DNA of 64,000 nucleotides from Longimicrobiales bacterium (GCA_965248195.1 CBDFIQ010000001.1:1280001-1344000), one strand, 5' to 3'. Shown: positions 1 to 64,000, numbered from the stretch's first letter. Notes: generated by a model from the sequence alone, not told the origin. A program made the numbers and translations.

Positions 1-1782
1 GATTCGCTCGGGCGTGTCCCCGTTGGGGATCCACCAAAGGTGCTCCCCCGTGTTCATGTCGATGGCCGTGATCCGGCCGTAAGGGGGCTTCATTATCGGA
101 AGGCCTTGAGGGCCCCTGAAGTCTCCGCGATCGATGACGGCATATCCCGAGTATGTCGTGCCCGTGGTCATGAAGTTGTCGGGTTCATCGATGTCGCGGC
201 CGGGGACGAGCCTTTCGGATCTGCACCCCTTGTTGGACGACACATAGAGGATCCCGGTCTCCGGATCAGCGGATGTCGGACCCGGGATGTTGGTCGCGCC
301 CGACGGACAGCTGACGAACGAGCGTAGGCCGGATGGATGGCCCACCTGGATCGGCGGGTTAAAGATGGGTCCGATCCGGTAGTTCTGAATGATCCCAAGT
401 GCATCTAGGCGGAGCTCGGGCGTGAAGTCGATCAGCTGGTCCTCGGTGAGCCCCTGCTCTTCGTACGCCAGCGGCCACGTGGGAAAAGGCTGGGTGAGAG
501 ACAGTTGCTCACCGGGAACCTCAGACTGGGGCACCGGGCGTTCCTCGATGGGCCAAATCGGCTCGCCGGTCTCCCGGTTGAAGGTGTAGGCCCAGCCCTG
601 CTTGGTGGTCTGGACCAGGATCGGCGTCGGCTCTCCGTCCACCGTGACGTCCAGCAGGACCGGGGCGGTGGGATTGTCGAAGTTCCAGATGTCGTGATGA
701 ACGGTCTGGAAATGCCACACTCGCTCTCCAGTCTGGACGTCGAGGGCGATGACGCTTGTGCCGAACAGGTTGTCTCCCGGGCGGAAGCCGCCATAGAAGT
801 CTATCGTGGGCGGGTTGGTGGGAACATACACAATGCCCAGCTCGGGGTCGGCCGACATGGGGGCCCACGACGAGACATCCCCAGTGGTCAGCCATGCGCC
901 GTTCTCCCACGTGTCATGGCCGAATTCGCCCGGCCTCGGGATGACGTGGAATTTCCACAGGAACTCACCGGTCCGGGCATCGTAGCCCATGATGTCGCCT
1001 GGAACGTTCTCGGTTCGCGTCTGGTTGTACCCCTGTTCGTGGGAATTACCTACCACTATCACGTTGTTCACCACGATGGGCGGCGACGAACTGGTCACCA
1101 TCCCGATTTCCCGGGGGATTCCTGCGTAATGGTCGAGCGGCTGGCCGAGCTCCTCAAAGGGAAGCCAGTCCCTGACCAGATCTTCCAACGCGTCCACGAC
1201 CCCGGTCTCAGGAAAGCCCTCTATCGGTACGGGCCTTCCGAATCCCTCCAGGTGCTGGCCGGTCTTGGCGTCGAGTGCGTGGAGGAAGAAGCCGGGAGTC
1301 GTGATGTAGATCACCCCGCGGCCATCGACCTCGGCGTAGGTAACTCCCTTTCCATAGTTCTGCCGCATGGAGCGCTCAAACCGAAACGTGTTGGGCTCGC
1401 GGTATGTCCAAAGGATTTCACCCGTAGCAGCGTCCATGGCGACCAACTGTCGCCGCGAGCTGACAGCCGTGTAGAGGATGCCGTCGACGAAGGTTGGCGT
1501 GGACTTGGAGGCGAAGGTGACCGTGGGGGCAAAGTTGTCCGCTCGCCAGATCCAAGCGACCTCCAGATCCTCGAAGTTGCTGGCGTCGATCTGGTCCAGG
1601 GGCGAATACCGCGTATGGGCCGCGTCCCCACCCAGGTAGTGCCATTCTCCGTTCTCCGTCCCAGGTCCACCCTGCCCGACGAGGGAAGCCGGTGCTGCCA
1701 GCAGAACGCTGAATGCGAGGGCAAGATACAATCCATTTGTACTCTGTCTGAGCTGTGGCTGGTCTCCTCTGGACATCTTCAT
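1..1782 (-). CDS. PQQ-dependent (glucose/quinate-type) dehydrogenase, 3' end outside window
   Basis: Not in the ORF track because it runs off the edge. The N-terminal part, translated by hand from ATG 1782 (GAGGAG upstream), gives a signal peptide, then [58 protein letters not shown] and HALDAKTG: typical quinoprotein N-terminus and PQQ propeller repeats. Confidence 0.88.
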
Positions 1783-1795
1783 TCGCTCCTCAACA

Positions 1796-1852
1796 GATTA
1801 GAAGGAACTCTTCCGGGCCGCGATTAGAAGGAACTCTTCCGGGCCGCGATTA
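1796..1852. repeat. Perfect 26-bp tandem duplication (2.2 copies)
   Basis: GATTAGAAGGAACTCTTCCGGGCCGC at 1796 and 1822, then GATTA; lies in the 5' leader of the PQQ gene. Confidence 0.95.
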
Positions 1853-1855
1853 AGC

Positions 1856-1884
1856 AGAATACGAGCCCTACCAAAGGGCGTCAA
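1856..1884 (-). promoter_or_regulatory. Putative sigma70 promoter of the PQQ dehydrogenase
   Basis: Minus strand reads TTGACG-N17-TATTCT about 75 bp upstream of the start codon. Confidence 0.55.
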
Positions 1885-2067
1885 GATAACATAGGGGTGT
1901 CCCTTGCCCCCTCCAGGAGCCGAGTGCATACTCTTCCAGTCGGGACGTCGCAGAGACGTCCAAACGTTCCACGCGCATGGACCCAGACGCAGGCACTTCC
2001 CGCCGTGGCTGACGTCATCGGCGAGTCCGCAGGACTATACTAAGCGCATTCAACAGGCAGGGACGAG

Positions 2068-2250
2068 ATGAAAGTCGATCGAGGACCGATCCTCGCCGCG
2101 GTGGTGACTGCGGTGGTTGTGAGCCTGGCAGCATGTGTCTCACCTTTTGAGCCCGAGAGTGAGCCGGAGGAGGTGCTAGAGGAAGACCAAACGGATTTTA
2201 GAGTGGTTCAAGTCTACTCCGGCAGGATACTGGTTCTCCTGCTCTCTTAG
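2068..2250 (+). CDS. Small putative lipoprotein or gene remnant
   Basis: Signal peptide with lipobox-like LAAC and an acidic tail; only 60 aa. Confidence 0.35.
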   Translation: MKVDRGPILAAVVTAVVVSLAACVSPFEPESEPEEVLEEDQTDFRVVQVYSGRILVLLLS

Positions 2251-2297
2251 CACCACAGAATCTGCTGCGCTTCCGCCCCGCTTGCCCAGTACACATT

Positions 2298-2341
2298 TCG
2301 TGGACGCTTGTGCTGCGGCTCGTGGACGCTTGTGCTGCGGC
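2298..2341. repeat. Perfect 22-bp tandem duplication
   Basis: TCGTGGACGCTTGTGCTGCGGC x2. Confidence 0.95.
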
Positions 2342-2420
2342 GGGCTCTTCGGAACAACTCACCTCCCTTGCTGCACCCTAATGCGCAACTCCACACCGAG
2401 TGGCGTGGACCGCGCCCGAG

Positions 2421-3557
2421 TTAGGGCGCGGTCCACGGCAGGGCCAAGTGCGTGTGGTCAGCACCTGGTCGGGGCCGCATCTTTTGCGCACGGCCGGCGA
2501 ACGTCTCCGCCCAGTAGAGATTCCCTTCGGTATCCATGTGAAACCCGTGGATTCCCCAGTTGAACCCGGGCGCCAACCCGTACGTACCAAACGCGTAGAT
2601 CAGCTTCCCGGTGAGGTCGTACTTCAACATCTTGTTGGTCACCCCGTCGGCGACCCAGAGATACCCGTCCGAGGACATCTGGAGGACGTACGGCGAATTG
2701 ATGTCCGGCCACACATCCAGGAAGTTGCCATTCTCGTCAAAGACTTGAATTCGACTGTTTGAGCGGTCGGCGACATACACACGCCCGTTCTGGTCGGCGG
2801 CAATCCCGTGAGGCAGGTTGAACTGGCCAGGACCCGTGCCGGGCTCGCCCCAGGCCATGACGAAGTCGCCGTTCCCGTCAAACTTCACGACGCGGGTGTT
2901 CACGTACCCGTCGCTGACGAAAGTCGAGCCGTCGGGGAGGAAGGCGATAGCGGTCGGCCGGTTGAAGTGGGTGTCGTCGTTCCCGGGCTCCAGTCGCTGG
3001 CCGAGGGTGAGGACCAGCTCTTCACCGTCATTGGTGAACTTGAAAACCTGGTGGAGCTGGTCGTCCACCACCCAAACGTGTTTTTCGGGATCGTACGGGT
3101 TGATGGCCACCTGGTGCGGTCCACGCCCACCCGGGAATAAGTGGTCCCACTGCTCCCAGCTCTCTATGATCTTGCCGCTGGCATCGACGACGTAGATGCA
3201 GTTGACGAATCGATTGCCACCGATCGCACGGTTGCCAGGGGTTGCGGCGATGGCGTCCCAGCCTGGCTCGACCCCTTCCGGCCTGGGGAGCTCGCCCCGC
3301 TGCACCACGAAGATCCTGTCCGGCGACTCCGCGAAGATGCCCGTGGTGGCGCCCCAGACCCAGTCTTCATGACCGGGCAGCGGCTGCGGCCAGTTGGTCT
3401 GGACCTCGTAGGGACCGTTCAGGTACGGGTCTTCGCCCCCTTTCTCCTGTTCCCCAGCGGAGGTGTCCAGATTCGCGGCTGGCGAGTCACCGCCACACGC
3501 CGACAACGAACCAAGCAGTAGGACCACGGTGAACGTAATCATCGATGAGCGCGCCAT
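2421..3557 (-). CDS. NHL-repeat beta-propeller lipoprotein, peptidyl-alpha-hydroxyglycine alpha-amidating lyase (PAL)-like
   Basis: Lipobox LSAC; NHL repeats (HFNRPTAIAFLPDGSTFVSDGYVNTRVVKF, GQFNLPHGIAAD, VYVADRSNSRIQVFD). Start moved to ATG 3557 behind AAAGGA. Confidence 0.82.
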   Translation of the reverse strand: MARSSMITFTVVLLLGSLSACGGDSPAANLDTSAGEQEKGGEDPYLNGPYEVQTNWPQPLPGHEDWVWGATTGIFAESPDRIFVVQRGELPRPEGVEPGWDAIAATPGNRAIGGNRFVNCIYVVDASGKIIESWEQWDHLFPGGRGPHQVAINPYDPEKHVWVVDDQLHQVFKFTNDGEELVLTLGQRLEPGNDDTHFNRPTAIAFLPDGSTFVSDGYVNTRVVKFDGNGDFVMAWGEPGTGPGQFNLPHGIAADQNGRVYVADRSNSRIQVFDENGNFLDVWPDINSPYVLQMSSDGYLWVADGVTNKMLKYDLTGKLIYAFGTYGLAPGFNWGIHGFHMDTEGNLYWAETFAGRAQKMRPRPGADHTHLALPWTAP

Positions 3558-3774
3558 GAGTGACATCCTTTCGCACGTGATCAGGCGACTTCGACCCCGT
3601 TCGTACTGAGCCCGATGGGTCATCAAGAACCAGCTCAATACTATCCTCGTGTGCTCGATAGGGATAGGCAAGATCGGGGCCGGTAGCGCACGCCGCGCTC
3701 CTGTGATGCCTATACGTAACTCCGAGTGCCCGTCGAGCGCCTTGGACCCCGCACCTCACTTCAAAAGACCGGGC

Positions 3775-5058
3775 TCACTCGTTGATGGAGCTCAGGATCA
3801 GCTCGATGAATTCGCTAAAATGCTGCCCTTCGATCCAACGGACCACGACCAGCAGGTCGTTCTCCTGGTCGACGTAGATCCGGTTTATTCCGGCGCCGGA
3901 GTGCCAAAACGCCGTCTCCGGCGCGGCTGGCACCGCGCGACGGCCGGTGTTCAGGCTGAAGTTCATGAAGCCGTAACCCGGATTCACTTGCCCCGGCGTG
4001 CGCGCCATGGCAAGCCACTCTTCGGAAATGATCTTGCGATCCTTCCAGTGTCCGTCACGCAGCGTCAAGTATCCGAAACGGGCCATATCCCGGGCGCTGA
4101 TCATCATGCCCCCGCCGTAATGCGCTCCGCCCGCCACGGACTGCATCTGCATCCCATCGATGACCACCCACGAGTTCTCATAGCCGAACCAGCGCCACGT
4201 GTTGGACGCACCGATCGGATCCATCACGTACTCCTTCAGCACCTGCGGAAGGGGGCGCCGCCACACTTGCAGTGTTGCTAACGCTAGAGCGTTCACCCGT
4301 ACATCGCTGTACTTGTAAACCGCTCCCGGCTCGTTCCTCGGGCGGTTGATCCATTCCTCGACCACCTGCAGACCTTCGCTTTCCTCGGGACGGTCCGCCC
4401 AGTCAGGGAGGTCCCACATGACTCCCTCCCAGTCGCTCGTCTGCCGTAGCATGTGGTCCCAGGTGATCTTCCGATTGTGCTGCGTATCGAACGGCGCCAA
4501 CGGACGGAGCTCGTCGATTCGGCTCCAGTTGCCTTGGACGGGGCGGGCCGGCAAAGCCCGAACGATCGGTGCCATATATTCGTGGACCGGGTCGTGGACA
4601 CTGCGGATCATGGCCCGATCATGCGCAAGGCCCACGACGGAGGAGAGGAAACTTTTCGTAACACTTTGGGTGATATCTACCCGCTCTGGCTCGCCCCACT
4701 CAGCGACGATGTACCCGTGCCGTACGATCATGCCCGTTGGCTCGCCCCGGTTCCCCATCGGGCCAACCAGCTGATATAGGGGCTGGTGGTTTCTGCGTGC
4801 CTGATAGAAAGGGAGATCCCTGCCTCTGCCTTCGTTGGCGGGATCGGTGGCAACGTCGATTGCTGCCCGGATCAGATCGGCATTCATCCCGACCTCCTCG
4901 GGACGCCGGGTTTCCCAGTCGGGTCCCGGCCCGGGAAAGTATACCGACTGTTGAGTTGCAGCCGACTTCGCCGTGATCAGGAGCGCTGCCACGGTCAAGA
5001 CCGGAGTCAGACCGGCCAGGAATCTCGTTGAGCGAAGGCATCTCGTATCTGCACTCAT
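3775..5058 (-). CDS. Secreted serine hydrolase, beta-lactamase (AmpC/CubicO)-like
   Basis: SxxK motif (QSVTKS), YKYSD, GGGMMISARDMARFG; signal peptide; GGAGGAG RBS. Confidence 0.88.
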   Translation of the reverse strand: MSADTRCLRSTRFLAGLTPVLTVAALLITAKSAATQQSVYFPGPGPDWETRRPEEVGMNADLIRAAIDVATDPANEGRGRDLPFYQARRNHQPLYQLVGPMGNRGEPTGMIVRHGYIVAEWGEPERVDITQSVTKSFLSSVVGLAHDRAMIRSVHDPVHEYMAPIVRALPARPVQGNWSRIDELRPLAPFDTQHNRKITWDHMLRQTSDWEGVMWDLPDWADRPEESEGLQVVEEWINRPRNEPGAVYKYSDVRVNALALATLQVWRRPLPQVLKEYVMDPIGASNTWRWFGYENSWVVIDGMQMQSVAGGAHYGGGMMISARDMARFGYLTLRDGHWKDRKIISEEWLAMARTPGQVNPGYGFMNFSLNTGRRAVPAAPETAFWHSGAGINRIYVDQENDLLVVVRWIEGQHFSEFIELILSSINE

Positions 5059-5299
5059 GGGTCTCCTCCGTAAGTGTGGCTCTCCGAAAAATGCCGAACC
5101 GCTCCCGCGACGGGGGCTCGCAGCGAGAAGCGGGGAAAATGCCGATCTATAGCGCTGGCATCAGCCTGTGGTGGCGGCCATACGAGAGAGCGGGGCCGGC
5201 GTCCGGTGGGGGCTGGGTTCGTTCGAACCCAGCCCCCACGGTCGTGCGCCGGGATGTGGACCGACGCATCGATGCTGAACCCAGCTCCACCGGCCTCCG

Positions 5300-7084
5300 T
5301 TAGGGAGCCAGCGGCTCGATATGAACGATCTGGCCTTGGTGGTTCTTACCGACCCACAAGCTGCTGGGGAGCCCGTCTCTCTCGGGCTCCTGCACATAGA
5401 CGTGGCGCATGTTGGCTTCCCAGTGTTCGGGGTCCTTCGGGAGGCGGTAGAAGTTCCACTCTCCCGTCTCTTCATTCATCCGCCCGACATGGTCGGCGGA
5501 TTCCGAGTTCACCCAGACATAGCCGTCGTCCCCGCCCTGCGCCATGTAGGGATAAAACCAGGGCCTCGGCACGGGGAACAGCTCGATCGCCTTCTCGGCG
5601 GGCAGGCTCGGGTCGAGCTTTCCGATGTAGTTGCCGTCGTACCCAGCGAACCACGCGCGGTCCTGGCTATCGAAAAGGCCTCGCCGGCTGCCGCCCCCGA
5701 AGGCCGTTTCACCGCGGGGCTCCTCGGGGATCGGATAATAGGTGACTTCGAGGGTCTTAGCATCCACCCGCCAGAACTCCGTGCTTCCCCGGCCGGCACC
5801 GTACACGTTGTTCTTGGAGTCCGGGTAGAAATCATATGCAGATAGCCTCCTCTCCGTGGGCACGGGCGTCCCCGTCCACTCCCCATCCCCAAGGAGCTGC
5901 GCCTGTTGCAGCTGGCCCCCACTGTTGAACCAAACGTTGCCGTCCACGTGCATGGATTGGGGCGCCACGAAGGAACCGGTACCTGGATAGTACTCGAACG
6001 TCTCCGACTCCGTGTCGAAGACGACGAAGTACCCCGCTCCGCCCCTATAACCCGGGGGCGAAAGGTAGAATTTGCCCTGCCCATCGGGCTGTATGGTTCG
6101 ATTGCCGACGGGTACCATCGGCCCTTCCTCGGCCAGCTCTGGGAACAGATCCACCGGATCCGGGAGCGTCCACTCGACCGTTTCGCCAGTCTCGGGGTCC
6201 AGCTTCCCGATCACGTTGTCGTTGAAATCGTTGTAGTAGATCCATCCATCCGGCCCCATCTGCACATCGTGGGGCTTAGCCGCCACCCGAGGCAGGTCGT
6301 ACGTGGTGTAGATCACGTTCGTCTCGTCGCCGGTGGCTCGCGGAAACGACTTGAGGGGGTACTGCCAAGGACCGTTACTCAAATTGATCGCCGAAACGAC
6401 TTCGGCCTGCAGGCGCTCGAAGCCGGATGGCGGCCGCGCCATCACTCCGCCTTCTCTTCCCCAGTTGGCGACCTGGTTCCGTCGCATTTGGAAGGTCACC
6501 GGCGTAGTGCCGATCCAGTAGGTGTTGGGGGTCATTCGCTGCATGACATGCAGAAGCTGCTCCTCGTTAAATCTCGACATTGCCGGCTTCAGCTGCCCAT
6601 GACAACGGACACAATCCTTCATTGTAGTGAAGATCGTTTCGTCGGGTATTGGATAGCTCATCCACCATTCCGCGCTCGACATCTGCAGGGCCTTCTCCAG
6701 CTGCATGGCCTCCTCCAGGTGCAGATCCTTCACAGCCGAGGGAGCCTCCTCCGTTACCTCCACGACCCTCGTCGAGGGTCGGAGCACGTAACCCGCTGCC
6801 TGGATCTGGAGGGTGTACTCGCCCGGCTCCAGCCTGTCCCGGGGGAAACTGTAAACACCGGTGGCATCGCTCACGACGGTGACCGTGAAGCTGGAGTTCT
6901 CCCGTCTGGCATTTACGAGCACTCCCTCCATGCGACCTTCCGGGGACGAGGTCACCGACCCCGTCAGAGCGGGAGTCGTCGACTGAGCGTGGACGGCCTG
7001 GTGGCCCGGCCAGATCGCCAGTCCCGCCAAAATCGCTCCGATCATCCCCGTCGCAATCCCCTTGACTGGCTTCTTCGTAATCAC
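5300..7084 (-). CDS. Secreted carboxypeptidase-regulatory-like domain + c-type heme + Vgb-lyase-like beta-propeller protein
   Basis: Signal peptide; GSVTS..MEGVLV..TVVSD..GVYSFP..LEPGEY domain; CVRCH; PHDV..GPDG.IYY..IGKLDP.TGE repeats. Confidence 0.8.
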   Translation of the reverse strand: MITKKPVKGIATGMIGAILAGLAIWPGHQAVHAQSTTPALTGSVTSSPEGRMEGVLVNARRENSSFTVTVVSDATGVYSFPRDRLEPGEYTLQIQAAGYVLRPSTRVVEVTEEAPSAVKDLHLEEAMQLEKALQMSSAEWWMSYPIPDETIFTTMKDCVRCHGQLKPAMSRFNEEQLLHVMQRMTPNTYWIGTTPVTFQMRRNQVANWGREGGVMARPPSGFERLQAEVVSAINLSNGPWQYPLKSFPRATGDETNVIYTTYDLPRVAAKPHDVQMGPDGWIYYNDFNDNVIGKLDPETGETVEWTLPDPVDLFPELAEEGPMVPVGNRTIQPDGQGKFYLSPPGYRGGAGYFVVFDTESETFEYYPGTGSFVAPQSMHVDGNVWFNSGGQLQQAQLLGDGEWTGTPVPTERRLSAYDFYPDSKNNVYGAGRGSTEFWRVDAKTLEVTYYPIPEEPRGETAFGGGSRRGLFDSQDRAWFAGYDGNYIGKLDPSLPAEKAIELFPVPRPWFYPYMAQGGDDGYVWVNSESADHVGRMNEETGEWNFYRLPKDPEHWEANMRHVYVQEPERDGLPSSLWVGKNHQGQIVHIEPLAP

Positions 7085-7178
7085 GGCGACATCTCCTTGT
7101 TTGTGAGAAGCATCCTATATTGTGAGAAGCATCCCCGGGGTGGTAGTTAGGAAGGTACGCGGGGGCTCTCGACTTGCG

Positions 7179-8931
7179 TTACCGAGCCAGCGGCTCGATA
7201 TGAACGATCCGGCCTTCGTGGTTCCCACCGATCCACGAGCTGGAGAGCCCGCCGCTCTCGGACCGCTGCACATGCATGTGGCGAATGTTAAATTCCGCCG
7301 GGAGGAGGTAGAAATTCCACTCTCCCGTCTCTTCGTTCATCCGTGCGACTTGGTCGGCAGAGATCGATCCCGTCCAGACATAGCCGGCGTCGTCGTTCAC
7401 GGCCATGTAGGGCTGAAACCAGGGCATCGGGATGGGGAACAGCTCGATTGCCTCCTTGGCGGGCAAGCTCGGGTCGAGCTTTCCGACGTAATTGCCGTCG
7501 AAACCACCAAACCACAGGCGGTCCTGAGCATCAAAATAGCCTCGCCGGCTGCCGCCCCCGAGGCCCGTTTCACCGCGGGGCTCTTCGGGGATCGGATAAT
7601 AGGTGATTTCGTGGGTCTCAGCATCCACCCGCCAGAACTGAGTGCTTCCCCGGCTGGCACCGTACGCGTTGTTCTTCGAGTCCACGTAGTGATCGTAGGC
7701 AGATAGGTTCCCAACGGGCGTCCCCTCCCACTTCCCGTCGTCAAGGAACTGCGCCTGATACAGCTGGCCGCCAGTGCGGAACCAAACGTTTCCATCCACG
7801 TGCTGGGAGTTGGCCGCCGTAAAATGACCGGTACCCGCATAGAACTCGAACGTCTCCGACTCCGTGTCGAAAACGGCGGTGTACCCGATTCCCCCCCTGA
7901 GACCCGGTGGAGCCAGGTAGAATTTGCCCTGCCCATCCGGCATCAGGACTCGATTGCCGACCGGTATCATCGACCCTTCCGCCGCCATCTCCGGGAGGAT
8001 ATCCACCAGGTCCGGGAACCTGTATTCGACAGTCTCGCCGGTCTTGGGGTTCAGCTTTCCGATCACGTTGTCGTTGAAATCGTCGTAGTAGATCCATCCA
8101 TCCGGCCCCATCTGCACATCGTGGGGCTTGGCGACCACCCGAGGAAGGTCGTACATCGTGTAGATCACGTTGGTGTTCTCGCCCGTGGGCCGCGGATACG
8201 TCTTCAGGGGATATTGCCAAGGACCTTTACTGAGATTGATCGCGGAAACGGCTTTGGACTGCAGGTCATGGAGGGGAGTGGGCGGGCGCGCCATTACTCC
8301 GTCTCCCCTTCCCCAGTCGACCGCCTGGGCCTAGTGGTATCTGGTAGGTCTCCGGCGTACTGCCGAGCCAGTAATACGACATTCGCTGCATGACATACGA
8401 GAGCTGCTGCTCGTTGAATCTAGACATTGCCACCCTCTGCTGGTCGTGACAACGGGCGCAGTCCCTCAGGGCGACGAAGGTCGTTTCCTCGGGTAGCGGA
8501 TAGCTCCACAGCCATTCCGCGCTGGAGAGTTGTAGGGCCTTCTCCAGTAGGGTGGCCTCCTCCAGGTGCAGATCCCACACAGAGGGAGCCTGCCCGGTTA
8601 CCTCCACGACGCTCGTCGAGGGCCGCAGCACGTAGCCCGCTGCCCGGACCCCGATGGTGTACTCGCCCGGCTCCAGTCTGTCGCTGGGGAAACTGTAAAC
8701 ACCGGCGGCATCGCTCACGACGGTGACCGTGATGTTGGAGCTCTCTCGTCTGGCACTTACGAGCACTCCCTCCATGCGGCCTTCCGGGAGCGAGGTCACC
8801 GAGCCCGTCAGAGCGGGAGTTGTCGACTGCAAAGCGTGTACGGCCTGGTGGCCCGGCCAGATTACCAGTCCCACCACGATGGCTCCGACCATCCCTGGCG
8901 CGATCCCCTTAACTGCCGTCTTCGTTTTCAC
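7179..8931 (-). pseudogene. Paralog of the 5300-7084 protein, split by a +1 frameshift near 8330 (or a sequencing error)
   Basis: ORFs 8266..8931 (signal peptide, CARCH) and 7179..8294 (propeller) together align end to end with the neighbouring paralog; removing one base at 8330/8331 restores ..IPLAQAVDWGRGDGVMARPP. Confidence 0.8.
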
Positions 8932-9348
8932 GGCGACCTCTCCTTGTTCGTGAAAAACGTGTCCGGGTCATCGGAACCGGCTCAACGATTCGAGCCGTCC
9001 GGAAGCGCGTTCGTCGCGGTGGTCCTGATAGGAGCCTCCATTGTTCACCCCGCAGAGATTGCTGCGGAAAGCGGCGCGGGGTGGGCGGCCGGTCAAGCCA
9101 CTGCGTAGCACTTCTTCGGCCGGATGTCAAACGAGTCACTGCACCGGTCCCGGTTTTCTGGTGTACGAGTTGAAAATGGTACTCGGGATTAGTGGATGAT
9201 TCCCTTTTTCTCCCCACAGGATTGCGAAAACCGGGGTCTCCCAGAAACCCCTCTCTTGTCGAGTTTTCCGTGAGCGATGCGCTCGCGGTCACAGAGATCC
9301 TTGAGGGCGAGCTCAAGCGAGACCCGGGCGAGGACACCGGCGCTTTGT

Positions 9349-10062
9349 TCAGCGACAGTGGGGGGCGGAGACCGTCACACCTTTGGCTTTCAGGGCAGTC
9401 ACGTCCGTGCAACTCACGCTCGTGTTCCAGAGATTGACCCCATCACCCGTTCCGAGCCCTGTGTTGGCCAGCAAAGGCTGAATGTCGGTGAGGTCGGGGT
9501 TATTGTCGAGCCGGAGGGAGCTAAGGCTCATGAGCCCGCTCAGCGCGCTAATGTCGGTAATCGAGTTGTTGTTGAGGCGGAGCCAGGTCAGGCTCGTGAG
9601 CCGGCTGAGCGCGCTCATGTCGCTGATCGAGCTGTCGCCAAGCCAGAGGTCCGACAGGCTGGTGAGACCACTCAGCACGCTGATGTCGGTGATCGAGTTG
9701 GAGGTGAGGTCGAGCTCCGTCAGGCTCGTGAGCCCGCTCAGCGCGCTGATGTCGGTAATGATTCCCCCAAGGTCCCCGATGCTGGAGGAGTTAGCAACTA
9801 ATGACGTCAGCCTAGATAACAGGTCGCAGGTAAGATCCTCCTGGGCACCGACCGAGAGTTGGTCCCTCACTGCCGCGTCCAAATGGCCATCCGAGAACGT
9901 CGTGATGGCCGACGATGGGTTGTCGGAGCAAAGCTCACTGGGCTGAAGGACCGGCGGTGGATCGGTAGGCTCGTCCACATTGAGAAGCCCCCCGTCGTTA
10001 GCTCCGCAGCCCAGCTGGAGAAGAAGCGAGCCGATAATGAGCGGCAGTACACGTCGCTTCAT
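9349..10062 (-). CDS. Internalin-like leucine-rich-repeat lipoprotein
   Basis: Lipobox QLGC; 22-aa LRRs (ITDISALSGLTSLTELDLTSNS) visible as 66-bp nucleotide repeats; cap FSDGHLDAAVR; GGAGG RBS. Confidence 0.88.
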   Translation of the reverse strand: MKRRVLPLIIGSLLLQLGCGANDGGLLNVDEPTDPPPVLQPSELCSDNPSSAITTFSDGHLDAAVRDQLSVGAQEDLTCDLLSRLTSLVANSSSIGDLGGIITDISALSGLTSLTELDLTSNSITDISVLSGLTSLSDLWLGDSSISDMSALSRLTSLTWLRLNNNSITDISALSGLMSLSSLRLDNNPDLTDIQPLLANTGLGTGDGVNLWNTSVSCTDVTALKAKGVTVSAPHCR

Positions 10063-10388
10063 GCCTGAGTCCTCCTGCCAAGCGGCCTAGTAGTCCCGTC
10101 GTCGGGGCGGGCGCTCTAGGGGGCGTCTACTGCGGCGGCGGGACCCGAAGGCCCCATTTGTTCAAGATTTCATCATACGCTGCACGGATTCGTGTCGCCA
10201 TCAGCCGACAGCCGGTGCGGGCAGCGCGAGCCGATGCGTGAGCCCGAGCGAGTCGTCGCGCCGATAACGCGCCTCGGTTGTTCTACCCCTTTTCGCCGGA
10301 GTCGGACACTACTCGTACTTGACAAGGCTGGATTCAAGATCCGGTATAAGGTAAGATTTCGAAGTCACACCCGAGAGGGGGGGCGCCC

Positions 10389-10805
10389 ATGTCTTGCCGC
10401 CGCTGTGCATCGCTTGTCCTCGCCGTTTTGGCCTCCGCCTGCAGTGCGTCCGCCAATACGCCGCTCGGCCAGGAGTTCGAGACTGCGGCAGCGGCCACCC
10501 GGGGGACCGTGAATCTCATCGTCCGGGCCGAGCTTGAGCAAGCCGCGGGCCAGACCGCCTGGCAGGCGGTCGAGAACCTTCGCGGACGCTGGTTACAACC
10601 CGTGCGGGGCCGCAGCTTTGTCTCTGGACCTGCGTATGCTCGCATCGTGGTCGATCAAACCACCCGTGGTGATCTCCAACAACTCAGGTCGATGATCGTT
10701 GATGACGTCGAAACCATGCGGCGTCTCTCGCCCTCAGAGGCAACCACCAGGTACGGCACTGGATATCCTGGCGGGGTCATCGAAGTGACGACGAGGGGCC
10801 GCTGA
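10389..10805 (+). CDS. Small lipoprotein with a TonB-receptor plug-like C-terminus
   Basis: Lipobox LASAC; ends ATTRYGTGYPGGVIEVTTR, resembling the plug-domain YG...GGVI.I.T motif. Confidence 0.6.
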   Translation: MSCRRCASLVLAVLASACSASANTPLGQEFETAAAATRGTVNLIVRAELEQAAGQTAWQAVENLRGRWLQPVRGRSFVSGPAYARIVVDQTTRGDLQQLRSMIVDDVETMRRLSPSEATTRYGTGYPGGVIEVTTRGR

Positions 10806-10898
10806 GAAGCCCACCGCGGGCTCTGGGCTATGGGCTGGGTCTGACCGTGCCGGCGAGTGCGGGCTTCTGGAGTCCACTAAAAAGGGGGCGGGTAACTC

Positions 10899-11930
10899 AT
10901 GAGTCCTATCATCGATCGCCGGAGGTTTCTCCTTTCCCTCCCTGGCGTTGCCCTCGCGCCTCGGATCCTCGCGCAGATAGGTCGCCAGGCCCTCCCGGCT
11001 CTCGCGCTCAACCACGTCGCGCTCAGCGTCTCCGATCCGGGGCGGTCCGTCGAATTCTACCAGGGACTGTTCGGGATGCCGATCCAGGCTCGCCAGGGTG
11101 GAACGACCGTTCTTCGGATCGGCGATGGGCCCCAATTCATGGCGGTCGGTGTTGCGCCCAGGGGCCAAGCGCCCAGCATCAGCCGCCTCGGGCTCGCTGT
11201 GGAGGACTTCGATCCCGATCGGATCATCGAGACGCTTGCGGCATTTGGGGTCAGGCAAGCCGGACCCGGGATGCCGGCCGAACGTGCGATGAGGGTGTGG
11301 ACCGTGAGACGGGGAGCGGAGGAGGGGGGCGGCTCGGAGGGAACAGAGGAGCTGTACCTCGGCGACCCCGGCGGGCTCGTAGTACAGCTTCTGGATGCGG
11401 CGCACTGCGGGGGTACGGGACCACTGGGAACCGTCTGCGGAACTCCCGAACGGTCATCTGTCAGCGGCCTTCTCGCGGTGCGCGACCTCAACCACTGCTG
11501 CGTCAGGGTATCGGACCCTCAGGGCTGGAACCGGTTCTATCAGGATGCGTTCGGGCTGCCTGTGCAGGCCCTACAGGGAAGCACCCCGGCGCTCGGGCTT
11601 GGCGGCGGGCCGCAGTTCCTCATGGCCCCAGGCGGTGCTGGGGCTGGACCCCGGCCGGGCTATATCGACCACGCCTGTCTGACGGTCGAAGCGTTCGATA
11701 CGGAAGAGATCCTCGGGACGCTGAGTGACTTCGGTATTCAGCCGCCCGCCGAGGGCGGACGCCCCGTCGGTCCCTTGAGATCGTACATCAGTATGCGGAT
11801 GCCCAACCGGGGTGGTGTCGAAGGGGGCACGCCGGAGCTGTACTTCACCGATCCGGATGGGATTCGCATCCAGCTCCAGGACACAACCTATTGCGGAGGA
11901 GGTGGACCCTTGGGCGAAATTTGCGGCTAA
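10899..11930 (+). CDS. Tat-exported tandem VOC (glyoxalase-like) protein
   Basis: DRRRFLL twin-arginine signal; two modules LNH....VSD....FYQ..FG and ELY..DP.G..QL. Confidence 0.8.
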   Translation: MSPIIDRRRFLLSLPGVALAPRILAQIGRQALPALALNHVALSVSDPGRSVEFYQGLFGMPIQARQGGTTVLRIGDGPQFMAVGVAPRGQAPSISRLGLAVEDFDPDRIIETLAAFGVRQAGPGMPAERAMRVWTVRRGAEEGGGSEGTEELYLGDPGGLVVQLLDAAHCGGTGPLGTVCGTPERSSVSGLLAVRDLNHCCVRVSDPQGWNRFYQDAFGLPVQALQGSTPALGLGGGPQFLMAPGGAGAGPRPGYIDHACLTVEAFDTEEILGTLSDFGIQPPAEGGRPVGPLRSYISMRMPNRGGVEGGTPELYFTDPDGIRIQLQDTTYCGGGGPLGEICG

Positions 11931-12059
11931 CTGCTGGGTCACCAGGCTTGATTTCCAACGACTTACGCATTCAGTTCTCTTCTCACCGGAAAGTGCCCTA
12001 AACGAAGCCTGCTGCGCTTTCCGCTGGCTTGCGGAGCCGTCTCCGCGCATGAGGAAATT

Positions 12060-12761
12060 ATGACAAGGCACGTCCGCAGAGTCGGTCTGGTGTCGGCCGC
12101 GTTGTTGGTCCTTTCGTCATCCGCGCTCGCTCAGCAGTACGCCCCATCATTTCCGCGAGACGGAGCGACAAAGCTCCTCGAGAACGAGTTTGTGACGATC
12201 TGGGATGTGACCTACGAAAAGGGCGAGTCCGCCACGATGCAGGAGCACCGATACGATCAAGTCTCTGTGACCCTGAGCGACGGGGCTGTCAAAGTGACTC
12301 GACCTGACAACACGTGGACCGTTGATCACAGCAGATTCGCCACGGTGCGCTTTGAACCAAAGGGGACGATCACTGCGGAAGAAGGTGTCAGCGACACACC
12401 CAGACGTGCGATCGTTGTCGAGTTGAAGGACTATGAGGTCCCCATGCTTGACCCGAACCTCGCCGCCGAGCTGCGGGCCCAAGGCATGCGCGGCCAGTTT
12501 CCACGGGAAGAAGCGACCAAGCTCCTTGAAACCGAGCGGGTGATCGTCTGGGACAACCAGTACAGGCTCGGCCAAGGAGCGCGGCACGCGCACTATAACC
12601 AGGTCGTCGGTGTGTGGATCGAGGCCGGCTCGCTCAACAACAGCCCGAGGACTGTCGGGCAGGTGAACTTTCGCGCGCCGGGCCCGCCTCATCAAGAAGA
12701 AGCACGAAATCCGCTTCCCCGGGCCATTTTCATTGAATACCAAAGGGGAAGTCGGTACTGA
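12060..12761 (+). CDS. Secreted protein with duplicated cupin-like modules
   Basis: Signal peptide; FPR..ATKLLE.E.V..WD repeated twice; H-x-H-like motifs. Confidence 0.65.
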   Translation: MTRHVRRVGLVSAALLVLSSSALAQQYAPSFPRDGATKLLENEFVTIWDVTYEKGESATMQEHRYDQVSVTLSDGAVKVTRPDNTWTVDHSRFATVRFEPKGTITAEEGVSDTPRRAIVVELKDYEVPMLDPNLAAELRAQGMRGQFPREEATKLLETERVIVWDNQYRLGQGARHAHYNQVVGVWIEAGSLNNSPRTVGQVNFRAPGPPHQEEARNPLPRAIFIEYQRGSRY

Positions 12762-12843
12762 GGTCCCGCGCCTCATTGAGTCGAGCGCGGGGTGATGCGG
12801 CCGCTAGCGGCCGCGGGGGAGCTAAGTCAACTGCGGGCCGTCA

Positions 12844-15654
12844 TCACGGGTTCAGCCAATAGTTGACCTTTATTAGAAAGATGTTGTCGGGACGGATGTC
12901 GAAGAGCTCGTCCGTGTCCCGACCCAGGTCGAACTGGCCGATCCGCCCCACTCTCTGGTCGGAGTCCCATGCGTTGACCCGTTGTGCACGGCTCTGCTGC
13001 CAGACCAGAAAAAGGGTCGAGCCCGCACGCCACTCCCACCGGAGCACCGCGTTCCCAAGGAGGCTCCTGGTGTTGAAGTCCCGGTTCGCCACCACGAATT
13101 CCTCGGCCGGGCCGTCCCCGTCCGGGTCTACCAGGAAGTGTCCGTCCCCCCGGTCGGTGAGCGTCCCGACGTCTTCACCGTAGCGGAGGAAGTCGAAGGT
13201 CCGGGGTGCTCGGAACTCCTTCAGATCGCTGAAGTCCCCACTGGCGAGGAAGGGCTGGGCATAGAGCTCGAAGGACAGGGTAGGTGAAAGCGTGACGTTC
13301 ATCCGAGCGTTGACAGACAGGGTCGTCTGCTTGAGGCCCGCGAAGATGTAGCGGTGCCCGAAGGTGGCGTTGGCCAGGGGGTCGGCTAGCGCGGTGACAT
13401 ACTGCGCGGACGTGTAACTCCGGGAGTATCGAGGACCGAGCTGGACCTCCCAGTTCTCGCGGATCCGGTATGTCAGATTCACGTTGACCGCGCTGTCCCG
13501 CGTCCGGTCCCTGTTTCTTACCCAGTTGTACGTGGCCCTGATGGAGTACGCCCGCCTGGTGTCCGAGTTGACGCTGAAGTTTCCGGAGAAGCCCGCTGGC
13601 GCCTTCGCCAGGGGGCCACCCCGGGTCAGGCGGTCGTCGTCGACGGTCGGGTTCATGCGGATTCGGGCCCCCACGCCCCAGTAGTTCAGCAGCTGCCAGC
13701 TGGCTACAAGGAGAAACCGGGCGTGGAGCAGATCGCCTCCATAGTTCCACATGGCGTCGGGCCCGCCCTCGAGGCTCCAGTTCCGGAAGACGTCGCCGGG
13801 TACGGTCTCTTGGAAAATGAAGTTCGTGTCCACGATGAGACGGTCCGTGCGGGGCTGAAAGCCCAGATCGTTTATCTCGTAGCCCGGGCTCTCTGCGGCG
13901 AGATCGACTTTCATCCGGTACGCTCCGGCGATCTTCGCCAGCTTGAGCATGGCGTAGTAGCCCGCGAGCGATGTCAGGTTCGGGTCGACCTCCAGATGAT
14001 CCGCGTCGGGCCGCTGGAAGTAGTGCGCCGAAGATCGCTGGGTCACGACGAGCGCGTCGGATGAGCCCAGGACCAGGCTCGACGTGAACGCTCCGGTGAG
14101 ACTCCAGCTCCGGTCTGTCCACTCGTGGTTGAAGTCCACGCCGGCCTGGTATGCGGCGGAGTGGAGGTTGGCCCGGAGCAGCGGTAGCGCGAAGCCGAGT
14201 CTCCGGTTCACCGCGCTGACCATCATCCCGAAACGGGTTTGGCCACCCAACATGTCTCGCCGTAGCCGGCCCACCAGGTAATTCGTCCTTGGCTCCGTCA
14301 CGGCCTCCGAGCGGAAGCCCGCCGCGTCGATCCAGGGCGCCGTCTCCCGCTGAGTCACGGCGCCGAGCAACCCCACCGACCACCCATCTCTGGTCCGGCC
14401 AGTGAGCTTCGCCGCTCCGAGGATCGTCGTCGCGCGCGGTTCGTCAGAATAGGCTACAGCCGACGGAACACTTCCCTGGGGTGGCCTCCCGATTCGCCTG
14501 GAGTAGAGGAACTCGGGCGGTCGCCCCGTCGACCCCCTGACTTCTTGCTCCGAGAACTGGAAGATATCCGCTCCTTCTACGAAGAACGGGCGCTTTTCTT
14601 GGAACCGGGTCTCGAAGGCGGTAAGATTGATCACCGCTGGGTCGACCTCGACCTGTCCGAAGTCCGGATTCACGGCAGCATCCAGCGTGAGGTTCGAGCT
14701 GACCCGGTATTTCAGGTCGAGACCTGTACTGGCGTAGTAGTCCGATCCGCTCCGAAAGGGGTTTCCGAAGCCCGCATCCGTTGCGTCCTCGAGCTGGAGG
14801 TACTCGGCTCGAACAACTGTATACGGGAGGAGTTCGAGCCTCCGGCCGGCCTCGACGTCGCGGATCCCGTCTAGGTGAGCGTAGCGGGCCACCCCGCCCC
14901 GCACGAGCTTCGGGACGAACGCGAATAGGACCTGCTCCTCCCGCCGTCGGATGGTCCGCTCGAGCTGGATCCCCCACTCCTGTGCCTCCTCCCGGCTGAA
15001 CCGCAGCTGGCTGAAGGGGATTCGCATCTCGACGCTCCACCCGTCATCGGTGACGTCCGTGGCCACGTCCCAAACCGGGTCCCATGAGGTGTCCTCGGAG
15101 CGACGCCGCCCACTAGCGCTGCCCCCCGTTCCGACGCCGCCCAGGTCGGAGACGATTTCGTCGCGCCTTTGGCCCGACGGATTCGTGGTGAACCGATATG
15201 CCATCAGGTGGTCGTGATAGCTGTCGATGTAGACCGCAAACAGGTCCGAGTCCGGGATCTGGGCATCCCTGCGGGCCAGGCGGGTCCGGACCTCGCCTGA
15301 GTCGTAGAGCATCGCCCCGACGTACAGGGCTTCGTCGTCGTAGACGATTCGCACCTCCGTCGGCTGGGTTGCCGGCTCCCCTTCCTCCGGATCGATCTGG
15401 GTGAAGTGGGTGATCGGTGGGGCGCTGACCCAGCCCACGTCATCCAGCCGCCCGTCGACCCGGATCGATCCGGGGATTCGGACGGCCGTGGCCCGTGGAG
15501 CGTCGGCATGGGGTTGAAGGGGACCGGAACCGGACCCCTCGGGCTCGCCGGAGCGCTGTCCCAGGAGCGATGAAGGAGCGAGAAAAGCGTACAGAGGGGC
15601 AAGCACACACAGGAGCTGCCGGGTGTCCCGACCTGCAGACCGGATCAGGAACAT
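12844..15654 (-). CDS. CBM9-like sugar-binding domain + DUF5916 outer-membrane-associated protein
   Basis: IRVDGRLDD..W, TEVRIVYDDEALYVG, GWSVEMRIPFSQLRF, NPDFGQVEVD, EKRPFFVEG; ends KVNYWLNP. Confidence 0.88.
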   Translation of the reverse strand: MFLIRSAGRDTRQLLCVLAPLYAFLAPSSLLGQRSGEPEGSGSGPLQPHADAPRATAVRIPGSIRVDGRLDDVGWVSAPPITHFTQIDPEEGEPATQPTEVRIVYDDEALYVGAMLYDSGEVRTRLARRDAQIPDSDLFAVYIDSYHDHLMAYRFTTNPSGQRRDEIVSDLGGVGTGGSASGRRRSEDTSWDPVWDVATDVTDDGWSVEMRIPFSQLRFSREEAQEWGIQLERTIRRREEQVLFAFVPKLVRGGVARYAHLDGIRDVEAGRRLELLPYTVVRAEYLQLEDATDAGFGNPFRSGSDYYASTGLDLKYRVSSNLTLDAAVNPDFGQVEVDPAVINLTAFETRFQEKRPFFVEGADIFQFSEQEVRGSTGRPPEFLYSRRIGRPPQGSVPSAVAYSDEPRATTILGAAKLTGRTRDGWSVGLLGAVTQRETAPWIDAAGFRSEAVTEPRTNYLVGRLRRDMLGGQTRFGMMVSAVNRRLGFALPLLRANLHSAAYQAGVDFNHEWTDRSWSLTGAFTSSLVLGSSDALVVTQRSSAHYFQRPDADHLEVDPNLTSLAGYYAMLKLAKIAGAYRMKVDLAAESPGYEINDLGFQPRTDRLIVDTNFIFQETVPGDVFRNWSLEGGPDAMWNYGGDLLHARFLLVASWQLLNYWGVGARIRMNPTVDDDRLTRGGPLAKAPAGFSGNFSVNSDTRRAYSIRATYNWVRNRDRTRDSAVNVNLTYRIRENWEVQLGPRYSRSYTSAQYVTALADPLANATFGHRYIFAGLKQTTLSVNARMNVTLSPTLSFELYAQPFLASGDFSDLKEFRAPRTFDFLRYGEDVGTLTDRGDGHFLVDPDGDGPAEEFVVANRDFNTRSLLGNAVLRWEWRAGSTLFLVWQQSRAQRVNAWDSDQRVGRIGQFDLGRDTDELFDIRPDNIFLIKVNYWLNP

Positions 15655-15742
15655 CGAGGGCCGTCCATCTCGATGGCGACGGAGCAGGGTTGGCGGCGAC
15701 GTGAGGTACGGACGGTTCAGGCCGTAGGCCGCACGAGGGACG

Positions 15743-16318
15743 CTAGCGGTTCCTCAGATATTCTCTCGAATCCGCCTCGTCCTTCAACGGAACCACCTTG
15801 TCCGGATCGACCCGGATCATGACGTACCTGATATGATCATCGATCCTCGTGAACTGGTGGCCGGTACCGGCAGGGATGACAAGAATGTCACCCGCCGACA
15901 GCTGGTGGGTCGTGCCATTACGGATCTCAGTGGCGTTGTGACCCGGTCCGTTCAAGAACTGGACGGCACGGTTATTCGCCGGTCTCGGCACCGCATTGAC
16001 GAGCTCGGAGCCTGTCACGTTCGTCCCGGATCCGCTGATCACGTAATAGACTTCGGTGACGAGGTCGTGCTCGGCGACCCCCCCTGGTTGCTCCAATCTT
16101 CCCCGATGAGAAATGGCGATCTGCACTTGTGACTTGCCGATGTCCAGAGATCTAACCTGTTGATCGGCACTAGCGACCTCGAGATACTCTTGGATCTCCT
16201 CGGCGCTGACGTACGTGGACTCGCAGTCCTCGCAGAAGGTCTGTACCTCTTGCCCCACCGACCGACCGAGGACAAAGGTCCCCACAAAGGCCGGGACCAA
16301 TAGCATCGCTGTTTTCAT
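15743..16318 (-). CDS. Secreted cupin-domain protein
   Basis: AEHDLVTEVYYVISGSG and LSAGDILVIPAGTGHQF cupin motifs; AAGGAGAGG RBS before ATG 16318. Confidence 0.8.
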   Translation of the reverse strand: MKTAMLLVPAFVGTFVLGRSVGQEVQTFCEDCESTYVSAEEIQEYLEVASADQQVRSLDIGKSQVQIAISHRGRLEQPGGVAEHDLVTEVYYVISGSGTNVTGSELVNAVPRPANNRAVQFLNGPGHNATEIRNGTTHQLSAGDILVIPAGTGHQFTRIDDHIRYVMIRVDPDKVVPLKDEADSREYLRNR

Positions 16319-16519
16319 GACCTCTCCTTTAGCAGACGCCAAGAACTTTCCATTTCCCGCAGTGGGAGTCCATTCTGCTTCCGACGCGAATGGCGGGGCC
16401 TCTGGATCGCAACATGCAGGAACGATGTGAGCCGCGACAGGGGGAGGCCGCTTGGCGACCGACGCGCTCCTCCACTATTTTGTGCAGCTACCGCCGCTGG
16501 CCTGATGCGCTGGCCGCGG

Positions 16520-16541
16520 CTGTACTCCTTCAACAGCCTTC
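16520..16541 (+). repeat. Solo copy of the MITE terminal repeat
   Basis: CTGTACTCCTTCAACAGCCTTC, 21/22 identical to the MITE right end at 19978-19999. Confidence 0.8.
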
Positions 16542-16560
16542 TTCAAGAACCGAGGAGCCC

Positions 16561-16977
16561 ATGCCGCGGGTGACCATCACCAGAGAGGTCCACTTCAGCG
16601 CGGCGCACCGCGTGTTCAATCCCGAGTGGAGCGACGAGCGCAACTTCGAGGTGTTCGGGCCGTGCGCCAATCCCAACTGGCACGGACACGATTATGTGCT
16701 CTATGTGGCGGTCGAGTCGGAGCTGGATCGGGACACGGGCTTTGTCATGGACTTCAAGGACTTGAAGTCGGTCGTGGAATCCCGCGTCGTGGAGGACATG
16801 GACCACAAGAACGTGAATCTCGACGTGCCGTGGATGGAAGGACTCATCGCGTCTGCCGAAAACATCGTCGTCGCGATCTGGGACCGGCTCGTAGACGGCC
16901 TGCCCGACGGTGTGAAGCTCGCAAAGCTCACCCTGTGGGAGACGCCCCGCCATTACGTGGAGTACTCCGGTGAGTAG
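16561..16977 (+). CDS. 6-pyruvoyl-tetrahydropterin synthase (COG0720, PTPS-II type)
   Basis: [14 protein letters not shown] (Cx5HGH), GFVMDF, AENI, LWET; GAGGAG RBS before ATG 16561. Confidence 0.9.
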
Positions 16978-17560
16978 CGACCTCTCAGGGGCGGCGTTCG
17001 AGGAGCTCGTGGCCGAGATGATCCGGCGGCTCGGGGATGACCCCGAGCGAGAAGGGCTCAAGCGGACACCCGAGCGCGTGGCGAAGAGCCTGGCGTTCCT
17101 CACGCAGGGCTACGGGATGAAGTTCGAGGACGTCGCCAACGGGGCGCTCTTCGAGGACTGCCACCGGAACATGGTTCTGGTGAAGGACATCGAGATGTAC
17201 TCGCTGTGCGAACACCATCTCCTGCCCTTCTTCGGCAAGGTGCACGTCGCCTACATCCCTAACGGCAAGATCGTGGGGCTGTCCAAAATCGCCCGCCTGG
17301 TCGAGGTCTATGCTCGCCGCCTTCAGGTGCAGGAGCGGATGACGGAGCAGGTGGCCCAAGCGATCTGGGAAGGGGTCGAGCCGGAGGGAGTGGGCGTCGT
17401 GGTGGAGGCCTACCACCTGTGCATGATGATGCGGGGCGTGCAGAAGCAAAACTCGAAAACGATCACCTCCGCCATGCGGGGGTCGTTTCTCAAAGACAAG
17501 ATGACGCGCGACGAGTTTCTGAGTCTCTGCATGACCGACCACAATCCTCTCTCGCAGTGA
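16970..17560 (+). CDS. folE: GTP cyclohydrolase I
   Basis: [49 protein letters not shown]. Confidence 0.97.
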
Positions 17561-17645
17561 GCGATCCACGGCCTGCGATTTCTCGGTGAGCGATCTACGG
17601 CCTGCGATTTCTCAGTGAGCGATCCACGGCCTGCGGATTTCCTCG
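17557..17645. repeat. 29-bp unit x3 at the folE stop / SDR start
   Basis: GTGAGCGATC(C/T)ACGGCCTGCG.. at 17557, 17586 and 17615. Confidence 0.95.
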
Positions 17646-18343
17646 AAGGTGTCACCGCCTTGGTGGTGGGTGCCAGCCGCGGCATCGGTGAAGCCACAGC
17701 CCGAGTCCTGGCGGCCGCTGGGGCGCGAGTCTACCTGGCGGCACGCTCGATGGAGCGGCTCGAGGCGCTCGCTGAGGAGATCGGGGGCGTGCCCCTCCCG
17801 CTGGATCTAGAAAACGTCGGGTCGGTGGGGGCCGTCCTGCAAGGACTCCTGTCCGAGCTTGGAGGGGCGCCCGACATCGTCGTCAACGCCGCCGGGGTGT
17901 TTTCCTTGACTCCGGCGGCGGACACTTCAGTCGAAACGTTCGAGCAGGCCCTCGCGGTCAACTTGGGTGGGCCGTTCGCGGTCATCCGGGCTGTGCTTCC
18001 GGCCATGATCGCCCGGGGCTCCGGTTCGGTAGTTACGGTTGGGTCGGTTGCGGGACGCAAGGGGTACCCCGGCAATGCAGCCTACTCGTCGGCGAAGTTC
18101 GGCCTACGGGGGCTACACGAGGTATTAGCGGCGGAGCTCCGCGGTACAGGCGTCCGCTGTTCCCTGATCGAGCCGGCGGCGACGGACACGAAGCTGTGGG
18201 ATGCCTTGGATCCCGATTCGGACCCCAAGCTCCCCGACCGATCACAGATGCTTCGCCCCGAGGACGTTGCCGAGTCGATTCTGTTCGTGTGCACCCGCCC
18301 CGAGGGCGTTCAGATTCCCGTCCTTGCCATCGAGCACGACTGA
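17615..18343 (+). CDS. Short-chain dehydrogenase/reductase, sepiapterin-reductase-like by context
   Basis: GASRGIG, NAAG, catalytic S and YSSAK; directly follows PTPS and folE. Confidence 0.88.
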   Translation: MSDPRPADFLEGVTALVVGASRGIGEATARVLAAAGARVYLAARSMERLEALAEEIGGVPLPLDLENVGSVGAVLQGLLSELGGAPDIVVNAAGVFSLTPAADTSVETFEQALAVNLGGPFAVIRAVLPAMIARGSGSVVTVGSVAGRKGYPGNAAYSSAKFGLRGLHEVLAAELRGTGVRCSLIEPAATDTKLWDALDPDSDPKLPDRSQMLRPEDVAESILFVCTRPEGVQIPVLAIEHD

Positions 18344-18356
18344 CCCGTCTCCTTCC

Positions 18357-19022
18357 GTGCACATCCTGCTTACTGACCGGCTGATTTGCCCCCGCTGTGG
18401 GCCGGGGTTCGGCCTGATCCTCATCGCCGACCGCCTGGAGAACAGGCGGGTGATCGACGGATCGCTGGGATGCCCGAACTGTCGCGACCGGTTTCCGGTC
18501 GAGGGGGGCTTCGGCGATTTGCGACCTCCGCCCCGGAGCACCCGGGACGACGCTCCCGAGCTCGGGCCTCCGGCTTCTCCGCCGGCGATGGAGGTAGCCG
18601 CGCTTCTGGGCCTCACCGACGGGCCGGGGAATGTGGCTTTGATCGGCGGCATGGCGGGGCACGCCACCACGCTCGCGGGGTTGGTTCCGGGCGTCGAGTT
18701 CGTTGGGATCGCTCCGGGCCTTCGTGGATGGGAAGAAGGAGAAGGCGTGAGTCGGATGACCACAGGAGCTTCTCTCCCGTTCAGCAGTGGGAGCTTGCGC
18801 GGCGTGGGGCTGTTTGCCGATGGAGAACCCTCGATAGCCGGCGAATTGGCTCGTGTACTGGCCCGCGACGGGCAGATCGCGGTGTGGGGTGCGGGGCAGG
18901 GTGGGGTGCCGGGTGGTGAGCAGGGTGCCGTGACGGAGTGGGAGAAGGCGCTGAGATCAGAGGGGCTCGATGTGCTCGCGTCCGATGGGAAGGCGGTGGT
19001 GGTCAAGCGAACGACCCCATGA
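18357..19022 (+). CDS. Trm112-like zinc-ribbon fused to a degenerate class I methyltransferase-like domain
   Basis: GTG 18357: MHILLTDRLICPRC...GSLGCPNCRDRFPV; later LPFSSGSL and ELARVLARDG. Confidence 0.7.
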   Translation: MHILLTDRLICPRCGPGFGLILIADRLENRRVIDGSLGCPNCRDRFPVEGGFGDLRPPPRSTRDDAPELGPPASPPAMEVAALLGLTDGPGNVALIGGMAGHATTLAGLVPGVEFVGIAPGLRGWEEGEGVSRMTTGASLPFSSGSLRGVGLFADGEPSIAGELARVLARDGQIAVWGAGQGGVPGGEQGAVTEWEKALRSEGLDVLASDGKAVVVKRTTP

Positions 19023-19185
19023 GGGCGCCGTTGCGCAGAGGACGCCGTTGCGCCTAAGGGCGTCGTTGCTCGTCGTTGCGCCGAATTTCGGGCCCCTCTA
19101 ACTTCGATCAGAACCGATACATGTGTTGCGGGACCGAGAAATGTCCCGTTTCGCCGCACTATTCTCGTGGCTGAGCTTCCTCTCC

Positions 19186-19677
19186 ATGGCGTGGTGGCAG
19201 AAGGTTTTCGGCGGCTCCGGTGAGGCTGAAAGGGTCGCATACTACGACGAGGGCCTCGCGCTCATCGCCGAGGACAAGATCCATGAAGCCCTCACGTCTT
19301 TTCGCCTGGCGCTGAAGACGTCCCCTGGTGATGTCGTGGTGCTTCAGCAAATCGCGATGGCCTACACGCGAATCGGGATGACGGACGAAGCAGAAAAGAC
19401 CTATCGGCACGTTCTCCAAAAAGACCCGCAAGCCGCAGGCGCCCACTATGGGGTGGCGTTCCTGCTCGTCCGGAGTCGCCGTGAAGCCGAGGCGGTTCCG
19501 CATTTGCGCGCATTCTTGGAAAACGCCCCGGCTGGGAAGGAAGCCTCCGAACATGTTTCGCATGCCCGCGAAACGCTTGCCGGTCTGACGGGGGAGGTGG
19601 GGAAGGGCGGTCAAAGCGGGCAGGCGGGGGGGTCCAAGTCCGAGAGCCTCGACCTGGGGCCGGATGAGCTCCTCTAG
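19186..19677 (+). CDS. Tetratricopeptide repeat protein
   Basis: TPR helices (YYDEGLAL..EAL..FRLALK..P, AHYGVA). Confidence 0.82.
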   Translation: MAWWQKVFGGSGEAERVAYYDEGLALIAEDKIHEALTSFRLALKTSPGDVVVLQQIAMAYTRIGMTDEAEKTYRHVLQKDPQAAGAHYGVAFLLVRSRREAEAVPHLRAFLENAPAGKEASEHVSHARETLAGLTGEVGKGGQSGQAGGSKSESLDLGPDELL

Positions 19678-19696
19678 GGCCGGATGAGTCCCTCTA

Positions 19697-19999
19697 GAAG
19701 GCTGTTGAAGGGGTACAGCGGGTCGCGCACATGGCGCTTGTGCGCGTTCAGACAAGGAACGACGACGAGGCGTAGCAGAGCTACTCCGAGGAGGAGAGAC
19801 GCAGGATCAACCGCACAACCGCCCTGTGCCCACGACCATGAATGACATGACCTTACACGTTGAAGGGTTGCGGTGGCACGGCCCCATCTCCGTTGTTGGA
19901 GTTCCTAGCCATAGCTACGGCTATGGCGTCGTCGCTCCGCCTAGGAGCTAGGACCGTGGCATCCGCAACGCGGCCCACTGTACCCCTTCAACAGCCTTC
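19697..19999. mobile_element. 303-bp MITE with 22-bp perfect terminal inverted repeats
   Basis: GAAGGCTGTTGAAGGGGTACAG (19697-19718) and CTGTACCCCTTCAACAGCCTTC (19978-19999); flanks TA / CA; no transposase. Confidence 0.88.
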
Positions 20000-20402
20000 C
20001 AAGGAGGGAGTCCTCCGCTGGACTGGAGAGGGTCTGGCGTTTTCCGGCCGGATCGGATCCGGACCAACGGTAACGATCGACGGTGCTGCGAAGCTCGGCC
20101 CGTCGTCCACCGATTCGCTGCTCCTGGGTCTCATGACATGTATGAGCATCGACGTGCTGATGATTCTTCAGAAGGGACGGGTGACGGTGAACTCCTTCGA
20201 GACTCGAGTAGAGGCCGAGCGGGCTCCCGAGCCCCCGAAGCACTTCACGCGAGTGCGTCTCACGTTCGTACTCGACGGACCCTCGCCGGAGGAACGCCCG
20301 AAGGTGGACCGGGCCATCGAGCTCTCGGGCGAGAAGTACTGCAGCGTTCTCCACTCCCTTCGTTCGGATCTCGACTTCGACACGGTGGTCGAGGGCGTCT
20401 GA
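19956..20402 (+). CDS. OsmC/Ohr family protein (native 5' end at 19684 displaced by the MITE)
   Basis: GP..LLLGL.TC..IDV..IL.KGR and AIELS.EKYCSV two-Cys signature; start codon uncertain. Confidence 0.82.
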   Translation: MASATRPTVPLQQPSKEGVLRWTGEGLAFSGRIGSGPTVTIDGAAKLGPSSTDSLLLGLMTCMSIDVLMILQKGRVTVNSFETRVEAERAPEPPKHFTRVRLTFVLDGPSPEERPKVDRAIELSGEKYCSVLHSLRSDLDFDTVVEGV

Positions 20403-20406
20403 CCGC

Positions 20407-22260
20407 ATGAGTCCGCTCGACCGCGCTTCCAACCCGGCAGATTTACCTTCCGGAACCCTGGTCGAGCTTTTTCTTACGGCCGTGGAAAAACATGGAGGCC
20501 ACCTGGCCTACCGGTATTTTCTTGACGAGGGGAACGGCCTGGTGGACATCACCTTCGACGAGGTCTACGAGGCGGTGTGCGCAGCTGCCGCAGGCCTCCA
20601 GGCGCTGGGCCTGACTCGTGGGGAGAGGGTGGCGATTCTATCGGAGAACTGCCTGGAGTGGGCGCTCGCCGATTTCGCCTGCCTGTGTGCGGGGATCCTC
20701 GACGTGCCGATCTACAGTACGCTGACGGCTCCCCAGGTCGCCTACATCCTGGAGAACTCTCAAGCGCAGCTGGTCTTCGTCTCGGATGCCAGGCAGGCGG
20801 AGAAGGCCCTGGCGGCGAGCCGGGAAATCGGGCGCGACGTCAGGGTGGTGATGTTCGACGCCACCGACCCGCCAGGGGAGGGCGTGCTGGTTTGGCGAGA
20901 TTTCCTGGAACATGGACGGAACGTTGCGGCGGACGGTGATCAGCGCTTCCGGGCCACGGCCCTGGAGGCCGGGCCGGAGGATGTGGCGACGATCCTCTAT
21001 ACGTCGGGGACCACGGGCAAACCCAAAGGGGTGATCCTTACGCACAACAACCTCTCGAGTAACGTGCGGGCGGTGCAGCGGGTTCTGCCGCCCGTATCGG
21101 ATGATACGTCCCTCGTGTTTCTCCCCCTGTCGCACGTGCTCCAGAGGATGGTTTCTTACGTCCACTTCTCCGATGGCTCAACCCAGGTGTTCGCCCATTC
21201 GATCGACACTGTGGCCGAGGACCTCAAAACCGTGCGTCCCAATATTGCCGTCTCGGTCCCACGCCTGTACGAGAAGGTGTTCAACGCGGTCATGGAGGTG
21301 CAGGGCATCAAGAAGAAGCTCGTGCAGTGGGCCCGGGAGGTGGGTGATGCGTGGGCGGACCAAAAGCTGGCGGGGCGGGAGCCATCAGGCGTCCTCAAGT
21401 TGGTGTACGCCGTGGCCGACGCTTTGGTTTTCCGGAAGATTCGATCGGCGATGGGTGGCCGAATTCGGTACTTCGTAAGCGGAGGGGCTCCCCTCTCTCC
21501 GGAGATCAACCGGTTCTTCTTCTCAGCCGGGATCCAGATCTTTGAGGGCTACGGACTCACCGAGACGAGCCCGGTCACCAACCTCAATACGCCGGAGCAC
21601 CTCAGGATTGGGACGGTCGGGAGGCCGGTCCCCGGCACCGAAATCCGAATTGTAGAAACCGGAGAAATCCTGATCCGTGGGCCGCAGGTGATGAAGGGCT
21701 ATTATGAGCTGCCGGAGGCGACAGCGGAGGTCATCGATGCGGAGGGCTGGTTCTCCACCGGGGATGTGGGGGAGATCGATGAGGATGGTTTTCTCAGCAT
21801 CACCGATCGCATCAAGGACATCATTGTTACGGCTGGTGGCAAGAACGTCGCGCCACAACCGATCGAGAACCGATTGAAGGGCGATGATTTTATCGAGCAG
21901 GCGGTCATGCTCGGTGATCGCGAGAGTTTTTGTGTTCTTCTTGTGGTGCCGAGCTTCCCCAACCTCGAGGCCTGGGCGCGAAGGAGCGGGATCGAGGCTC
22001 CGGACCGAAAGGCGTTGCTTGCGTCGAAGCAGGTGCAGGACCAGATGGAGGCAAGGGTAATGGCTCGCCTCGAGGACCTGGCCCGTTATGAGAGGCCCAA
22101 GAAGATCGGCCTGGTTGCGGCTACTTTCACGGTGGAGGGCGGCACGCTTACACCCACTCAAAAGGTCAAGAGAAGGGAGGTGGAGACCCAGTATCGGAAG
22201 CTCATCGACGCCTTCTACCAGAAAGAGAACTTTGACCAGACGGTCTTCGTGGAGGCATGA
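20407..22260 (+). CDS. fadD: Long-chain fatty acid--CoA ligase
   Basis: YTSGTTGKPKG, EGYGLTET, GWFSTGDVG, GGKNVAPQPIE. Confidence 0.93.
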   Translation: MSPLDRASNPADLPSGTLVELFLTAVEKHGGHLAYRYFLDEGNGLVDITFDEVYEAVCAAAAGLQALGLTRGERVAILSENCLEWALADFACLCAGILDVPIYSTLTAPQVAYILENSQAQLVFVSDARQAEKALAASREIGRDVRVVMFDATDPPGEGVLVWRDFLEHGRNVAADGDQRFRATALEAGPEDVATILYTSGTTGKPKGVILTHNNLSSNVRAVQRVLPPVSDDTSLVFLPLSHVLQRMVSYVHFSDGSTQVFAHSIDTVAEDLKTVRPNIAVSVPRLYEKVFNAVMEVQGIKKKLVQWAREVGDAWADQKLAGREPSGVLKLVYAVADALVFRKIRSAMGGRIRYFVSGGAPLSPEINRFFFSAGIQIFEGYGLTETSPVTNLNTPEHLRIGTVGRPVPGTEIRIVETGEILIRGPQVMKGYYELPEATAEVIDAEGWFSTGDVGEIDEDGFLSITDRIKDIIVTAGGKNVAPQPIENRLKGDDFIEQAVMLGDRESFCVLLVVPSFPNLEAWARRSGIEAPDRKALLASKQVQDQMEARVMARLEDLARYERPKKIGLVAATFTVEGGTLTPTQKVKRREVETQYRKLIDAFYQKENFDQTVFVEA

Positions 22261-22607
22261 TGTCAGGCACGGACGTGGTCATCGTCTTCGTGACGGCCCC
22301 GGGGAGGGAGTCGGCGCTCGAGTTGGCTCGCCAGGTCGTTGAGGAGTCACTCGCAGCGTGCGGCAACGTGATACCGAACGTCACGTCGGTCTTCCGATGG
22401 AGGAAAAAAGTTAGGGAGGAGGAGGAGGTTCTGCTTATCTTGAAGACTAGTGCTGGAAAGTGCCCGGCGCTCATCGCCCGGGTCGCGGAGCTTCATGCCT
22501 ACGAGGTCCCCGAGGTGTTGTCTCTTCGCGTCGAAAATGGATTCCGACCGTACCTCGACTGGGTGGGTGAATGCACCTCGATGGAGTCGCTTGATGGCCG
22601 AACATAG
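22257..22607 (+). CDS. cutA: Divalent-cation tolerance protein CutA
   Basis: LAACGN, SVFRW, EVLLILKT, HAYEVPE. Confidence 0.93.
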   Translation: MMSGTDVVIVFVTAPGRESALELARQVVEESLAACGNVIPNVTSVFRWRKKVREEEEVLLILKTSAGKCPALIARVAELHAYEVPEVLSLRVENGFRPYLDWVGECTSMESLDGRT

Positions 22608-23283
22608 TCCGGAGCAGGAACAGCACTCCGAGCCGGAGGGCGTGTCCGAGGCCACAGGTTCCGACCTCCAAGGCGGCAACGCGCTCGCCGGGGCGTTCCG
22701 GAAGTTTCGAGAGGGCCGGGGCCGGGAGGCCGCCAACCTCTACCTCGACATCGTGAAGCCCCGCCAGACACCTGTGATGGCGCATATCGCGCGGGGCTTA
22801 GAGTACGATGAACTCGGTCGCCACGAGTTGGCGATCGAGGAGTTCCTCGCCGCGCATCAGTTGGACCCCAACAACGTCGAGGCTTTATCCTACCTAGCGG
22901 CGACGTACGGGGCGTTGGGCCGGCTCACGAAGGCGGACCGTGCGATCGAACGCGCCATTCGCATTGATCCCGTAAACGTGCAAGCGCGCGTTGGTGAGGC
23001 CATTCTCTCGTACCGAAAGGGCCTTTACAGCGAGGCGGAGGTACAACTTAAGGGAATTTGCGATCGGAACCCCTCACACGGACCGGCTCATTTTTATCGT
23101 GGCGAGGCCCTGAACCGGCTCGGTCGCGTCGATGAAGCGCTGAAAGCCATGGAACGGACCATCCAGCTACAGCCGCGGAACTGGCGTGCCTACCATACGC
23201 TCGGGAAGCTGTTCGACCGCAAGAAGGATCCGGAGCGGGCGTCGGAGATGTACCGGCAAGCGAGAGAGCTGAACCGTCCGTGA
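22594..23283 (+). CDS. Tetratricopeptide repeat protein
   Basis: About five TPR units; ATG 22594 overlaps the cutA end. Confidence 0.85.
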   Translation: MAEHSPEQEQHSEPEGVSEATGSDLQGGNALAGAFRKFREGRGREAANLYLDIVKPRQTPVMAHIARGLEYDELGRHELAIEEFLAAHQLDPNNVEALSYLAATYGALGRLTKADRAIERAIRIDPVNVQARVGEAILSYRKGLYSEAEVQLKGICDRNPSHGPAHFYRGEALNRLGRVDEALKAMERTIQLQPRNWRAYHTLGKLFDRKKDPERASEMYRQARELNRP

Positions 23284-23777
23284 TCGAAGTGCGCCAGGAG
23301 AATCTGGTCACGGCTGACGTCGAGTGTATTCTCCGCTCCGTTGGTTCGAGGCTGGAGCCACTTACCGCGATCGGGAGAGAGGTCGGGGCGGCCGCGGGCG
23401 AGGCGCTGATCGAACGCATCGAGCAGATGGGTGACCTCCCGGTGGGGGGGGCGGTGATCACGCCCGCAGGAGATCTGTCCGCGTCGTTCATCGTCTATGT
23501 GGCCCTGCAATCCCACGAAGAGCCGGTAAGCGCCGGTGGCCTTCGTAAGGCGCTTCTGAACGGACTGAGGCACGCCAGCAGGATGAGCATCGAGACGATG
23601 GCCATGCCACCGCTCGGCACGGGGGCCGGAAATCTCGATGCGGATGTGGCTGCGGACGTGATGTTCGAAGTGCTGCGCGGGCATATGGAGGATGAAGAGT
23701 ACCCGCGCGAGATCACCGTGATGGTTGCCACGGAGTACGAGCTTCAGCTGTTCGCTTCCCGCCTGTCCCAAGTTTAA
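23280..23777 (+). CDS. Macro-domain (ADP-ribose-binding fold) protein
   Basis: GGAVITPAGDL.ASFIVY and SIETMAMPPLGTGAG. Confidence 0.85.
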   Translation: MIEVRQENLVTADVECILRSVGSRLEPLTAIGREVGAAAGEALIERIEQMGDLPVGGAVITPAGDLSASFIVYVALQSHEEPVSAGGLRKALLNGLRHASRMSIETMAMPPLGTGAGNLDADVAADVMFEVLRGHMEDEEYPREITVMVATEYELQLFASRLSQV

Positions 23778-23812
23778 GTACTGATCCCGCGGCGGTTGGA
23801 GTAGTATTAATC

Positions 23813-25369
23813 ATGAGACGGATACACGTGTCGGCCCTGGTTCTCGTGATTTGGTTTGGCATGATCGGATGGCAGGTCCGGCGCGAATACTTTCAGCCCG
23901 AACTCACCCGATTGGCCGAGGCGGCGCTGTCCCTGGCTCCGGGGATCAACTTCTACACGCTTCGCCTCGGCGACCGCACCGTCGGACAGGCCACGTCCCG
24001 CCTGGATACGGTTTCCTCGGGCTTCGAGCTCGAGGACGTGATGATCCTGGATCTGCCGGCGCTGGGTCAGACCGGATCCGCGGTCGTGCGGACGAGGGTC
24101 TCGCTGAGCGCCGCGCTGGTGATGGAGTCCTTTTTCTTTTCCCTCGACTCCGACGTCGGACGCTTCCAGGCCGACGGCGTCTTGGGCGCCGACTCCACGC
24201 TCCACGTTACGATGGATGCCGGGGGATCCGAGCAGGAGGTGTCCTATCGGCTCGCGGAGCCTCCGATTTTCTCAGCCGCGCTGCCCATCCGAATTGCGAT
24301 GGCGGGGGAGCTGAAGGTCGGGAACACGCTCCATCTTCCGGTCTTCGACCCCTCCACGCTCTCCACGAGGGCAGTGGAGATTCGCATCCTGGAGTACGAC
24401 ACCCTCGTGGTCGCCGACAGCGCTTCCTATGACGCCGGGTCGCAGCGATGGTCACCGAGTCGGTACGATTCGATACCGGCTTGGAAAATCGCCGAGATAC
24501 ATGGCGGCGTTCAGGTGGAGAGCTGGGTAGATGAGGATGGGCGGATTCTCCGTGCGTCGAGCGCGCTGGGCTTTACGATGGAGAAAACCGAGTACGAGCT
24601 GGCCCGCCAAGCGCAAGAAGACGCCTCCGGACAGGCCTTGCTGGCCATCGATGAGGATGTGATCCTCTCGACGGCGGTGCGAAGTAACGTCGATCTGGGA
24701 GCCGTCGAGGAGCACGACGTACTGCGCTTCCGGCTGACCGGTGTCGAGCTTTCGGGCTTCCAGCTCGCGGGTGGCCGCCAGACACTCAGCGGTGACACGC
24801 TCACCGTCCGACGCGAAAACTGGGACGCCGTTGAACCCGGCTTTTCCCTCCCATACAAATTGATGGATTTCCGTGAGACGCTCGAGGCGGAGCCGTTGAT
24901 CCAGAGCGACGATCCACGGATCCAGGAAGCAGCGCGCCGGGCCGTGGGGCGTTGGCTACGCAACCCCAAGGAGGCGGCGGGGCGCCTCACGACCCGGGTG
25001 GATCGTATGCTTTCCAAGAGCGTGACGTTCTCCATACCGAGCGCTCTGCAGGTTCTCGACTCGCGGCAGGGCGACTGCAACGAGCACACGGTCTTGTATG
25101 TGGCCATGGCCAGGGCGCTTGGGCTTCCGGCCCGTACCGCGGTGGGCCTCGTCTACCTCGACGGGTCCTTCTTCTATCACGCGTGGCCCGAGGTGTGGCT
25201 TGGGGAGTGGGTGGCGGTTGATCCCACGTTCGGCCAGTACCCTGCGGACGCCGCGCATATCCGATTCGTGGTCGGTGGCCTGGCCCAGCAGGTCGAGATT
25301 ATTCGTCTGATCGGACGGCTCAATATCGAGGTGTTGGAGTCCAACCCGGCCGACGGGGACCGAGCGTGA
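23813..25369 (+). CDS. Membrane-anchored transglutaminase-like (Cys-His-Asp) protein
   Basis: N-terminal TM helix; GDCNEHT, ARALGLPAR, YHAWPEV, WVAVDPT. Confidence 0.88.
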   Translation: MRRIHVSALVLVIWFGMIGWQVRREYFQPELTRLAEAALSLAPGINFYTLRLGDRTVGQATSRLDTVSSGFELEDVMILDLPALGQTGSAVVRTRVSLSAALVMESFFFSLDSDVGRFQADGVLGADSTLHVTMDAGGSEQEVSYRLAEPPIFSAALPIRIAMAGELKVGNTLHLPVFDPSTLSTRAVEIRILEYDTLVVADSASYDAGSQRWSPSRYDSIPAWKIAEIHGGVQVESWVDEDGRILRASSALGFTMEKTEYELARQAQEDASGQALLAIDEDVILSTAVRSNVDLGAVEEHDVLRFRLTGVELSGFQLAGGRQTLSGDTLTVRRENWDAVEPGFSLPYKLMDFRETLEAEPLIQSDDPRIQEAARRAVGRWLRNPKEAAGRLTTRVDRMLSKSVTFSIPSALQVLDSRQGDCNEHTVLYVAMARALGLPARTAVGLVYLDGSFFYHAWPEVWLGEWVAVDPTFGQYPADAAHIRFVVGGLAQQVEIIRLIGRLNIEVLESNPADGDRA

Positions 25370-26226
25370 GGCCGGAGTACGGAATGACCGAGTCGGTCCA
25401 GGAGCAACTGAGGCACCTGATGGACGGCGTCGGTCCAGGAGAGGACGCGACTCCGGACATGCTCGAGCTCGACGGCATCGTGAAGCGCTACGGGGATTTT
25501 GTGGCGGTCGACGGCCTCGATCTCAGGGTGCCTCGGGGTGAGATCTTCGGGTTCCTCGGACCGAACGGCGCCGGCAAGACCACGACCATTCGTATGGTGG
25601 CGGGCGTACTGGAGCCGACCGAGGGCGGCGTCGTGATCGGTGGATACGATCTCGCGACTCATCCTGTGGAGGCGAAGTCCCGGATCGGTTACATCCCGGA
25701 TCGGCCCTTCCTTTACGAAAAGCTTTCGGGTGGAGAGTTCCTTCGTTTTGTCTCAGGGTTATGGGGCAAGGATGAGCCCGACTCGGAAGACCGCGCGGAT
25801 GGCTTGTTGGAGATTTTCAACCTCCTGGAGTGGAAGAACGAGCTCATCGAAACCTACTCACACGGCATGCGCCAGAAGCTTCTCATCACATCCGCTCTGA
25901 TCCACCAGCCCGAACTCATCGTGGTCGATGAGCCGATGGTGGGGCTCGACCCGCGTTCGGCCCGCATTCTCAAGGATCTTTTCCGAGTGTTCGCCGAACG
26001 CGGGGGCACCGTCTTTCTTTCCAGCCACACCCTCGAGGTCGTGGAGGCGGTGTGCGACCGCATCGCCATCATTGCCGAGGGTGCGATCATAGCTCAGGGA
26101 ACGATGGACGACCTCCGGACGCAGGTGGACTCCGGTGGTGCCGATCTGGAGGAGATCTTTCTGCGGGTTACCGGAAACGACGACATGGCCGAGGTGGTGG
26201 CCGGTCTTCAGGAGTCACCCCTATGA
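25366..26226 (+). CDS. ABC transporter ATP-binding protein (ABC-2 type)
   Basis: GPNGAGKTT, YSHGMRQK, VVDEP, SSH. Confidence 0.95.
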   Translation: MRPEYGMTESVQEQLRHLMDGVGPGEDATPDMLELDGIVKRYGDFVAVDGLDLRVPRGEIFGFLGPNGAGKTTTIRMVAGVLEPTEGGVVIGGYDLATHPVEAKSRIGYIPDRPFLYEKLSGGEFLRFVSGLWGKDEPDSEDRADGLLEIFNLLEWKNELIETYSHGMRQKLLITSALIHQPELIVVDEPMVGLDPRSARILKDLFRVFAERGGTVFLSSHTLEVVEAVCDRIAIIAEGAIIAQGTMDDLRTQVDSGGADLEEIFLRVTGNDDMAEVVAGLQESPL

Positions 26227-26257
26227 CGCCGGCGGAGAAGCTCGCTGGGCGGGCCGT

Positions 26258-27952
26258 TTGAACGGCGTCACCCACCCGAGCTCGGGTGTTCTCTGGCTTC
26301 TGGGCCCGAAGGTTCGATCCAAGCTAAACCGGAACAAGACCGACGAAGGCCGCCGCTTCAAGTGGGTCCTTTTGGGATTCGTCGCGATCTTCTTCTGGAC
26401 CTTCATCTTCGGCATCATCTTCCGGATGCTGCTGTACTTCAGGGGCACCCAGGGGATCGGCGACCTGCTAGCGGCCAAGCTGCTGGGAATCGCGCTCCTC
26501 ACGTTCCTTATGATCCTGCTCCTGTCCAACGTCATCACTGCCCTCTCGACCTTCTTCCTCTCCCAGGACATGGAACTCCTCGTAGCGGCTCCGGTGGATT
26601 CGGTGAAGCTGTACGGAGCCCGCTTCGTGGAGACGATCGTGGATTCGTCGTGGATGGTCGCGTTGTTGGCCATCCCGCTCCTGGCTGCTTACGGAGTCGT
26701 CTACGGCGCGAGTTGGCCTTTTTATGGATTGGCCGTAGCCACGATCATTCCGTACCTGGTTGTTCCCGCCGTGGTCGGATCGGCCTTGACGCTGATGCTG
26801 GTCAACGTATTTCCGGCACGGCGCACGCGGGATCTTCTGGCACTAATCGGTCTCTTCGCTGCTGTAGGCGTTGTGGTACTGTTCCGGTTCCTTCGCCCCG
26901 AGCGGCTGGTCCGTCCCGAGGAATTTCGCGATCTCGTGGACTTCATGGCGGTTCTGAGGACTCCGACGTCGCCCTGGCTTCCGAACGAGTGGGCGGCCCA
27001 ATCTCTCATGTCCCAGCTCACCGGAGGTTTCGACCCGTTTCCGTTCGCGCTCCTCTGGAGCACGGCTGCTGCGCTCTTCGTAATTGGGGCATGGCTGCAC
27101 GTTCGACTCTTCCGCACCGGTTTCACCCGTGCTCAGGAGGGGGCGGAGCTCCGAAAGGGAGAGGCACGTTCGAGGAGGTTGGAGCGGCTGGTGCGCGCGG
27201 CTCCGGCCACGCGTCAGCTGGTGGCCAAAGAGATTCGGGTGTTTTTCCGAGACACGACGCAGTGGTCGCAGTTGATTCTGCTAGCGGTCCTCGTGGTGGT
27301 GTACGTGTACAACATCAAGGTGCTACCGCTATACACGGGTGAGGAGGTCTCCTTTTTTCTGATCAACGTCATCTCCTTCCTGAACCTCGGGCTTGCGGGC
27401 TTCGTCGTGGCTGCCATCGCGGCGCGCTTCGTTTTTCCCGGCATGTCGCTCGAAGGGAGGATGATGTGGCTCTTGCGTTCTTCGCCGATGGACATACGCA
27501 CTCTGTTCCTGGCGAAATATTGGGTGGGGACGATACCTCTGCTGTTGATCGCTCTTCCGCTCATCGTCTTCACCAACATCATCCTCCGGGCTTCTCCGCT
27601 GATCCTGGGAATCACCACGGTATCCATGGTCGGCGTGACCCTTGCGATGACGGCGCTGGCGCTGGGCCTGGGTGCCATCTTCCCGAATTTCGAGACCGAT
27701 AACATGGCTGAGATCCCGACGTCTTTCGGGGGACTCATCTTCATGATGTCCGCGGTGACCTATCTCGCTGTGGTGGTCATCCTCCTGGCTTGGCCGGTGA
27801 ACGGATTCTTGCAGGCTCGCCTCGCCGACCCGAGTGGCGAGGCGGGAGTCATACAGCTGGCATTGGGCGTGGCCGGCGCGCTGTCGATCACGGTGGCGTG
27901 TGTGGTGGTCCCGCTTCGGGCGGGGATACGGAGGGTCCGCTCGCTGCAGTAG
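26258..27952 (+). CDS. Putative ABC exporter permease
   Basis: Many TM helices; KEIRVFFRD, SLEGR.MWLLRSSP, AKYW; follows the ATPase. Start uncertain (in-frame TTG 26258 chosen). Confidence 0.85.
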   Translation: MNGVTHPSSGVLWLLGPKVRSKLNRNKTDEGRRFKWVLLGFVAIFFWTFIFGIIFRMLLYFRGTQGIGDLLAAKLLGIALLTFLMILLLSNVITALSTFFLSQDMELLVAAPVDSVKLYGARFVETIVDSSWMVALLAIPLLAAYGVVYGASWPFYGLAVATIIPYLVVPAVVGSALTLMLVNVFPARRTRDLLALIGLFAAVGVVVLFRFLRPERLVRPEEFRDLVDFMAVLRTPTSPWLPNEWAAQSLMSQLTGGFDPFPFALLWSTAAALFVIGAWLHVRLFRTGFTRAQEGAELRKGEARSRRLERLVRAAPATRQLVAKEIRVFFRDTTQWSQLILLAVLVVVYVYNIKVLPLYTGEEVSFFLINVISFLNLGLAGFVVAAIAARFVFPGMSLEGRMMWLLRSSPMDIRTLFLAKYWVGTIPLLLIALPLIVFTNIILRASPLILGITTVSMVGVTLAMTALALGLGAIFPNFETDNMAEIPTSFGGLIFMMSAVTYLAVVVILLAWPVNGFLQARLADPSGEAGVIQLALGVAGALSITVACVVVPLRAGIRRVRSLQ

Positions 27953-27970
27953 CTCGCCGCAGGGCCGAGG

Positions 27971-28007
27971 CCGCAACGCGGCTCACTGTACTCCTTCAAC
28001 AGCCTTC
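27971..28007 (+). repeat. Solo MITE right end
   Basis: 35/37 identical to 19963-19999 and followed by TAG. Confidence 0.85.
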
Positions 28008-28042
28008 TAGCAGAGACTCCCGTACGGCATTAGCATCACCCC

Positions 28043-28528
28043 ATGCTAGATGCCATCAAGTCTTTTTTCAGTGCCACGATGGAGCCGGAGTCACCGGAGC
28101 AGGAGGTGGCGGAGCCGGACGTGCGCCTGGCCGCTTGCGCCCTGCTGATCGAGATCGCGCACGCCGACGACGAATTCACGGAAGACGAGAGTCAGCATCT
28201 CTTGTCGGCTGTACGCCGGCAGTATGGGCTCGACGCGGGAAAGGCCGATAAACTCCTCGAATTGGCCGAGCGGGCTCGCGCGGACGCCGTCGATCTGTGG
28301 CAGTTCACGAAGCTGATCAAACAAAACTACTCCCTCGGCCAGAAGATGGTGCTGGTCGAGGTGATGTGGGGCCTGGTGTATTCGGACGGGGAGCTATCGA
28401 GTCACGAGGAGTCGCTGATGCGCAGGGTGTGCCATCTCCTCGACCTCGCGCCGGGTTACCTCGCCGAAGCTCGAAGAAAAGTGGAGGGCGGAGGGGATGA
28501 GTCCAACCAGGGGCCCGACCCATTGTAG
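28043..28528 (+). CDS. TerB family protein
   Basis: RLAACALLIEIAHADD, DLWQFT, MWGLVYSDGELSSHEE. Confidence 0.88.
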   Translation: MLDAIKSFFSATMEPESPEQEVAEPDVRLAACALLIEIAHADDEFTEDESQHLLSAVRRQYGLDAGKADKLLELAERARADAVDLWQFTKLIKQNYSLGQKMVLVEVMWGLVYSDGELSSHEESLMRRVCHLLDLAPGYLAEARRKVEGGGDESNQGPDPL

Positions 28529-28558
28529 ACCCGACAACCCCAATGCATATTGAGAGCC

Positions 28559-28705
28559 ATGGATCTTCTTCCAGGCGGTTACAACTTTATCCACGTCGTG
28601 TTCTGGGGCGTCATGGCCTTGGTCGCGGTGGGCACCAACGTCGTGGCCATCATTCTCGCAACGGGTCTTGTTTTGCTGTTCCTGGAGTCTGTGGGAAAGG
28701 CCTGA
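28559..28705 (+). CDS. 48-aa hydrophobic small membrane protein (below the ORF-track cutoff)
   Basis: MDLLPGGYNFIHVVFWGVMALVAVGTNVVAIILATGLVLLFLESVGKA*; GAGAG upstream; fills the gap between same-strand genes. Confidence 0.55.
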   Translation: MDLLPGGYNFIHVVFWGVMALVAVGTNVVAIILATGLVLLFLESVGKA

Positions 28706-28756
28706 CGATCCTCGGTGATCGGCTTTCTATAATCCTCTTTCTGTAACCCTCTTTCT

Positions 28757-29005
28757 ATGATCCTCGTTCTGAAGATCCTCGGCGGCCTTGGTGCTGTCGC
28801 ACTCGGCATCTTTCTCGGGGCCGGCCGCTACACACAAACCCAGAAGGAGATCGAGGTGCGCCTCGGTGGCGGAATACCACGGAAGCCCAAGCGTCACTTC
28901 ATGTGGCTCGATCTTCTCAAGGCGCATGAGCGGGGGTCCGAACGCCGGCGCACCAGAGCGCACTTCAAGACGGCGGTGGCCCGCGACAAGAAGGATCGGG
29001 ACTAA
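28757..29005 (+). CDS. Small membrane-anchored basic hypothetical protein
   Basis: N-terminal TM helix followed by an Arg/Lys-rich tail. Confidence 0.6.
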   Translation: MILVLKILGGLGAVALGIFLGAGRYTQTQKEIEVRLGGGIPRKPKRHFMWLDLLKAHERGSERRRTRAHFKTAVARDKKDRD

Positions 29006-29051
29006 GGCGGCCAGGCGTTCAGCCAGAATCTGCTTCAGCCCAGAATCCGGT

Positions 29052-30620
29052 TCAGCCCAGAATCAGGTTCAGTATTACGAGGGCCGTCCCGATAAATCCG
29101 CCCAATAGGTAGCCGAGCCGAACGATAATGCGGAGCTCCTTGTGGGTGACCTTCCGCACCAGCTCTTCCATCCTCGCCGGCGGAAAGTCGAGGACCTTCT
29201 GCTCGACCCGGCCTGCGATGTCGATCTGCTCGATGACCACCGGAACCTGGGTTTGGAGCCACTCCCAGACCGGGTCGCTCATTGCCTCCTCCAGCCTTCT
29301 CGCGGAGCCCTCGGGGAGCCAGTTCGCAGGCGTTCCAATGGGTCGATCCGGCAGGCTCGACGAGAGGCGGGTGGCCACCTCGCGGCACAGCGTTAATGCC
29401 GCCTCGCTCCGCGCTCCACTGACGAGCCACTCGGCCACGCGATCAGACGGCATTCTCTCCAGCACTTCGCCCCAGGTCCGGGCGCCCACGCCAGCCAGCG
29501 CCACCTCCAACTTTTCCACGAGAAATCCCCACGAGGTCGGATCCTGGGCGATATCGACGATCCATGCAGTGACCGTCCGCCGCGCCTCCACGACGCTCTT
29601 GTCTTCCTCATCTCCCAGGACGGATGTAACGGGCCTGCGTAGAAAATCCACGATCGCGTCGTTGATCCCCTTCGCCATGGCGTCTTGCATGGTTGGGTCC
29701 TGGAGGATTTCGGCCAGTCGCTCCGCGCCCTCCTCTTCGATCGTGCCAAGTACCTTGTCGACCGCCGATTCGGTGATGATGAGCTTTGCGACCACCCGTT
29801 GATGGAACTTGAGGTCTCCGAGGAAGCGGTGCAGAAGCTCATGAATGAAGACCTTGAATCTGTTTCGCGCCTGTTCGTCCTCCAGAGTCGATCCCACCCG
29901 GCGAATCGCCATCGGCAGGTACGCCGCAATGCCCTTCTCCACCGCCCCCACGACCCCGGTGGGGAGCACTTCCTCGAATGTACGGGTCGGCTCGAGGAGC
30001 CTGTGGGTAGTGCGGATGAGATATTGGTCGATGGCCGTGCTGAAATCTTCGCTCCCGACCGCACCGGTGAGCCACTCCTCGACGGCCTCGGATATGGCGC
30101 TTTCACGGGCCGGCGTCAGGATCCCGGCTATCGGCTCATCAGCGATCGACTGAACGATCTCCTCGGCGCGTTCCGCAAGCGTCTCGGCGAAACGATCGGA
30201 GTCCAGGTACTCCCGCAGGCGAGCCAGCCCGAATTCCGCAACCTCCTGGAGGATCTCCTCGGTCTGGTCGTGCATTCGGGCCGGAATCAAGTCCCGTAGC
30301 GATCCGCGTTCAGTATTCAGAACGGCGTCCAGAAATCCCGAAAGGTGTTCGTCGAACGCCCGCCGGACGGACGCGTCGCTGAAGGTCTTCCCCAGATCCT
30401 CGGGCGTGAGCAGGCGTGTGCCCACCGTCCGTCCGATCGCCGCCGCCAGGCGCGCCTGATTCTTCGGAATCGCCCCCTGGAGCATCTTCAAGGGCCGCTT
30501 ACCGAGACGGGGGGACTCGTAGGGGTGAAAGAGCATCCAGATGGCGATGGAATTGGTGAGGCCGCCCGCCATCGCACCGAAAAAGACGGTAATCGCGGCG
30601 CGGATCAGCTCTTCGCGCAC
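29052..30620 (-). CDS. DUF445 family protein
   Basis: GGLTNSIAIWMLFHP, QGAIPKNQ; C-terminal ELRIIVRLGYLLGGFIG. Confidence 0.88.
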   Translation of the reverse strand: MREELIRAAITVFFGAMAGGLTNSIAIWMLFHPYESPRLGKRPLKMLQGAIPKNQARLAAAIGRTVGTRLLTPEDLGKTFSDASVRRAFDEHLSGFLDAVLNTERGSLRDLIPARMHDQTEEILQEVAEFGLARLREYLDSDRFAETLAERAEEIVQSIADEPIAGILTPARESAISEAVEEWLTGAVGSEDFSTAIDQYLIRTTHRLLEPTRTFEEVLPTGVVGAVEKGIAAYLPMAIRRVGSTLEDEQARNRFKVFIHELLHRFLGDLKFHQRVVAKLIITESAVDKVLGTIEEEGAERLAEILQDPTMQDAMAKGINDAIVDFLRRPVTSVLGDEEDKSVVEARRTVTAWIVDIAQDPTSWGFLVEKLEVALAGVGARTWGEVLERMPSDRVAEWLVSGARSEAALTLCREVATRLSSSLPDRPIGTPANWLPEGSARRLEEAMSDPVWEWLQTQVPVVIEQIDIAGRVEQKVLDFPPARMEELVRKVTHKELRIIVRLGYLLGGFIGTALVILNLILG

Positions 30621-30694
30621 GCCATCACCTCTTCGCGCACGCCGTCACCTCTTCGCGCAGGCCATCACTTCCCCGGGAAACGGAGGCCCTTTCG

Positions 30695-31636
30695 TCAACG
30701 CTGAACGTGGCGCACGAGCCCCCGTACCTCGAGTGAGTCTCCGGCCAGGACCGCCCAACCGGTGACTTGGTAAAGCCCGTTGACCGGAAGGATCGGCCCG
30801 GCTCCCTCCTCCGCCCGGAGCTCCATGCCGGCACTGGCGAGCGTGAGCTGCACGCCGCCATCGATCGATCCGGTCGATCGGATATCCCACTCGACCGGCA
30901 CATCCCTGCGCGCCTCCTCGAACGACCTCACCGCGCTCCACTCCACCTGAACCTCCGGCCATCGAAAAGCCTCTTCTCCGATTCTGCCCCACGCGGTGTA
31001 GGCGGGTGAGCCTCCGGGAGACTCGACCACAATGACCAGGCGGCGTGGCCCGGTAAGGAACATCCACTCACCGGGCTCGGGACTCTCTCTCAGGCGCGCC
31101 CGATTCATGTCCAGCACGATGCCTTCGACCCGCTGGTCTCCGAAGAGGGCCGCGCCCTGATGTACACGGAAGGTTTCTCCGCGATTTCCATTCCAATCCG
31201 ACATCCACTCATCGATCACGACCTCGAGTTGCCTCTGTCCCTCCTCAAACAGGATCCGCTCCAAGTTTCCGCCCGCACCGATGACCAGATCCATGGGGCC
31301 TCGTGGTAGAATTCGGAACGGCGTTCGGCTCGGCTCGGAAATCCACTGATCGTGGAAGAAAGGTTCCCAGAGTCCCGCCCGGGCGAGCCAGCCCTCCGTC
31401 AACCGTTCCACACCAACCGCGGAGGAGGAAGTCCGGAAAAACCATGGCACCACGATGGCGCTGTCGGCGTCCACCGTCAGGAACACCACGTTCCGTTCGT
31501 AAAGGCCGTCCTCGAAGTTTCGCTCCGCGCTCTCGCTCGGCCGTAGGCCCGGCTCGGTGACCGGTGGCGCGGGGGCGTCGCCACCGCAGGCGTACAGGAG
31601 GACACAGAGCGCGAGGGAGGCAACCCCTTCCCGCAT
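30695..31636 (-). CDS. Hypothetical lipoprotein
   Basis: ATG 31636 overlaps the upstream stop; lipobox LYAC. Confidence 0.7.
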   Translation of the reverse strand: MREGVASLALCVLLYACGGDAPAPPVTEPGLRPSESAERNFEDGLYERNVVFLTVDADSAIVVPWFFRTSSSAVGVERLTEGWLARAGLWEPFFHDQWISEPSRTPFRILPRGPMDLVIGAGGNLERILFEEGQRQLEVVIDEWMSDWNGNRGETFRVHQGAALFGDQRVEGIVLDMNRARLRESPEPGEWMFLTGPRRLVIVVESPGGSPAYTAWGRIGEEAFRWPEVQVEWSAVRSFEEARRDVPVEWDIRSTGSIDGGVQLTLASAGMELRAEEGAGPILPVNGLYQVTGWAVLAGDSLEVRGLVRHVQR

Positions 31637-32070
31637 CAGGCCTGCCGGGTCAAGCGTGCGGTTTCGCGCGGATCGAGGATCTTTCCGGGCCCGGCGCCGA
31701 GCAACCGATCGAGCTTCTTGAAGAAGCGCCCGACGCGGCGGACGTTCATGCCCAGATCCATGCGACCCCTCAGGGAACCGGCTCGAATATCGACCCGCGT
31801 CAACGCGTGCTCGTCCAGCTTGATTCGAATTTCGAGATCGTCTTCGAAACGGAAGACCACCGTGGTGCACCGGACCCGAATGAAGCCCGTGAGATCATCC
31901 GCCTGGAGCAATCTCCAGTTGCCGCGCTCCTCGACGAATTTCATACAGGTGCGCCAGACCTGCTCAAACGGGATGGCATAGGTCCGCCCGCTCAGCCGCG
32001 GGTCGTCGGACCATGGGTCGGTCTCAGCTCGATAGTTGTACAGCGCTTTGTTCCGGCGTCCTGCGAACAA
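31636..32070 (-). CDS. DUF1499-like protein
   Basis: FRFEDDLEIRI..TRVDIRAGSLRGRMDLGMNVRRV; TTG start behind GGAGGG. The longer track ORF is a shadow extension. Confidence 0.75.
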   Translation of the reverse strand: MFAGRRNKALYNYRAETDPWSDDPRLSGRTYAIPFEQVWRTCMKFVEERGNWRLLQADDLTGFIRVRCTTVVFRFEDDLEIRIKLDEHALTRVDIRAGSLRGRMDLGMNVRRVGRFFKKLDRLLGAGPGKILDPRETARLTRQA

Positions 32071-32184
32071 ACGGCTACCCTCCGAGACGATAACGAAAGG
32101 GGGTCGCTCTCTTGACCCGGACTCTCTGCCAGTGTTCCATAGTGTCTCGACGGTCCTCGCTGGTTGAACCCATGGCCCATATTC

Positions 32185-33186
32185 ATGAAAGCGATTATTC
32201 CACTGGCTGGAAAGGGTACTCGTCTTCGCCCGCACACGTACACCACACCTAAGCCGCTGATTCGCGTCGCGGGACGGCCGGTCATGAGCTACATCCTCGA
32301 TGACCTCGCCGAGCTCGGAGTGGACGAGATCGTCTTCGTGGTCGGTTACATGCGAGAGACGATCGAGAGCTATGTCGCCGAGGCGTATCCGAACATCACG
32401 GCTCACTACGTTTTCCAGGACGTTCAGGATGGGACGGCCGGCGCCGTGAAGTTGGCGGAGCCGTTCGTGGATGAAGACGTGCTGATCATCTTCGTGGATA
32501 CGCTCTTCGATGCGGATCTTGCGCTGGTTCGCAGCGTCGCCAAGACCGCGGGGGGCGTCATCTGGGCAAAGGAGGTGGAGGATTACCAGCGGTACGGGGT
32601 GATCCTCACCGACGAGGAGGGCCACATGGTCCGAATCGTCGAGAAGCCTTCGGAGCCGATCTCCAAGCTCGCCAACATCGGGCTCCAATACATCAAGGAC
32701 TGGCGGCTCCTCTTTGCGGGAGTCCGGGACACGCTGGACGCCGGCCCCGGACCGTCCGGCGAGTTCTATCTGACCGATGCTTTCCAGTACATGGTTGACC
32801 ATGGCTCGAAGATCCAGGTGGCGCCCGTCGCGGGCTGGTACGACTGCGGGGAGCCAGGGACGCTGATCGAGACGAATCGGCATTTGCTGCTCGCAGGGCG
32901 AAGCGGAGTCGCGGATTCTGCTACCCTGGAGGGTTCAACCTTGAACGATCCCGTTCGCGTGGAGGAGGGCGCCGTGGTGCGTAACTCGGTCCTCGGACCC
33001 AACGTGACGGTTGAAGCGGGAGCCCGGGTCGAGGATTCGACCGTGGCCGACACAATTTTGGGCGCGGGCTGCACGGTCGTCGGCTCCACACTCCACGACT
33101 CTCTCGTGGGTTCGGAGTCGAGGGTCACGGCGTACCGCGGACGCCTCAGCGTCGGCGATCATTCGGGCGTGGAGGGGAGAGACTAG
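32185..33186 (+). CDS. Sugar-phosphate nucleotidyltransferase (long-form G1P thymidylyltransferase-like)
   Basis: MKAIIPLAGKGTRLRPHT..PKPL, EKP, GEFYLTDA; C-terminal hexapeptide repeats. Confidence 0.92.
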   Translation: MKAIIPLAGKGTRLRPHTYTTPKPLIRVAGRPVMSYILDDLAELGVDEIVFVVGYMRETIESYVAEAYPNITAHYVFQDVQDGTAGAVKLAEPFVDEDVLIIFVDTLFDADLALVRSVAKTAGGVIWAKEVEDYQRYGVILTDEEGHMVRIVEKPSEPISKLANIGLQYIKDWRLLFAGVRDTLDAGPGPSGEFYLTDAFQYMVDHGSKIQVAPVAGWYDCGEPGTLIETNRHLLLAGRSGVADSATLEGSTLNDPVRVEEGAVVRNSVLGPNVTVEAGARVEDSTVADTILGAGCTVVGSTLHDSLVGSESRVTAYRGRLSVGDHSGVEGRD

Positions 33187-33207
33187 CTTGGGAGCGCTGG
33201 GCCGTCG

Positions 33208-34419
33208 TCAGCCGAGTCCCGACACCAGCAGCACGGTGTAGAGCGCCCGCTGGATTCCCGCCGGACCGTCTTCGTTGCGATACCACTCGCTGGTTGTATG
33301 GACCTCTCCCGCCGAACCGCCGGCTCCGAGGGTGATCGCCGGGATCCCCAACGACATCGGCAGGTTGGCGTCGGTCGAGGCAGCCGTGACCTGAGGCTCG
33401 ACGCCCGCCGCTCGCGTGGCCGCGAGTGCGGCTTCCACGAGCGGGGAATCCAGATCTGTGGAGCCGGTCGGCCGGTGCCCCACCACGGTCACCTCGAGGT
33501 GGAGACGGCCATCCTTCCCGGTCACGCCGGAGTTCTCCTCGGCTACGGACCGATCCAGCACCGCCCGAAGACGCTCCTCCCCATCGTCGAGATGCCCGCT
33601 CGATTCACTCCGAAGGTCCAGATCGGCCCAGGCCTCGGCCGGGATCGCGTTGACGCTCGTCCCTCCTCCCCACCGTGCGACCGTGAGACTCAGCGCCGGA
33701 TCGGTAGGCTTCGGCCACGCCGCCAAGGCGCCCACCGCCCGCCCGAGCGCGTGGATGGGATTGGGTGCGCCCCAGTCGATCCACGAGTGTCCCCCCCGGC
33801 CCCGGAGGCCCACCCGAAAGCGCCGTGCTCCGAGGCCTCTCGTCACCACGTAGTTGAGTCCCGCTCCGTCCAGAGAGATGAAGCCGGCCGCCTCCGACGC
33901 CACCCCTCCAGCGCGGAACAGGTGACGCACGCCACGGAGGTCCCCACTCCCCTCCTCCCCTACGGTGGCGGCGAACAGGATCGGACGGCGCGTCGTGATG
34001 CCCGCCTTCGACAGGGCCCGAACGACCGAAACGAGGGCGGCGAGGCCCCGCGAATTGTCCGAGATCCCGGGAGCCCGCAGGATGTCGCCGTCGACGCGTA
34101 CCGTCACGTCGGTGCCAGCCGGGAAGACGGTGTCCAGGTGCGCCGACAGCACCAGCGGCTCTCGATCTTCAGCGCCGGGGCGGAGCGCGAGCACGTTACC
34201 GACCGAGTCCTGCTGAACGTCGGCCAGGCCCGCCTCATCGAGGAGTTCCGCCAAACGGCACCCCCGGGCCTCTTCGCCGAACGGCGGGGCCGGGATCTCC
34301 GTGAGACCGATCTGGTGGGCGAGCGTCTGGTCGTCGGTGGTGACGATCTGCTCGTTCGCCGCTCGTACGTCCGCTCGCTCCAGTAGCTTGCTCACGGAAG
34401 GCATCGTGTCGGGCAACAT
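33208..34419 (-). CDS. M20/M25/M40 family metallopeptidase
   Basis: AHLDTV, GISDN, VGEEG, GGHSW, STDAN, HT..EW. Confidence 0.9.
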   Translation of the reverse strand: MLPDTMPSVSKLLERADVRAANEQIVTTDDQTLAHQIGLTEIPAPPFGEEARGCRLAELLDEAGLADVQQDSVGNVLALRPGAEDREPLVLSAHLDTVFPAGTDVTVRVDGDILRAPGISDNSRGLAALVSVVRALSKAGITTRRPILFAATVGEEGSGDLRGVRHLFRAGGVASEAAGFISLDGAGLNYVVTRGLGARRFRVGLRGRGGHSWIDWGAPNPIHALGRAVGALAAWPKPTDPALSLTVARWGGGTSVNAIPAEAWADLDLRSESSGHLDDGEERLRAVLDRSVAEENSGVTGKDGRLHLEVTVVGHRPTGSTDLDSPLVEAALAATRAAGVEPQVTAASTDANLPMSLGIPAITLGAGGSAGEVHTTSEWYRNEDGPAGIQRALYTVLLVSGLG

Positions 34420-34520
34420 CAGGCAAAGCTCGGGACGTGGTCCGGCTCCGTCAAATCCCGGGGGGCGGTCGGTGCCGTGACGCAGCGTCTCCTGTATCTT
34501 GAACTCCCCTGTCTGCGGAG

Positions 34521-35225
34521 GTGGCGATGAAGTGCTGGGTCGGTACGAGCGGCTTTTCGTACAAGGAGTGGAAGGGGTCCTTTTATCCGGAGGATCTCTC
34601 CAACGACCGGATGCTCGCCTATTACGGAGACCGCCTGAACGCGGTCGAGATCAACAACACCTTTTATCGAATGCCCAAACGGGCGACGCTCGCTGATTGG
34701 GGGGGCAAGGTTCCGGACGAGTTTTCCTTCGTGCTCAAGGCATCCCGCAAGATCACACATTTCAAGAGGCTCAAGGACACCCAGGACGAGCTGGGCTATC
34801 TCGTGGATGTCTCCAGTGAGCTCGGTGCGCGCCTGGGCCCCATGCTCTTCCAGCTTCCGCCCAACTTGAAGATCGACGTAGAACGCCTGCGGGACTTCGT
34901 CTCACTCTTTCCGGCGGGGCTCCGGGCCGCGTTCGAGTTCCGCCACGACTCCTGGTTCGCCGACGAGACCTACACCGTACTCAGCGACGCTGGGGCTGCG
35001 CTCGTCGTTGCGGACACGGAGGCGGACGAGCCGGCAGAGGTGGTGGCAACGGCGCCATACGGATACCTCCGCCTCCGTAGAGCCGACTACGACCCAGACG
35101 ACGTGGCGCGCTGGGCGCGCATCGTTTCAGATCAGGAGTGGAAGGATGCCTTCGTCTTCTTCAAACATGAGAACGCAGGCGCCGGTCCAGCGCTCGCGGA
35201 GCGGTTCGTGGCCGAGCTCGGTTGA
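34521..35225 (+). CDS. DUF72 family protein
   Basis: GTSGFSYKEW, VEINNTFYRMP, LFQLPP, EFRHDSW, YLRLR. Confidence 0.92.
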   Translation: MAMKCWVGTSGFSYKEWKGSFYPEDLSNDRMLAYYGDRLNAVEINNTFYRMPKRATLADWGGKVPDEFSFVLKASRKITHFKRLKDTQDELGYLVDVSSELGARLGPMLFQLPPNLKIDVERLRDFVSLFPAGLRAAFEFRHDSWFADETYTVLSDAGAALVVADTEADEPAEVVATAPYGYLRLRRADYDPDDVARWARIVSDQEWKDAFVFFKHENAGAGPALAERFVAELG

Positions 35226-35248
35226 CGACGGGTGGTGCCTAGGCCCCG

Positions 35249-36040
35249 CTAAAGCAACGCCTGGATGAAGCCCCCGTCCACCGGGATCGACGTTCCGGTG
35301 ATAAAGCTGGCCCGTTCGGAGGCGAGAAACGCGACGAGCGCCGCGAACTCGGTGGGGTCGCCGATGCGTCCCATCGGGCTTTGGCCCTCCCAGCGCTCGA
35401 AGGCCTCTTCCACCGTGATCCCCTGGGTTTCCGAGATGTTCGCAGCCAGCCCGTCCAGCCGCTTGGTCCTCGTGAAGCCCGGCATCACGTTGTTCACGGT
35501 AATGCCGGCGGAGGCGACCTCATTGGCGAGTGTCTTTGCGAACCCCGTCACGGCCGCGCGGACGGCGTTCGACAGGATGAGGCCGTCGATCGGCTGCTTC
35601 ACGGCCACCGAGGTGATGTTGATGATCCGGCCCCACCCGGCCTTCTTCATCGCCGGGAGCACCGCCCGGGTCAGATTCAAGACGCTGTTGAGATTCTGTT
35701 CGACGGCCCCACTCCATGCTTCGACGGAGTGGCTTTCGAAGGGGCCAGGCGGTGGTCCGCCGGTATTCGTGACCAGGATATCCACCTTCCCGAAATCGGA
35801 TTCGGCCGTTTCCATGAGACGGTCCACGTCTGCCGGGTCGGTCAGATCCGTCGGGACCGCAACCACATCGGCGCCCGTCTCATCGTAGATCTCCCGACCC
35901 GCCTCTTCCAGGGGAGCCACCGTCCGGGCACAAATCACGAGGTTTGCACCCTCCTTGGCCAGTTCGTCGGCGACGGCCCGGCCGAGACCGCGGCTGGAAG
36001 CGGCAACCAACGCTGTTTTCCCTTTGAGACCCAAATCCAT
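35249..36040 (-). CDS. SDR oxidoreductase (3-oxoacyl-ACP reductase-like, atypical active site)
   Basis: MDLGLKGKTALVAASSRGLG, NTGGPPPG, LSNAVRAA, VDGG. Confidence 0.9.
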   Translation of the reverse strand: MDLGLKGKTALVAASSRGLGRAVADELAKEGANLVICARTVAPLEEAGREIYDETGADVVAVPTDLTDPADVDRLMETAESDFGKVDILVTNTGGPPPGPFESHSVEAWSGAVEQNLNSVLNLTRAVLPAMKKAGWGRIINITSVAVKQPIDGLILSNAVRAAVTGFAKTLANEVASAGITVNNVMPGFTRTKRLDGLAANISETQGITVEEAFERWEGQSPMGRIGDPTEFAALVAFLASERASFITGTSIPVDGGFIQALL

Positions 36041-36097
36041 TCGTCTAGCTCCGTTTAGCCCCGCCAATAGTCGGTCTTAGCTACGCAGATAGTCGTC

Positions 36098-36469
36098 TTA
36101 GCCCCGCAGATAATCGTCATCGCCAGTCAGCCAGTCTTGTCTGGGAGGCACGAATACGTCCAGGTCCAGCGTGTCTTCGAGTGCCTCCGCACTGTGGGGC
36201 ACGTTGGAGGGAATATGTAGCACCTCTCCGGCACGCACGACCACCTCTTCCGACTGATCGTCTCCGATCCGAAAGAGCAGGGCCCCCTCGAGGACATAGG
36301 CGAACTGCTCGTTCTCGTGGTGGTGGACGGGGACCACGATTCCCTTGTCGAGGTAGATCTGGGCGAGCATCCCCTTCTCTCCGTTCACCCAGTGCCGGCG
36401 TAAGCCGGGTTTCATCTCCTCCATGGGCAGGCTCTCCCATGAAACGTGTCGGACGGGGGAATCACTCAT
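36098..36469 (-). CDS. Cupin domain protein
   Basis: VPVHHHENEQ, IPSNVPHSA, DVFVPPRQDW. Confidence 0.9.
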   Translation of the reverse strand: MSDSPVRHVSWESLPMEEMKPGLRRHWVNGEKGMLAQIYLDKGIVVPVHHHENEQFAYVLEGALLFRIGDDQSEEVVVRAGEVLHIPSNVPHSAEALEDTLDLDVFVPPRQDWLTGDDDYLRG

Positions 36470-36668
36470 GCGCGGATCCGGTCGGGGTTATGGACTGATC
36501 AGGGTGATGCGTCGAGAGCTAATAGAACCGCCTCCGTTTGGTGGGGGCAAGATGGTGTGCGCCGTCCGGAGACCGAGATTTGACGGGGACGGCAAGGATT
36601 CCCTAGCCCGTCGTGGCCGGTTGTGCGATCCTTGATTTTTACGGGTTGGTGGAATCGAGGAGAAGAGC

Positions 36669-37082
36669 GTGGCCGACAAATCCGACACCTCCGAAGCCCG
36701 CTGGCGAGAGATTCTCACGCCGGAGCAGTTCGAAGTATTGCGGCAAAAGGGTACCGAGCGGGCTTTCACCGGCGCGTACTGCGACGTGAAGGACCCGGGG
36801 ACCTATCGATGCGCAGGGTGTGGCGAGGCCTTGTTCAGCTCGGAGTCCAAGTTCGAATCGGGAAGTGGCTGGCCGAGCTTTTACAAGGCGATCGAGGGCG
36901 GACGGGTCCGTACGGAGGAGGACCACACCCTGGGTATGAAGCGGATGGAGGTCTTGTGTGCTAGCTGCGGCGGCCATCTGGGTCACGTTTTTCCCGATGG
37001 CCCGGCGCCCACGGGGCTCCGGTACTGCGTCAACTCTGTGGCGCTGTCGCTGGAACCGGATGAAGCTCCCGATGGGGAATGA
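36669..37082 (+). CDS. msrB: Peptide-methionine (R)-S-oxide reductase
   Basis: [43 protein letters not shown]. Confidence 0.97.
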
Positions 37083-37701
37083 CCCCATTGCCGGCCCGCG
37101 GGCGTGGACCGTGAACACGGTAGGCGCGCTACTTGCAGTAGTCATGGCGCTCGGGTGCGGTGGAACCGCCGAAGCCCCGCCTGCGGGTAGCTTCGAGGGC
37201 TTCATCCCGGACCTGCGCGGCGAGCGGGTAATGGTGTTCCCGGTGCAGATCCCTGCCGGTGTGCCCGGAGACGCGAGCCCCGAGATCGAATTTGCCCTTC
37301 GAACCAGGACCGCGGAGGTCGATTGGATTTTTTCGGATGAGCTCGAGGCGGTGCTGGCGCGCTCTCCAGCGGTCGACAGTGCGGTGAGCGGACTGCCGGT
37401 AAGCTTCTTTCTCAGGGCACAGGTACGGCGGATCGGTGATCCTCTGTTCGGTCAGCTTCTTCGATTGGGCGCGCTTGCCAATTCGGACATCGCCTTGATT
37501 CCGGTGACGGTCGGCCGTGGAGCGGAGGGTGCCGGTGGAACATCGGTCGTGGAGATCGTCGCGACCATTTTGAACGTGCGGACCGGACAAGTGATCTGGT
37601 TCGGGGTCGTGGCGGGCGCGCCGGGCTCGGTGGCCGACTTCGGATCGGTCGCTTCGGCGGTGGAGGCGTTGGCTGAAACGTTGTTGTGGTACGTGCAGTA
37701 A
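37072..37701 (+). CDS. Hypothetical lipoprotein
   Basis: Lipobox ALGC; overlaps the msrB end; start uncertain. Confidence 0.7.
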
Positions 37702-37790
37702 TAGTCGTGGAAGGTGCAGTAATAAAGTGCAGTGATAGTTGTTGTAGGTGCAGTAAATTTAGTGACATAAATGGCAACAAGTGATGGGAT

Positions 37791-38306
37791 ATGTCGATGA
37801 AGCGCAGGCCGATCATGAATGTGCTGGCCATTAGCCTCATCCTTGCGCCTTTAGCGTGCGAGGAGGAGGTCAACCTTGCCTTGCCCTCTGAGAGTGAGGC
37901 GGGGGCCCACTACGCGAATTCTTCGGACCTATCCGTCCGCCTGAGCGGCAACGTCGTAGAGCTCACGGTCGACCAGCCCCTCCGGCAGGTGCGCAGGGGT
38001 GGCTCTCTTTGGGCCAAGGTCGGACCCTACATCTACCTCTTCACAGACGAGACGGAGGGCCTGCTACGCGAGTATCCGGGTGTGTCCGGTGTGCGGGTCA
38101 TTACGCGCACGGGCGGCAGCAACGCGGAAGTGGCCCGCGCCTTTCTCCACAGGGACTCGTTGAACGAGCTCACCTGGAGACGGGCGAGGAACATCGCCGG
38201 GATGGCACGGACGGAGGGGACCCGGCGTCCGGCGCTGTTGGAGGAGCTCGTCGAGTGGGGTCAGGCTCACACAGAGTTCGGGTACAGCCAGGATTTCGTC
38301 GATTAG
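37791..38306 (+). CDS. Hypothetical lipoprotein
   Basis: Basic N-terminus, hydrophobic stretch, PLAC. Confidence 0.7.
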   Translation: MSMKRRPIMNVLAISLILAPLACEEEVNLALPSESEAGAHYANSSDLSVRLSGNVVELTVDQPLRQVRRGGSLWAKVGPYIYLFTDETEGLLREYPGVSGVRVITRTGGSNAEVARAFLHRDSLNELTWRRARNIAGMARTEGTRRPALLEELVEWGQAHTEFGYSQDFVD

Positions 38307-38327
38307 TTTCGTGAGGGGGGCGTTGGC

Positions 38328-38678
38328 GTGATTGGGAAAGACCTCGACTCACTCGAGGCGACGTGCCTGCTTTGCCTCCAGACCAAGCCCCGGCAGGACC
38401 TCGACCGGCTGCTCTGGTGCGACGCGTGTATAGCGGATGCAAAAGCCCGGGCCCTCTCCCGGAGCTGGTACGTCGGCCTCGCGGTCGCGGTGGTGCTGGC
38501 GCTGTGGATTTGGCTGTACATCCAACCCTCGAACCTGGTGATCGGTGGATGGATCGGAACGGTCGTCGGCGCCTTCTACGTGAGCGCACGGGTCGTGCGC
38601 GAGGTGCTCTATGCCGTTGCGCGCATCCGCGGGGAGGCCGCCGACCTAGAGGCCACGCCAAAAGAGCCCGCCGAGTAA
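38328..38678 (+). CDS. Hypothetical membrane protein with CxxC...CxxC
   Basis: CLLC and CDAC followed by two TM helices. Confidence 0.7.
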   Translation: MIGKDLDSLEATCLLCLQTKPRQDLDRLLWCDACIADAKARALSRSWYVGLAVAVVLALWIWLYIQPSNLVIGGWIGTVVGAFYVSARVVREVLYAVARIRGEAADLEATPKEPAE

Positions 38679-38780
38679 CTTCTCACCCATCCCGCTCGTA
38701 TGTCGATGTACTTACTTTCTTGATCGATATGCGGGCTCTGATCCATATCCGGGCTCTTGAATCCACAGTGAGGCACACGC

Positions 38781-39965
38781 ATGGCCGGTAAATTCCAGGG
38801 GACCGACTTCTACGACGTCGACTCGCTCCTGAGTGAAGAGGAGCGCATGATCCGGGACACCGTGCGCGAGTGGGTCGAGGAGCGCGTGATGCCGCTCATA
38901 GGCAAGGCGTACATCGAGCGGCGCTTTCCGAAGGAGCTCATTCCCGAGTTGGGTGAGATGGGCATGCTGGGCGCGAATCTTCCAGAGGAGTACGGCTGCG
39001 CGGGCCTCAACAACATGGCGTACGGCCTCATCGCCCAGGAGCTCGAGCGCGGGGATTCCGGTATTCGGTCGTTTGCTTCGGTTCAGGGCGCCCTGGTCAT
39101 GTATCCCCTCTTCGCCTTCGGGAGCGACGAGCACAAGCAGGAGTGGCTTCCCAAGCTCGCGACGGGCGAAAAGATCGGATGCTTCGGGCTCAGCGAGCCC
39201 GACTATGGGTCGAATCCGGCGGGCATGATCACGACCGCGAAGAAGACCAACGACGGCTGGCTGCTGAACGGCACCAAGATGTGGATCACCAACGGCTCCA
39301 TGGCCGATGTCGCCATCATCTGGGCGCAGACGGCGGAAATCGGCGACACGAAAGGGATCCGCGGATTCGTCGTTCCCACCGATGTCGACGGCTTCTCGGC
39401 CCGCGACCAGAAGGGAAAGCTGTCGCTGCTGGCCTCCGACACCAGCGAGGTACATCTGGCGGATATTCACTTGCCCGACAGCGCCCTGCTGCCCGAGACT
39501 ACCGGGCTGAAAGGCCCGCTCATGTGCCTCACCCAGGCGCGTTTCGGCATCACCTTCGGGGCCGTGGGCGCCGCCATGGCATGCTTCGAGGAGGCCAGGA
39601 GCTACGCCAAGGAGCGGGTGATGTTCGGTGGTCTCCTCGGGGGCAAGCAGATCCAACAGATCCGGCTGGCGGATATGCTGACCAAGATCACGCAGGCCCA
39701 ATTACTGTGCATCCAACTCGCCCGGCTCAAGGACGCCGGCACGATGACGCCTCAGCAGGTTTCCCTCGCCAAGCGCGCCAACGTCGATATGGCGTGCGAC
39801 ATCGCCCGCGAGGCCCGGAGGCTCCTAGGGGCCAACGGGATCCTTGTCGAGTACCACTCCATGCGGCATATGGCCAACCTGGAATCGGTCTACACCTACG
39901 AGGGCACGCACGACATCCACGGGCTGATTCTTGGAGAGGCGGTGACGGGGATTGCGGCGTACTGA
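38781..39965 (+). CDS. gcdH: Acyl-CoA dehydrogenase, glutaryl-CoA dehydrogenase-like
   Basis: ELERGDSGIRS, GCFGLSEPDYGSNP, KMWITNG, TYEGTHDIH. Confidence 0.85.
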   Translation: MAGKFQGTDFYDVDSLLSEEERMIRDTVREWVEERVMPLIGKAYIERRFPKELIPELGEMGMLGANLPEEYGCAGLNNMAYGLIAQELERGDSGIRSFASVQGALVMYPLFAFGSDEHKQEWLPKLATGEKIGCFGLSEPDYGSNPAGMITTAKKTNDGWLLNGTKMWITNGSMADVAIIWAQTAEIGDTKGIRGFVVPTDVDGFSARDQKGKLSLLASDTSEVHLADIHLPDSALLPETTGLKGPLMCLTQARFGITFGAVGAAMACFEEARSYAKERVMFGGLLGGKQIQQIRLADMLTKITQAQLLCIQLARLKDAGTMTPQQVSLAKRANVDMACDIAREARRLLGANGILVEYHSMRHMANLESVYTYEGTHDIHGLILGEAVTGIAAY

Positions 39966-39985
39966 GAGGCGGCCGCGGGAACGAC

Positions 39986-40013
39986 TTGACCGTTTCTCGG
40001 GGCTGGGTAGCTT
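39986..40013 (+). promoter_or_regulatory. Putative sigma70 promoter
   Basis: TTGACC-N16-TAGCTT about 85 bp upstream of ATG 40098. Confidence 0.4.
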
Positions 40014-40097
40014 CTAACGCTCTTCTTCGGGAGAGACGTCCGGTTGGAGGCGCCGGGGCGATGTTCGACCAACACCTCCTTTGACGTGAGAGATCTC

Positions 40098-42490
40098 ATG
40101 AAACCGATTTTCCAGGCGTTGCCGATACTCGTCGTCGCTTTCTGGAGCGGAGCCGTTCCCGGATCCGCTCAGTCGGCGGCGGGTGGCCCGTCCTCCGTAG
40201 CAGCCACGCCAGGGTTCGGGGGCGCGGTCGCGGTCGGCGATGGAGAAGTGTTCGTGGGCGAGGCCGGTACCAGATCGTGCCCGGGACCGTTTACGTCTTC
40301 CGTCGCCGGTCGACGGGGTGGGAGGAGGTGGCCCGTCTTCGCGCATCCGACGGGGTCCGAGATGACGGCTTCGGGGCAGCGATCGCGGTGGATGGCGAGA
40401 CGTTGTTGGTGAGTGCCGCGGCTCGGGATGAGGGCGGTGCCGTCTACGTGTTCGAGCGGTCTTCGGCTGGGGATTGGATGGAGGTGGACCGGCTTCCCGC
40501 GGTCGACATCGACCCTCGCGGTGACTACGGAGCTACGCTGGCTCTGGTGGGCGACATCGCGATGGTCGGGGCACCCGCTTTGACAGCTGCGAGCGCAGAG
40601 TCGTCGGCGGCAGGCGCGGTCTACGTCTTCGAGCGGTCCGGTGGAGGCTGGAGCGCCGGGGCCGTCCTGTCCGAGGGAGACGCAGGTAACGGTTTCGGGG
40701 CTGCGCTGGCTCTCCAGTCGGGTAGAGTCCTGGTGGGGGCGCCGCTGGCCGATAGTGCGGGGACGGCCTACTCGTTCAGTGGTGATGGGGGTCTTTGGCG
40801 GCTGGACGGTACGATTCTGGCTCGCGGGGTGAGGAGGGGCGACCGGTTCGGAGCCTCTCTGACTTCGGACGGCGACGAGGCTCTGGTGGCTGCACCGGGT
40901 CGGAATGGGGGGGAGGGGGTGGTCTTCACGTTCCGACGGGAGCGTGACGGCGAGTGGTCGTCTGTCGGACTCCTCATCCCTTTCGACGGTTTTCAGTCCG
41001 ACGGGTTCGGTGCGAGTCTCGGCTTGGGTGATGGCGAGGTATGGGTCGGCTCGCCGCAGGCCGGCGGCCGTAGGGGCGCCGCCTACGTATTTTCGCGTGA
41101 GATCTCGGGTGGATGGGGTAGCGTCACGAAGATCATGGATGCCACCGTCGGCTCGGGAAGCGGGTTCGCTGCCGCGCTCGACGTCGAGGACGACTTGGCG
41201 GTGCTGGGGGTGTCGGGGGCCGACTACGGGGTAGGATCAGCCGTCATCTTCGAGCGGGGCGCCGGCGGTTGGGAGCCGGCCGGCACTGTGAAGGGGGAGA
41301 TGGAGGGATACGCCGCCGTGCTCGGTGAGCAGATCGAGTGCGCCGATGACGAGGCGTCGGCCTTCGAGTGCGCCGGCTACGATCTGGTGTCATTCCTTCC
41401 CGTTGGCGCCATGGGCGTGCCGCGCGGAGTCAATCTGAACGACCTCTGGGGGTGGACGGATCCCGAAACTGGACGCGAGTACGCCTTGGCTGCGCGCCGG
41501 GACGGTGTGTCCTTCGTGGACGTCAGCGATCCGTTGAATCCGCGCTACCTGGGTCAGCTCTTGAGGACCGAGGGATCGCCGTTGGCTGCATGGAGGGACA
41601 TAAAGGTCTACAGGAACCACGCGTACATCGTGGCCGACGGCTCGGGTCTTCACGGCATCCAGATCTTCGATCTGACCCAACTCAGAAACGTGACGGAGCC
41701 GGTGACATTCGAGGAGACCGCGCACTACGCGGGTGTGGCCAGCGTTCACAACATCGCCATCAACGAGGAGACCGGTTTTGGCTACAGCGTCGGGAACAGC
41801 TCGGGGGGCGAAACGTGTGGCGGAGGGATCCACATCATCGATCTCGAAGAGCCGGCGAGCCCCACCTTCGCGGGTTGCTTCTCACAGCCGGGCACAGGAC
41901 GGAACGGCACAGGTTATACGCACGACGCCCAATGCGTCACCTACCGGGGCCCCGACGAGGAACACCAGGGCAAGCAGATCTGCCTCGGGTCCAACGAGAC
42001 CGCCTTCAACATCGTCGACGTGACGGATCCGTCGAATGCGGTGGCGCTCTCGCTGGCTAGCTACCCGGACGTCGCCTACACCCATCAGGGTTGGCTTACC
42101 GAGGATCAGCGGTATTTCTACCAGGGAGACGAGCTGGACGAGGGAGACGGCCGCAAGACCCGTACTCTCATCTGGGACGTCTCGGACCTGGATGACCCGG
42201 TGCTCGTGAAAGAATTTTACGGCACGCACGAGTCTACGGACCACAACATGTACGTGCTGGGCAACCTCCTGTACCAGTCCAACAACCGTGCGGGACTCAG
42301 GGTGCTCGACATCAGCGATCCCGAGGACCCGGTGGAAGTCGGCTTCTTCGACACCGTGCCATACGGAGACAACGGTCCCGGCAGCGGAGGATCGTGGAGC
42401 AACTATCCGTACTTCGAGAGTGGGATTGTTGTGGTCAGCAGTCGGTTCGAGGGTCTCTTCATCCTGAAGAAGAAACAGCCGATCATGTGA
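40098..42490 (+). pseudogene. FG-GAP repeat + choice-of-anchor B family secreted protein, 1-nt frameshift near 40269
   Basis: Signal peptide and first FG-GAP repeat lie in frame 40098, the rest in frame 40277; NDLWGWTDPETGREYA, WRDIKVY, HNIAINEETG, YTHQGWLTED, WSNYPYFESG. Confidence 0.82.
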
Positions 42491-42501
42491 CGGGGGTCCA
42501 G

Positions 42502-43248
42502 TTATCTACAGATGAGCGGATCCGGGTCCAGAGCGTTCGGCGCGGCCAGTGGCACGTCGAAAACGTCGACCCAGCCTTCTTCTTGGTCGTCCGAGCGAAT
42601 CTGAACCCAGAAACGGCTCTCGCCCTCATGGACCACGCTTCCTCCATATTCGTAGTCGGAAGACGTGAAGAAGTCGGGCCCCGGCCAGAATTGCTCCGTG
42701 TCGAAGAACGCACCCTTGAACCACGTGTTGTAGAAGCCCTCGCCCAGGTAGTCTAGAACGTAGAGCGTATCACCCGGCTGAAAGATGTCCTCCTCGTCCA
42801 GGAACGGAACTGGCCTCGACGGGCGGGTGATGGCCACGATGCCCGGCGAATCGACGACCACGGCTCCCGTGAGGACTTCGAATCTCTCATTCGCTTCGAG
42901 GGTCGTGACCGGATTCGTGGCCACTCCCAGGCTCGCGTAGACGGGTACCGCACCACACGCCAACCACTCGTCAAACATGCAGCCTTCGCCGGGGCAGGCC
43001 GGCTGCACCACATACGGGAATAACAGCTCGGAAGACATCGGGGTTTCGGAGTCGGGTGCCGAGTCGATTTGTGGTCCCGAACTCGGCTGGTTTGCTTCGA
43101 GATCGCCGTTGGTCTGTGCTGCTTCGGCCGCCAGGCCGGTTTGCGAATCCTCTGCATCGTCCTCCGGGGCCGCGCAAGCGGCGGCGCTCAAGCTGACCAA
43201 GAGGGGCAGGGCCGCTAGAAGGTGATGCGCTGTTGGTCCGAACCTCAT
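42502..43248 (-). CDS. Hypothetical lipoprotein
   Basis: Lipobox AAAC, low-complexity linker, ACPGEGC motif, SH3-like FWVQIR..EGWV. Confidence 0.7.
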   Translation of the reverse strand: MRFGPTAHHLLAALPLLVSLSAAACAAPEDDAEDSQTGLAAEAAQTNGDLEANQPSSGPQIDSAPDSETPMSSELLFPYVVQPACPGEGCMFDEWLACGAVPVYASLGVATNPVTTLEANERFEVLTGAVVVDSPGIVAITRPSRPVPFLDEEDIFQPGDTLYVLDYLGEGFYNTWFKGAFFDTEQFWPGPDFFTSSDYEYGGSVVHEGESRFWVQIRSDDQEEGWVDVFDVPLAAPNALDPDPLICR

Positions 43249-43383
43249 TTTCGCGTCCTTCGTATAGACCAGGGCAATCCTATGCTATTTCCAAACTGTG
43301 CCTATTCCAGTCTACTCGTAAACGATTTCGTAGAGGCCCTGATGGGTTCGGCTGAGCAATTGACCATCGCCTCCAGGCGCTAC

Positions 43384-43411
43384 TTGACCCTTTTGGGGTG
43401 CCGGATAGTTT
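43384..43411 (+). promoter_or_regulatory. Putative tRNA promoter
   Basis: TTGACC-N16-TAGTTT just upstream of the tRNA. Confidence 0.5.
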
Positions 43412-43434
43412 TCAACCCTCTCCTTCGGGGGATT

Positions 43435-43508
43435 GCCCTGCTAGCTCAACTGGCTAGAGCAACTGACTCTTAATCAGTAGGTTCGGGGTTCGAGTCCCTG
43501 GCGGGGCA
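43435..43508 (+). tRNA. tRNA-Lys(CTT)
   Basis: Cloverleaf: GCCCTGC/GCGGGGC acceptor, GCTC/GAGC D-stem, ACTGA-CTCTTAA-TCAGT anticodon arm, CGGGG-TTCGAGT-CCCTG T-arm; CCA not encoded. Confidence 0.97.
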
Positions 43509-43528
43509 CTAGGCAGCACAAAGCTTAT

Positions 43529-43550
43529 CGGCCTTGGGCCGTTTTTCTTT
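43529..43550 (+). terminator. Possible intrinsic terminator after the tRNA
   Basis: CGGCC-TTG-GGCCG followed by TTTTTCTTT. Confidence 0.45.
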
Positions 43551-43831
43551 GATGGGCCGAGTCAGCCATAAGTCAGCCACAGGACTGGTTTCGAGCGCCT
43601 TCTTCGGGGCCTATCGACGCTGAGTCTGCGCCGGTAGATCGACGTCAACTACTCCGACTCAAGTCCGTCCCATCGGAGTTTCATCGGAGTTTTTCCGAAA
43701 TAATTAGGGTCGAGAGACGAACGCTCGCATCTGGGTTCCCCTTGCATGACGACGGATTGCCCCCGACAGTTCGCGTGGAAACGCTCTTTAGAGACAGTTC
43801 GCTGCACTCCTTCTCATTCCATCACGACCTT

Positions 43832-46035
43832 ATGAACTCCAGCCTCACCGAGATCGAGAATCGCCTCTGGGACGCTGCTGACGAGCTTCGCGCCAACTCC
43901 AAGCTCAAGTCATCGGAATACTCCGTTCCCGTGCTCGGGCTCATCTTCCTCCGCTACGCCGATCATCGGTTCACGACTGCCGAAGCAGAGCTGGGCGAGA
44001 AATCGTCCAGCAGGCGCACCGTAGGCAAGACTGACTACCAAGCGAAGGGGGTCCTCTATCTGCCCAATGAGGCTCGACTCCCGTCGCTCCTGGCGCTCCC
44101 GAACATCGGACAGGCAGTCGACGAGGCTGGCAAGGGCCACAACGGGCGCCTGGGGCGCCGTGTACGACTGATCCAACATTCCGCGGGCTCCGGCAAGTCC
44201 AACACCATCAGCTGGACGGCGCACCAGGTGACCAATCTGCATGACGACGCCGACAAGCCGATCTTCAGCTCGGCCGTCATCGTGACCGATCGCATCGTGC
44301 TGGACCGCCAGCTTCAGAATACCGTCGCGCAGTTCGAGCAGACCAAGGGGGTGGTCAAGAAGATCGACGGCACCTCGCGGCAGTTGAAGGAGGCGCTGGA
44401 GGGCGGCGCGCGCATCGTCATCACGACGATCCAGAAGTTCTCGACCGAGCACCTCGCGGCGCTGTCGGGCCAGGGTTCACGCACCTTCGCCGTCATTATC
44501 GACGAGGCCCACGGCAGCCAGTCCGGCAAGAGCGCCCAGGCGATGAGCGATGCCCTGACGCGCGACGAGGGTATGACCAGCGACGATATCGAGGATCTGA
44601 TCGCCGATTACCAGAACGCGCGCGGGCCGCAACCCAACATCAGCTACTTCGCCTTCACCGCCACGCCGCGGAACGTGACACTGGAGCGCTTCGGCGCCAA
44701 GGGCGCCGACGGGCTGCCGCAACCTTTCCACCTCTATTCGATGCGCCAGGCCATCGAGGAGGGGTTCATTCTGGACGTGCTCCAGAACTGCATGACCTAC
44801 AAGGCCTATTATCAACTCGAAAAAACCATCGAGGACGATCCCGAACCGAAAGGGCGCAGCGCGCAGCGCCGTGTCGCCCGCTTCGCCTCGCTCCACCGGA
44901 CGGCCATCGGCCAGAAGGTTGAGGTCGTCATCGAGCATTTCCGCCGCCATGTCATGGGCGAACTCGGCGGCCAGGCCCGGGCGATGATCGTCACCGGCGG
45001 CCGGGAACATGCGCTGCGCTATTTCTTCGGCGTGCGCGATTACATCAACGCCCACAGATACACGGATTTAAAGGCCCTGGTTGCGTTTTCCGGCGAGCTG
45101 GAACTGGATGGCGAGACCTACACCGAAGCGGCCTTGAACGGGTTCTCCGAAACCGAACTGCCCCGGCGTTTCGATACCGGCGACTATCGCGTGCTGATCG
45201 TCGCAGAGAAATACCAAACCGGTTTCCATCAGCCGAAGCTCTGCGCCATGTATATGGACCGAAAACTTGCCGGGCTACAGGCGGTCCAAACGCTTTCGCG
45301 TCTCAATCGGACCTATCCGGGCAAGGAGCGCACCTACGTTCTCGACTTCCAGAACACCATCGAGGAGATCCAGGCCGCCTTCAAACCGTATTATGAGGTA
45401 ACCGCCCTGGAGGCCAACTCGGACCCCAATCAGATCTACGAGCTGGAAGCGCGTCTCAAGACCTTCGGCATCCTCGACCAGGGCGAGATCGACCGTTTCG
45501 CCGAGACTTTCTACAAGGGCCCGCTCGATACGCATGACCGGGCACGCCTCGAAGGCCTGGTGCGCCATGCCGTCGCCCGCTTCGAAGCGGAGGACGACGA
45601 GGGGCGGCGCGAGGAGTTCCGGCAACTCCTGAAGAGCTACATGCGCTTCTACAGCTTCGTGGCGCAGATCATCCGGCTCGACGATACGGGGCTTGAGACG
45701 CTCTACACCTACGCGGCCTGGCTGTCCCGCTTGTTGCCCAATCGGGAAATTCCGGCCGACATCGAGATCACCGAGGACATGCTTCGCCTTCAGGCATTCC
45801 GCGTCGAGCAGAAGGAAGAAGGGGCGGCGTCGCTCGGTCCGGGCGACACCGAGACGCTCACGCCGATCAGCGAGTTCGCCGCCAAACCGTACACGGAAGA
45901 GGAAGAACGTTCCCTTTCCGAGATCATCAAGGCGTTCAATGACCGACACGGGACGGCGTTCACGCACGACGACTTCATCCGTTTCGAGCAAGTCAATCGT
46001 GAAATCATGGATGACGACCTGACCGAAATGCTGCG
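43832..46035 (+). pseudogene. Type I R-M relic: HsdM N-terminus fused in frame to an HsdR helicase portion
   Basis: [13 protein letters not shown]...[11 protein letters not shown] (HsdM_N) up to about 44130, then [41 protein letters not shown] (HsdR). No MTase motifs, nuclease domain or hsdS seen. Confidence 0.85.
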
Positions 46036-46527
46036 CAGGCCGTCGCCGCCATCCGGCTGCTGGCGCTCACCGGATGCCGCCGGAGCGAAGTGCTCAATCT
46101 CCGCTGGCGCGACATCGGCGAGCACGCGATCAAGCTGCCCGACTCCAAGACCGGCCCGCACGCGGTGCCGCTCGGCGAAGCCGCGCGAGCGCATATCGAG
46201 GCGCTGGCCAATCCCCGCGACCCGGAGGCGCACCTGTTCCCGCGCCATGCCGAAGGCCGGGGTCTCTCGATACTGACCACCTGCTGGCGCGCGGTCTGCG
46301 CGGATGCGAAGCTCGGCAGGCTGCGGCTGCATGACCTGCGGCACACCGCCGCCAGTCACGCCGTCATGTCCGGCGAAAACCTGCCCCTGGTCGGCAAATT
46401 GCTCGGGCACCGGCGGCACCAGACCACCGCAGGCTACGCTCACTTGGCTGACAGTCACCTTGTCGCGGCGGCCGAGAAGATCGGAAATGCGATTGTCGCA
46501 GCCATGACAAGATGTAGAACACCCTAG
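46036..46527 (+). pseudogene. C-terminal fragment of a tyrosine recombinase
   Basis: [30 protein letters not shown]-terminal domains absent; abuts the truncated hsdR. Confidence 0.88.
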
Positions 46528-46734
46528 CTCGCCATGAAACCACCCTTCGTTTACTTCAATTTGCCGACAACATTGCCCGTTTCGTCGCGCCGTATCGGCA
46601 AATGTGGCACTTCTTCCGTGCGTAGCGGGCGGCTGAGGATAGAGCGCGCACGGTAGGATAGTCATTTTGTTAGGGAATCATAATTCCTAGATCACTCGGC
46701 TATATCGCCGCTCGGAGGAAATCTGTTTTTTGAA

Positions 46735-46923
46735 TCATCGTGATTCCATCTCTTTCACAGACTGGACGAAATCGACATGTTTCGCGTGAGATTCTGCAGT
46801 CATGGGAATTTCAGCCGCCCTTATCTTGGCGCAGATCATCTCCATTTTCTGAAGCGTCAAGCCCGGATTCGATGGGGCGTTAACCGAGAAGGCGATATAG
46901 CGGTGCAGGTTCTTTTCCGCCAC
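46735..46923 (-). pseudogene. Probable C-terminal gene remnant of unknown family
   Basis: Short protein-like ORF without a clear RBS, within island debris. Confidence 0.25.
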
Positions 46924-47062
46924 CCACGATCTCCATGAGACCGACCGTCCAGTATCCCTCTCGGCCTTCGACGAAGCTCTGGTACTGAGAGAGCGGTAGG
47001 TAGAGTTCTAGGTTGTTTTCCTCGTCATGCTAGACGCTGCGGTGCAGTAGAGGGGTGGCATC

Positions 47063-48022
47063 ATGAAAAAGCTCTTGCTCGTGGGCATGGTGATCGCTCT
47101 GGTGATCTCCTCCGGCCCGGTGTTGGCCCAGGACGGCTGGTACATGGGGATGGACCTGGGGGCTGCGGTAGCCCCGGGAATGGACGTAAAGACCGGGGGG
47201 TTGGATGATTGGGTATCGAGCGCGGATGCGGCGCATTCAGCGATCCGATGCGACAAGACCATAAACCCGGACGGTTTTCAGGTAGAAGAAGGAGCGTGTG
47301 GCAATGCCCCTTCGACTTGGGGGCCCATGGACGAGTCGTTTGATGACGGCAGGGGGATCCTGGCTGGGTTGGCCTTGGGGTATCGCATGGGGAACTTCAG
47401 GGCCGAGGGCGAATATTTCTATCGCAGTGCAACCCATGACAGCACGGATGTTCCCTATGATTCCGCGACAAATTATGATCCCGGCACGGATCCGGGATTC
47501 CAGACAGTCATGGATGGAGTCGATGCCGTGCTGTCGCACAACGTTTTTGCCAACTTGCACTACGACTTTCGCTCCGATTCGAAGTTTACGCCGTCTCTGG
47601 GGATTGGAGTCGGCTTTGCGAAAGTCTCGCTTGCGTACCGGACCTTCTGGCGCCGGACGAATGACCCCGAGAACGTCACGGTATTCGATACTGAGGGGGT
47701 GATTGGTGACGAGCTGGCGAAGGCCCAGGCGTTAAACCGGGAAATTGCCGGCACGATCACCGCGGACAGAGCGAAATTGTCGGATCTGCTGCTCGGCTAC
47801 CAGGCGGTGGCGGGCCTGGATTATCAGGTCAGCGATCGGGTCACCATCGGGCTCAAGTTCCGATGGGCGAGTTTCGGCGAATTCGATGACGAGTCGGCAT
47901 ATGATTCTCTCCGCGATCATGCGTCGGTGGCCGGTAACCCGCCGGTCCCCGTTACCTACTATGTCAAGACGGATGACATTCAGTTCTGGGGAATCAGCCT
48001 CAACATGAAGTATCACTTCTGA
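47063..48022 (+). CDS. Outer-membrane beta-barrel surface antigen (opacity/Msp-like OmpA-barrel class)
   Basis: Signal peptide, GWYMGMDLG, LGYRMGNFRAEGEYFYR, ANLHYDF...TPSLGIGVG, YQAVAGLDY, terminal YHF. Confidence 0.85.
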   Translation: MKKLLLVGMVIALVISSGPVLAQDGWYMGMDLGAAVAPGMDVKTGGLDDWVSSADAAHSAIRCDKTINPDGFQVEEGACGNAPSTWGPMDESFDDGRGILAGLALGYRMGNFRAEGEYFYRSATHDSTDVPYDSATNYDPGTDPGFQTVMDGVDAVLSHNVFANLHYDFRSDSKFTPSLGIGVGFAKVSLAYRTFWRRTNDPENVTVFDTEGVIGDELAKAQALNREIAGTITADRAKLSDLLLGYQAVAGLDYQVSDRVTIGLKFRWASFGEFDDESAYDSLRDHASVAGNPPVPVTYYVKTDDIQFWGISLNMKYHF

Positions 48023-48553
48023 CCGGCAGCTAATGGAGTCATCAGGGTCCGAGAGTCTGTCAGATCGGTGTCTCGCGGGGGAAGAGTGATTGGTCACACC
48101 TCCCCCGCAACAAAAATCTCCCTATCGCCGGACCGAGCAGGTTTCGGCACGTGGAGCGACAAAAGGATGCCAACTGCAGTAAGATATTAGGCAGGCCCGA
48201 GTCGAAGGTTGCTGGCACGGCCCGACTGGCGAGCAGTAGAGACTAAATATCGGCGGGAGAGGCGAACATGGCTGACGGCACATCCCACTCCGGCGCGGTC
48301 CATACGAATAACAGCCAAAGCTCCAAATACTCGGCGCCATGTCGAGCCGGCGCAGGCGGAAAGGCGATTGCCAGGAGAACTATTTCACGGCCGAAAATCA
48401 TCGGCGCAATCTCGCCGCCGCCCATTCGCTCATTCGAGACCTTCCGGCCAGGGTCGAGACTCGATGCCTCAGTATCGGTCCTGATCCATCAGGGTGGAGT
48501 AAATACCTAGTTCCGACAATATGATGTACTGAAACGTCGAAGGGAACCTTTTT

Positions 48554-51500
48554 ATGTCCAGATCAAGACGTCAAGTTCATGCCATTGATTTGTCGTACCC
48601 GCCTCGCATGAGCCAGTCGACCCGACTGAGGCCGGATGCCGAAGCGGGCCAGTCCCACTCGGCGGCCCACAGGGACGGCTCTCTCGCTCCTAATCCACCG
48701 GCGGGGCTTGTTCCCAAAGACCATCCCACCAAGCGCAGCCGTCGCGGCTCGGGGGGCGTTCGCGTGTTGGCCGCCGTCGCGTGTTTGGCCTGGCTGGCCT
48801 GGCCGACCGAGGCTTTCGCGCAGCAGGTGACGCTGAACGTGGACGCCGTTGCGGGCGACAACAAGATCAACCGGTCGGAGCACACGAACGGCATCGCCGT
48901 GAGCGGCAACACGGGTACGGAAAGCGGCGTGACTGTCGAGGTGACCATCGGCGGCACACCGTTGACGAGCGTGACCTACGCGATGAACGCGATGTGGTCG
49001 GTGAACGTGGAGCCCAGTGCGGACTACATTACCGAAACGAGCGTGGAGCTTTCCGTGACGGCCACCAAGACCGGGTTTACCAGTGCGACGGTTACGCGGA
49101 CGCTGCCGGTGGATTTGACGCCGCCGAGTGTGAGTTACACGGCGCCATCGAATCTCACGGTGGGCGTTTTGATCACGCCGATAGCTCCGACCACGAGCGA
49201 TACGGATATCGTCTCCTACGCCACTAGCGGCAGTTCCCTGCCGCTGGGACTGGCGTTGAATGGCAATACAGGTATTATCAGCGGCTCGCCGAGGACGGCC
49301 AACACCAACACGCAGACGGTGGGGGTGCTGGTCACCGACGACGCCGGCAACGTGGATCGGCCGCAGATTACATTCCCGGCGGTTGAGTTCGCATCCGGCG
49401 TAATGGTTTCGGAGACGGAACTGACGGTGCCCGAAGGCGGCTCGGCGAGCTACACGGTGAGGCTCGTCACCCAGCCGACGGATGATGTCACGATCACGGT
49501 GGAGCGGGTGACCGGCGATGAGGATCTGACGGCGAGCCCGGGTACGCTGACCTTCACGAACTCGAACTGGAGTGTGCAGCAGACAGTGACGGTCTCGGCG
49601 GCGGAAGATGACGACGGCGCGGCCGGCACTGCCCAGTTTGGCCATAAGGTGATCAGCCCCGGCACCGTCTATCACGGCGTTTCGACCCCTGGCCTCAAAG
49701 CAACCGAGGATGACAACGACACGATCGGCGTGATCGTCTCGCCGACGGCACTGTCGGTGCCGGAAGGCGGCTCGGCGACCTACACGGTGAGGCTCGGCAC
49801 CAAGCCACTGGAGGGTGATGTCACGGTCGAGGCGACCCGGGACCAACTGAGTGACGCTGACCTGACGGTGACCTCGGTAACGGATATGGATGCGGACTTT
49901 AATTCGGTTACGTTGTTATTCACGGACTTGAACTGGCATACGGCGCAGACGGTGACGGTCTCGGCGGCCGAGGACGACGCCGACGAGGTGGATGGCGTCG
50001 CGATCTTCTCTCACAGAGCGGCGACAGGCGACGAAGACTATTACGATATTTATATCGATCCAGTCACGGCGACCGAGGCCGACAACGAAAAGGTAGTGAC
50101 GGTCGTGATTCAAACGGAGGTGTCAGCTCCGGTGCGCGGCGTGTTCGAGGTGACGATCATCTTTAGCGAGGCGGTGATGGGTTTCGAGCGGAGCGAGATC
50201 GCGGTGACGAATGGTTCGGTGACCGACTTCAGTGGGTCGGCGCCGACCTATAAGGCAGAGATCACTCCCTCGAAGAGCGGTGAAGTGATCGTGGAGGTTG
50301 GGGCGAATGTGGTCGAATACGGGGTCGGCAACGGCAATATAGCGGGCGCGCCTCTGGTGCTCGAGGCGGATCTGTATCCGGTGGTGAGCTATCAGGAGGA
50401 GAGCTACACGGCGAGGGAAGGTGGAGAGACGGTGACGGTGACGGTGAAGCTGAGCGAGGGCTGGGACGAGGAGCTAGCGATCCCGATCCGGGTGACGCGG
50501 CCGCAACCAGAGTCGACGGAAGTCGACGACTATACGGTCGACGGGTTGGAGGAGTGGGATGCCCAGGAGGGCACAGGCAAGCTCACCTTCTCAGCCGGCG
50601 AAACGGAACAGACGTTCACGATTGCGGCCAACGATGACGGGGACGGGGAAGACGAAGAGCTGGAGCTGGGATTTGGGGACTTGCCGACGCCGGTGATGGC
50701 GGGGGACCCGGTCGTGGCGACGGTGACGCTCGAGGACAAGGGTTTGGTGTTGAGCTACCAGGAGGAGAGCTATACGGCGCTCGAGGGAGGAGAGGCTGCG
50801 ACAGTAACGGTGAAGCTGAGCTTCGGCTGGGACGAGGAGCTAGCGATCCCGATCCGGGTGACGCGGCCGCAACCAGAGTCGACGGAAGTCGACGACTATA
50901 CGGTCGACGGGTTGGAGGAGTGGGATGCCCAGGAGGGCACAGGCAAGCTCACCTTCTCAGCCGGCGAAACGGAACAGACGTTCACGATTGCGGCCAACGA
51001 TGACGAGGACGGGGAAGACGAAGAGCTGGAGCTGGGATTTGGGGACTTGCCGACGCCGGTGATGGCGGGGGACCCGGTCGTGGCGACGGTGACGCTCGAG
51101 GACAAGGGTTTGGTGTTGAGCTACCAGGAGGAGAGCTATACGGCGCTCGAGGGAGGAGAGGCTGCGACAGTAACGGTGAAGCTGAGCGAGGGCTGGGACG
51201 AGGAGCTAGCGATCCCGATCCGGGTGACGCGGCCGCAACCAGAGTCGACGGAAGTCGACGACTATACGGTCGACGGGTTGGAGGAGTGGGATGCCCAGGA
51301 GGGCACAGGCAAGCTCACCTTCTCAGCCGGCGAAACGGAACAGACGTTCACGATTGCGGCCAACGATGACGAGGACGGGGAAGACGAAGAGCTCGAGCTG
51401 GGATTTGGGGACTTGCCGACGCCGGTGATGGCGGGGGACCCGGTCGTGGCGACGGTGACGCTCGAGGACAAGGGTTTGGTGGAGCTCACGGTGAGCTTTG

Positions 51501-54163
51501 GGCAGGCGGAGTACGAGATTAGGGAAGGTCAGGAGGCCGACATCGAGGTGACCGTCTCACCGGCAACGGACCGACGGGTGGAAGTGCCACTGGTCGTGGT
51601 GCCCAAAGGAGGGGCAACGGACGAAGACTATAGCGGGGTGCCGGCGTCGCTAGTGTTCGAGGAAGGCGAAAGTCAGGGGACGATATCCGTAAAGGTGCTG
51701 GCGGATGAAGTGGACGATCCTGGAGAGTCGATTGTGCTGAGCTTTGGAGAGTTACCGGAGGCGGTAAGTGAAGGAGAGATCTCGCAGACAACAGTGAACT
51801 TCACTCAGCGGCGCACGGCGGAGCAGTTCTCACAAACACTGGAGGTTATGCTGGCGGTCTTAGCACGGTCGACGGCCGCGAGCGCACAGTCAGCCATTCA
51901 GGGTCGCTTCGAACGGCATCGTCAGTGGAGTCGGTTGGCGTCGTCCGGTGGGGTGCAGGGGCCGGGGACTAACGCGGCGGCGAGCGCGGACGCGGCCGAG
52001 CCAACGCAGGGATCGCGGCTGCGGAGCTTCTCGCTGGGTTCGTTAGGGAGCGTCGCACGCTCCGGCCTTTCGCACTTGAGCGCCGCTCCTAGCTACGGCA
52101 CGGACCTGAGAGGGAGCGTCTACGGTCAGGATCGACTGTATGGTTCTGGGATCGGCGACGCGCCGCTAGGGCCGGGCTCGACTGACCTCTCAGGGACGAG
52201 GGATCAAGGGTTCAGTCTTGCGGGGACCTCCTTCGAGATGGCTCTGGGCAAGCAGGAGCAGGGGACGAGCACGAGCTGGGTGCCGGTGTTGTGGGGTCAG
52301 GGGGATCTGCAGCACTTCAACGGAGACCTGGATCGGCTCGAAATGAACTATCGCGGCCGCCTCGAGGCCGCTCACGTCGGGCTGGACCTCTATGCCAACG
52401 ACAAGATGCTCGCCGGGCTGTCGTTCATGCGCAGCTGGGGAGACATGGACTACACCGACGATGGTGTAGACGGGGTCTTGGGAAGTGATCTGAACACGTT
52501 TCATCCTTATCTGTATTGGGAGCCGAACGAACGGGTGAGCATGTGGGGCTTCGGAGGCATGGGATGGGGTGAAGTGGATGTCAAAGAGCTGGGCCGGACG
52601 CACGACTTCGATGCCGACTTTCGGATGCTCGCTGGTGGCGTGAGGTCGGTGCTGTGCAGGTGGCCTTGCAATGAGTTGGCCCTGCGAGCGGATGCCTTCA
52701 CGGCGCAACTGAGGACCGATGCCACCGACGACATCGCCAAGGTGAGCGGTAAAGCCTACCGGGGACGGTTGATGCTCGAGTGGGTGCACGACCTGCCGAT
52801 GTCAGCGGGGCGATCACTGGGCCTGCAGCTGGAGGCCGGCGGACGGTTTGATGGGGGCGATGCGGATCGCGGCGCCGGCGTGGAAACGGGTCTTCGTCTG
52901 GGGTACCTGGATGCGAACCATGGACTGGACGTGGCGCTGCACGGCCGGACGCTAGTGGTGCATGAAAGCGACTACCGGGATTGGGGGTTGGGCGTACAGG
53001 CGAGCTGGGACCCGGGCGAGAAGCAGCGCGGGTTCAGGGCGTCGGTGATGTCCACGTGGGGCCGGGACGGAGGAGGCCGGACGACGCTGTGGGACAACGC
53101 CGATGTTGTCATGCGCCCAACGGGGATGGGAGCCATGAGTATGGCCTCCCAGTACCGGATGGAAAGCGAGGTGGCCTACGCCGGCATGAAGGCGCCAGGC
53201 GTACCGGGTCTGCTGACGCCCTATAGCCGGCTGCGATGGGCCGGACCGGGGCGGGAGCTGGCCTTGGGGACCGCTTGGAGCTTGTCCGCCGCCCTGCCCG
53301 CGATGTTGGAGTTCGAAGCCATGAGACGCGAAACCAGAACGGGTCCGGCCGATCTGGGGATGTCGCTGCGCGTGTCGATCCCCTTGGGCGGCATGCGGGA
53401 TGTCATCCCCAGCCGGGGCCACGTTTCCGCCCAGGCGCCCGCTCCGAAATTGATTCCGCGCGAGGTTGCCGAATCTGGCGCCGACGAGCAGCGGGCCAGC
53501 GCCGCGGCTACACAACCACCCGCCGAGCCAGTCAGTGCCCCCCAACAGGATGCGAATCCACCACCCGAACCCGCGACGCCCGAGTCGGCCTCGCCTGCTT
53601 CGCAGCCCGCGCAAGCTTCGGCCCAGCCGCAAGGCGCGGCACCTGCACCAACAACCACTGCACCGGCCAAAGGACACGAGCGCGTCGTCAATGTCCAGCC
53701 GACGCCACAGCCACGTGCAAGAACGACCCCGCAGCCCCGGTCCGCGGCATCCCCGACGCAAACCGGCGAGTTGCAAGCCCAGGTGACATTGCCGCAGCTC
53801 GACCTTCGTCGCCAATCACCGCCTGCCGTGACCCCTCCCGACGCACCGGCCCCCACGGTTTTGCCAAGCGGGGGCATCCTCGTTCAAGTGGGCGCTTTTC
53901 GGAGTGCCGAGAGGGCTGCCCGGTTCACCGACGAGTTACGGCAACAGGGTCATGCCGCGATCACGATCGGCGGCAACGACTATCACCGCATCGTCGTCGG
54001 GCCATTCCCTAGCCGGCGCGACGGTGCCAGCGCCCAATCACAGCTAGAACAACAAGGCTACCAGGGATACCTTCGAGTTGACGTGGGGCACCGGTTGGAG
54101 TCTGCCCGCTCGCTTTCAGCTGCCCCTGCTCGACCTTTTCGTCCAACTCGGGAGTTGCGATGA
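48554..54163 (+). CDS. Large autotransporter-like adhesin: Ig-like and Calx-beta-like repeats, beta-barrel, Pro-rich linker, C-terminal SPOR domain
   Basis: Signal peptide ending AFA; Ig-like domains (LPLGLALNGNTGIISGSP); LTF.AGETEQTFTI.ANDD repeats; barrel strands from LWGQGD to LRVSIPL; SPOR-like VQVGAF..YHRIVVGPF. True start may be downstream (e.g. 48608). Confidence 0.85.
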   Translation: MSRSRRQVHAIDLSYPPRMSQSTRLRPDAEAGQSHSAAHRDGSLAPNPPAGLVPKDHPTKRSRRGSGGVRVLAAVACLAWLAWPTEAFAQQVTLNVDAVAGDNKINRSEHTNGIAVSGNTGTESGVTVEVTIGGTPLTSVTYAMNAMWSVNVEPSADYITETSVELSVTATKTGFTSATVTRTLPVDLTPPSVSYTAPSNLTVGVLITPIAPTTSDTDIVSYATSGSSLPLGLALNGNTGIISGSPRTANTNTQTVGVLVTDDAGNVDRPQITFPAVEFASGVMVSETELTVPEGGSASYTVRLVTQPTDDVTITVERVTGDEDLTASPGTLTFTNSNWSVQQTVTVSAAEDDDGAAGTAQFGHKVISPGTVYHGVSTPGLKATEDDNDTIGVIVSPTALSVPEGGSATYTVRLGTKPLEGDVTVEATRDQLSDADLTVTSVTDMDADFNSVTLLFTDLNWHTAQTVTVSAAEDDADEVDGVAIFSHRAATGDEDYYDIYIDPVTATEADNEKVVTVVIQTEVSAPVRGVFEVTIIFSEAVMGFERSEIAVTNGSVTDFSGSAPTYKAEITPSKSGEVIVEVGANVVEYGVGNGNIAGAPLVLEADLYPVVSYQEESYTAREGGETVTVTVKLSEGWDEELAIPIRVTRPQPESTEVDDYTVDGLEEWDAQEGTGKLTFSAGETEQTFTIAANDDGDGEDEELELGFGDLPTPVMAGDPVVATVTLEDKGLVLSYQEESYTALEGGEAATVTVKLSFGWDEELAIPIRVTRPQPESTEVDDYTVDGLEEWDAQEGTGKLTFSAGETEQTFTIAANDDEDGEDEELELGFGDLPTPVMAGDPVVATVTLEDKGLVLSYQEESYTALEGGEAATVTVKLSEGWDEELAIPIRVTRPQPESTEVDDYTVDGLEEWDAQEGTGKLTFSAGETEQTFTIAANDDEDGEDEELELGFGDLPTPVMAGDPVVATVTLEDKGLVELTVSFGQAEYEIREGQEADIEVTVSPATDRRVEVPLVVVPKGGATDEDYSGVPASLVFEEGESQGTISVKVLADEVDDPGESIVLSFGELPEAVSEGEISQTTVNFTQRRTAEQFSQTLEVMLAVLARSTAASAQSAIQGRFERHRQWSRLASSGGVQGPGTNAAASADAAEPTQGSRLRSFSLGSLGSVARSGLSHLSAAPSYGTDLRGSVYGQDRLYGSGIGDAPLGPGSTDLSGTRDQGFSLAGTSFEMALGKQEQGTSTSWVPVLWGQGDLQHFNGDLDRLEMNYRGRLEAAHVGLDLYANDKMLAGLSFMRSWGDMDYTDDGVDGVLGSDLNTFHPYLYWEPNERVSMWGFGGMGWGEVDVKELGRTHDFDADFRMLAGGVRSVLCRWPCNELALRADAFTAQLRTDATDDIAKVSGKAYRGRLMLEWVHDLPMSAGRSLGLQLEAGGRFDGGDADRGAGVETGLRLGYLDANHGLDVALHGRTLVVHESDYRDWGLGVQASWDPGEKQRGFRASVMSTWGRDGGGRTTLWDNADVVMRPTGMGAMSMASQYRMESEVAYAGMKAPGVPGLLTPYSRLRWAGPGRELALGTAWSLSAALPAMLEFEAMRRETRTGPADLGMSLRVSIPLGGMRDVIPSRGHVSAQAPAPKLIPREVAESGADEQRASAAATQPPAEPVSAPQQDANPPPEPATPESASPASQPAQASAQPQGAAPAPTTTAPAKGHERVVNVQPTPQPRARTTPQPRSAASPTQTGELQAQVTLPQLDLRRQSPPAVTPPDAPAPTVLPSGGILVQVGAFRSAERAARFTDELRQQGHAAITIGGNDYHRIVVGPFPSRRDGASAQSQLEQQGYQGYLRVDVGHRLESARSLSAAPARPFRPTRELR
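50384..51481 (+). repeat. Three near-identical 366-bp intragenic tandem repeats
   Basis: 122-aa unit SYQEESYTA...TVTLEDKGLV starting at about 50384, 50750 and 51116. Confidence 0.95.
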
Positions 54164-54792
54164 TCGTCCACCGTTTTGTAGTGGTGACCGCGATGCTTGG
54201 GGTCAGTTCGTGTTGCCTAATAAACCCGCCGCCCCTGCTTCCGCCGTCCGGTCCAGCCATAGACTCGCTGCCGGCTGAGCAGGATTCCGTCCGTCAGGCC
54301 GAAGAGGCCGCACGTGCGGAGGCTGCGCGCCTAGCCGCCGAACGTGCCGCCGAGGCGGAGCGCCAGCGTGCCATCGCCGCCGAACGTGCCGCCGACGCGG
54401 AGCGGCAGCGTGCCATCGCCGCCGCCCGTGCCACCCTCGAAGAGATAGTCTTCTTCGACTACGACATGTCGGCGGTCCGCAATGACGCGGCAGCCGTGCT
54501 CCGCGAGAAGGTGAACATCCTCCGTGCGAGCCCACAGGTGCGCCTCCGCATTGAAGGGTACTGCGACGAGCGGGGGTCCTCCGCGTACAACCTCGCCCTG
54601 GGCAACCGTAGGGCCGAGGCGATACTTCAGTTCTTCACAGGCTTCGGGCTGTCCGAGAGCCGCTTCGACATCGAGTCTTTCGGCGAGGGCCGACCTCTGG
54701 TGCAGGGCTCGAACGAGGGTGCCTGGGCGAGGAACCGGCGCGTCGAGTTCGTGATCACGGCAGGTGCGGACGCCATCAATCCGCCCGAGTGA
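54160..54792 (+). CDS. pal: Peptidoglycan-associated lipoprotein-like (OmpA C-terminal domain)
   Basis: Lipobox-like VSSC; VFFDYD, IEGYCDERGS..YNLALG.RRA, SFGE.RP, NRRVEF; ATGA overlap with the adhesin. Confidence 0.88.
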   Translation: MIVHRFVVVTAMLGVSSCCLINPPPLLPPSGPAIDSLPAEQDSVRQAEEAARAEAARLAAERAAEAERQRAIAAERAADAERQRAIAAARATLEEIVFFDYDMSAVRNDAAAVLREKVNILRASPQVRLRIEGYCDERGSSAYNLALGNRRAEAILQFFTGFGLSESRFDIESFGEGRPLVQGSNEGAWARNRRVEFVITAGADAINPPE

Positions 54793-55124
54793 CGGAGTGA
54801 CCTCTACGTGGCCCTTCCTCCGGTACGCGGGGGGAACCGCCGAGCGCTGGGCCACGCGCCGTGGCCGAACCCCTAACTATAGCTAGCTAGCTGCTAGGCA
54901 GTGCGCCTTGGCATATGGGAATCCCCGCCCCAGCGCGACGGTTCGCACATAGACGTATCATGGACTGGCCTTTCCATCGTGTGAACCTGGAGATTGACAG
55001 GAGATGCTCTGAGGGAGCCAGGAGGTCATCAGAAGATCCGAGGTGTTTGCATGACACTTCAATGGCTGCTGAATGATCGACCTGGCGGGAAGTCGGCAAG
55101 AATCGCGGCTGAGGGGAAACGACG

Positions 55125-55559
55125 ATGACGAACGAAGCACGACAAGGCGGGGCGATGATCATTCCGGGTCTGCGCTACACGGATGCGCCGGCCGCGGTGG
55201 AATGGCTGTGCGCGGCATTCGGCTTCGAGAAGCACCTGGTGGTGGGGGGTGCCGAGGGCAAGATCGCGCATGCCCAACTCACCTATCGCAACAGCATGAT
55301 CATGCTCAGCTCGGGTGGTGAGAGGTCCTATGACGGCCTGTTCGTCCAGCCCGCCGAGGTCGGTGCGGTAACTCAGGCAACCTATGTGATCGTTGACGAT
55401 GTCGACGACCATTGTACGCGGGCACGCGATGCTGGTGCCGAGATCGTGATGGAGCCGACCGATCAGGACTATGGCGGTCGGCTCTACACGTGCCGCGATC
55501 CCGAGCAGCACGTGTGGAACTTCGGCTCGTTCAACCCATGGACCGACCCAGGCCACTAA
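55125..55559 (+). CDS. VOC/glyoxalase family protein (PhnB-like)
   Basis: LRYTDAPAAVEWL..AFGF, HAQL, DQDYGGR...RDPE.HVWNFG. Confidence 0.9.
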   Translation: MTNEARQGGAMIIPGLRYTDAPAAVEWLCAAFGFEKHLVVGGAEGKIAHAQLTYRNSMIMLSSGGERSYDGLFVQPAEVGAVTQATYVIVDDVDDHCTRARDAGAEIVMEPTDQDYGGRLYTCRDPEQHVWNFGSFNPWTDPGH

Positions 55560-55692
55560 TATCGACGTCCGGCACAAACTGGCGTCTCCGCCTCCCGCTG
55601 GCAGACAGGGGCGGTTGTGGATGCGCCCTTCGTAGACTGATGTTCCTGTCGTTGGCCGGCCCGCAGCTACATTCCTTTAAGGAGGTAATCCG

Positions 55693-55935
55693 ATGACCAT
55701 GGAAACGGTGAGCGCTTTTCTAGGGTGGTGCACGATCATTAATCTAGGGATTCTTATCTGGTGGCTTCTGTTCGTTACCCTGGCGCACAACTTTACCTAT
55801 CGCTATCACCGAAAGCTCATCAACATCTCGATGGAGACGTTTGATGCGATCCATTACGGCGGCATGGCAGTCTTTAAGTTTGGAGTGCTGTTGTTCAATC
55901 TGGTGCCGTATCTGGCCTTGAAGATCGTCGGCTGA
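55693..55935 (+). CDS. Small membrane protein (DUF6868-like)
   Basis: FLGWCTIINLGIL..W and FNLVPYLAL; strong AAGGAGG RBS. Confidence 0.75.
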   Translation: MTMETVSAFLGWCTIINLGILIWWLLFVTLAHNFTYRYHRKLINISMETFDAIHYGGMAVFKFGVLLFNLVPYLALKIVG

Positions 55936-56119
55936 GGCGGATGTGATGATGTAGGAGCGGGGGTACGACGATCCGGACATTCTGACCCCCAGGTCGGGCT
56001 GGGGCTCTTTTGCCCGGGGACGGAATTGGCGTTGTGAATCGCACAACTGGGCATGCAAATTATGCAGGCCAAGCCCCGAGAACTTCGGTACACTCAGACA
56101 GCTTAGGAGAGAGGGCAGA

Positions 56120-56959
56120 GTGAAACAGATATTCTTGCTAGCGGTGGTTTTCTTTGTTTCTTCCGATCATGTGTGGGCCTAGGACGGATGGTACATAGGG
56201 ACGGACTTGGAAATCACGATAGTTCCAGGCATGAATGTGAACGGCACCGATAATGATTGGAGTACAAAATGCGACCTAATCACCAATCCGACTCAGGCGG
56301 AAATCGGTGATGGCTGCACATCCGCGCCGCCTCCAACTTCGTGGTCGAATGAAGTGGACGGAGGCCGTGGGATACTGGCAGCACTCGCCGTCGGATATCG
56401 CCGAGGACATCTGAGGGTCGAGGGAGAGTATTTCTATCGAACCACGAGCTATGATGATTACTCCCCGACGCGTATTGGCGACGAGGAGACACTGACCAAG
56501 GCCGACCAAGAACTCGAAATCGCAGATGGTGGAGTCGACGACCTGTTAGCGCACAACTTGTTCGGCAATCTGTATTATGACTTCGCTCTCAACTCACGGA
56601 TAACACCCTACGTGGGGGTCGGCGCAGGTGTTGCACGAGTGTCGCTCGATTACTTCAGTCGATGGAAGCGCAATGACGATCCCGGCCAAATCGAGACATT
56701 TCATGACCCTGTCCGGAGGGCCAGTATTGCCGGCACGAGCACCATCGGTATGGCCAAGTTGTCGGACACGTTGCTTGCCTACCAAGCCGTTGCAGGTGTG
56801 GATTATCAAGTCAGCGAACGAATCACTATGGGGTTCAAGGTGCGATGGGTGAACGTCGGCGAATTCGAGGATGGAGCGGAGTGGGATCAACTCCATGGCG
56901 CGACAACGGATGACATTTCGTTTTGGGGGATCAGTTTCAACACGAAGTATCGGTTCTGA
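56120..56959 (+). pseudogene. Paralog of the 47063-48022 beta-barrel with a premature TAG at 56180
   Basis: GTG 56120 gives a signal peptide ending VWA*DGWY where the paralog has LAQDGWY; the rest is collinear and ends YRF. Confidence 0.85.
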
Positions 56960-57064
56960 CTCAATGCGATCCGGCCTTCGGCTTTCTTGATTTCCTAGGT
57001 CGGCCGTCCCGTCTCGTCCAGTTCCCAATGTCGACTCGGGCACTCGTAAGGCGAGTTGAGGACA

Positions 57065-57534
57065 TGATCGGCCCCCCATTGTGGTACCACCTACTGTGTT
57101 AGTCCAACCGCCTCCTGAAGCCTGGGGAGAGGGCCGCAGAGTGCCGGGAGTTTCAGGAAGGCCGGATCGGGCTGGATCGCTTCCGGAGCCGGGGGCCGGT
57201 AGCCCAGAGAGCTATGAGGACGGATGGTGTTGTACTCGCGCCGCCACTGTTCGATGAGCACCTTCGCCTCCTCCAACGAATAGAAGGTTTCCCGCTTCAG
57301 AAGCTCCTCGCCGAGTGTTGCATTGAAGCTCTCGTTATAGCCATTCTCCCACGGGCTTGCCGGCGTGATGAATAACGTCCGTACCCCCAGTTGCTTCAAC
57401 CACCCTCGAACCACCGTAGCCGTGAACTCCGGGCCATTGTCCGAGCGGATGTGCGCTGGTGGACCGTGCCGGACAAAGAGCTCGGTCAGCGCCTCCAAGA
57501 CATCGTCCGCCTGCAGCCGCCGAGCCACGAGGAT
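57065..57534 (-). mobile_element. IS3-family remnant (C-terminal rve part + right terminal repeat)
   Basis: IRSDNGPEF, PASPWENGYNESFN, YNTIRPHSSLGY.PP; terminus TGATCGGCCCCCC at 57065; 5' part cut off by IS256. Confidence 0.88.
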
Positions 57535-58910
57535 GGTCAAGTCCCGATTTGTGTGTAAAAGCGGAGGAAGCTCCTCGCCTTCGGCTAGGCTGCTTGGGCG
57601 ACCTCCTGTTTCTGGAGGAGTGAGAGGTCGAGGTAACGCCGGTCGCCCCAGACGTGTGTGGTCCTGAGTGCGACGGCCGTGATGAGCCTGAGGGCGCTGG
57701 CCCGGTCCGGGAAGGCGCCGGCGGCCTTGATCCTGCGTTTGATCTCGCCGTGCAGCCGCTCGAGGCTGTTGGTGGTACGCAGCCGGGGCCAGTGCGCCTC
57801 GGGGAACGCGTAGAACTGCGTCGCTGCCCCGAAGCCCCGCTCCAGGACCTCCACGGCCTCGGGCAGCTCCTTCTTCCAGCGTGCGCCGAACTCGCCCAGG
57901 AGCTTCTTCGCCTCGGCGAGTCCGGATGTCTGGAAGATCACCGAGACCTCACGCGCCACGCGCTTGCGTAGGCGGTGGGGGACCCTCGCCCCCACATTAC
58001 GCTGCAGATGGACCGTACACCTCTGACGGCGTGCCTCGGGCAGGAAGCGGCGGACCGCAGCTGCCAGGCCTGCGTGCTCATCGGCGATCACGAGCTCGAC
58101 ACCGCCGAGGCCGCGGTCCTGGAGTTGCTCGAGGAGCTCCGACCAGCTCTGCTGCGACTCCTCAGCGCCCAGCGTGACGGCCAGGAGCCGTCGGTGACCC
58201 TCAGGGCCCACTGCATACGCCACGAGCGCACTCACGTTCTCGACTTTGCGGGCCCAGCGGGCGTCCAAGAACGTGGCGTCCAGGTACAGATAGGGGTGAG
58301 GCCCCTCGATCGGCGCACGGCGCAGCCCTTCCACGGCCTCGTCGAGCCGTTTTGCCACACGACTCACCGTCGAGCGCCCAACACGCTCGCCCATCAGCGC
58401 CTCGGTGACGTCGCCCATCTTGCGCTGTGACACGCCGCTCACATACGCCTCGACCATCATCTCGTCGAGCTCGGGGCTCCTGCGCTGGTAGCGGCCGATC
58501 ACGTCGGCCGGCGAACCGTTGTCCCGGCTCCGGGGCATGGCGACCTCGATCTGCCCCAGGCTCGTCAGCAGCCGCCTCAGGTATGTGCCGTTCCTATGGT
58601 CCTTCCGGCTTCCCACCCGCTCGAAGCGGCGTGCACCTACCATGGCCTTCAGCTCCTCTTCCAGCACCATCTCGAGCGTCAGCCGGATCGCGCCTTGAAA
58701 CAGCTCGCGCAAATCATCGCGTAGCTCGTCTTGCGTGGCCCGACCGATCTCCACAATCTCTTGCATCGGAAGCTCCTCTCCGGTTCCGAGCCTGCTCTGC
58801 AGACCCGGACTCCCGGGTTCATGTGACAGTGAACAACAACAGAGGAGCTTCCGTTTTTCTTTCCCTCCTGTCCAGCTTATCCGCTTTTACACAAATCTAG
58901 GGACACTACC
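57535..58910 (-). mobile_element. IS256-family insertion sequence
   Basis: Imperfect TIRs GGTCAAGTCCC..TGTGTAAAAGCGGA and (reverse complement) GGTAGTGTCCC..TGTGTAAAAGCGGA enclosing a transposase. Confidence 0.92.
57585..58766 (-). CDS. IS256-family (Mutator) transposase
   Basis: RNGTY.R, GVSQR, YLYLDA, IADEHAGL, QRCTVH, RTTNSLER..EIKRR. Confidence 0.95.
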   Translation of the reverse strand: MQEIVEIGRATQDELRDDLRELFQGAIRLTLEMVLEEELKAMVGARRFERVGSRKDHRNGTYLRRLLTSLGQIEVAMPRSRDNGSPADVIGRYQRRSPELDEMMVEAYVSGVSQRKMGDVTEALMGERVGRSTVSRVAKRLDEAVEGLRRAPIEGPHPYLYLDATFLDARWARKVENVSALVAYAVGPEGHRRLLAVTLGAEESQQSWSELLEQLQDRGLGGVELVIADEHAGLAAAVRRFLPEARRQRCTVHLQRNVGARVPHRLRKRVAREVSVIFQTSGLAEAKKLLGEFGARWKKELPEAVEVLERGFGAATQFYAFPEAHWPRLRTTNSLERLHGEIKRRIKAAGAFPDRASALRLITAVALRTTHVWGDRRYLDLSLLQKQEVAQAA

Positions 58911-59075
58911 CTGCAGATCCGACATCAAATAGCGGACACAGCGACTGGAAATGCGGATGTGTGGAGGTCCGTTTCCGTTGAACCGTCGCATCTCCAGGAA
59001 GCGAGGGGTGAGACCGAGGTATGCCGCCGCCTCTTGGGCTGTTAGCAGGCGGTCGTTTTCATTGCCATGCTTCAT
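58887..59075 (-). pseudogene. Excisionase/AlpA-like HTH protein, C-terminus replaced by the IS256 end
   Basis: LLTAQEAAAYLGL..FLE.RR..G.GPP.IRI...VRY..SDL; the last 7 codons lie inside the IS256 TIR. Confidence 0.75.
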
Positions 59076-59256
59076 CAACTCACTCCATCCTTGCGCGGTG
59101 AATCCCTAACGATGCATGGATGGTGCGAGGACTCCCGTTACGACTCAAGCGATGGGAGCTGAAATCGGCTGGTTACGGCCCTAAGTACCTAATAGAGTGC
59201 CCTTGGTGCGGCGGAAACGCCGAGACCGCCTATCGGCAGAGTGTCGTTTGGTGGTG

Positions 59257-60249
59257 CTAGAACGAGCCCTCAGTGAGGGGTCCCAGCAGGATGGCGGGGA
59301 TCTTCGCCGGGCGTCGAGGGGCGTCACGGAGCTGGAGTGGCAGGAGGTTGGAAATCCTTCCGACGGCCTTGGCAACTGCCTTCGCCGACGGTTCTCGACC
59401 GCCCGGGTTCCCTTGCCTCTGCAGGAAGGAAATTCGGTCAAAGCTCCTTCTACTCGGTGGATCGCCGGTTGGGAACTGATGCTGCACGGTCCAGAGGTAG
59501 GGGTCGCCCGCACGGTGCCTTATGTCAGGCATCGGCTCGAACCCCTCGGCGCTCACCCACTCCTCTACCGTGTGACGGTATTCCTCAAGTTGGGAATCGA
59601 CGCGATTACGGATCGCCTTCGGTAGCTTATCGCCGCCCAATTTCCGCCTGGCGAGACGTCGTGCCTTCTTAGCATACAAACCCCATGCCAGCCGCACGTT
59701 GAGTCCGTGCATCAGCACGCTTGTGCCCGGCTTCAGGACCATTTCCCAGTCCGGCGCGGCTAGGCCGTCGTCAAGCGGATGATCGAGGGAAAACTCATTG
59801 GGGAGGACTGTGGGCTCCAAGATGGATGCAGTGTATTTATCTCCCTCTTCCTCTATCTCCGCTTCTTCCCAAACAACCAATGCCATTCCGCCGACGTACA
59901 GGAGAACCGACTCGAGCGCAGCGCGCCAAAGCCAGTGGTCGTAGAGGCGATACTTTTGACACCACTCCCGAAACGCACCCGCAAGCCCCCTCGCCGCCCC
60001 CGACCCGTGGTCCAGTCTATAGAGGAAAGCGGTGATATTCGAGCCGATAAACTCCTTGAGGGCGCGTGCGTCGTCATGCGTCCCGAGTTCGGCAGCGAAG
60101 TCGCGTGCTGGGGGCACGACCGATTCCTCAAGATCCTTCCGAAGTTGTGGGACGTTTTCCTCGACAAGTCTCGCGAAGTGCATCCGTGCGTGGATCTGAA
60201 GACTCTCGGTGTCCGGGTGATACCACGAAGAGGCGCGGCGGGGCGACAC
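59257..60249 (-). CDS. Hypothetical protein directly downstream of the integrase
   Basis: 330-aa ORF whose GTG abuts the integrase stop; no motif recognised. Confidence 0.65.
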   Translation of the reverse strand: MSPRRASSWYHPDTESLQIHARMHFARLVEENVPQLRKDLEESVVPPARDFAAELGTHDDARALKEFIGSNITAFLYRLDHGSGAARGLAGAFREWCQKYRLYDHWLWRAALESVLLYVGGMALVVWEEAEIEEEGDKYTASILEPTVLPNEFSLDHPLDDGLAAPDWEMVLKPGTSVLMHGLNVRLAWGLYAKKARRLARRKLGGDKLPKAIRNRVDSQLEEYRHTVEEWVSAEGFEPMPDIRHRAGDPYLWTVQHQFPTGDPPSRRSFDRISFLQRQGNPGGREPSAKAVAKAVGRISNLLPLQLRDAPRRPAKIPAILLGPLTEGSF

Positions 60250-61407
60250 CTACGGTCCCAGCGAAGGGAGCTTGAGGACCTCACCCATTCGTTCCCCTAG
60301 TACGTCCATAGCTTGTTTGGACTGCTTATCCGCGAGCCGGGCGTATACTGCGGTCACAGCGGGGTGGGAGTGGTTTAAGATCTTCCCGATCACTTGGATC
60401 GGGGTCCCCTGTTGAGCCATCCAGCTTCCCACGGTTCGGCGCAGGTCGTGCAAGCGCACATCCTCGAGTCCTGCTTTCTGGCGAACCCGCTCCCATTGCC
60501 CCTTGATGTCCTTCCGGTGCCTGTCGAAGCGCCCTGGGAATACCCAGGGACAGTCCTGCTGTCGTGGCAGGCTCCTGAAGACATGAGCGGCTTCGGGAGA
60601 CAGATGGATGACATGTGGGCGCCCTGATTTCGTATCAGGAAGGCGAAGTTCGCGGCGTTCGAGGTCCACATCCACCCATCTGGTCGCCAGCAATTCAGTC
60701 TTCCTTAGCCCGGTCAGGAGGTAGAGTAGGGTGGCAGCCTGCACGTAGGGGTCTGCCTCTTCGCTCACAGCCTTCATCAGACGCTTGACCTCGGGTTCCT
60801 TGAGCCAGCGGTCGCGAGCCTTTTCCCTGTTCCGGTGCACGCCACGGGCTGGGTTGGGGTGACCGGCGGGTACGTATCCCCATTCCTCGGCCTTGCTAAA
60901 TAAGTGGCTAACCAGCGCGAGTACCCGGTTTGCCTCCGTCGGCGCTCGCAGGCTCACCTTTTGGTGGAGCCAGGCAACGTCCTGTCGTCGAACATCAATG
61001 AGTGAGTGCGATCCGAGGGCCGGGACGACGTGCCTTTCGAGCCGGCGCTCGTCTCCACGCCACGTCTTTTTCGCTCCCTTCGCGTAGTCCTGTACGTAGG
61101 TCTTGGCGAACTGCTTGATAGTCGTGTCCGTAGGTGGGCGGCCATCGAGAGGGTCTGCTCCGTCCTGAACGGCTACAAGAAAGCTGCGGGCCTTCTTGCG
61201 GGCCTGGTCCAGAGTGAGGGTACCGTATTGGCCGACGGTCGTGAAACGGGAGTTGCGTTGGCCCGGCTTTCGATACTGGATCACGAAGGACTTCTTCCCG
61301 CTGGGGTAGATCCGCACGCCGAACCCAGAGGGCTGGTCGTCCCACCGTATGTCCTTTCCTGAACCGGCGTAGCGAAAGGAGTCGATCTGCCGCTTCGTGA
61401 GAGCCAT
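60250..61407 (-). CDS. Tyrosine integrase with an N-terminal arm-binding domain
   Basis: WDD..GFGVRI..SGKKSF N-terminus; catalytic TGLR, DTK, HDLRR, LNH, VYA all present. Confidence 0.95.
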   Translation of the reverse strand: MALTKRQIDSFRYAGSGKDIRWDDQPSGFGVRIYPSGKKSFVIQYRKPGQRNSRFTTVGQYGTLTLDQARKKARSFLVAVQDGADPLDGRPPTDTTIKQFAKTYVQDYAKGAKKTWRGDERRLERHVVPALGSHSLIDVRRQDVAWLHQKVSLRAPTEANRVLALVSHLFSKAEEWGYVPAGHPNPARGVHRNREKARDRWLKEPEVKRLMKAVSEEADPYVQAATLLYLLTGLRKTELLATRWVDVDLERRELRLPDTKSGRPHVIHLSPEAAHVFRSLPRQQDCPWVFPGRFDRHRKDIKGQWERVRQKAGLEDVRLHDLRRTVGSWMAQQGTPIQVIGKILNHSHPAVTAVYARLADKQSKQAMDVLGERMGEVLKLPSLGP

Positions 61408-61576
61408 ATGCCGAACGTCCCAGGTGCACTCAAACTTGAGTCAGCCATAAGTCAACCAGCTGCATGAAAGACTATGCAGGAGTGAAGAAACAAATATACC
61501 CTCAGGGAGTGATACATTACAGGCTATATAGGGTTTATCGGTGTGTTCGCGGGGGCATGTGTAGGGTGACGCCTTG

Positions 61577-61623
61577 TGACTCTTAATCAGTAGGTTCGGG
61601 GTTCGAGTCCCTGGCGGGGCACT
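61577..61623 (+). repeat. attR: duplicated 3' part of tRNA-Lys
   Basis: Identical to 43464-43510; lacks the 5' acceptor strand and D-arm. Confidence 0.95.
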
Positions 61624-61763
61624 GGCGGTAAGTCCTTTTTAAATACAGGGACTTCCACTTTTGCTGCGGCACAGTGTTAACGCAGTGTAGTTGTCTTCTG
61701 CGGAACTCAAGAGATTTGAAGATCGCGACCTGAGCAGGTTACCGCTGCCGTTGCTAGCAGCTG

Positions 61764-62174
61764 TTATCTTCGGGCATTAACTGAGCCGCCAAGAAACAAT
61801 CGGCTGCCATCGGGAAGCGTAAAATTGCTTCCTACCGCTTTGTTCGTCCTGTCTTTGGCGTGATAGCCCTCGACCACCAGCACGGTTCCTATAAGCACCG
61901 TGTTTTGCGTCACGCCATTGCGTATCAGCTGATTCGGGCTACCGCCCTCCACCTCCCATCGGGCCACCTCGCCGTCCGGGCCTTCGACGTCAATATGGAA
62001 CCACGAGTGGGGATTGATCATTTCCCACACGGCAAGTTTGCCTTCGAGGGTCAGCGGACTGTCGATGTCGAATTCTGCAGCAAATGCGTGATGGGCCCAT
62101 ACAGGAATGGCCGCGAGAATGGCCGCGAGTGCCAACGCGACGCCTACGATCGCAACTATCATTCGGGTTTGCAT
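61764..62174 (-). CDS. DUF6152-like secreted protein
   Basis: Signal peptide then AHHAFAAEFD, INPHSW, WEVEGGSPN, TLPDG; GAGGAGG RBS. Confidence 0.8.
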   Translation of the reverse strand: MQTRMIVAIVGVALALAAILAAIPVWAHHAFAAEFDIDSPLTLEGKLAVWEMINPHSWFHIDVEGPDGEVARWEVEGGSPNQLIRNGVTQNTVLIGTVLVVEGYHAKDRTNKAVGSNFTLPDGSRLFLGGSVNARR

Positions 62175-62187
62175 CGGAATGCCCTCC

Positions 62188-63210
62188 TCAATTCGGTTTT
62201 TTTGCCGCTGCTTCTTCTGCCGCCAGTTTTTCTTCGAGACGGGCGCCAACCAGGGTGTTATACAGACCGTAATTGCCCTCGTGGCAGGCGTGTTCGAACA
62301 TCGGACCGATTGTCTGTTTCATCAGAAGTTCGGCAGACCAGGGGCGGGTCCACATCGTTTCATCATCGATCGTGAATCTATAAACCATCGTTTCGTCATC
62401 GATTCGGGTAAAGCGTTCGGTCACACGCTTGTTCTCGGTGGATCCATTGATAGGATTCTTGCCGTTGAAGTTCGCGGTCTCCACCACCAGGGTCTCGCCC
62501 TCCCAATGCCCCCGCGAGGTGCCCATCCACTGGCGAATCTTTGCGTCGGCCTGCTCTCGACCATCCAACGGAATGATGCGGGCATCATGAATCATTTCAA
62601 CCAGGATCATGACGTAATCCCGATTCTGCACGATCTGGTAGTTGCTGTTGTAACCGGTGTTCATCATGGGCGGACCGGACCCCCCCATGATGATGCAACG
62701 GTCATCCAGTTGATTGTTTTCGGCAGAGTCCCAACGTCCGCCCCTCAGCCGGTCTTCCTCTTCGCGCTGCGCCGTGATCCGTTGACCTTCGGTTGTCATG
62801 GCAGGGATTCTTCCACTCGGGGGATCGAAAATGAGTGAGGTTCGCAGACCGGTTGCGAGAGTGGCCTGACTCCGGTCGAGTCCGAATTGAGTGAAGTCAT
62901 AGTGCACGTCTGCCGTCGTGCCCGGAACGGTCTGAGCGCTTTCCCGCTCCAACGCACGCGCTTCAATTGCAGCAACTTCTTCCGCCGTGTAGAACTCGCC
63001 GGTCACGCCATCGCGCCGCTGCAACGGCGTATAAGTTGCGTTCGACCAGAACCCCTCGAAATCCGGTTGCCCGTCCGCCGTGCGGGGCACCGTGTAGCCA
63101 TCGGCCGGACTCGGGTTTCGTACCTGCGCGCCAACCAGGTTGGCCGTCAGTAAAGAGGCTGCAAACAAGGCGGCGGCAATACTGCCTGAAGTGAGAAATC
63201 GATGATTCAT
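62188..63210 (-). CDS. Secreted hypothetical protein (PRTADGQPD...W / RC / FEHACHEGN family)
   Basis: ATG 63210 with signal peptide; GTSRGHWEGETLVVET, ERFTR, EHACHEGN. Confidence 0.82.
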   Translation of the reverse strand: MNHRFLTSGSIAAALFAASLLTANLVGAQVRNPSPADGYTVPRTADGQPDFEGFWSNATYTPLQRRDGVTGEFYTAEEVAAIEARALERESAQTVPGTTADVHYDFTQFGLDRSQATLATGLRTSLIFDPPSGRIPAMTTEGQRITAQREEEDRLRGGRWDSAENNQLDDRCIIMGGSGPPMMNTGYNSNYQIVQNRDYVMILVEMIHDARIIPLDGREQADAKIRQWMGTSRGHWEGETLVVETANFNGKNPINGSTENKRVTERFTRIDDETMVYRFTIDDETMWTRPWSAELLMKQTIGPMFEHACHEGNYGLYNTLVGARLEEKLAAEEAAAKKPN

Positions 63211-63229
63211 CTGAAATCTCCTGCGGGAA

Positions 63230-64000
63230 TCAATTAGGTTTTTTCGCCGCTGCCTCTTCCGCCGCCAATTTCTCTTCGAGGCGAGCTCCGGCCAAGGTGT
63301 TAGCCAGACCGTAATTACCCTCATGGCAGGCGTGTTCGAACATCGGACCGATTGTCTGTTTCATCAGAAGTTCGGCAGACCAGGGGCGGGCCCACATTGT
63401 TTCATCATCGATCGTGAATCTATAAACCATCGTTTCGTCATCGATTCGAGTAAAGCGTTCGGTCACACGCTTGTTCTCGGTGGATCCATTGATAGGATTC
63501 TTGCCGTTGAAGTTCGCGGTCTCCACCACCAGGGTCTCGCCCTCCCAATGCCCCCGCGAGGTGCCCATCCACTGGCGAATCTTTGCGTCGGCCTGCTCTC
63601 GACCATCCAATGGAATGAGGCGGGCATCATGAATCATTTCAACCAGGATCATGACGTAATCCCGATTCTGCACGATCTGGTAGTTGCTGTTATAGGCCGC
63701 GTTCATCATGGGCGGGCCGGAACCCCTCATGATCAGGCAACGCATGCCCACGCTCAAGTTTTCGGCAGCGTCATAGCGTCCGCCCCTCAGCCGGGCTTCC
63801 TCTTCACGCTGTGCCATGAGCCGCTGACCTTCAGCAGTCCGGGGAGGGATTCTTCCACTCGGGGGATCGAAAATGAGTGAGGTTCGCAGACCGGTTGCCA
63901 TAGTGGCCTGACTCCGGTCGAGTCCGAATTGAGTGAAGTCATAGTGCACGTCCGCCCTCGTGCCCGGAACGGTCTGAGCGCTTTCCCGCTCCAACTCACG
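63230..64000 (-). CDS. Near-identical tandem paralog of 62188-63210, 5' end outside window
   Basis: Nucleotide repeat with a period of 1042 bp; same C-terminus ..EEAAAKKPN. Confidence 0.85.
   Translation of the reverse strand, partial: RELERESAQTVPGTRADVHYDFTQFGLDRSQATMATGLRTSLIFDPPSGRIPPRTAEGQRLMAQREEEARLRGGRYDAAENLSVGMRCLIMRGSGPPMMNAAYNSNYQIVQNRDYVMILVEMIHDARLIPLDGREQADAKIRQWMGTSRGHWEGETLVVETANFNGKNPINGSTENKRVTERFTRIDDETMVYRFTIDDETMWARPWSAELLMKQTIGPMFEHACHEGNYGLANTLAGARLEEKLAAEEAAAKKPN

Follow-up and report, generated by a model that had tools for sequence, protein, structure and literature searches.

Three adjacent genes of a Longimicrobiales bacterium, lying within a 64,000-nucleotide stretch of its genome (the window, meaning the whole stretch analysed), raise the question of whether they encode a complete route from GTP to tetrahydrobiopterin (BH4), as an earlier note on this DNA had proposed. 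We favor this answer: from genes, motifs, synteny and co-occurrence we infer a complete pathway, in which the three genes would probably convert GTP by way of 6-pyruvoyl-tetrahydropterin to a BH4-type pterin, with no isomer assigned, and the organism likely makes BH4 or a related pterin. An operon of this type is already described in print and is ordinary as a pathway. PTPS-II is reported to cluster physically with BH4 pathway genes, which links it to the pathway (PMC5041015), and its clustering with folE is described (PMC5445326); the former also assigns about 50 bacterial COG0720 proteins to BH4 synthesis from literature and co-occurrence with sepiapterin reductase. A literature search of titles and opening abstracts, with few subscription journals among the sources, gave no paper on a biopterin-type pathway in Gemmatimonadota, which does not imply absence from print. 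The present analysis extends the predicted pathway to most sampled genomes of this widespread, mostly uncultured phylum, a modest gain given that the pathway is already known, and corrects a likely queD mis-annotation; the residual interest lies in a variant reductase pocket and a missing pterin user.

Gene layout and the first two steps

The window belongs to a genome (G000) of 4.86 Mb in two contigs, 91.8% complete. The first gene, a PTPS-II of COG0720 (16561..16977, + strand; 138 aa), starts with an ATG that is preceded at a distance of 3 nt by the ribosome-binding site GAGGAG (16552..16557, + strand). folE, encoding GTP cyclohydrolase I (16970..17560, + strand; 196 aa), starts with GTG and overlaps the PTPS stop by 8 nt, and the SDR gene (17615..18343, + strand; 242 aa) follows after a gap of 54 nt. 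All three ORFs are intact and on the same strand, as had been claimed, and the SDR segments quoted in support were found in the translation. The gap is made of a triplication: a 29-nt tandem repeat in three copies (17555..17641, + strand) spans both the folE stop and the SDR start. Copies 1 and 2 form 10-codon mini-ORFs (17557-17589 and 17586-17618), each of which overlaps its successor at a GTGA, and this chain could relay translational coupling across the interval between the folE stop and the start of the SDR gene. A contig of run X14, from a close strain, skips 58 nt at the triplication and so holds a single copy, and a different in-frame 15-nt repeat expansion is seen at the folE-SDR junction of genome G011. 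A promoter and terminator scan of 16200-19300 gave no sites that would define the ends of the operon; in the RNA runs, searched as contigs only, at most 0.07 of the words were matched.

The first protein is assigned from its PF01242 match (E 1e-32), its motif and its likeness to animal PTPS. The best PDB matches are the human (3i2b, E 3e-35) and rat (1b66, E 5e-34) enzymes, and entries named 6-carboxytetrahydropterin synthase match at about 1e-6 only. In alignments with rat and human PTPS, the residues H16, C35, H41, H43, D81, H82, E100 and E127 are identical, and we take these to be the metal-binding and catalytic residues. The C-ANPNW-HGH motif noted earlier is present in the translation as C35-ANPNW-H41-G-H43, a Cx5HGH arrangement, with N-P-N-W ahead of HGH and no ExxHGH folate motif; in most of this genus HGHDY replaces the HGHNY of PTPS-II. 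The motif rules on which that claim had relied agree with PMC5041015, where CxxxxxHGH marks PTPS-II, CxxxHGH QueD and ExxHGH the folate types; the PTPS-II motif is also given in PMC5445326. Compared with other members of the PTPS-II subfamily (rat 1b66, human 3i2b and that of Synechococcus sp. PCC 7942), the window protein is alike in CxxxxxHGH and active-site residues and is a single-domain bacterial form. Classed by motif as PTPS-II, it very probably makes 6-pyruvoyl-tetrahydropterin.

FolE matches PF01227 (E 3.5e-75; the only such match in the window genome) and scores 252.3 bits over its full length against TIGR00063, for which the cut-off is 181.6. Its conversion of GTP is established family chemistry. 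With high confidence from family knowledge, FolE would supply dihydroneopterin triphosphate, and with high confidence from family knowledge and the motif, PTPS-II would turn it into 6-pyruvoyl-tetrahydropterin. The SDR is then predicted, with moderate confidence from residues and context, to reduce both side-chain carbonyls with NADPH.

The third gene and its relation to Chlorobium sepiapterin reductase

The third protein (PF00106, E 1.2e-47) is, by its residues and context, a likely sepiapterin-reductase-like NADPH reductase. The locus resembles the L-threo-tetrahydrobiopterin pathway of Chlorobium (Chlorobaculum) tepidum in having the same three enzyme types, with an NADP(H)-type SDR that carries the catalytic triad and a Trp at the W196 position of the Chlorobium sepiapterin reductase (CT-SR; PDB 2bd0). 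The proposed resemblance of the SDR itself to CT-SR holds for the triad and the Trp196 equivalent and breaks down at Phe99, the substrate loop, the tail and the overall similarity rank. Counted from the alignment, S145, Y158, K162 and W196 of CT-SR correspond to S144, Y157, K161 and W195 of the window SDR; a Ser-Tyr-Lys triad is common to most SDRs. F99 of CT-SR (G95+4) aligns with L98 (G94+4), and the invariant Phe of the window protein, F96, sits two residues earlier, at G94+2. Both W195 and F96 are invariant in all 19 aligned orthologues, and R44 is also invariant. Compared with CT-SR, the loop that follows the Trp has about 6 extra residues (57 profile positions vs 51 residues of 2bd0) and the C-terminal tail lacks about 7, the protein ending level with residue 237 of 244. 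In CT-SR, Phe99 has been called indispensable for substrate binding, a short substrate loop and a long C-terminal extension are characteristic, and the loop and tail are linked to the stereochemical outcome (PMC7520308). The stereoisomer therefore cannot be predicted from that of Chlorobium, given the differences in the Phe, the loop and the tail, which determine it. On sequence, one diagnostic CT-SR residue is matched and others are not, and we do not file the window SDR as a Chlorobium-type member; it is a candidate sepiapterin reductase whose pocket differs, of use for work on stereochemistry.

General similarity searches place 2bd0 among many SDRs. It was not within the top 60 of 494 PDB matches of the single window sequence, ranked 24 of 295 with a profile of 19 orthologues (A1) and 8 with a C-terminal profile, and the solved SDRs scoring above it include clavaldehyde dehydrogenase 2jah and 2ehd. 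Structure comparisons used an AlphaFold model of the window SDR (pLDDT 92.9): 2bd0 ranked 10 by VIA-align (Z 31.2 against a top value of 32.5, rmsd 1.7, 224 aligned, 27% identity), where a span of 2.3 Z units takes in 50 entries, and was absent from the Foldseek matches listed to rank 50. As judged with this model, Foldseek and VIA-align do not separate SDR subfamilies, and the ESM Atlas gave generic SDR clusters only. No protein named sepiapterin reductase occurs in the best 120 of 4591 homologues, and the nearest named relatives are Longimicrobiales or Gemmatimonadota records at 44-82% identity. The best NCBIfam model is NF005672 (PRK07454; 163 bits, cut-off 234), which carries only the name 'SDR family oxidoreductase' and is also the best model for three Trp-motif metagenomic SDRs that adjoin pterin genes. 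Neither pteridine reductase model, PRK09134 or PRK09135, appears in the top 25 of the 214 NCBIfam matches, so that the window SDR does not class with the pteridine (ring) reductases of the FolM/PTR1 type, which have an Arg in the glycine-rich motif.

The outranking of 2bd0 by generic SDRs and the unmatched Phe99 lend something to the best-surviving alternative, which we nonetheless consider unlikely: that FolE and PTPS-II make 6-pyruvoyl-tetrahydropterin, which other reductases or none would finish, the SDR being a carbonyl reductase with no part in this route that is lodged in a conserved gene string. Of the 121 genomes sampled across the phylum, 85 carry an SDR orthologue (E<=1e-55), and a PTPS gene or folE lies within about 1.5 kb in all 30 of the best loci fetched, that of the window included. 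When synteny in relatives was checked, as had been suggested, folE followed PTPS-II in 29/29 loci and the SDR was in the same locus in 18/29, so that the arrangement is not due to chance; two of the 11 loci without the SDR are explained by contig ends. The locus also lies inside a long conserved gene string, whose TPR, OsmC, acyl-CoA ligase and CutA neighbors are of unrelated function and also syntenic, as an unrelated SDR would be, and synteny by itself is weak evidence.

Among 41 genomes, which are kin so that the counts are not independent, 27 have PTPS-II (counted at E<1e-40) and the SDR, nine PTPS-II only, one the SDR only and four neither. PTPS-II thus accompanies the SDR in 27 of 28 genomes, and the exception (G018) is 78% complete with the SDR at a contig start. 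The four genomes with neither gene retain folE and a CExxHGH-type paralogue, and three of them the Trm112-like neighbor, so that PTPS-II and the SDR are missing together while their other neighbors mostly stay, which argues against an unrelated SDR. A further point against it is that at loci whose fetched flank lacks folE (L056, L260, L261, L267 and L269) the SDR still stands beside PTPS-II. In six genomes (G003, G008, G016, G019, G021 and G024), of which G016 is assembled as one contig and rated 100% complete, the three genes are kept and searches for folK, folB, queC, phhA and the PTPS-I/III paralogue gave no match. Where kept, the SDR evolves under purifying selection, with dN/dS of 0.09-0.17 in 6/6 pairs.

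Within the genus, the last step of the predicted pathway appears to be in the course of being lost. Eight of the 11 congeners, among them G005 (one contig) and G006 (seven contigs), gave no SDR match at E<=1e-40, and all eight keep PTPS-II and folE. The SDR is likewise missing from G032, where both other genes are retained; these absences count in favor of an unrelated SDR. Deletion scars, in which the final SDR codons stand directly after the folE stop, are seen in G001, G004, G005 and G006 (L004:2480-2560, L007:860-935, L008:860-935 and L009:862-935). The G001 scar is unlike the other three, and there may therefore have been more than one deletion event; one contig of run X9 has a skip of the same kind, of 763 nt. 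In the SDR-less congeners the dN/dS of PTPS-II is 0.05-0.25, and purifying selection on PTPS-II and folE was found in 3/3 tested. Since the SDR is deleted while the first two genes stay constrained, the third step would be optional in this genus.

SDRs of other lineages that share the Trp motif likewise adjoin PTPS or folE, a further point against an unrelated SDR. At least 120 metagenomic loci were picked solely by the 10-residue Trp motif, three of them without an SDR match; among the matches listed, PTPS or folE is nearby in 42/47 loci with at least 1 kb upstream and in 16/70 shorter ones. In a control of more distant SDRs, which is rough and unmatched to the Trp-motif loci, PTPS-II or folE occurs in 0/72 loci within flanks of up to 4 kb and the W195 equivalent in 0/69 scored. 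The metagenomic set is redundant: among the matches listed, 68 full-length SDRs fall into eight clusters at 50% identity, pterin neighbors occur in three of these (50/52, 6/8 and 1/1 members), and most of the other-lineage proteins have Phe at the CT-SR position. A profile of 12 other-lineage Trp SDRs has 2bd0 as its top PDB match (218.6 vs 216.2 bits), a profile built from the query and 29 Trp-bearing representatives places it at rank 5 (229 bits vs 235 for the best single-domain match) and a control profile of 14 non-Trp SDRs at rank 46; selection on Trp biases these ranks somewhat. In a quick tree of 104 rows, from which 2bd0 was left out, the 20 SDRs from Gemmatimonadota group as a single clade (97), and all 64 Trp-bearing rows fall in a group of 67, including three non-Trp rows, at a weak SH-aLRT of 80; the nine other SDRs of the window genome lie outside this group. 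At L136-L215 (metagenomic), Trp-motif SDRs adjoin folE and dual-motif PTPS proteins (for example with LTxxHGH plus Cx2-3-HGH variants) that fit the published motif classes poorly.

If the SDR does act on this pterin, it could reduce one carbonyl only, the product being a lactoyl or oxo-hydroxypropyl tetrahydropterin of the sepiapterin type and not the biopterin diol. The pocket differences from CT-SR given above (Phe at G+2 vs G+4, the longer loop and the shorter tail), of which loop and tail are linked to stereochemical outcome (PMC7520308), lean this way, as does the viability of the SDR-less congeners. Against it, the triad and Trp match CT-SR, and all six phhA-bearing relatives have the SDR, which suits a finished tetrahydrobiopterin; we regard single reduction as doubtful.

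Use and recycling of the product

Under the favored reading of reduction to a BH4-type pterin, the question becomes what the product is for. In animals, BH4 serves aromatic amino acid hydroxylases, NOS and AGMO, whereas the search for pterin users called for by the earlier note returned no PhhA or NOS match in the window genome. phhA occurs in 6/41 genomes, all six with PTPS-II and the SDR, and PhhA is missing from 21 of the 27 genomes that have both; NOS was found in 0/5 genomes tested. With neither PhhA nor NOS found, the product most likely serves an unrecognized pterin-dependent enzyme or acts as a reductant. The sole FA_hydroxylase protein of the genome (C2:175605) was rejected as a general user: its best score is to the ornithine lipid hydroxylase OlsE, below the cut-off, and the family does not track the SDR, being present in 8/27 genomes with both genes and 4/13 without the SDR.

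Genes that could recycle the product are widespread. Pterin-4a-carbinolamine dehydratase (PCD) is found in 39/41 genomes, with two copies in the window genome, and a pteridine-reductase-like (FolM/PTR1-like) SDR also in 39/41; that of the window genome (G000:C1:1170774-1171439) was matched by a query that itself scores best against PRK09134 and PRK09135. Together the two enzymes could recycle the product, and the phylum thus presents a case of pterin synthesis and recycling genes with no known pterin user. The surroundings of the PCD genes and of the pteridine reductase gene show no obvious pterin user; a few kb away from one of the PCD genes, an insertion-sequence-like ORF pair is repeated in three tandem copies (G000:C1:929639-933632). 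We raise as a tentative extension, prompted by the 21 of 27 pathway genomes without PhhA, that most Gemmatimonadota might make an unconjugated tetrahydropterin with a reductase pocket unlike those of animal and Chlorobium sepiapterin reductases, possibly yielding another stereoisomer, and might keep the recycling set (PCD and pteridine reductase) for an unrecognized pterin-dependent enzyme. Were this so, the SDR deletions in the genus would be a natural knockout series for finding the user enzyme.

C. tepidum glycosylates its product with a pteridine glycosyltransferase (PMC5683033), whereas the three-gene cluster contains no glycosyltransferase gene; bacterial pterin glycosides exist with unclear function (PMC3546692, PMC5683033). 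The gene just downstream of the SDR (18357..19022, + strand) encodes a Trm112-like protein with CxxC...CxxC and, as a lead only, a possible degenerate methyltransferase-like domain. It was set aside as a pterin methyltransferase, being kept in 3/4 genomes without PTPS-II and the SDR, and is probably a syntenic neighbor outside the biopterin branch. The protein is Gemmatimonadota-wide, its gene comes right after the pterin cluster at most of the loci examined, and its second region has a weak methyltransferase likeness (Atlas 0.83-0.84), again a lead only.

Folate, queuosine and other COG0720 members

A role of the cluster in folate synthesis, in which the PTPS bypasses FolB and/or the SDR replaces dihydrofolate reductase, is very improbable. 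FolE is common to folate synthesis, FolA was not found in the window genome and is over the cut-off in 2/41 genomes, and in many relatives a fourth gene with CExxHGH, a PTPS-I/III hybrid motif, comes right after the SDR. Against this stand the lack of ExxHGH in the window PTPS and a separate folB-folK/folP cluster at C2:736 kb of the same genome, which FolE would also feed; with FolB and FolK/FolP present, no folate bypass is needed. A dihydrofolate-reductase-like role for the SDR is unlikely because 39/41 genomes, that of the window included, carry the separate FolM/PTR1-like SDR, despite folA being over the cut-off in so few. The SDR is moreover kept in all eight genomes without a folK match (the weak match of G023 being counted as present).

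The CExxHGH paralogue occurs in 21/41 genomes and was not found in the window genome at E<=1e-20. It is largely complementary to folB across the 41 genomes (paralogue alone 18, folB alone 11, both three, neither nine), and therefore probably supplies folate where it is present. These paralogues (L033:6798-7181 and relatives) pass the QueD cut-off in genomes that lack queC over its cut-off and mostly lack folB, so that folate synthesis is their probable role and a queD annotation would be mistaken.

That gene 1 is itself queD, making queuosine precursors, is the least probable reading of all: a COG0720 gene beside folE is common for queD and tgt is present, but the motif is Cx5HGH and not Cx3HGH, the score against the QueD model TIGR03367 is 64 bits (cut-off 89.25), and queC gave no match in the 91.8% complete window genome and is above the cut-off in 1/41 genomes, all in keeping with the earlier view of the gene as PTPS-II. 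tgt was found in 5/5 genomes tested, that of the window among them, and its presence with no queC found would fit queuosine salvage.

The only other COG0720 gene of the window genome (C2:2927462-2927860) was ruled out as queD, since it carries FGPAQ, the PTPS-IV signature given in PMC5445326. By ORF reading alone, its cluster (G000:C2:2925635-2932320) holds dehydrogenase, glycosyltransferase, methyltransferase (more than one), CDP-alcohol phosphotransferase-like, RibD-like and creatininase-like genes. A stand-alone second PTPS-II paralogue with CxNPHGHGH, about 45-50% identical and seen in none of this genus, is present in many genomes from the two other families that were searched, as at L047:5382-5786, L048:4994-5410, L049:2596-2997 and L050:5067-5480.
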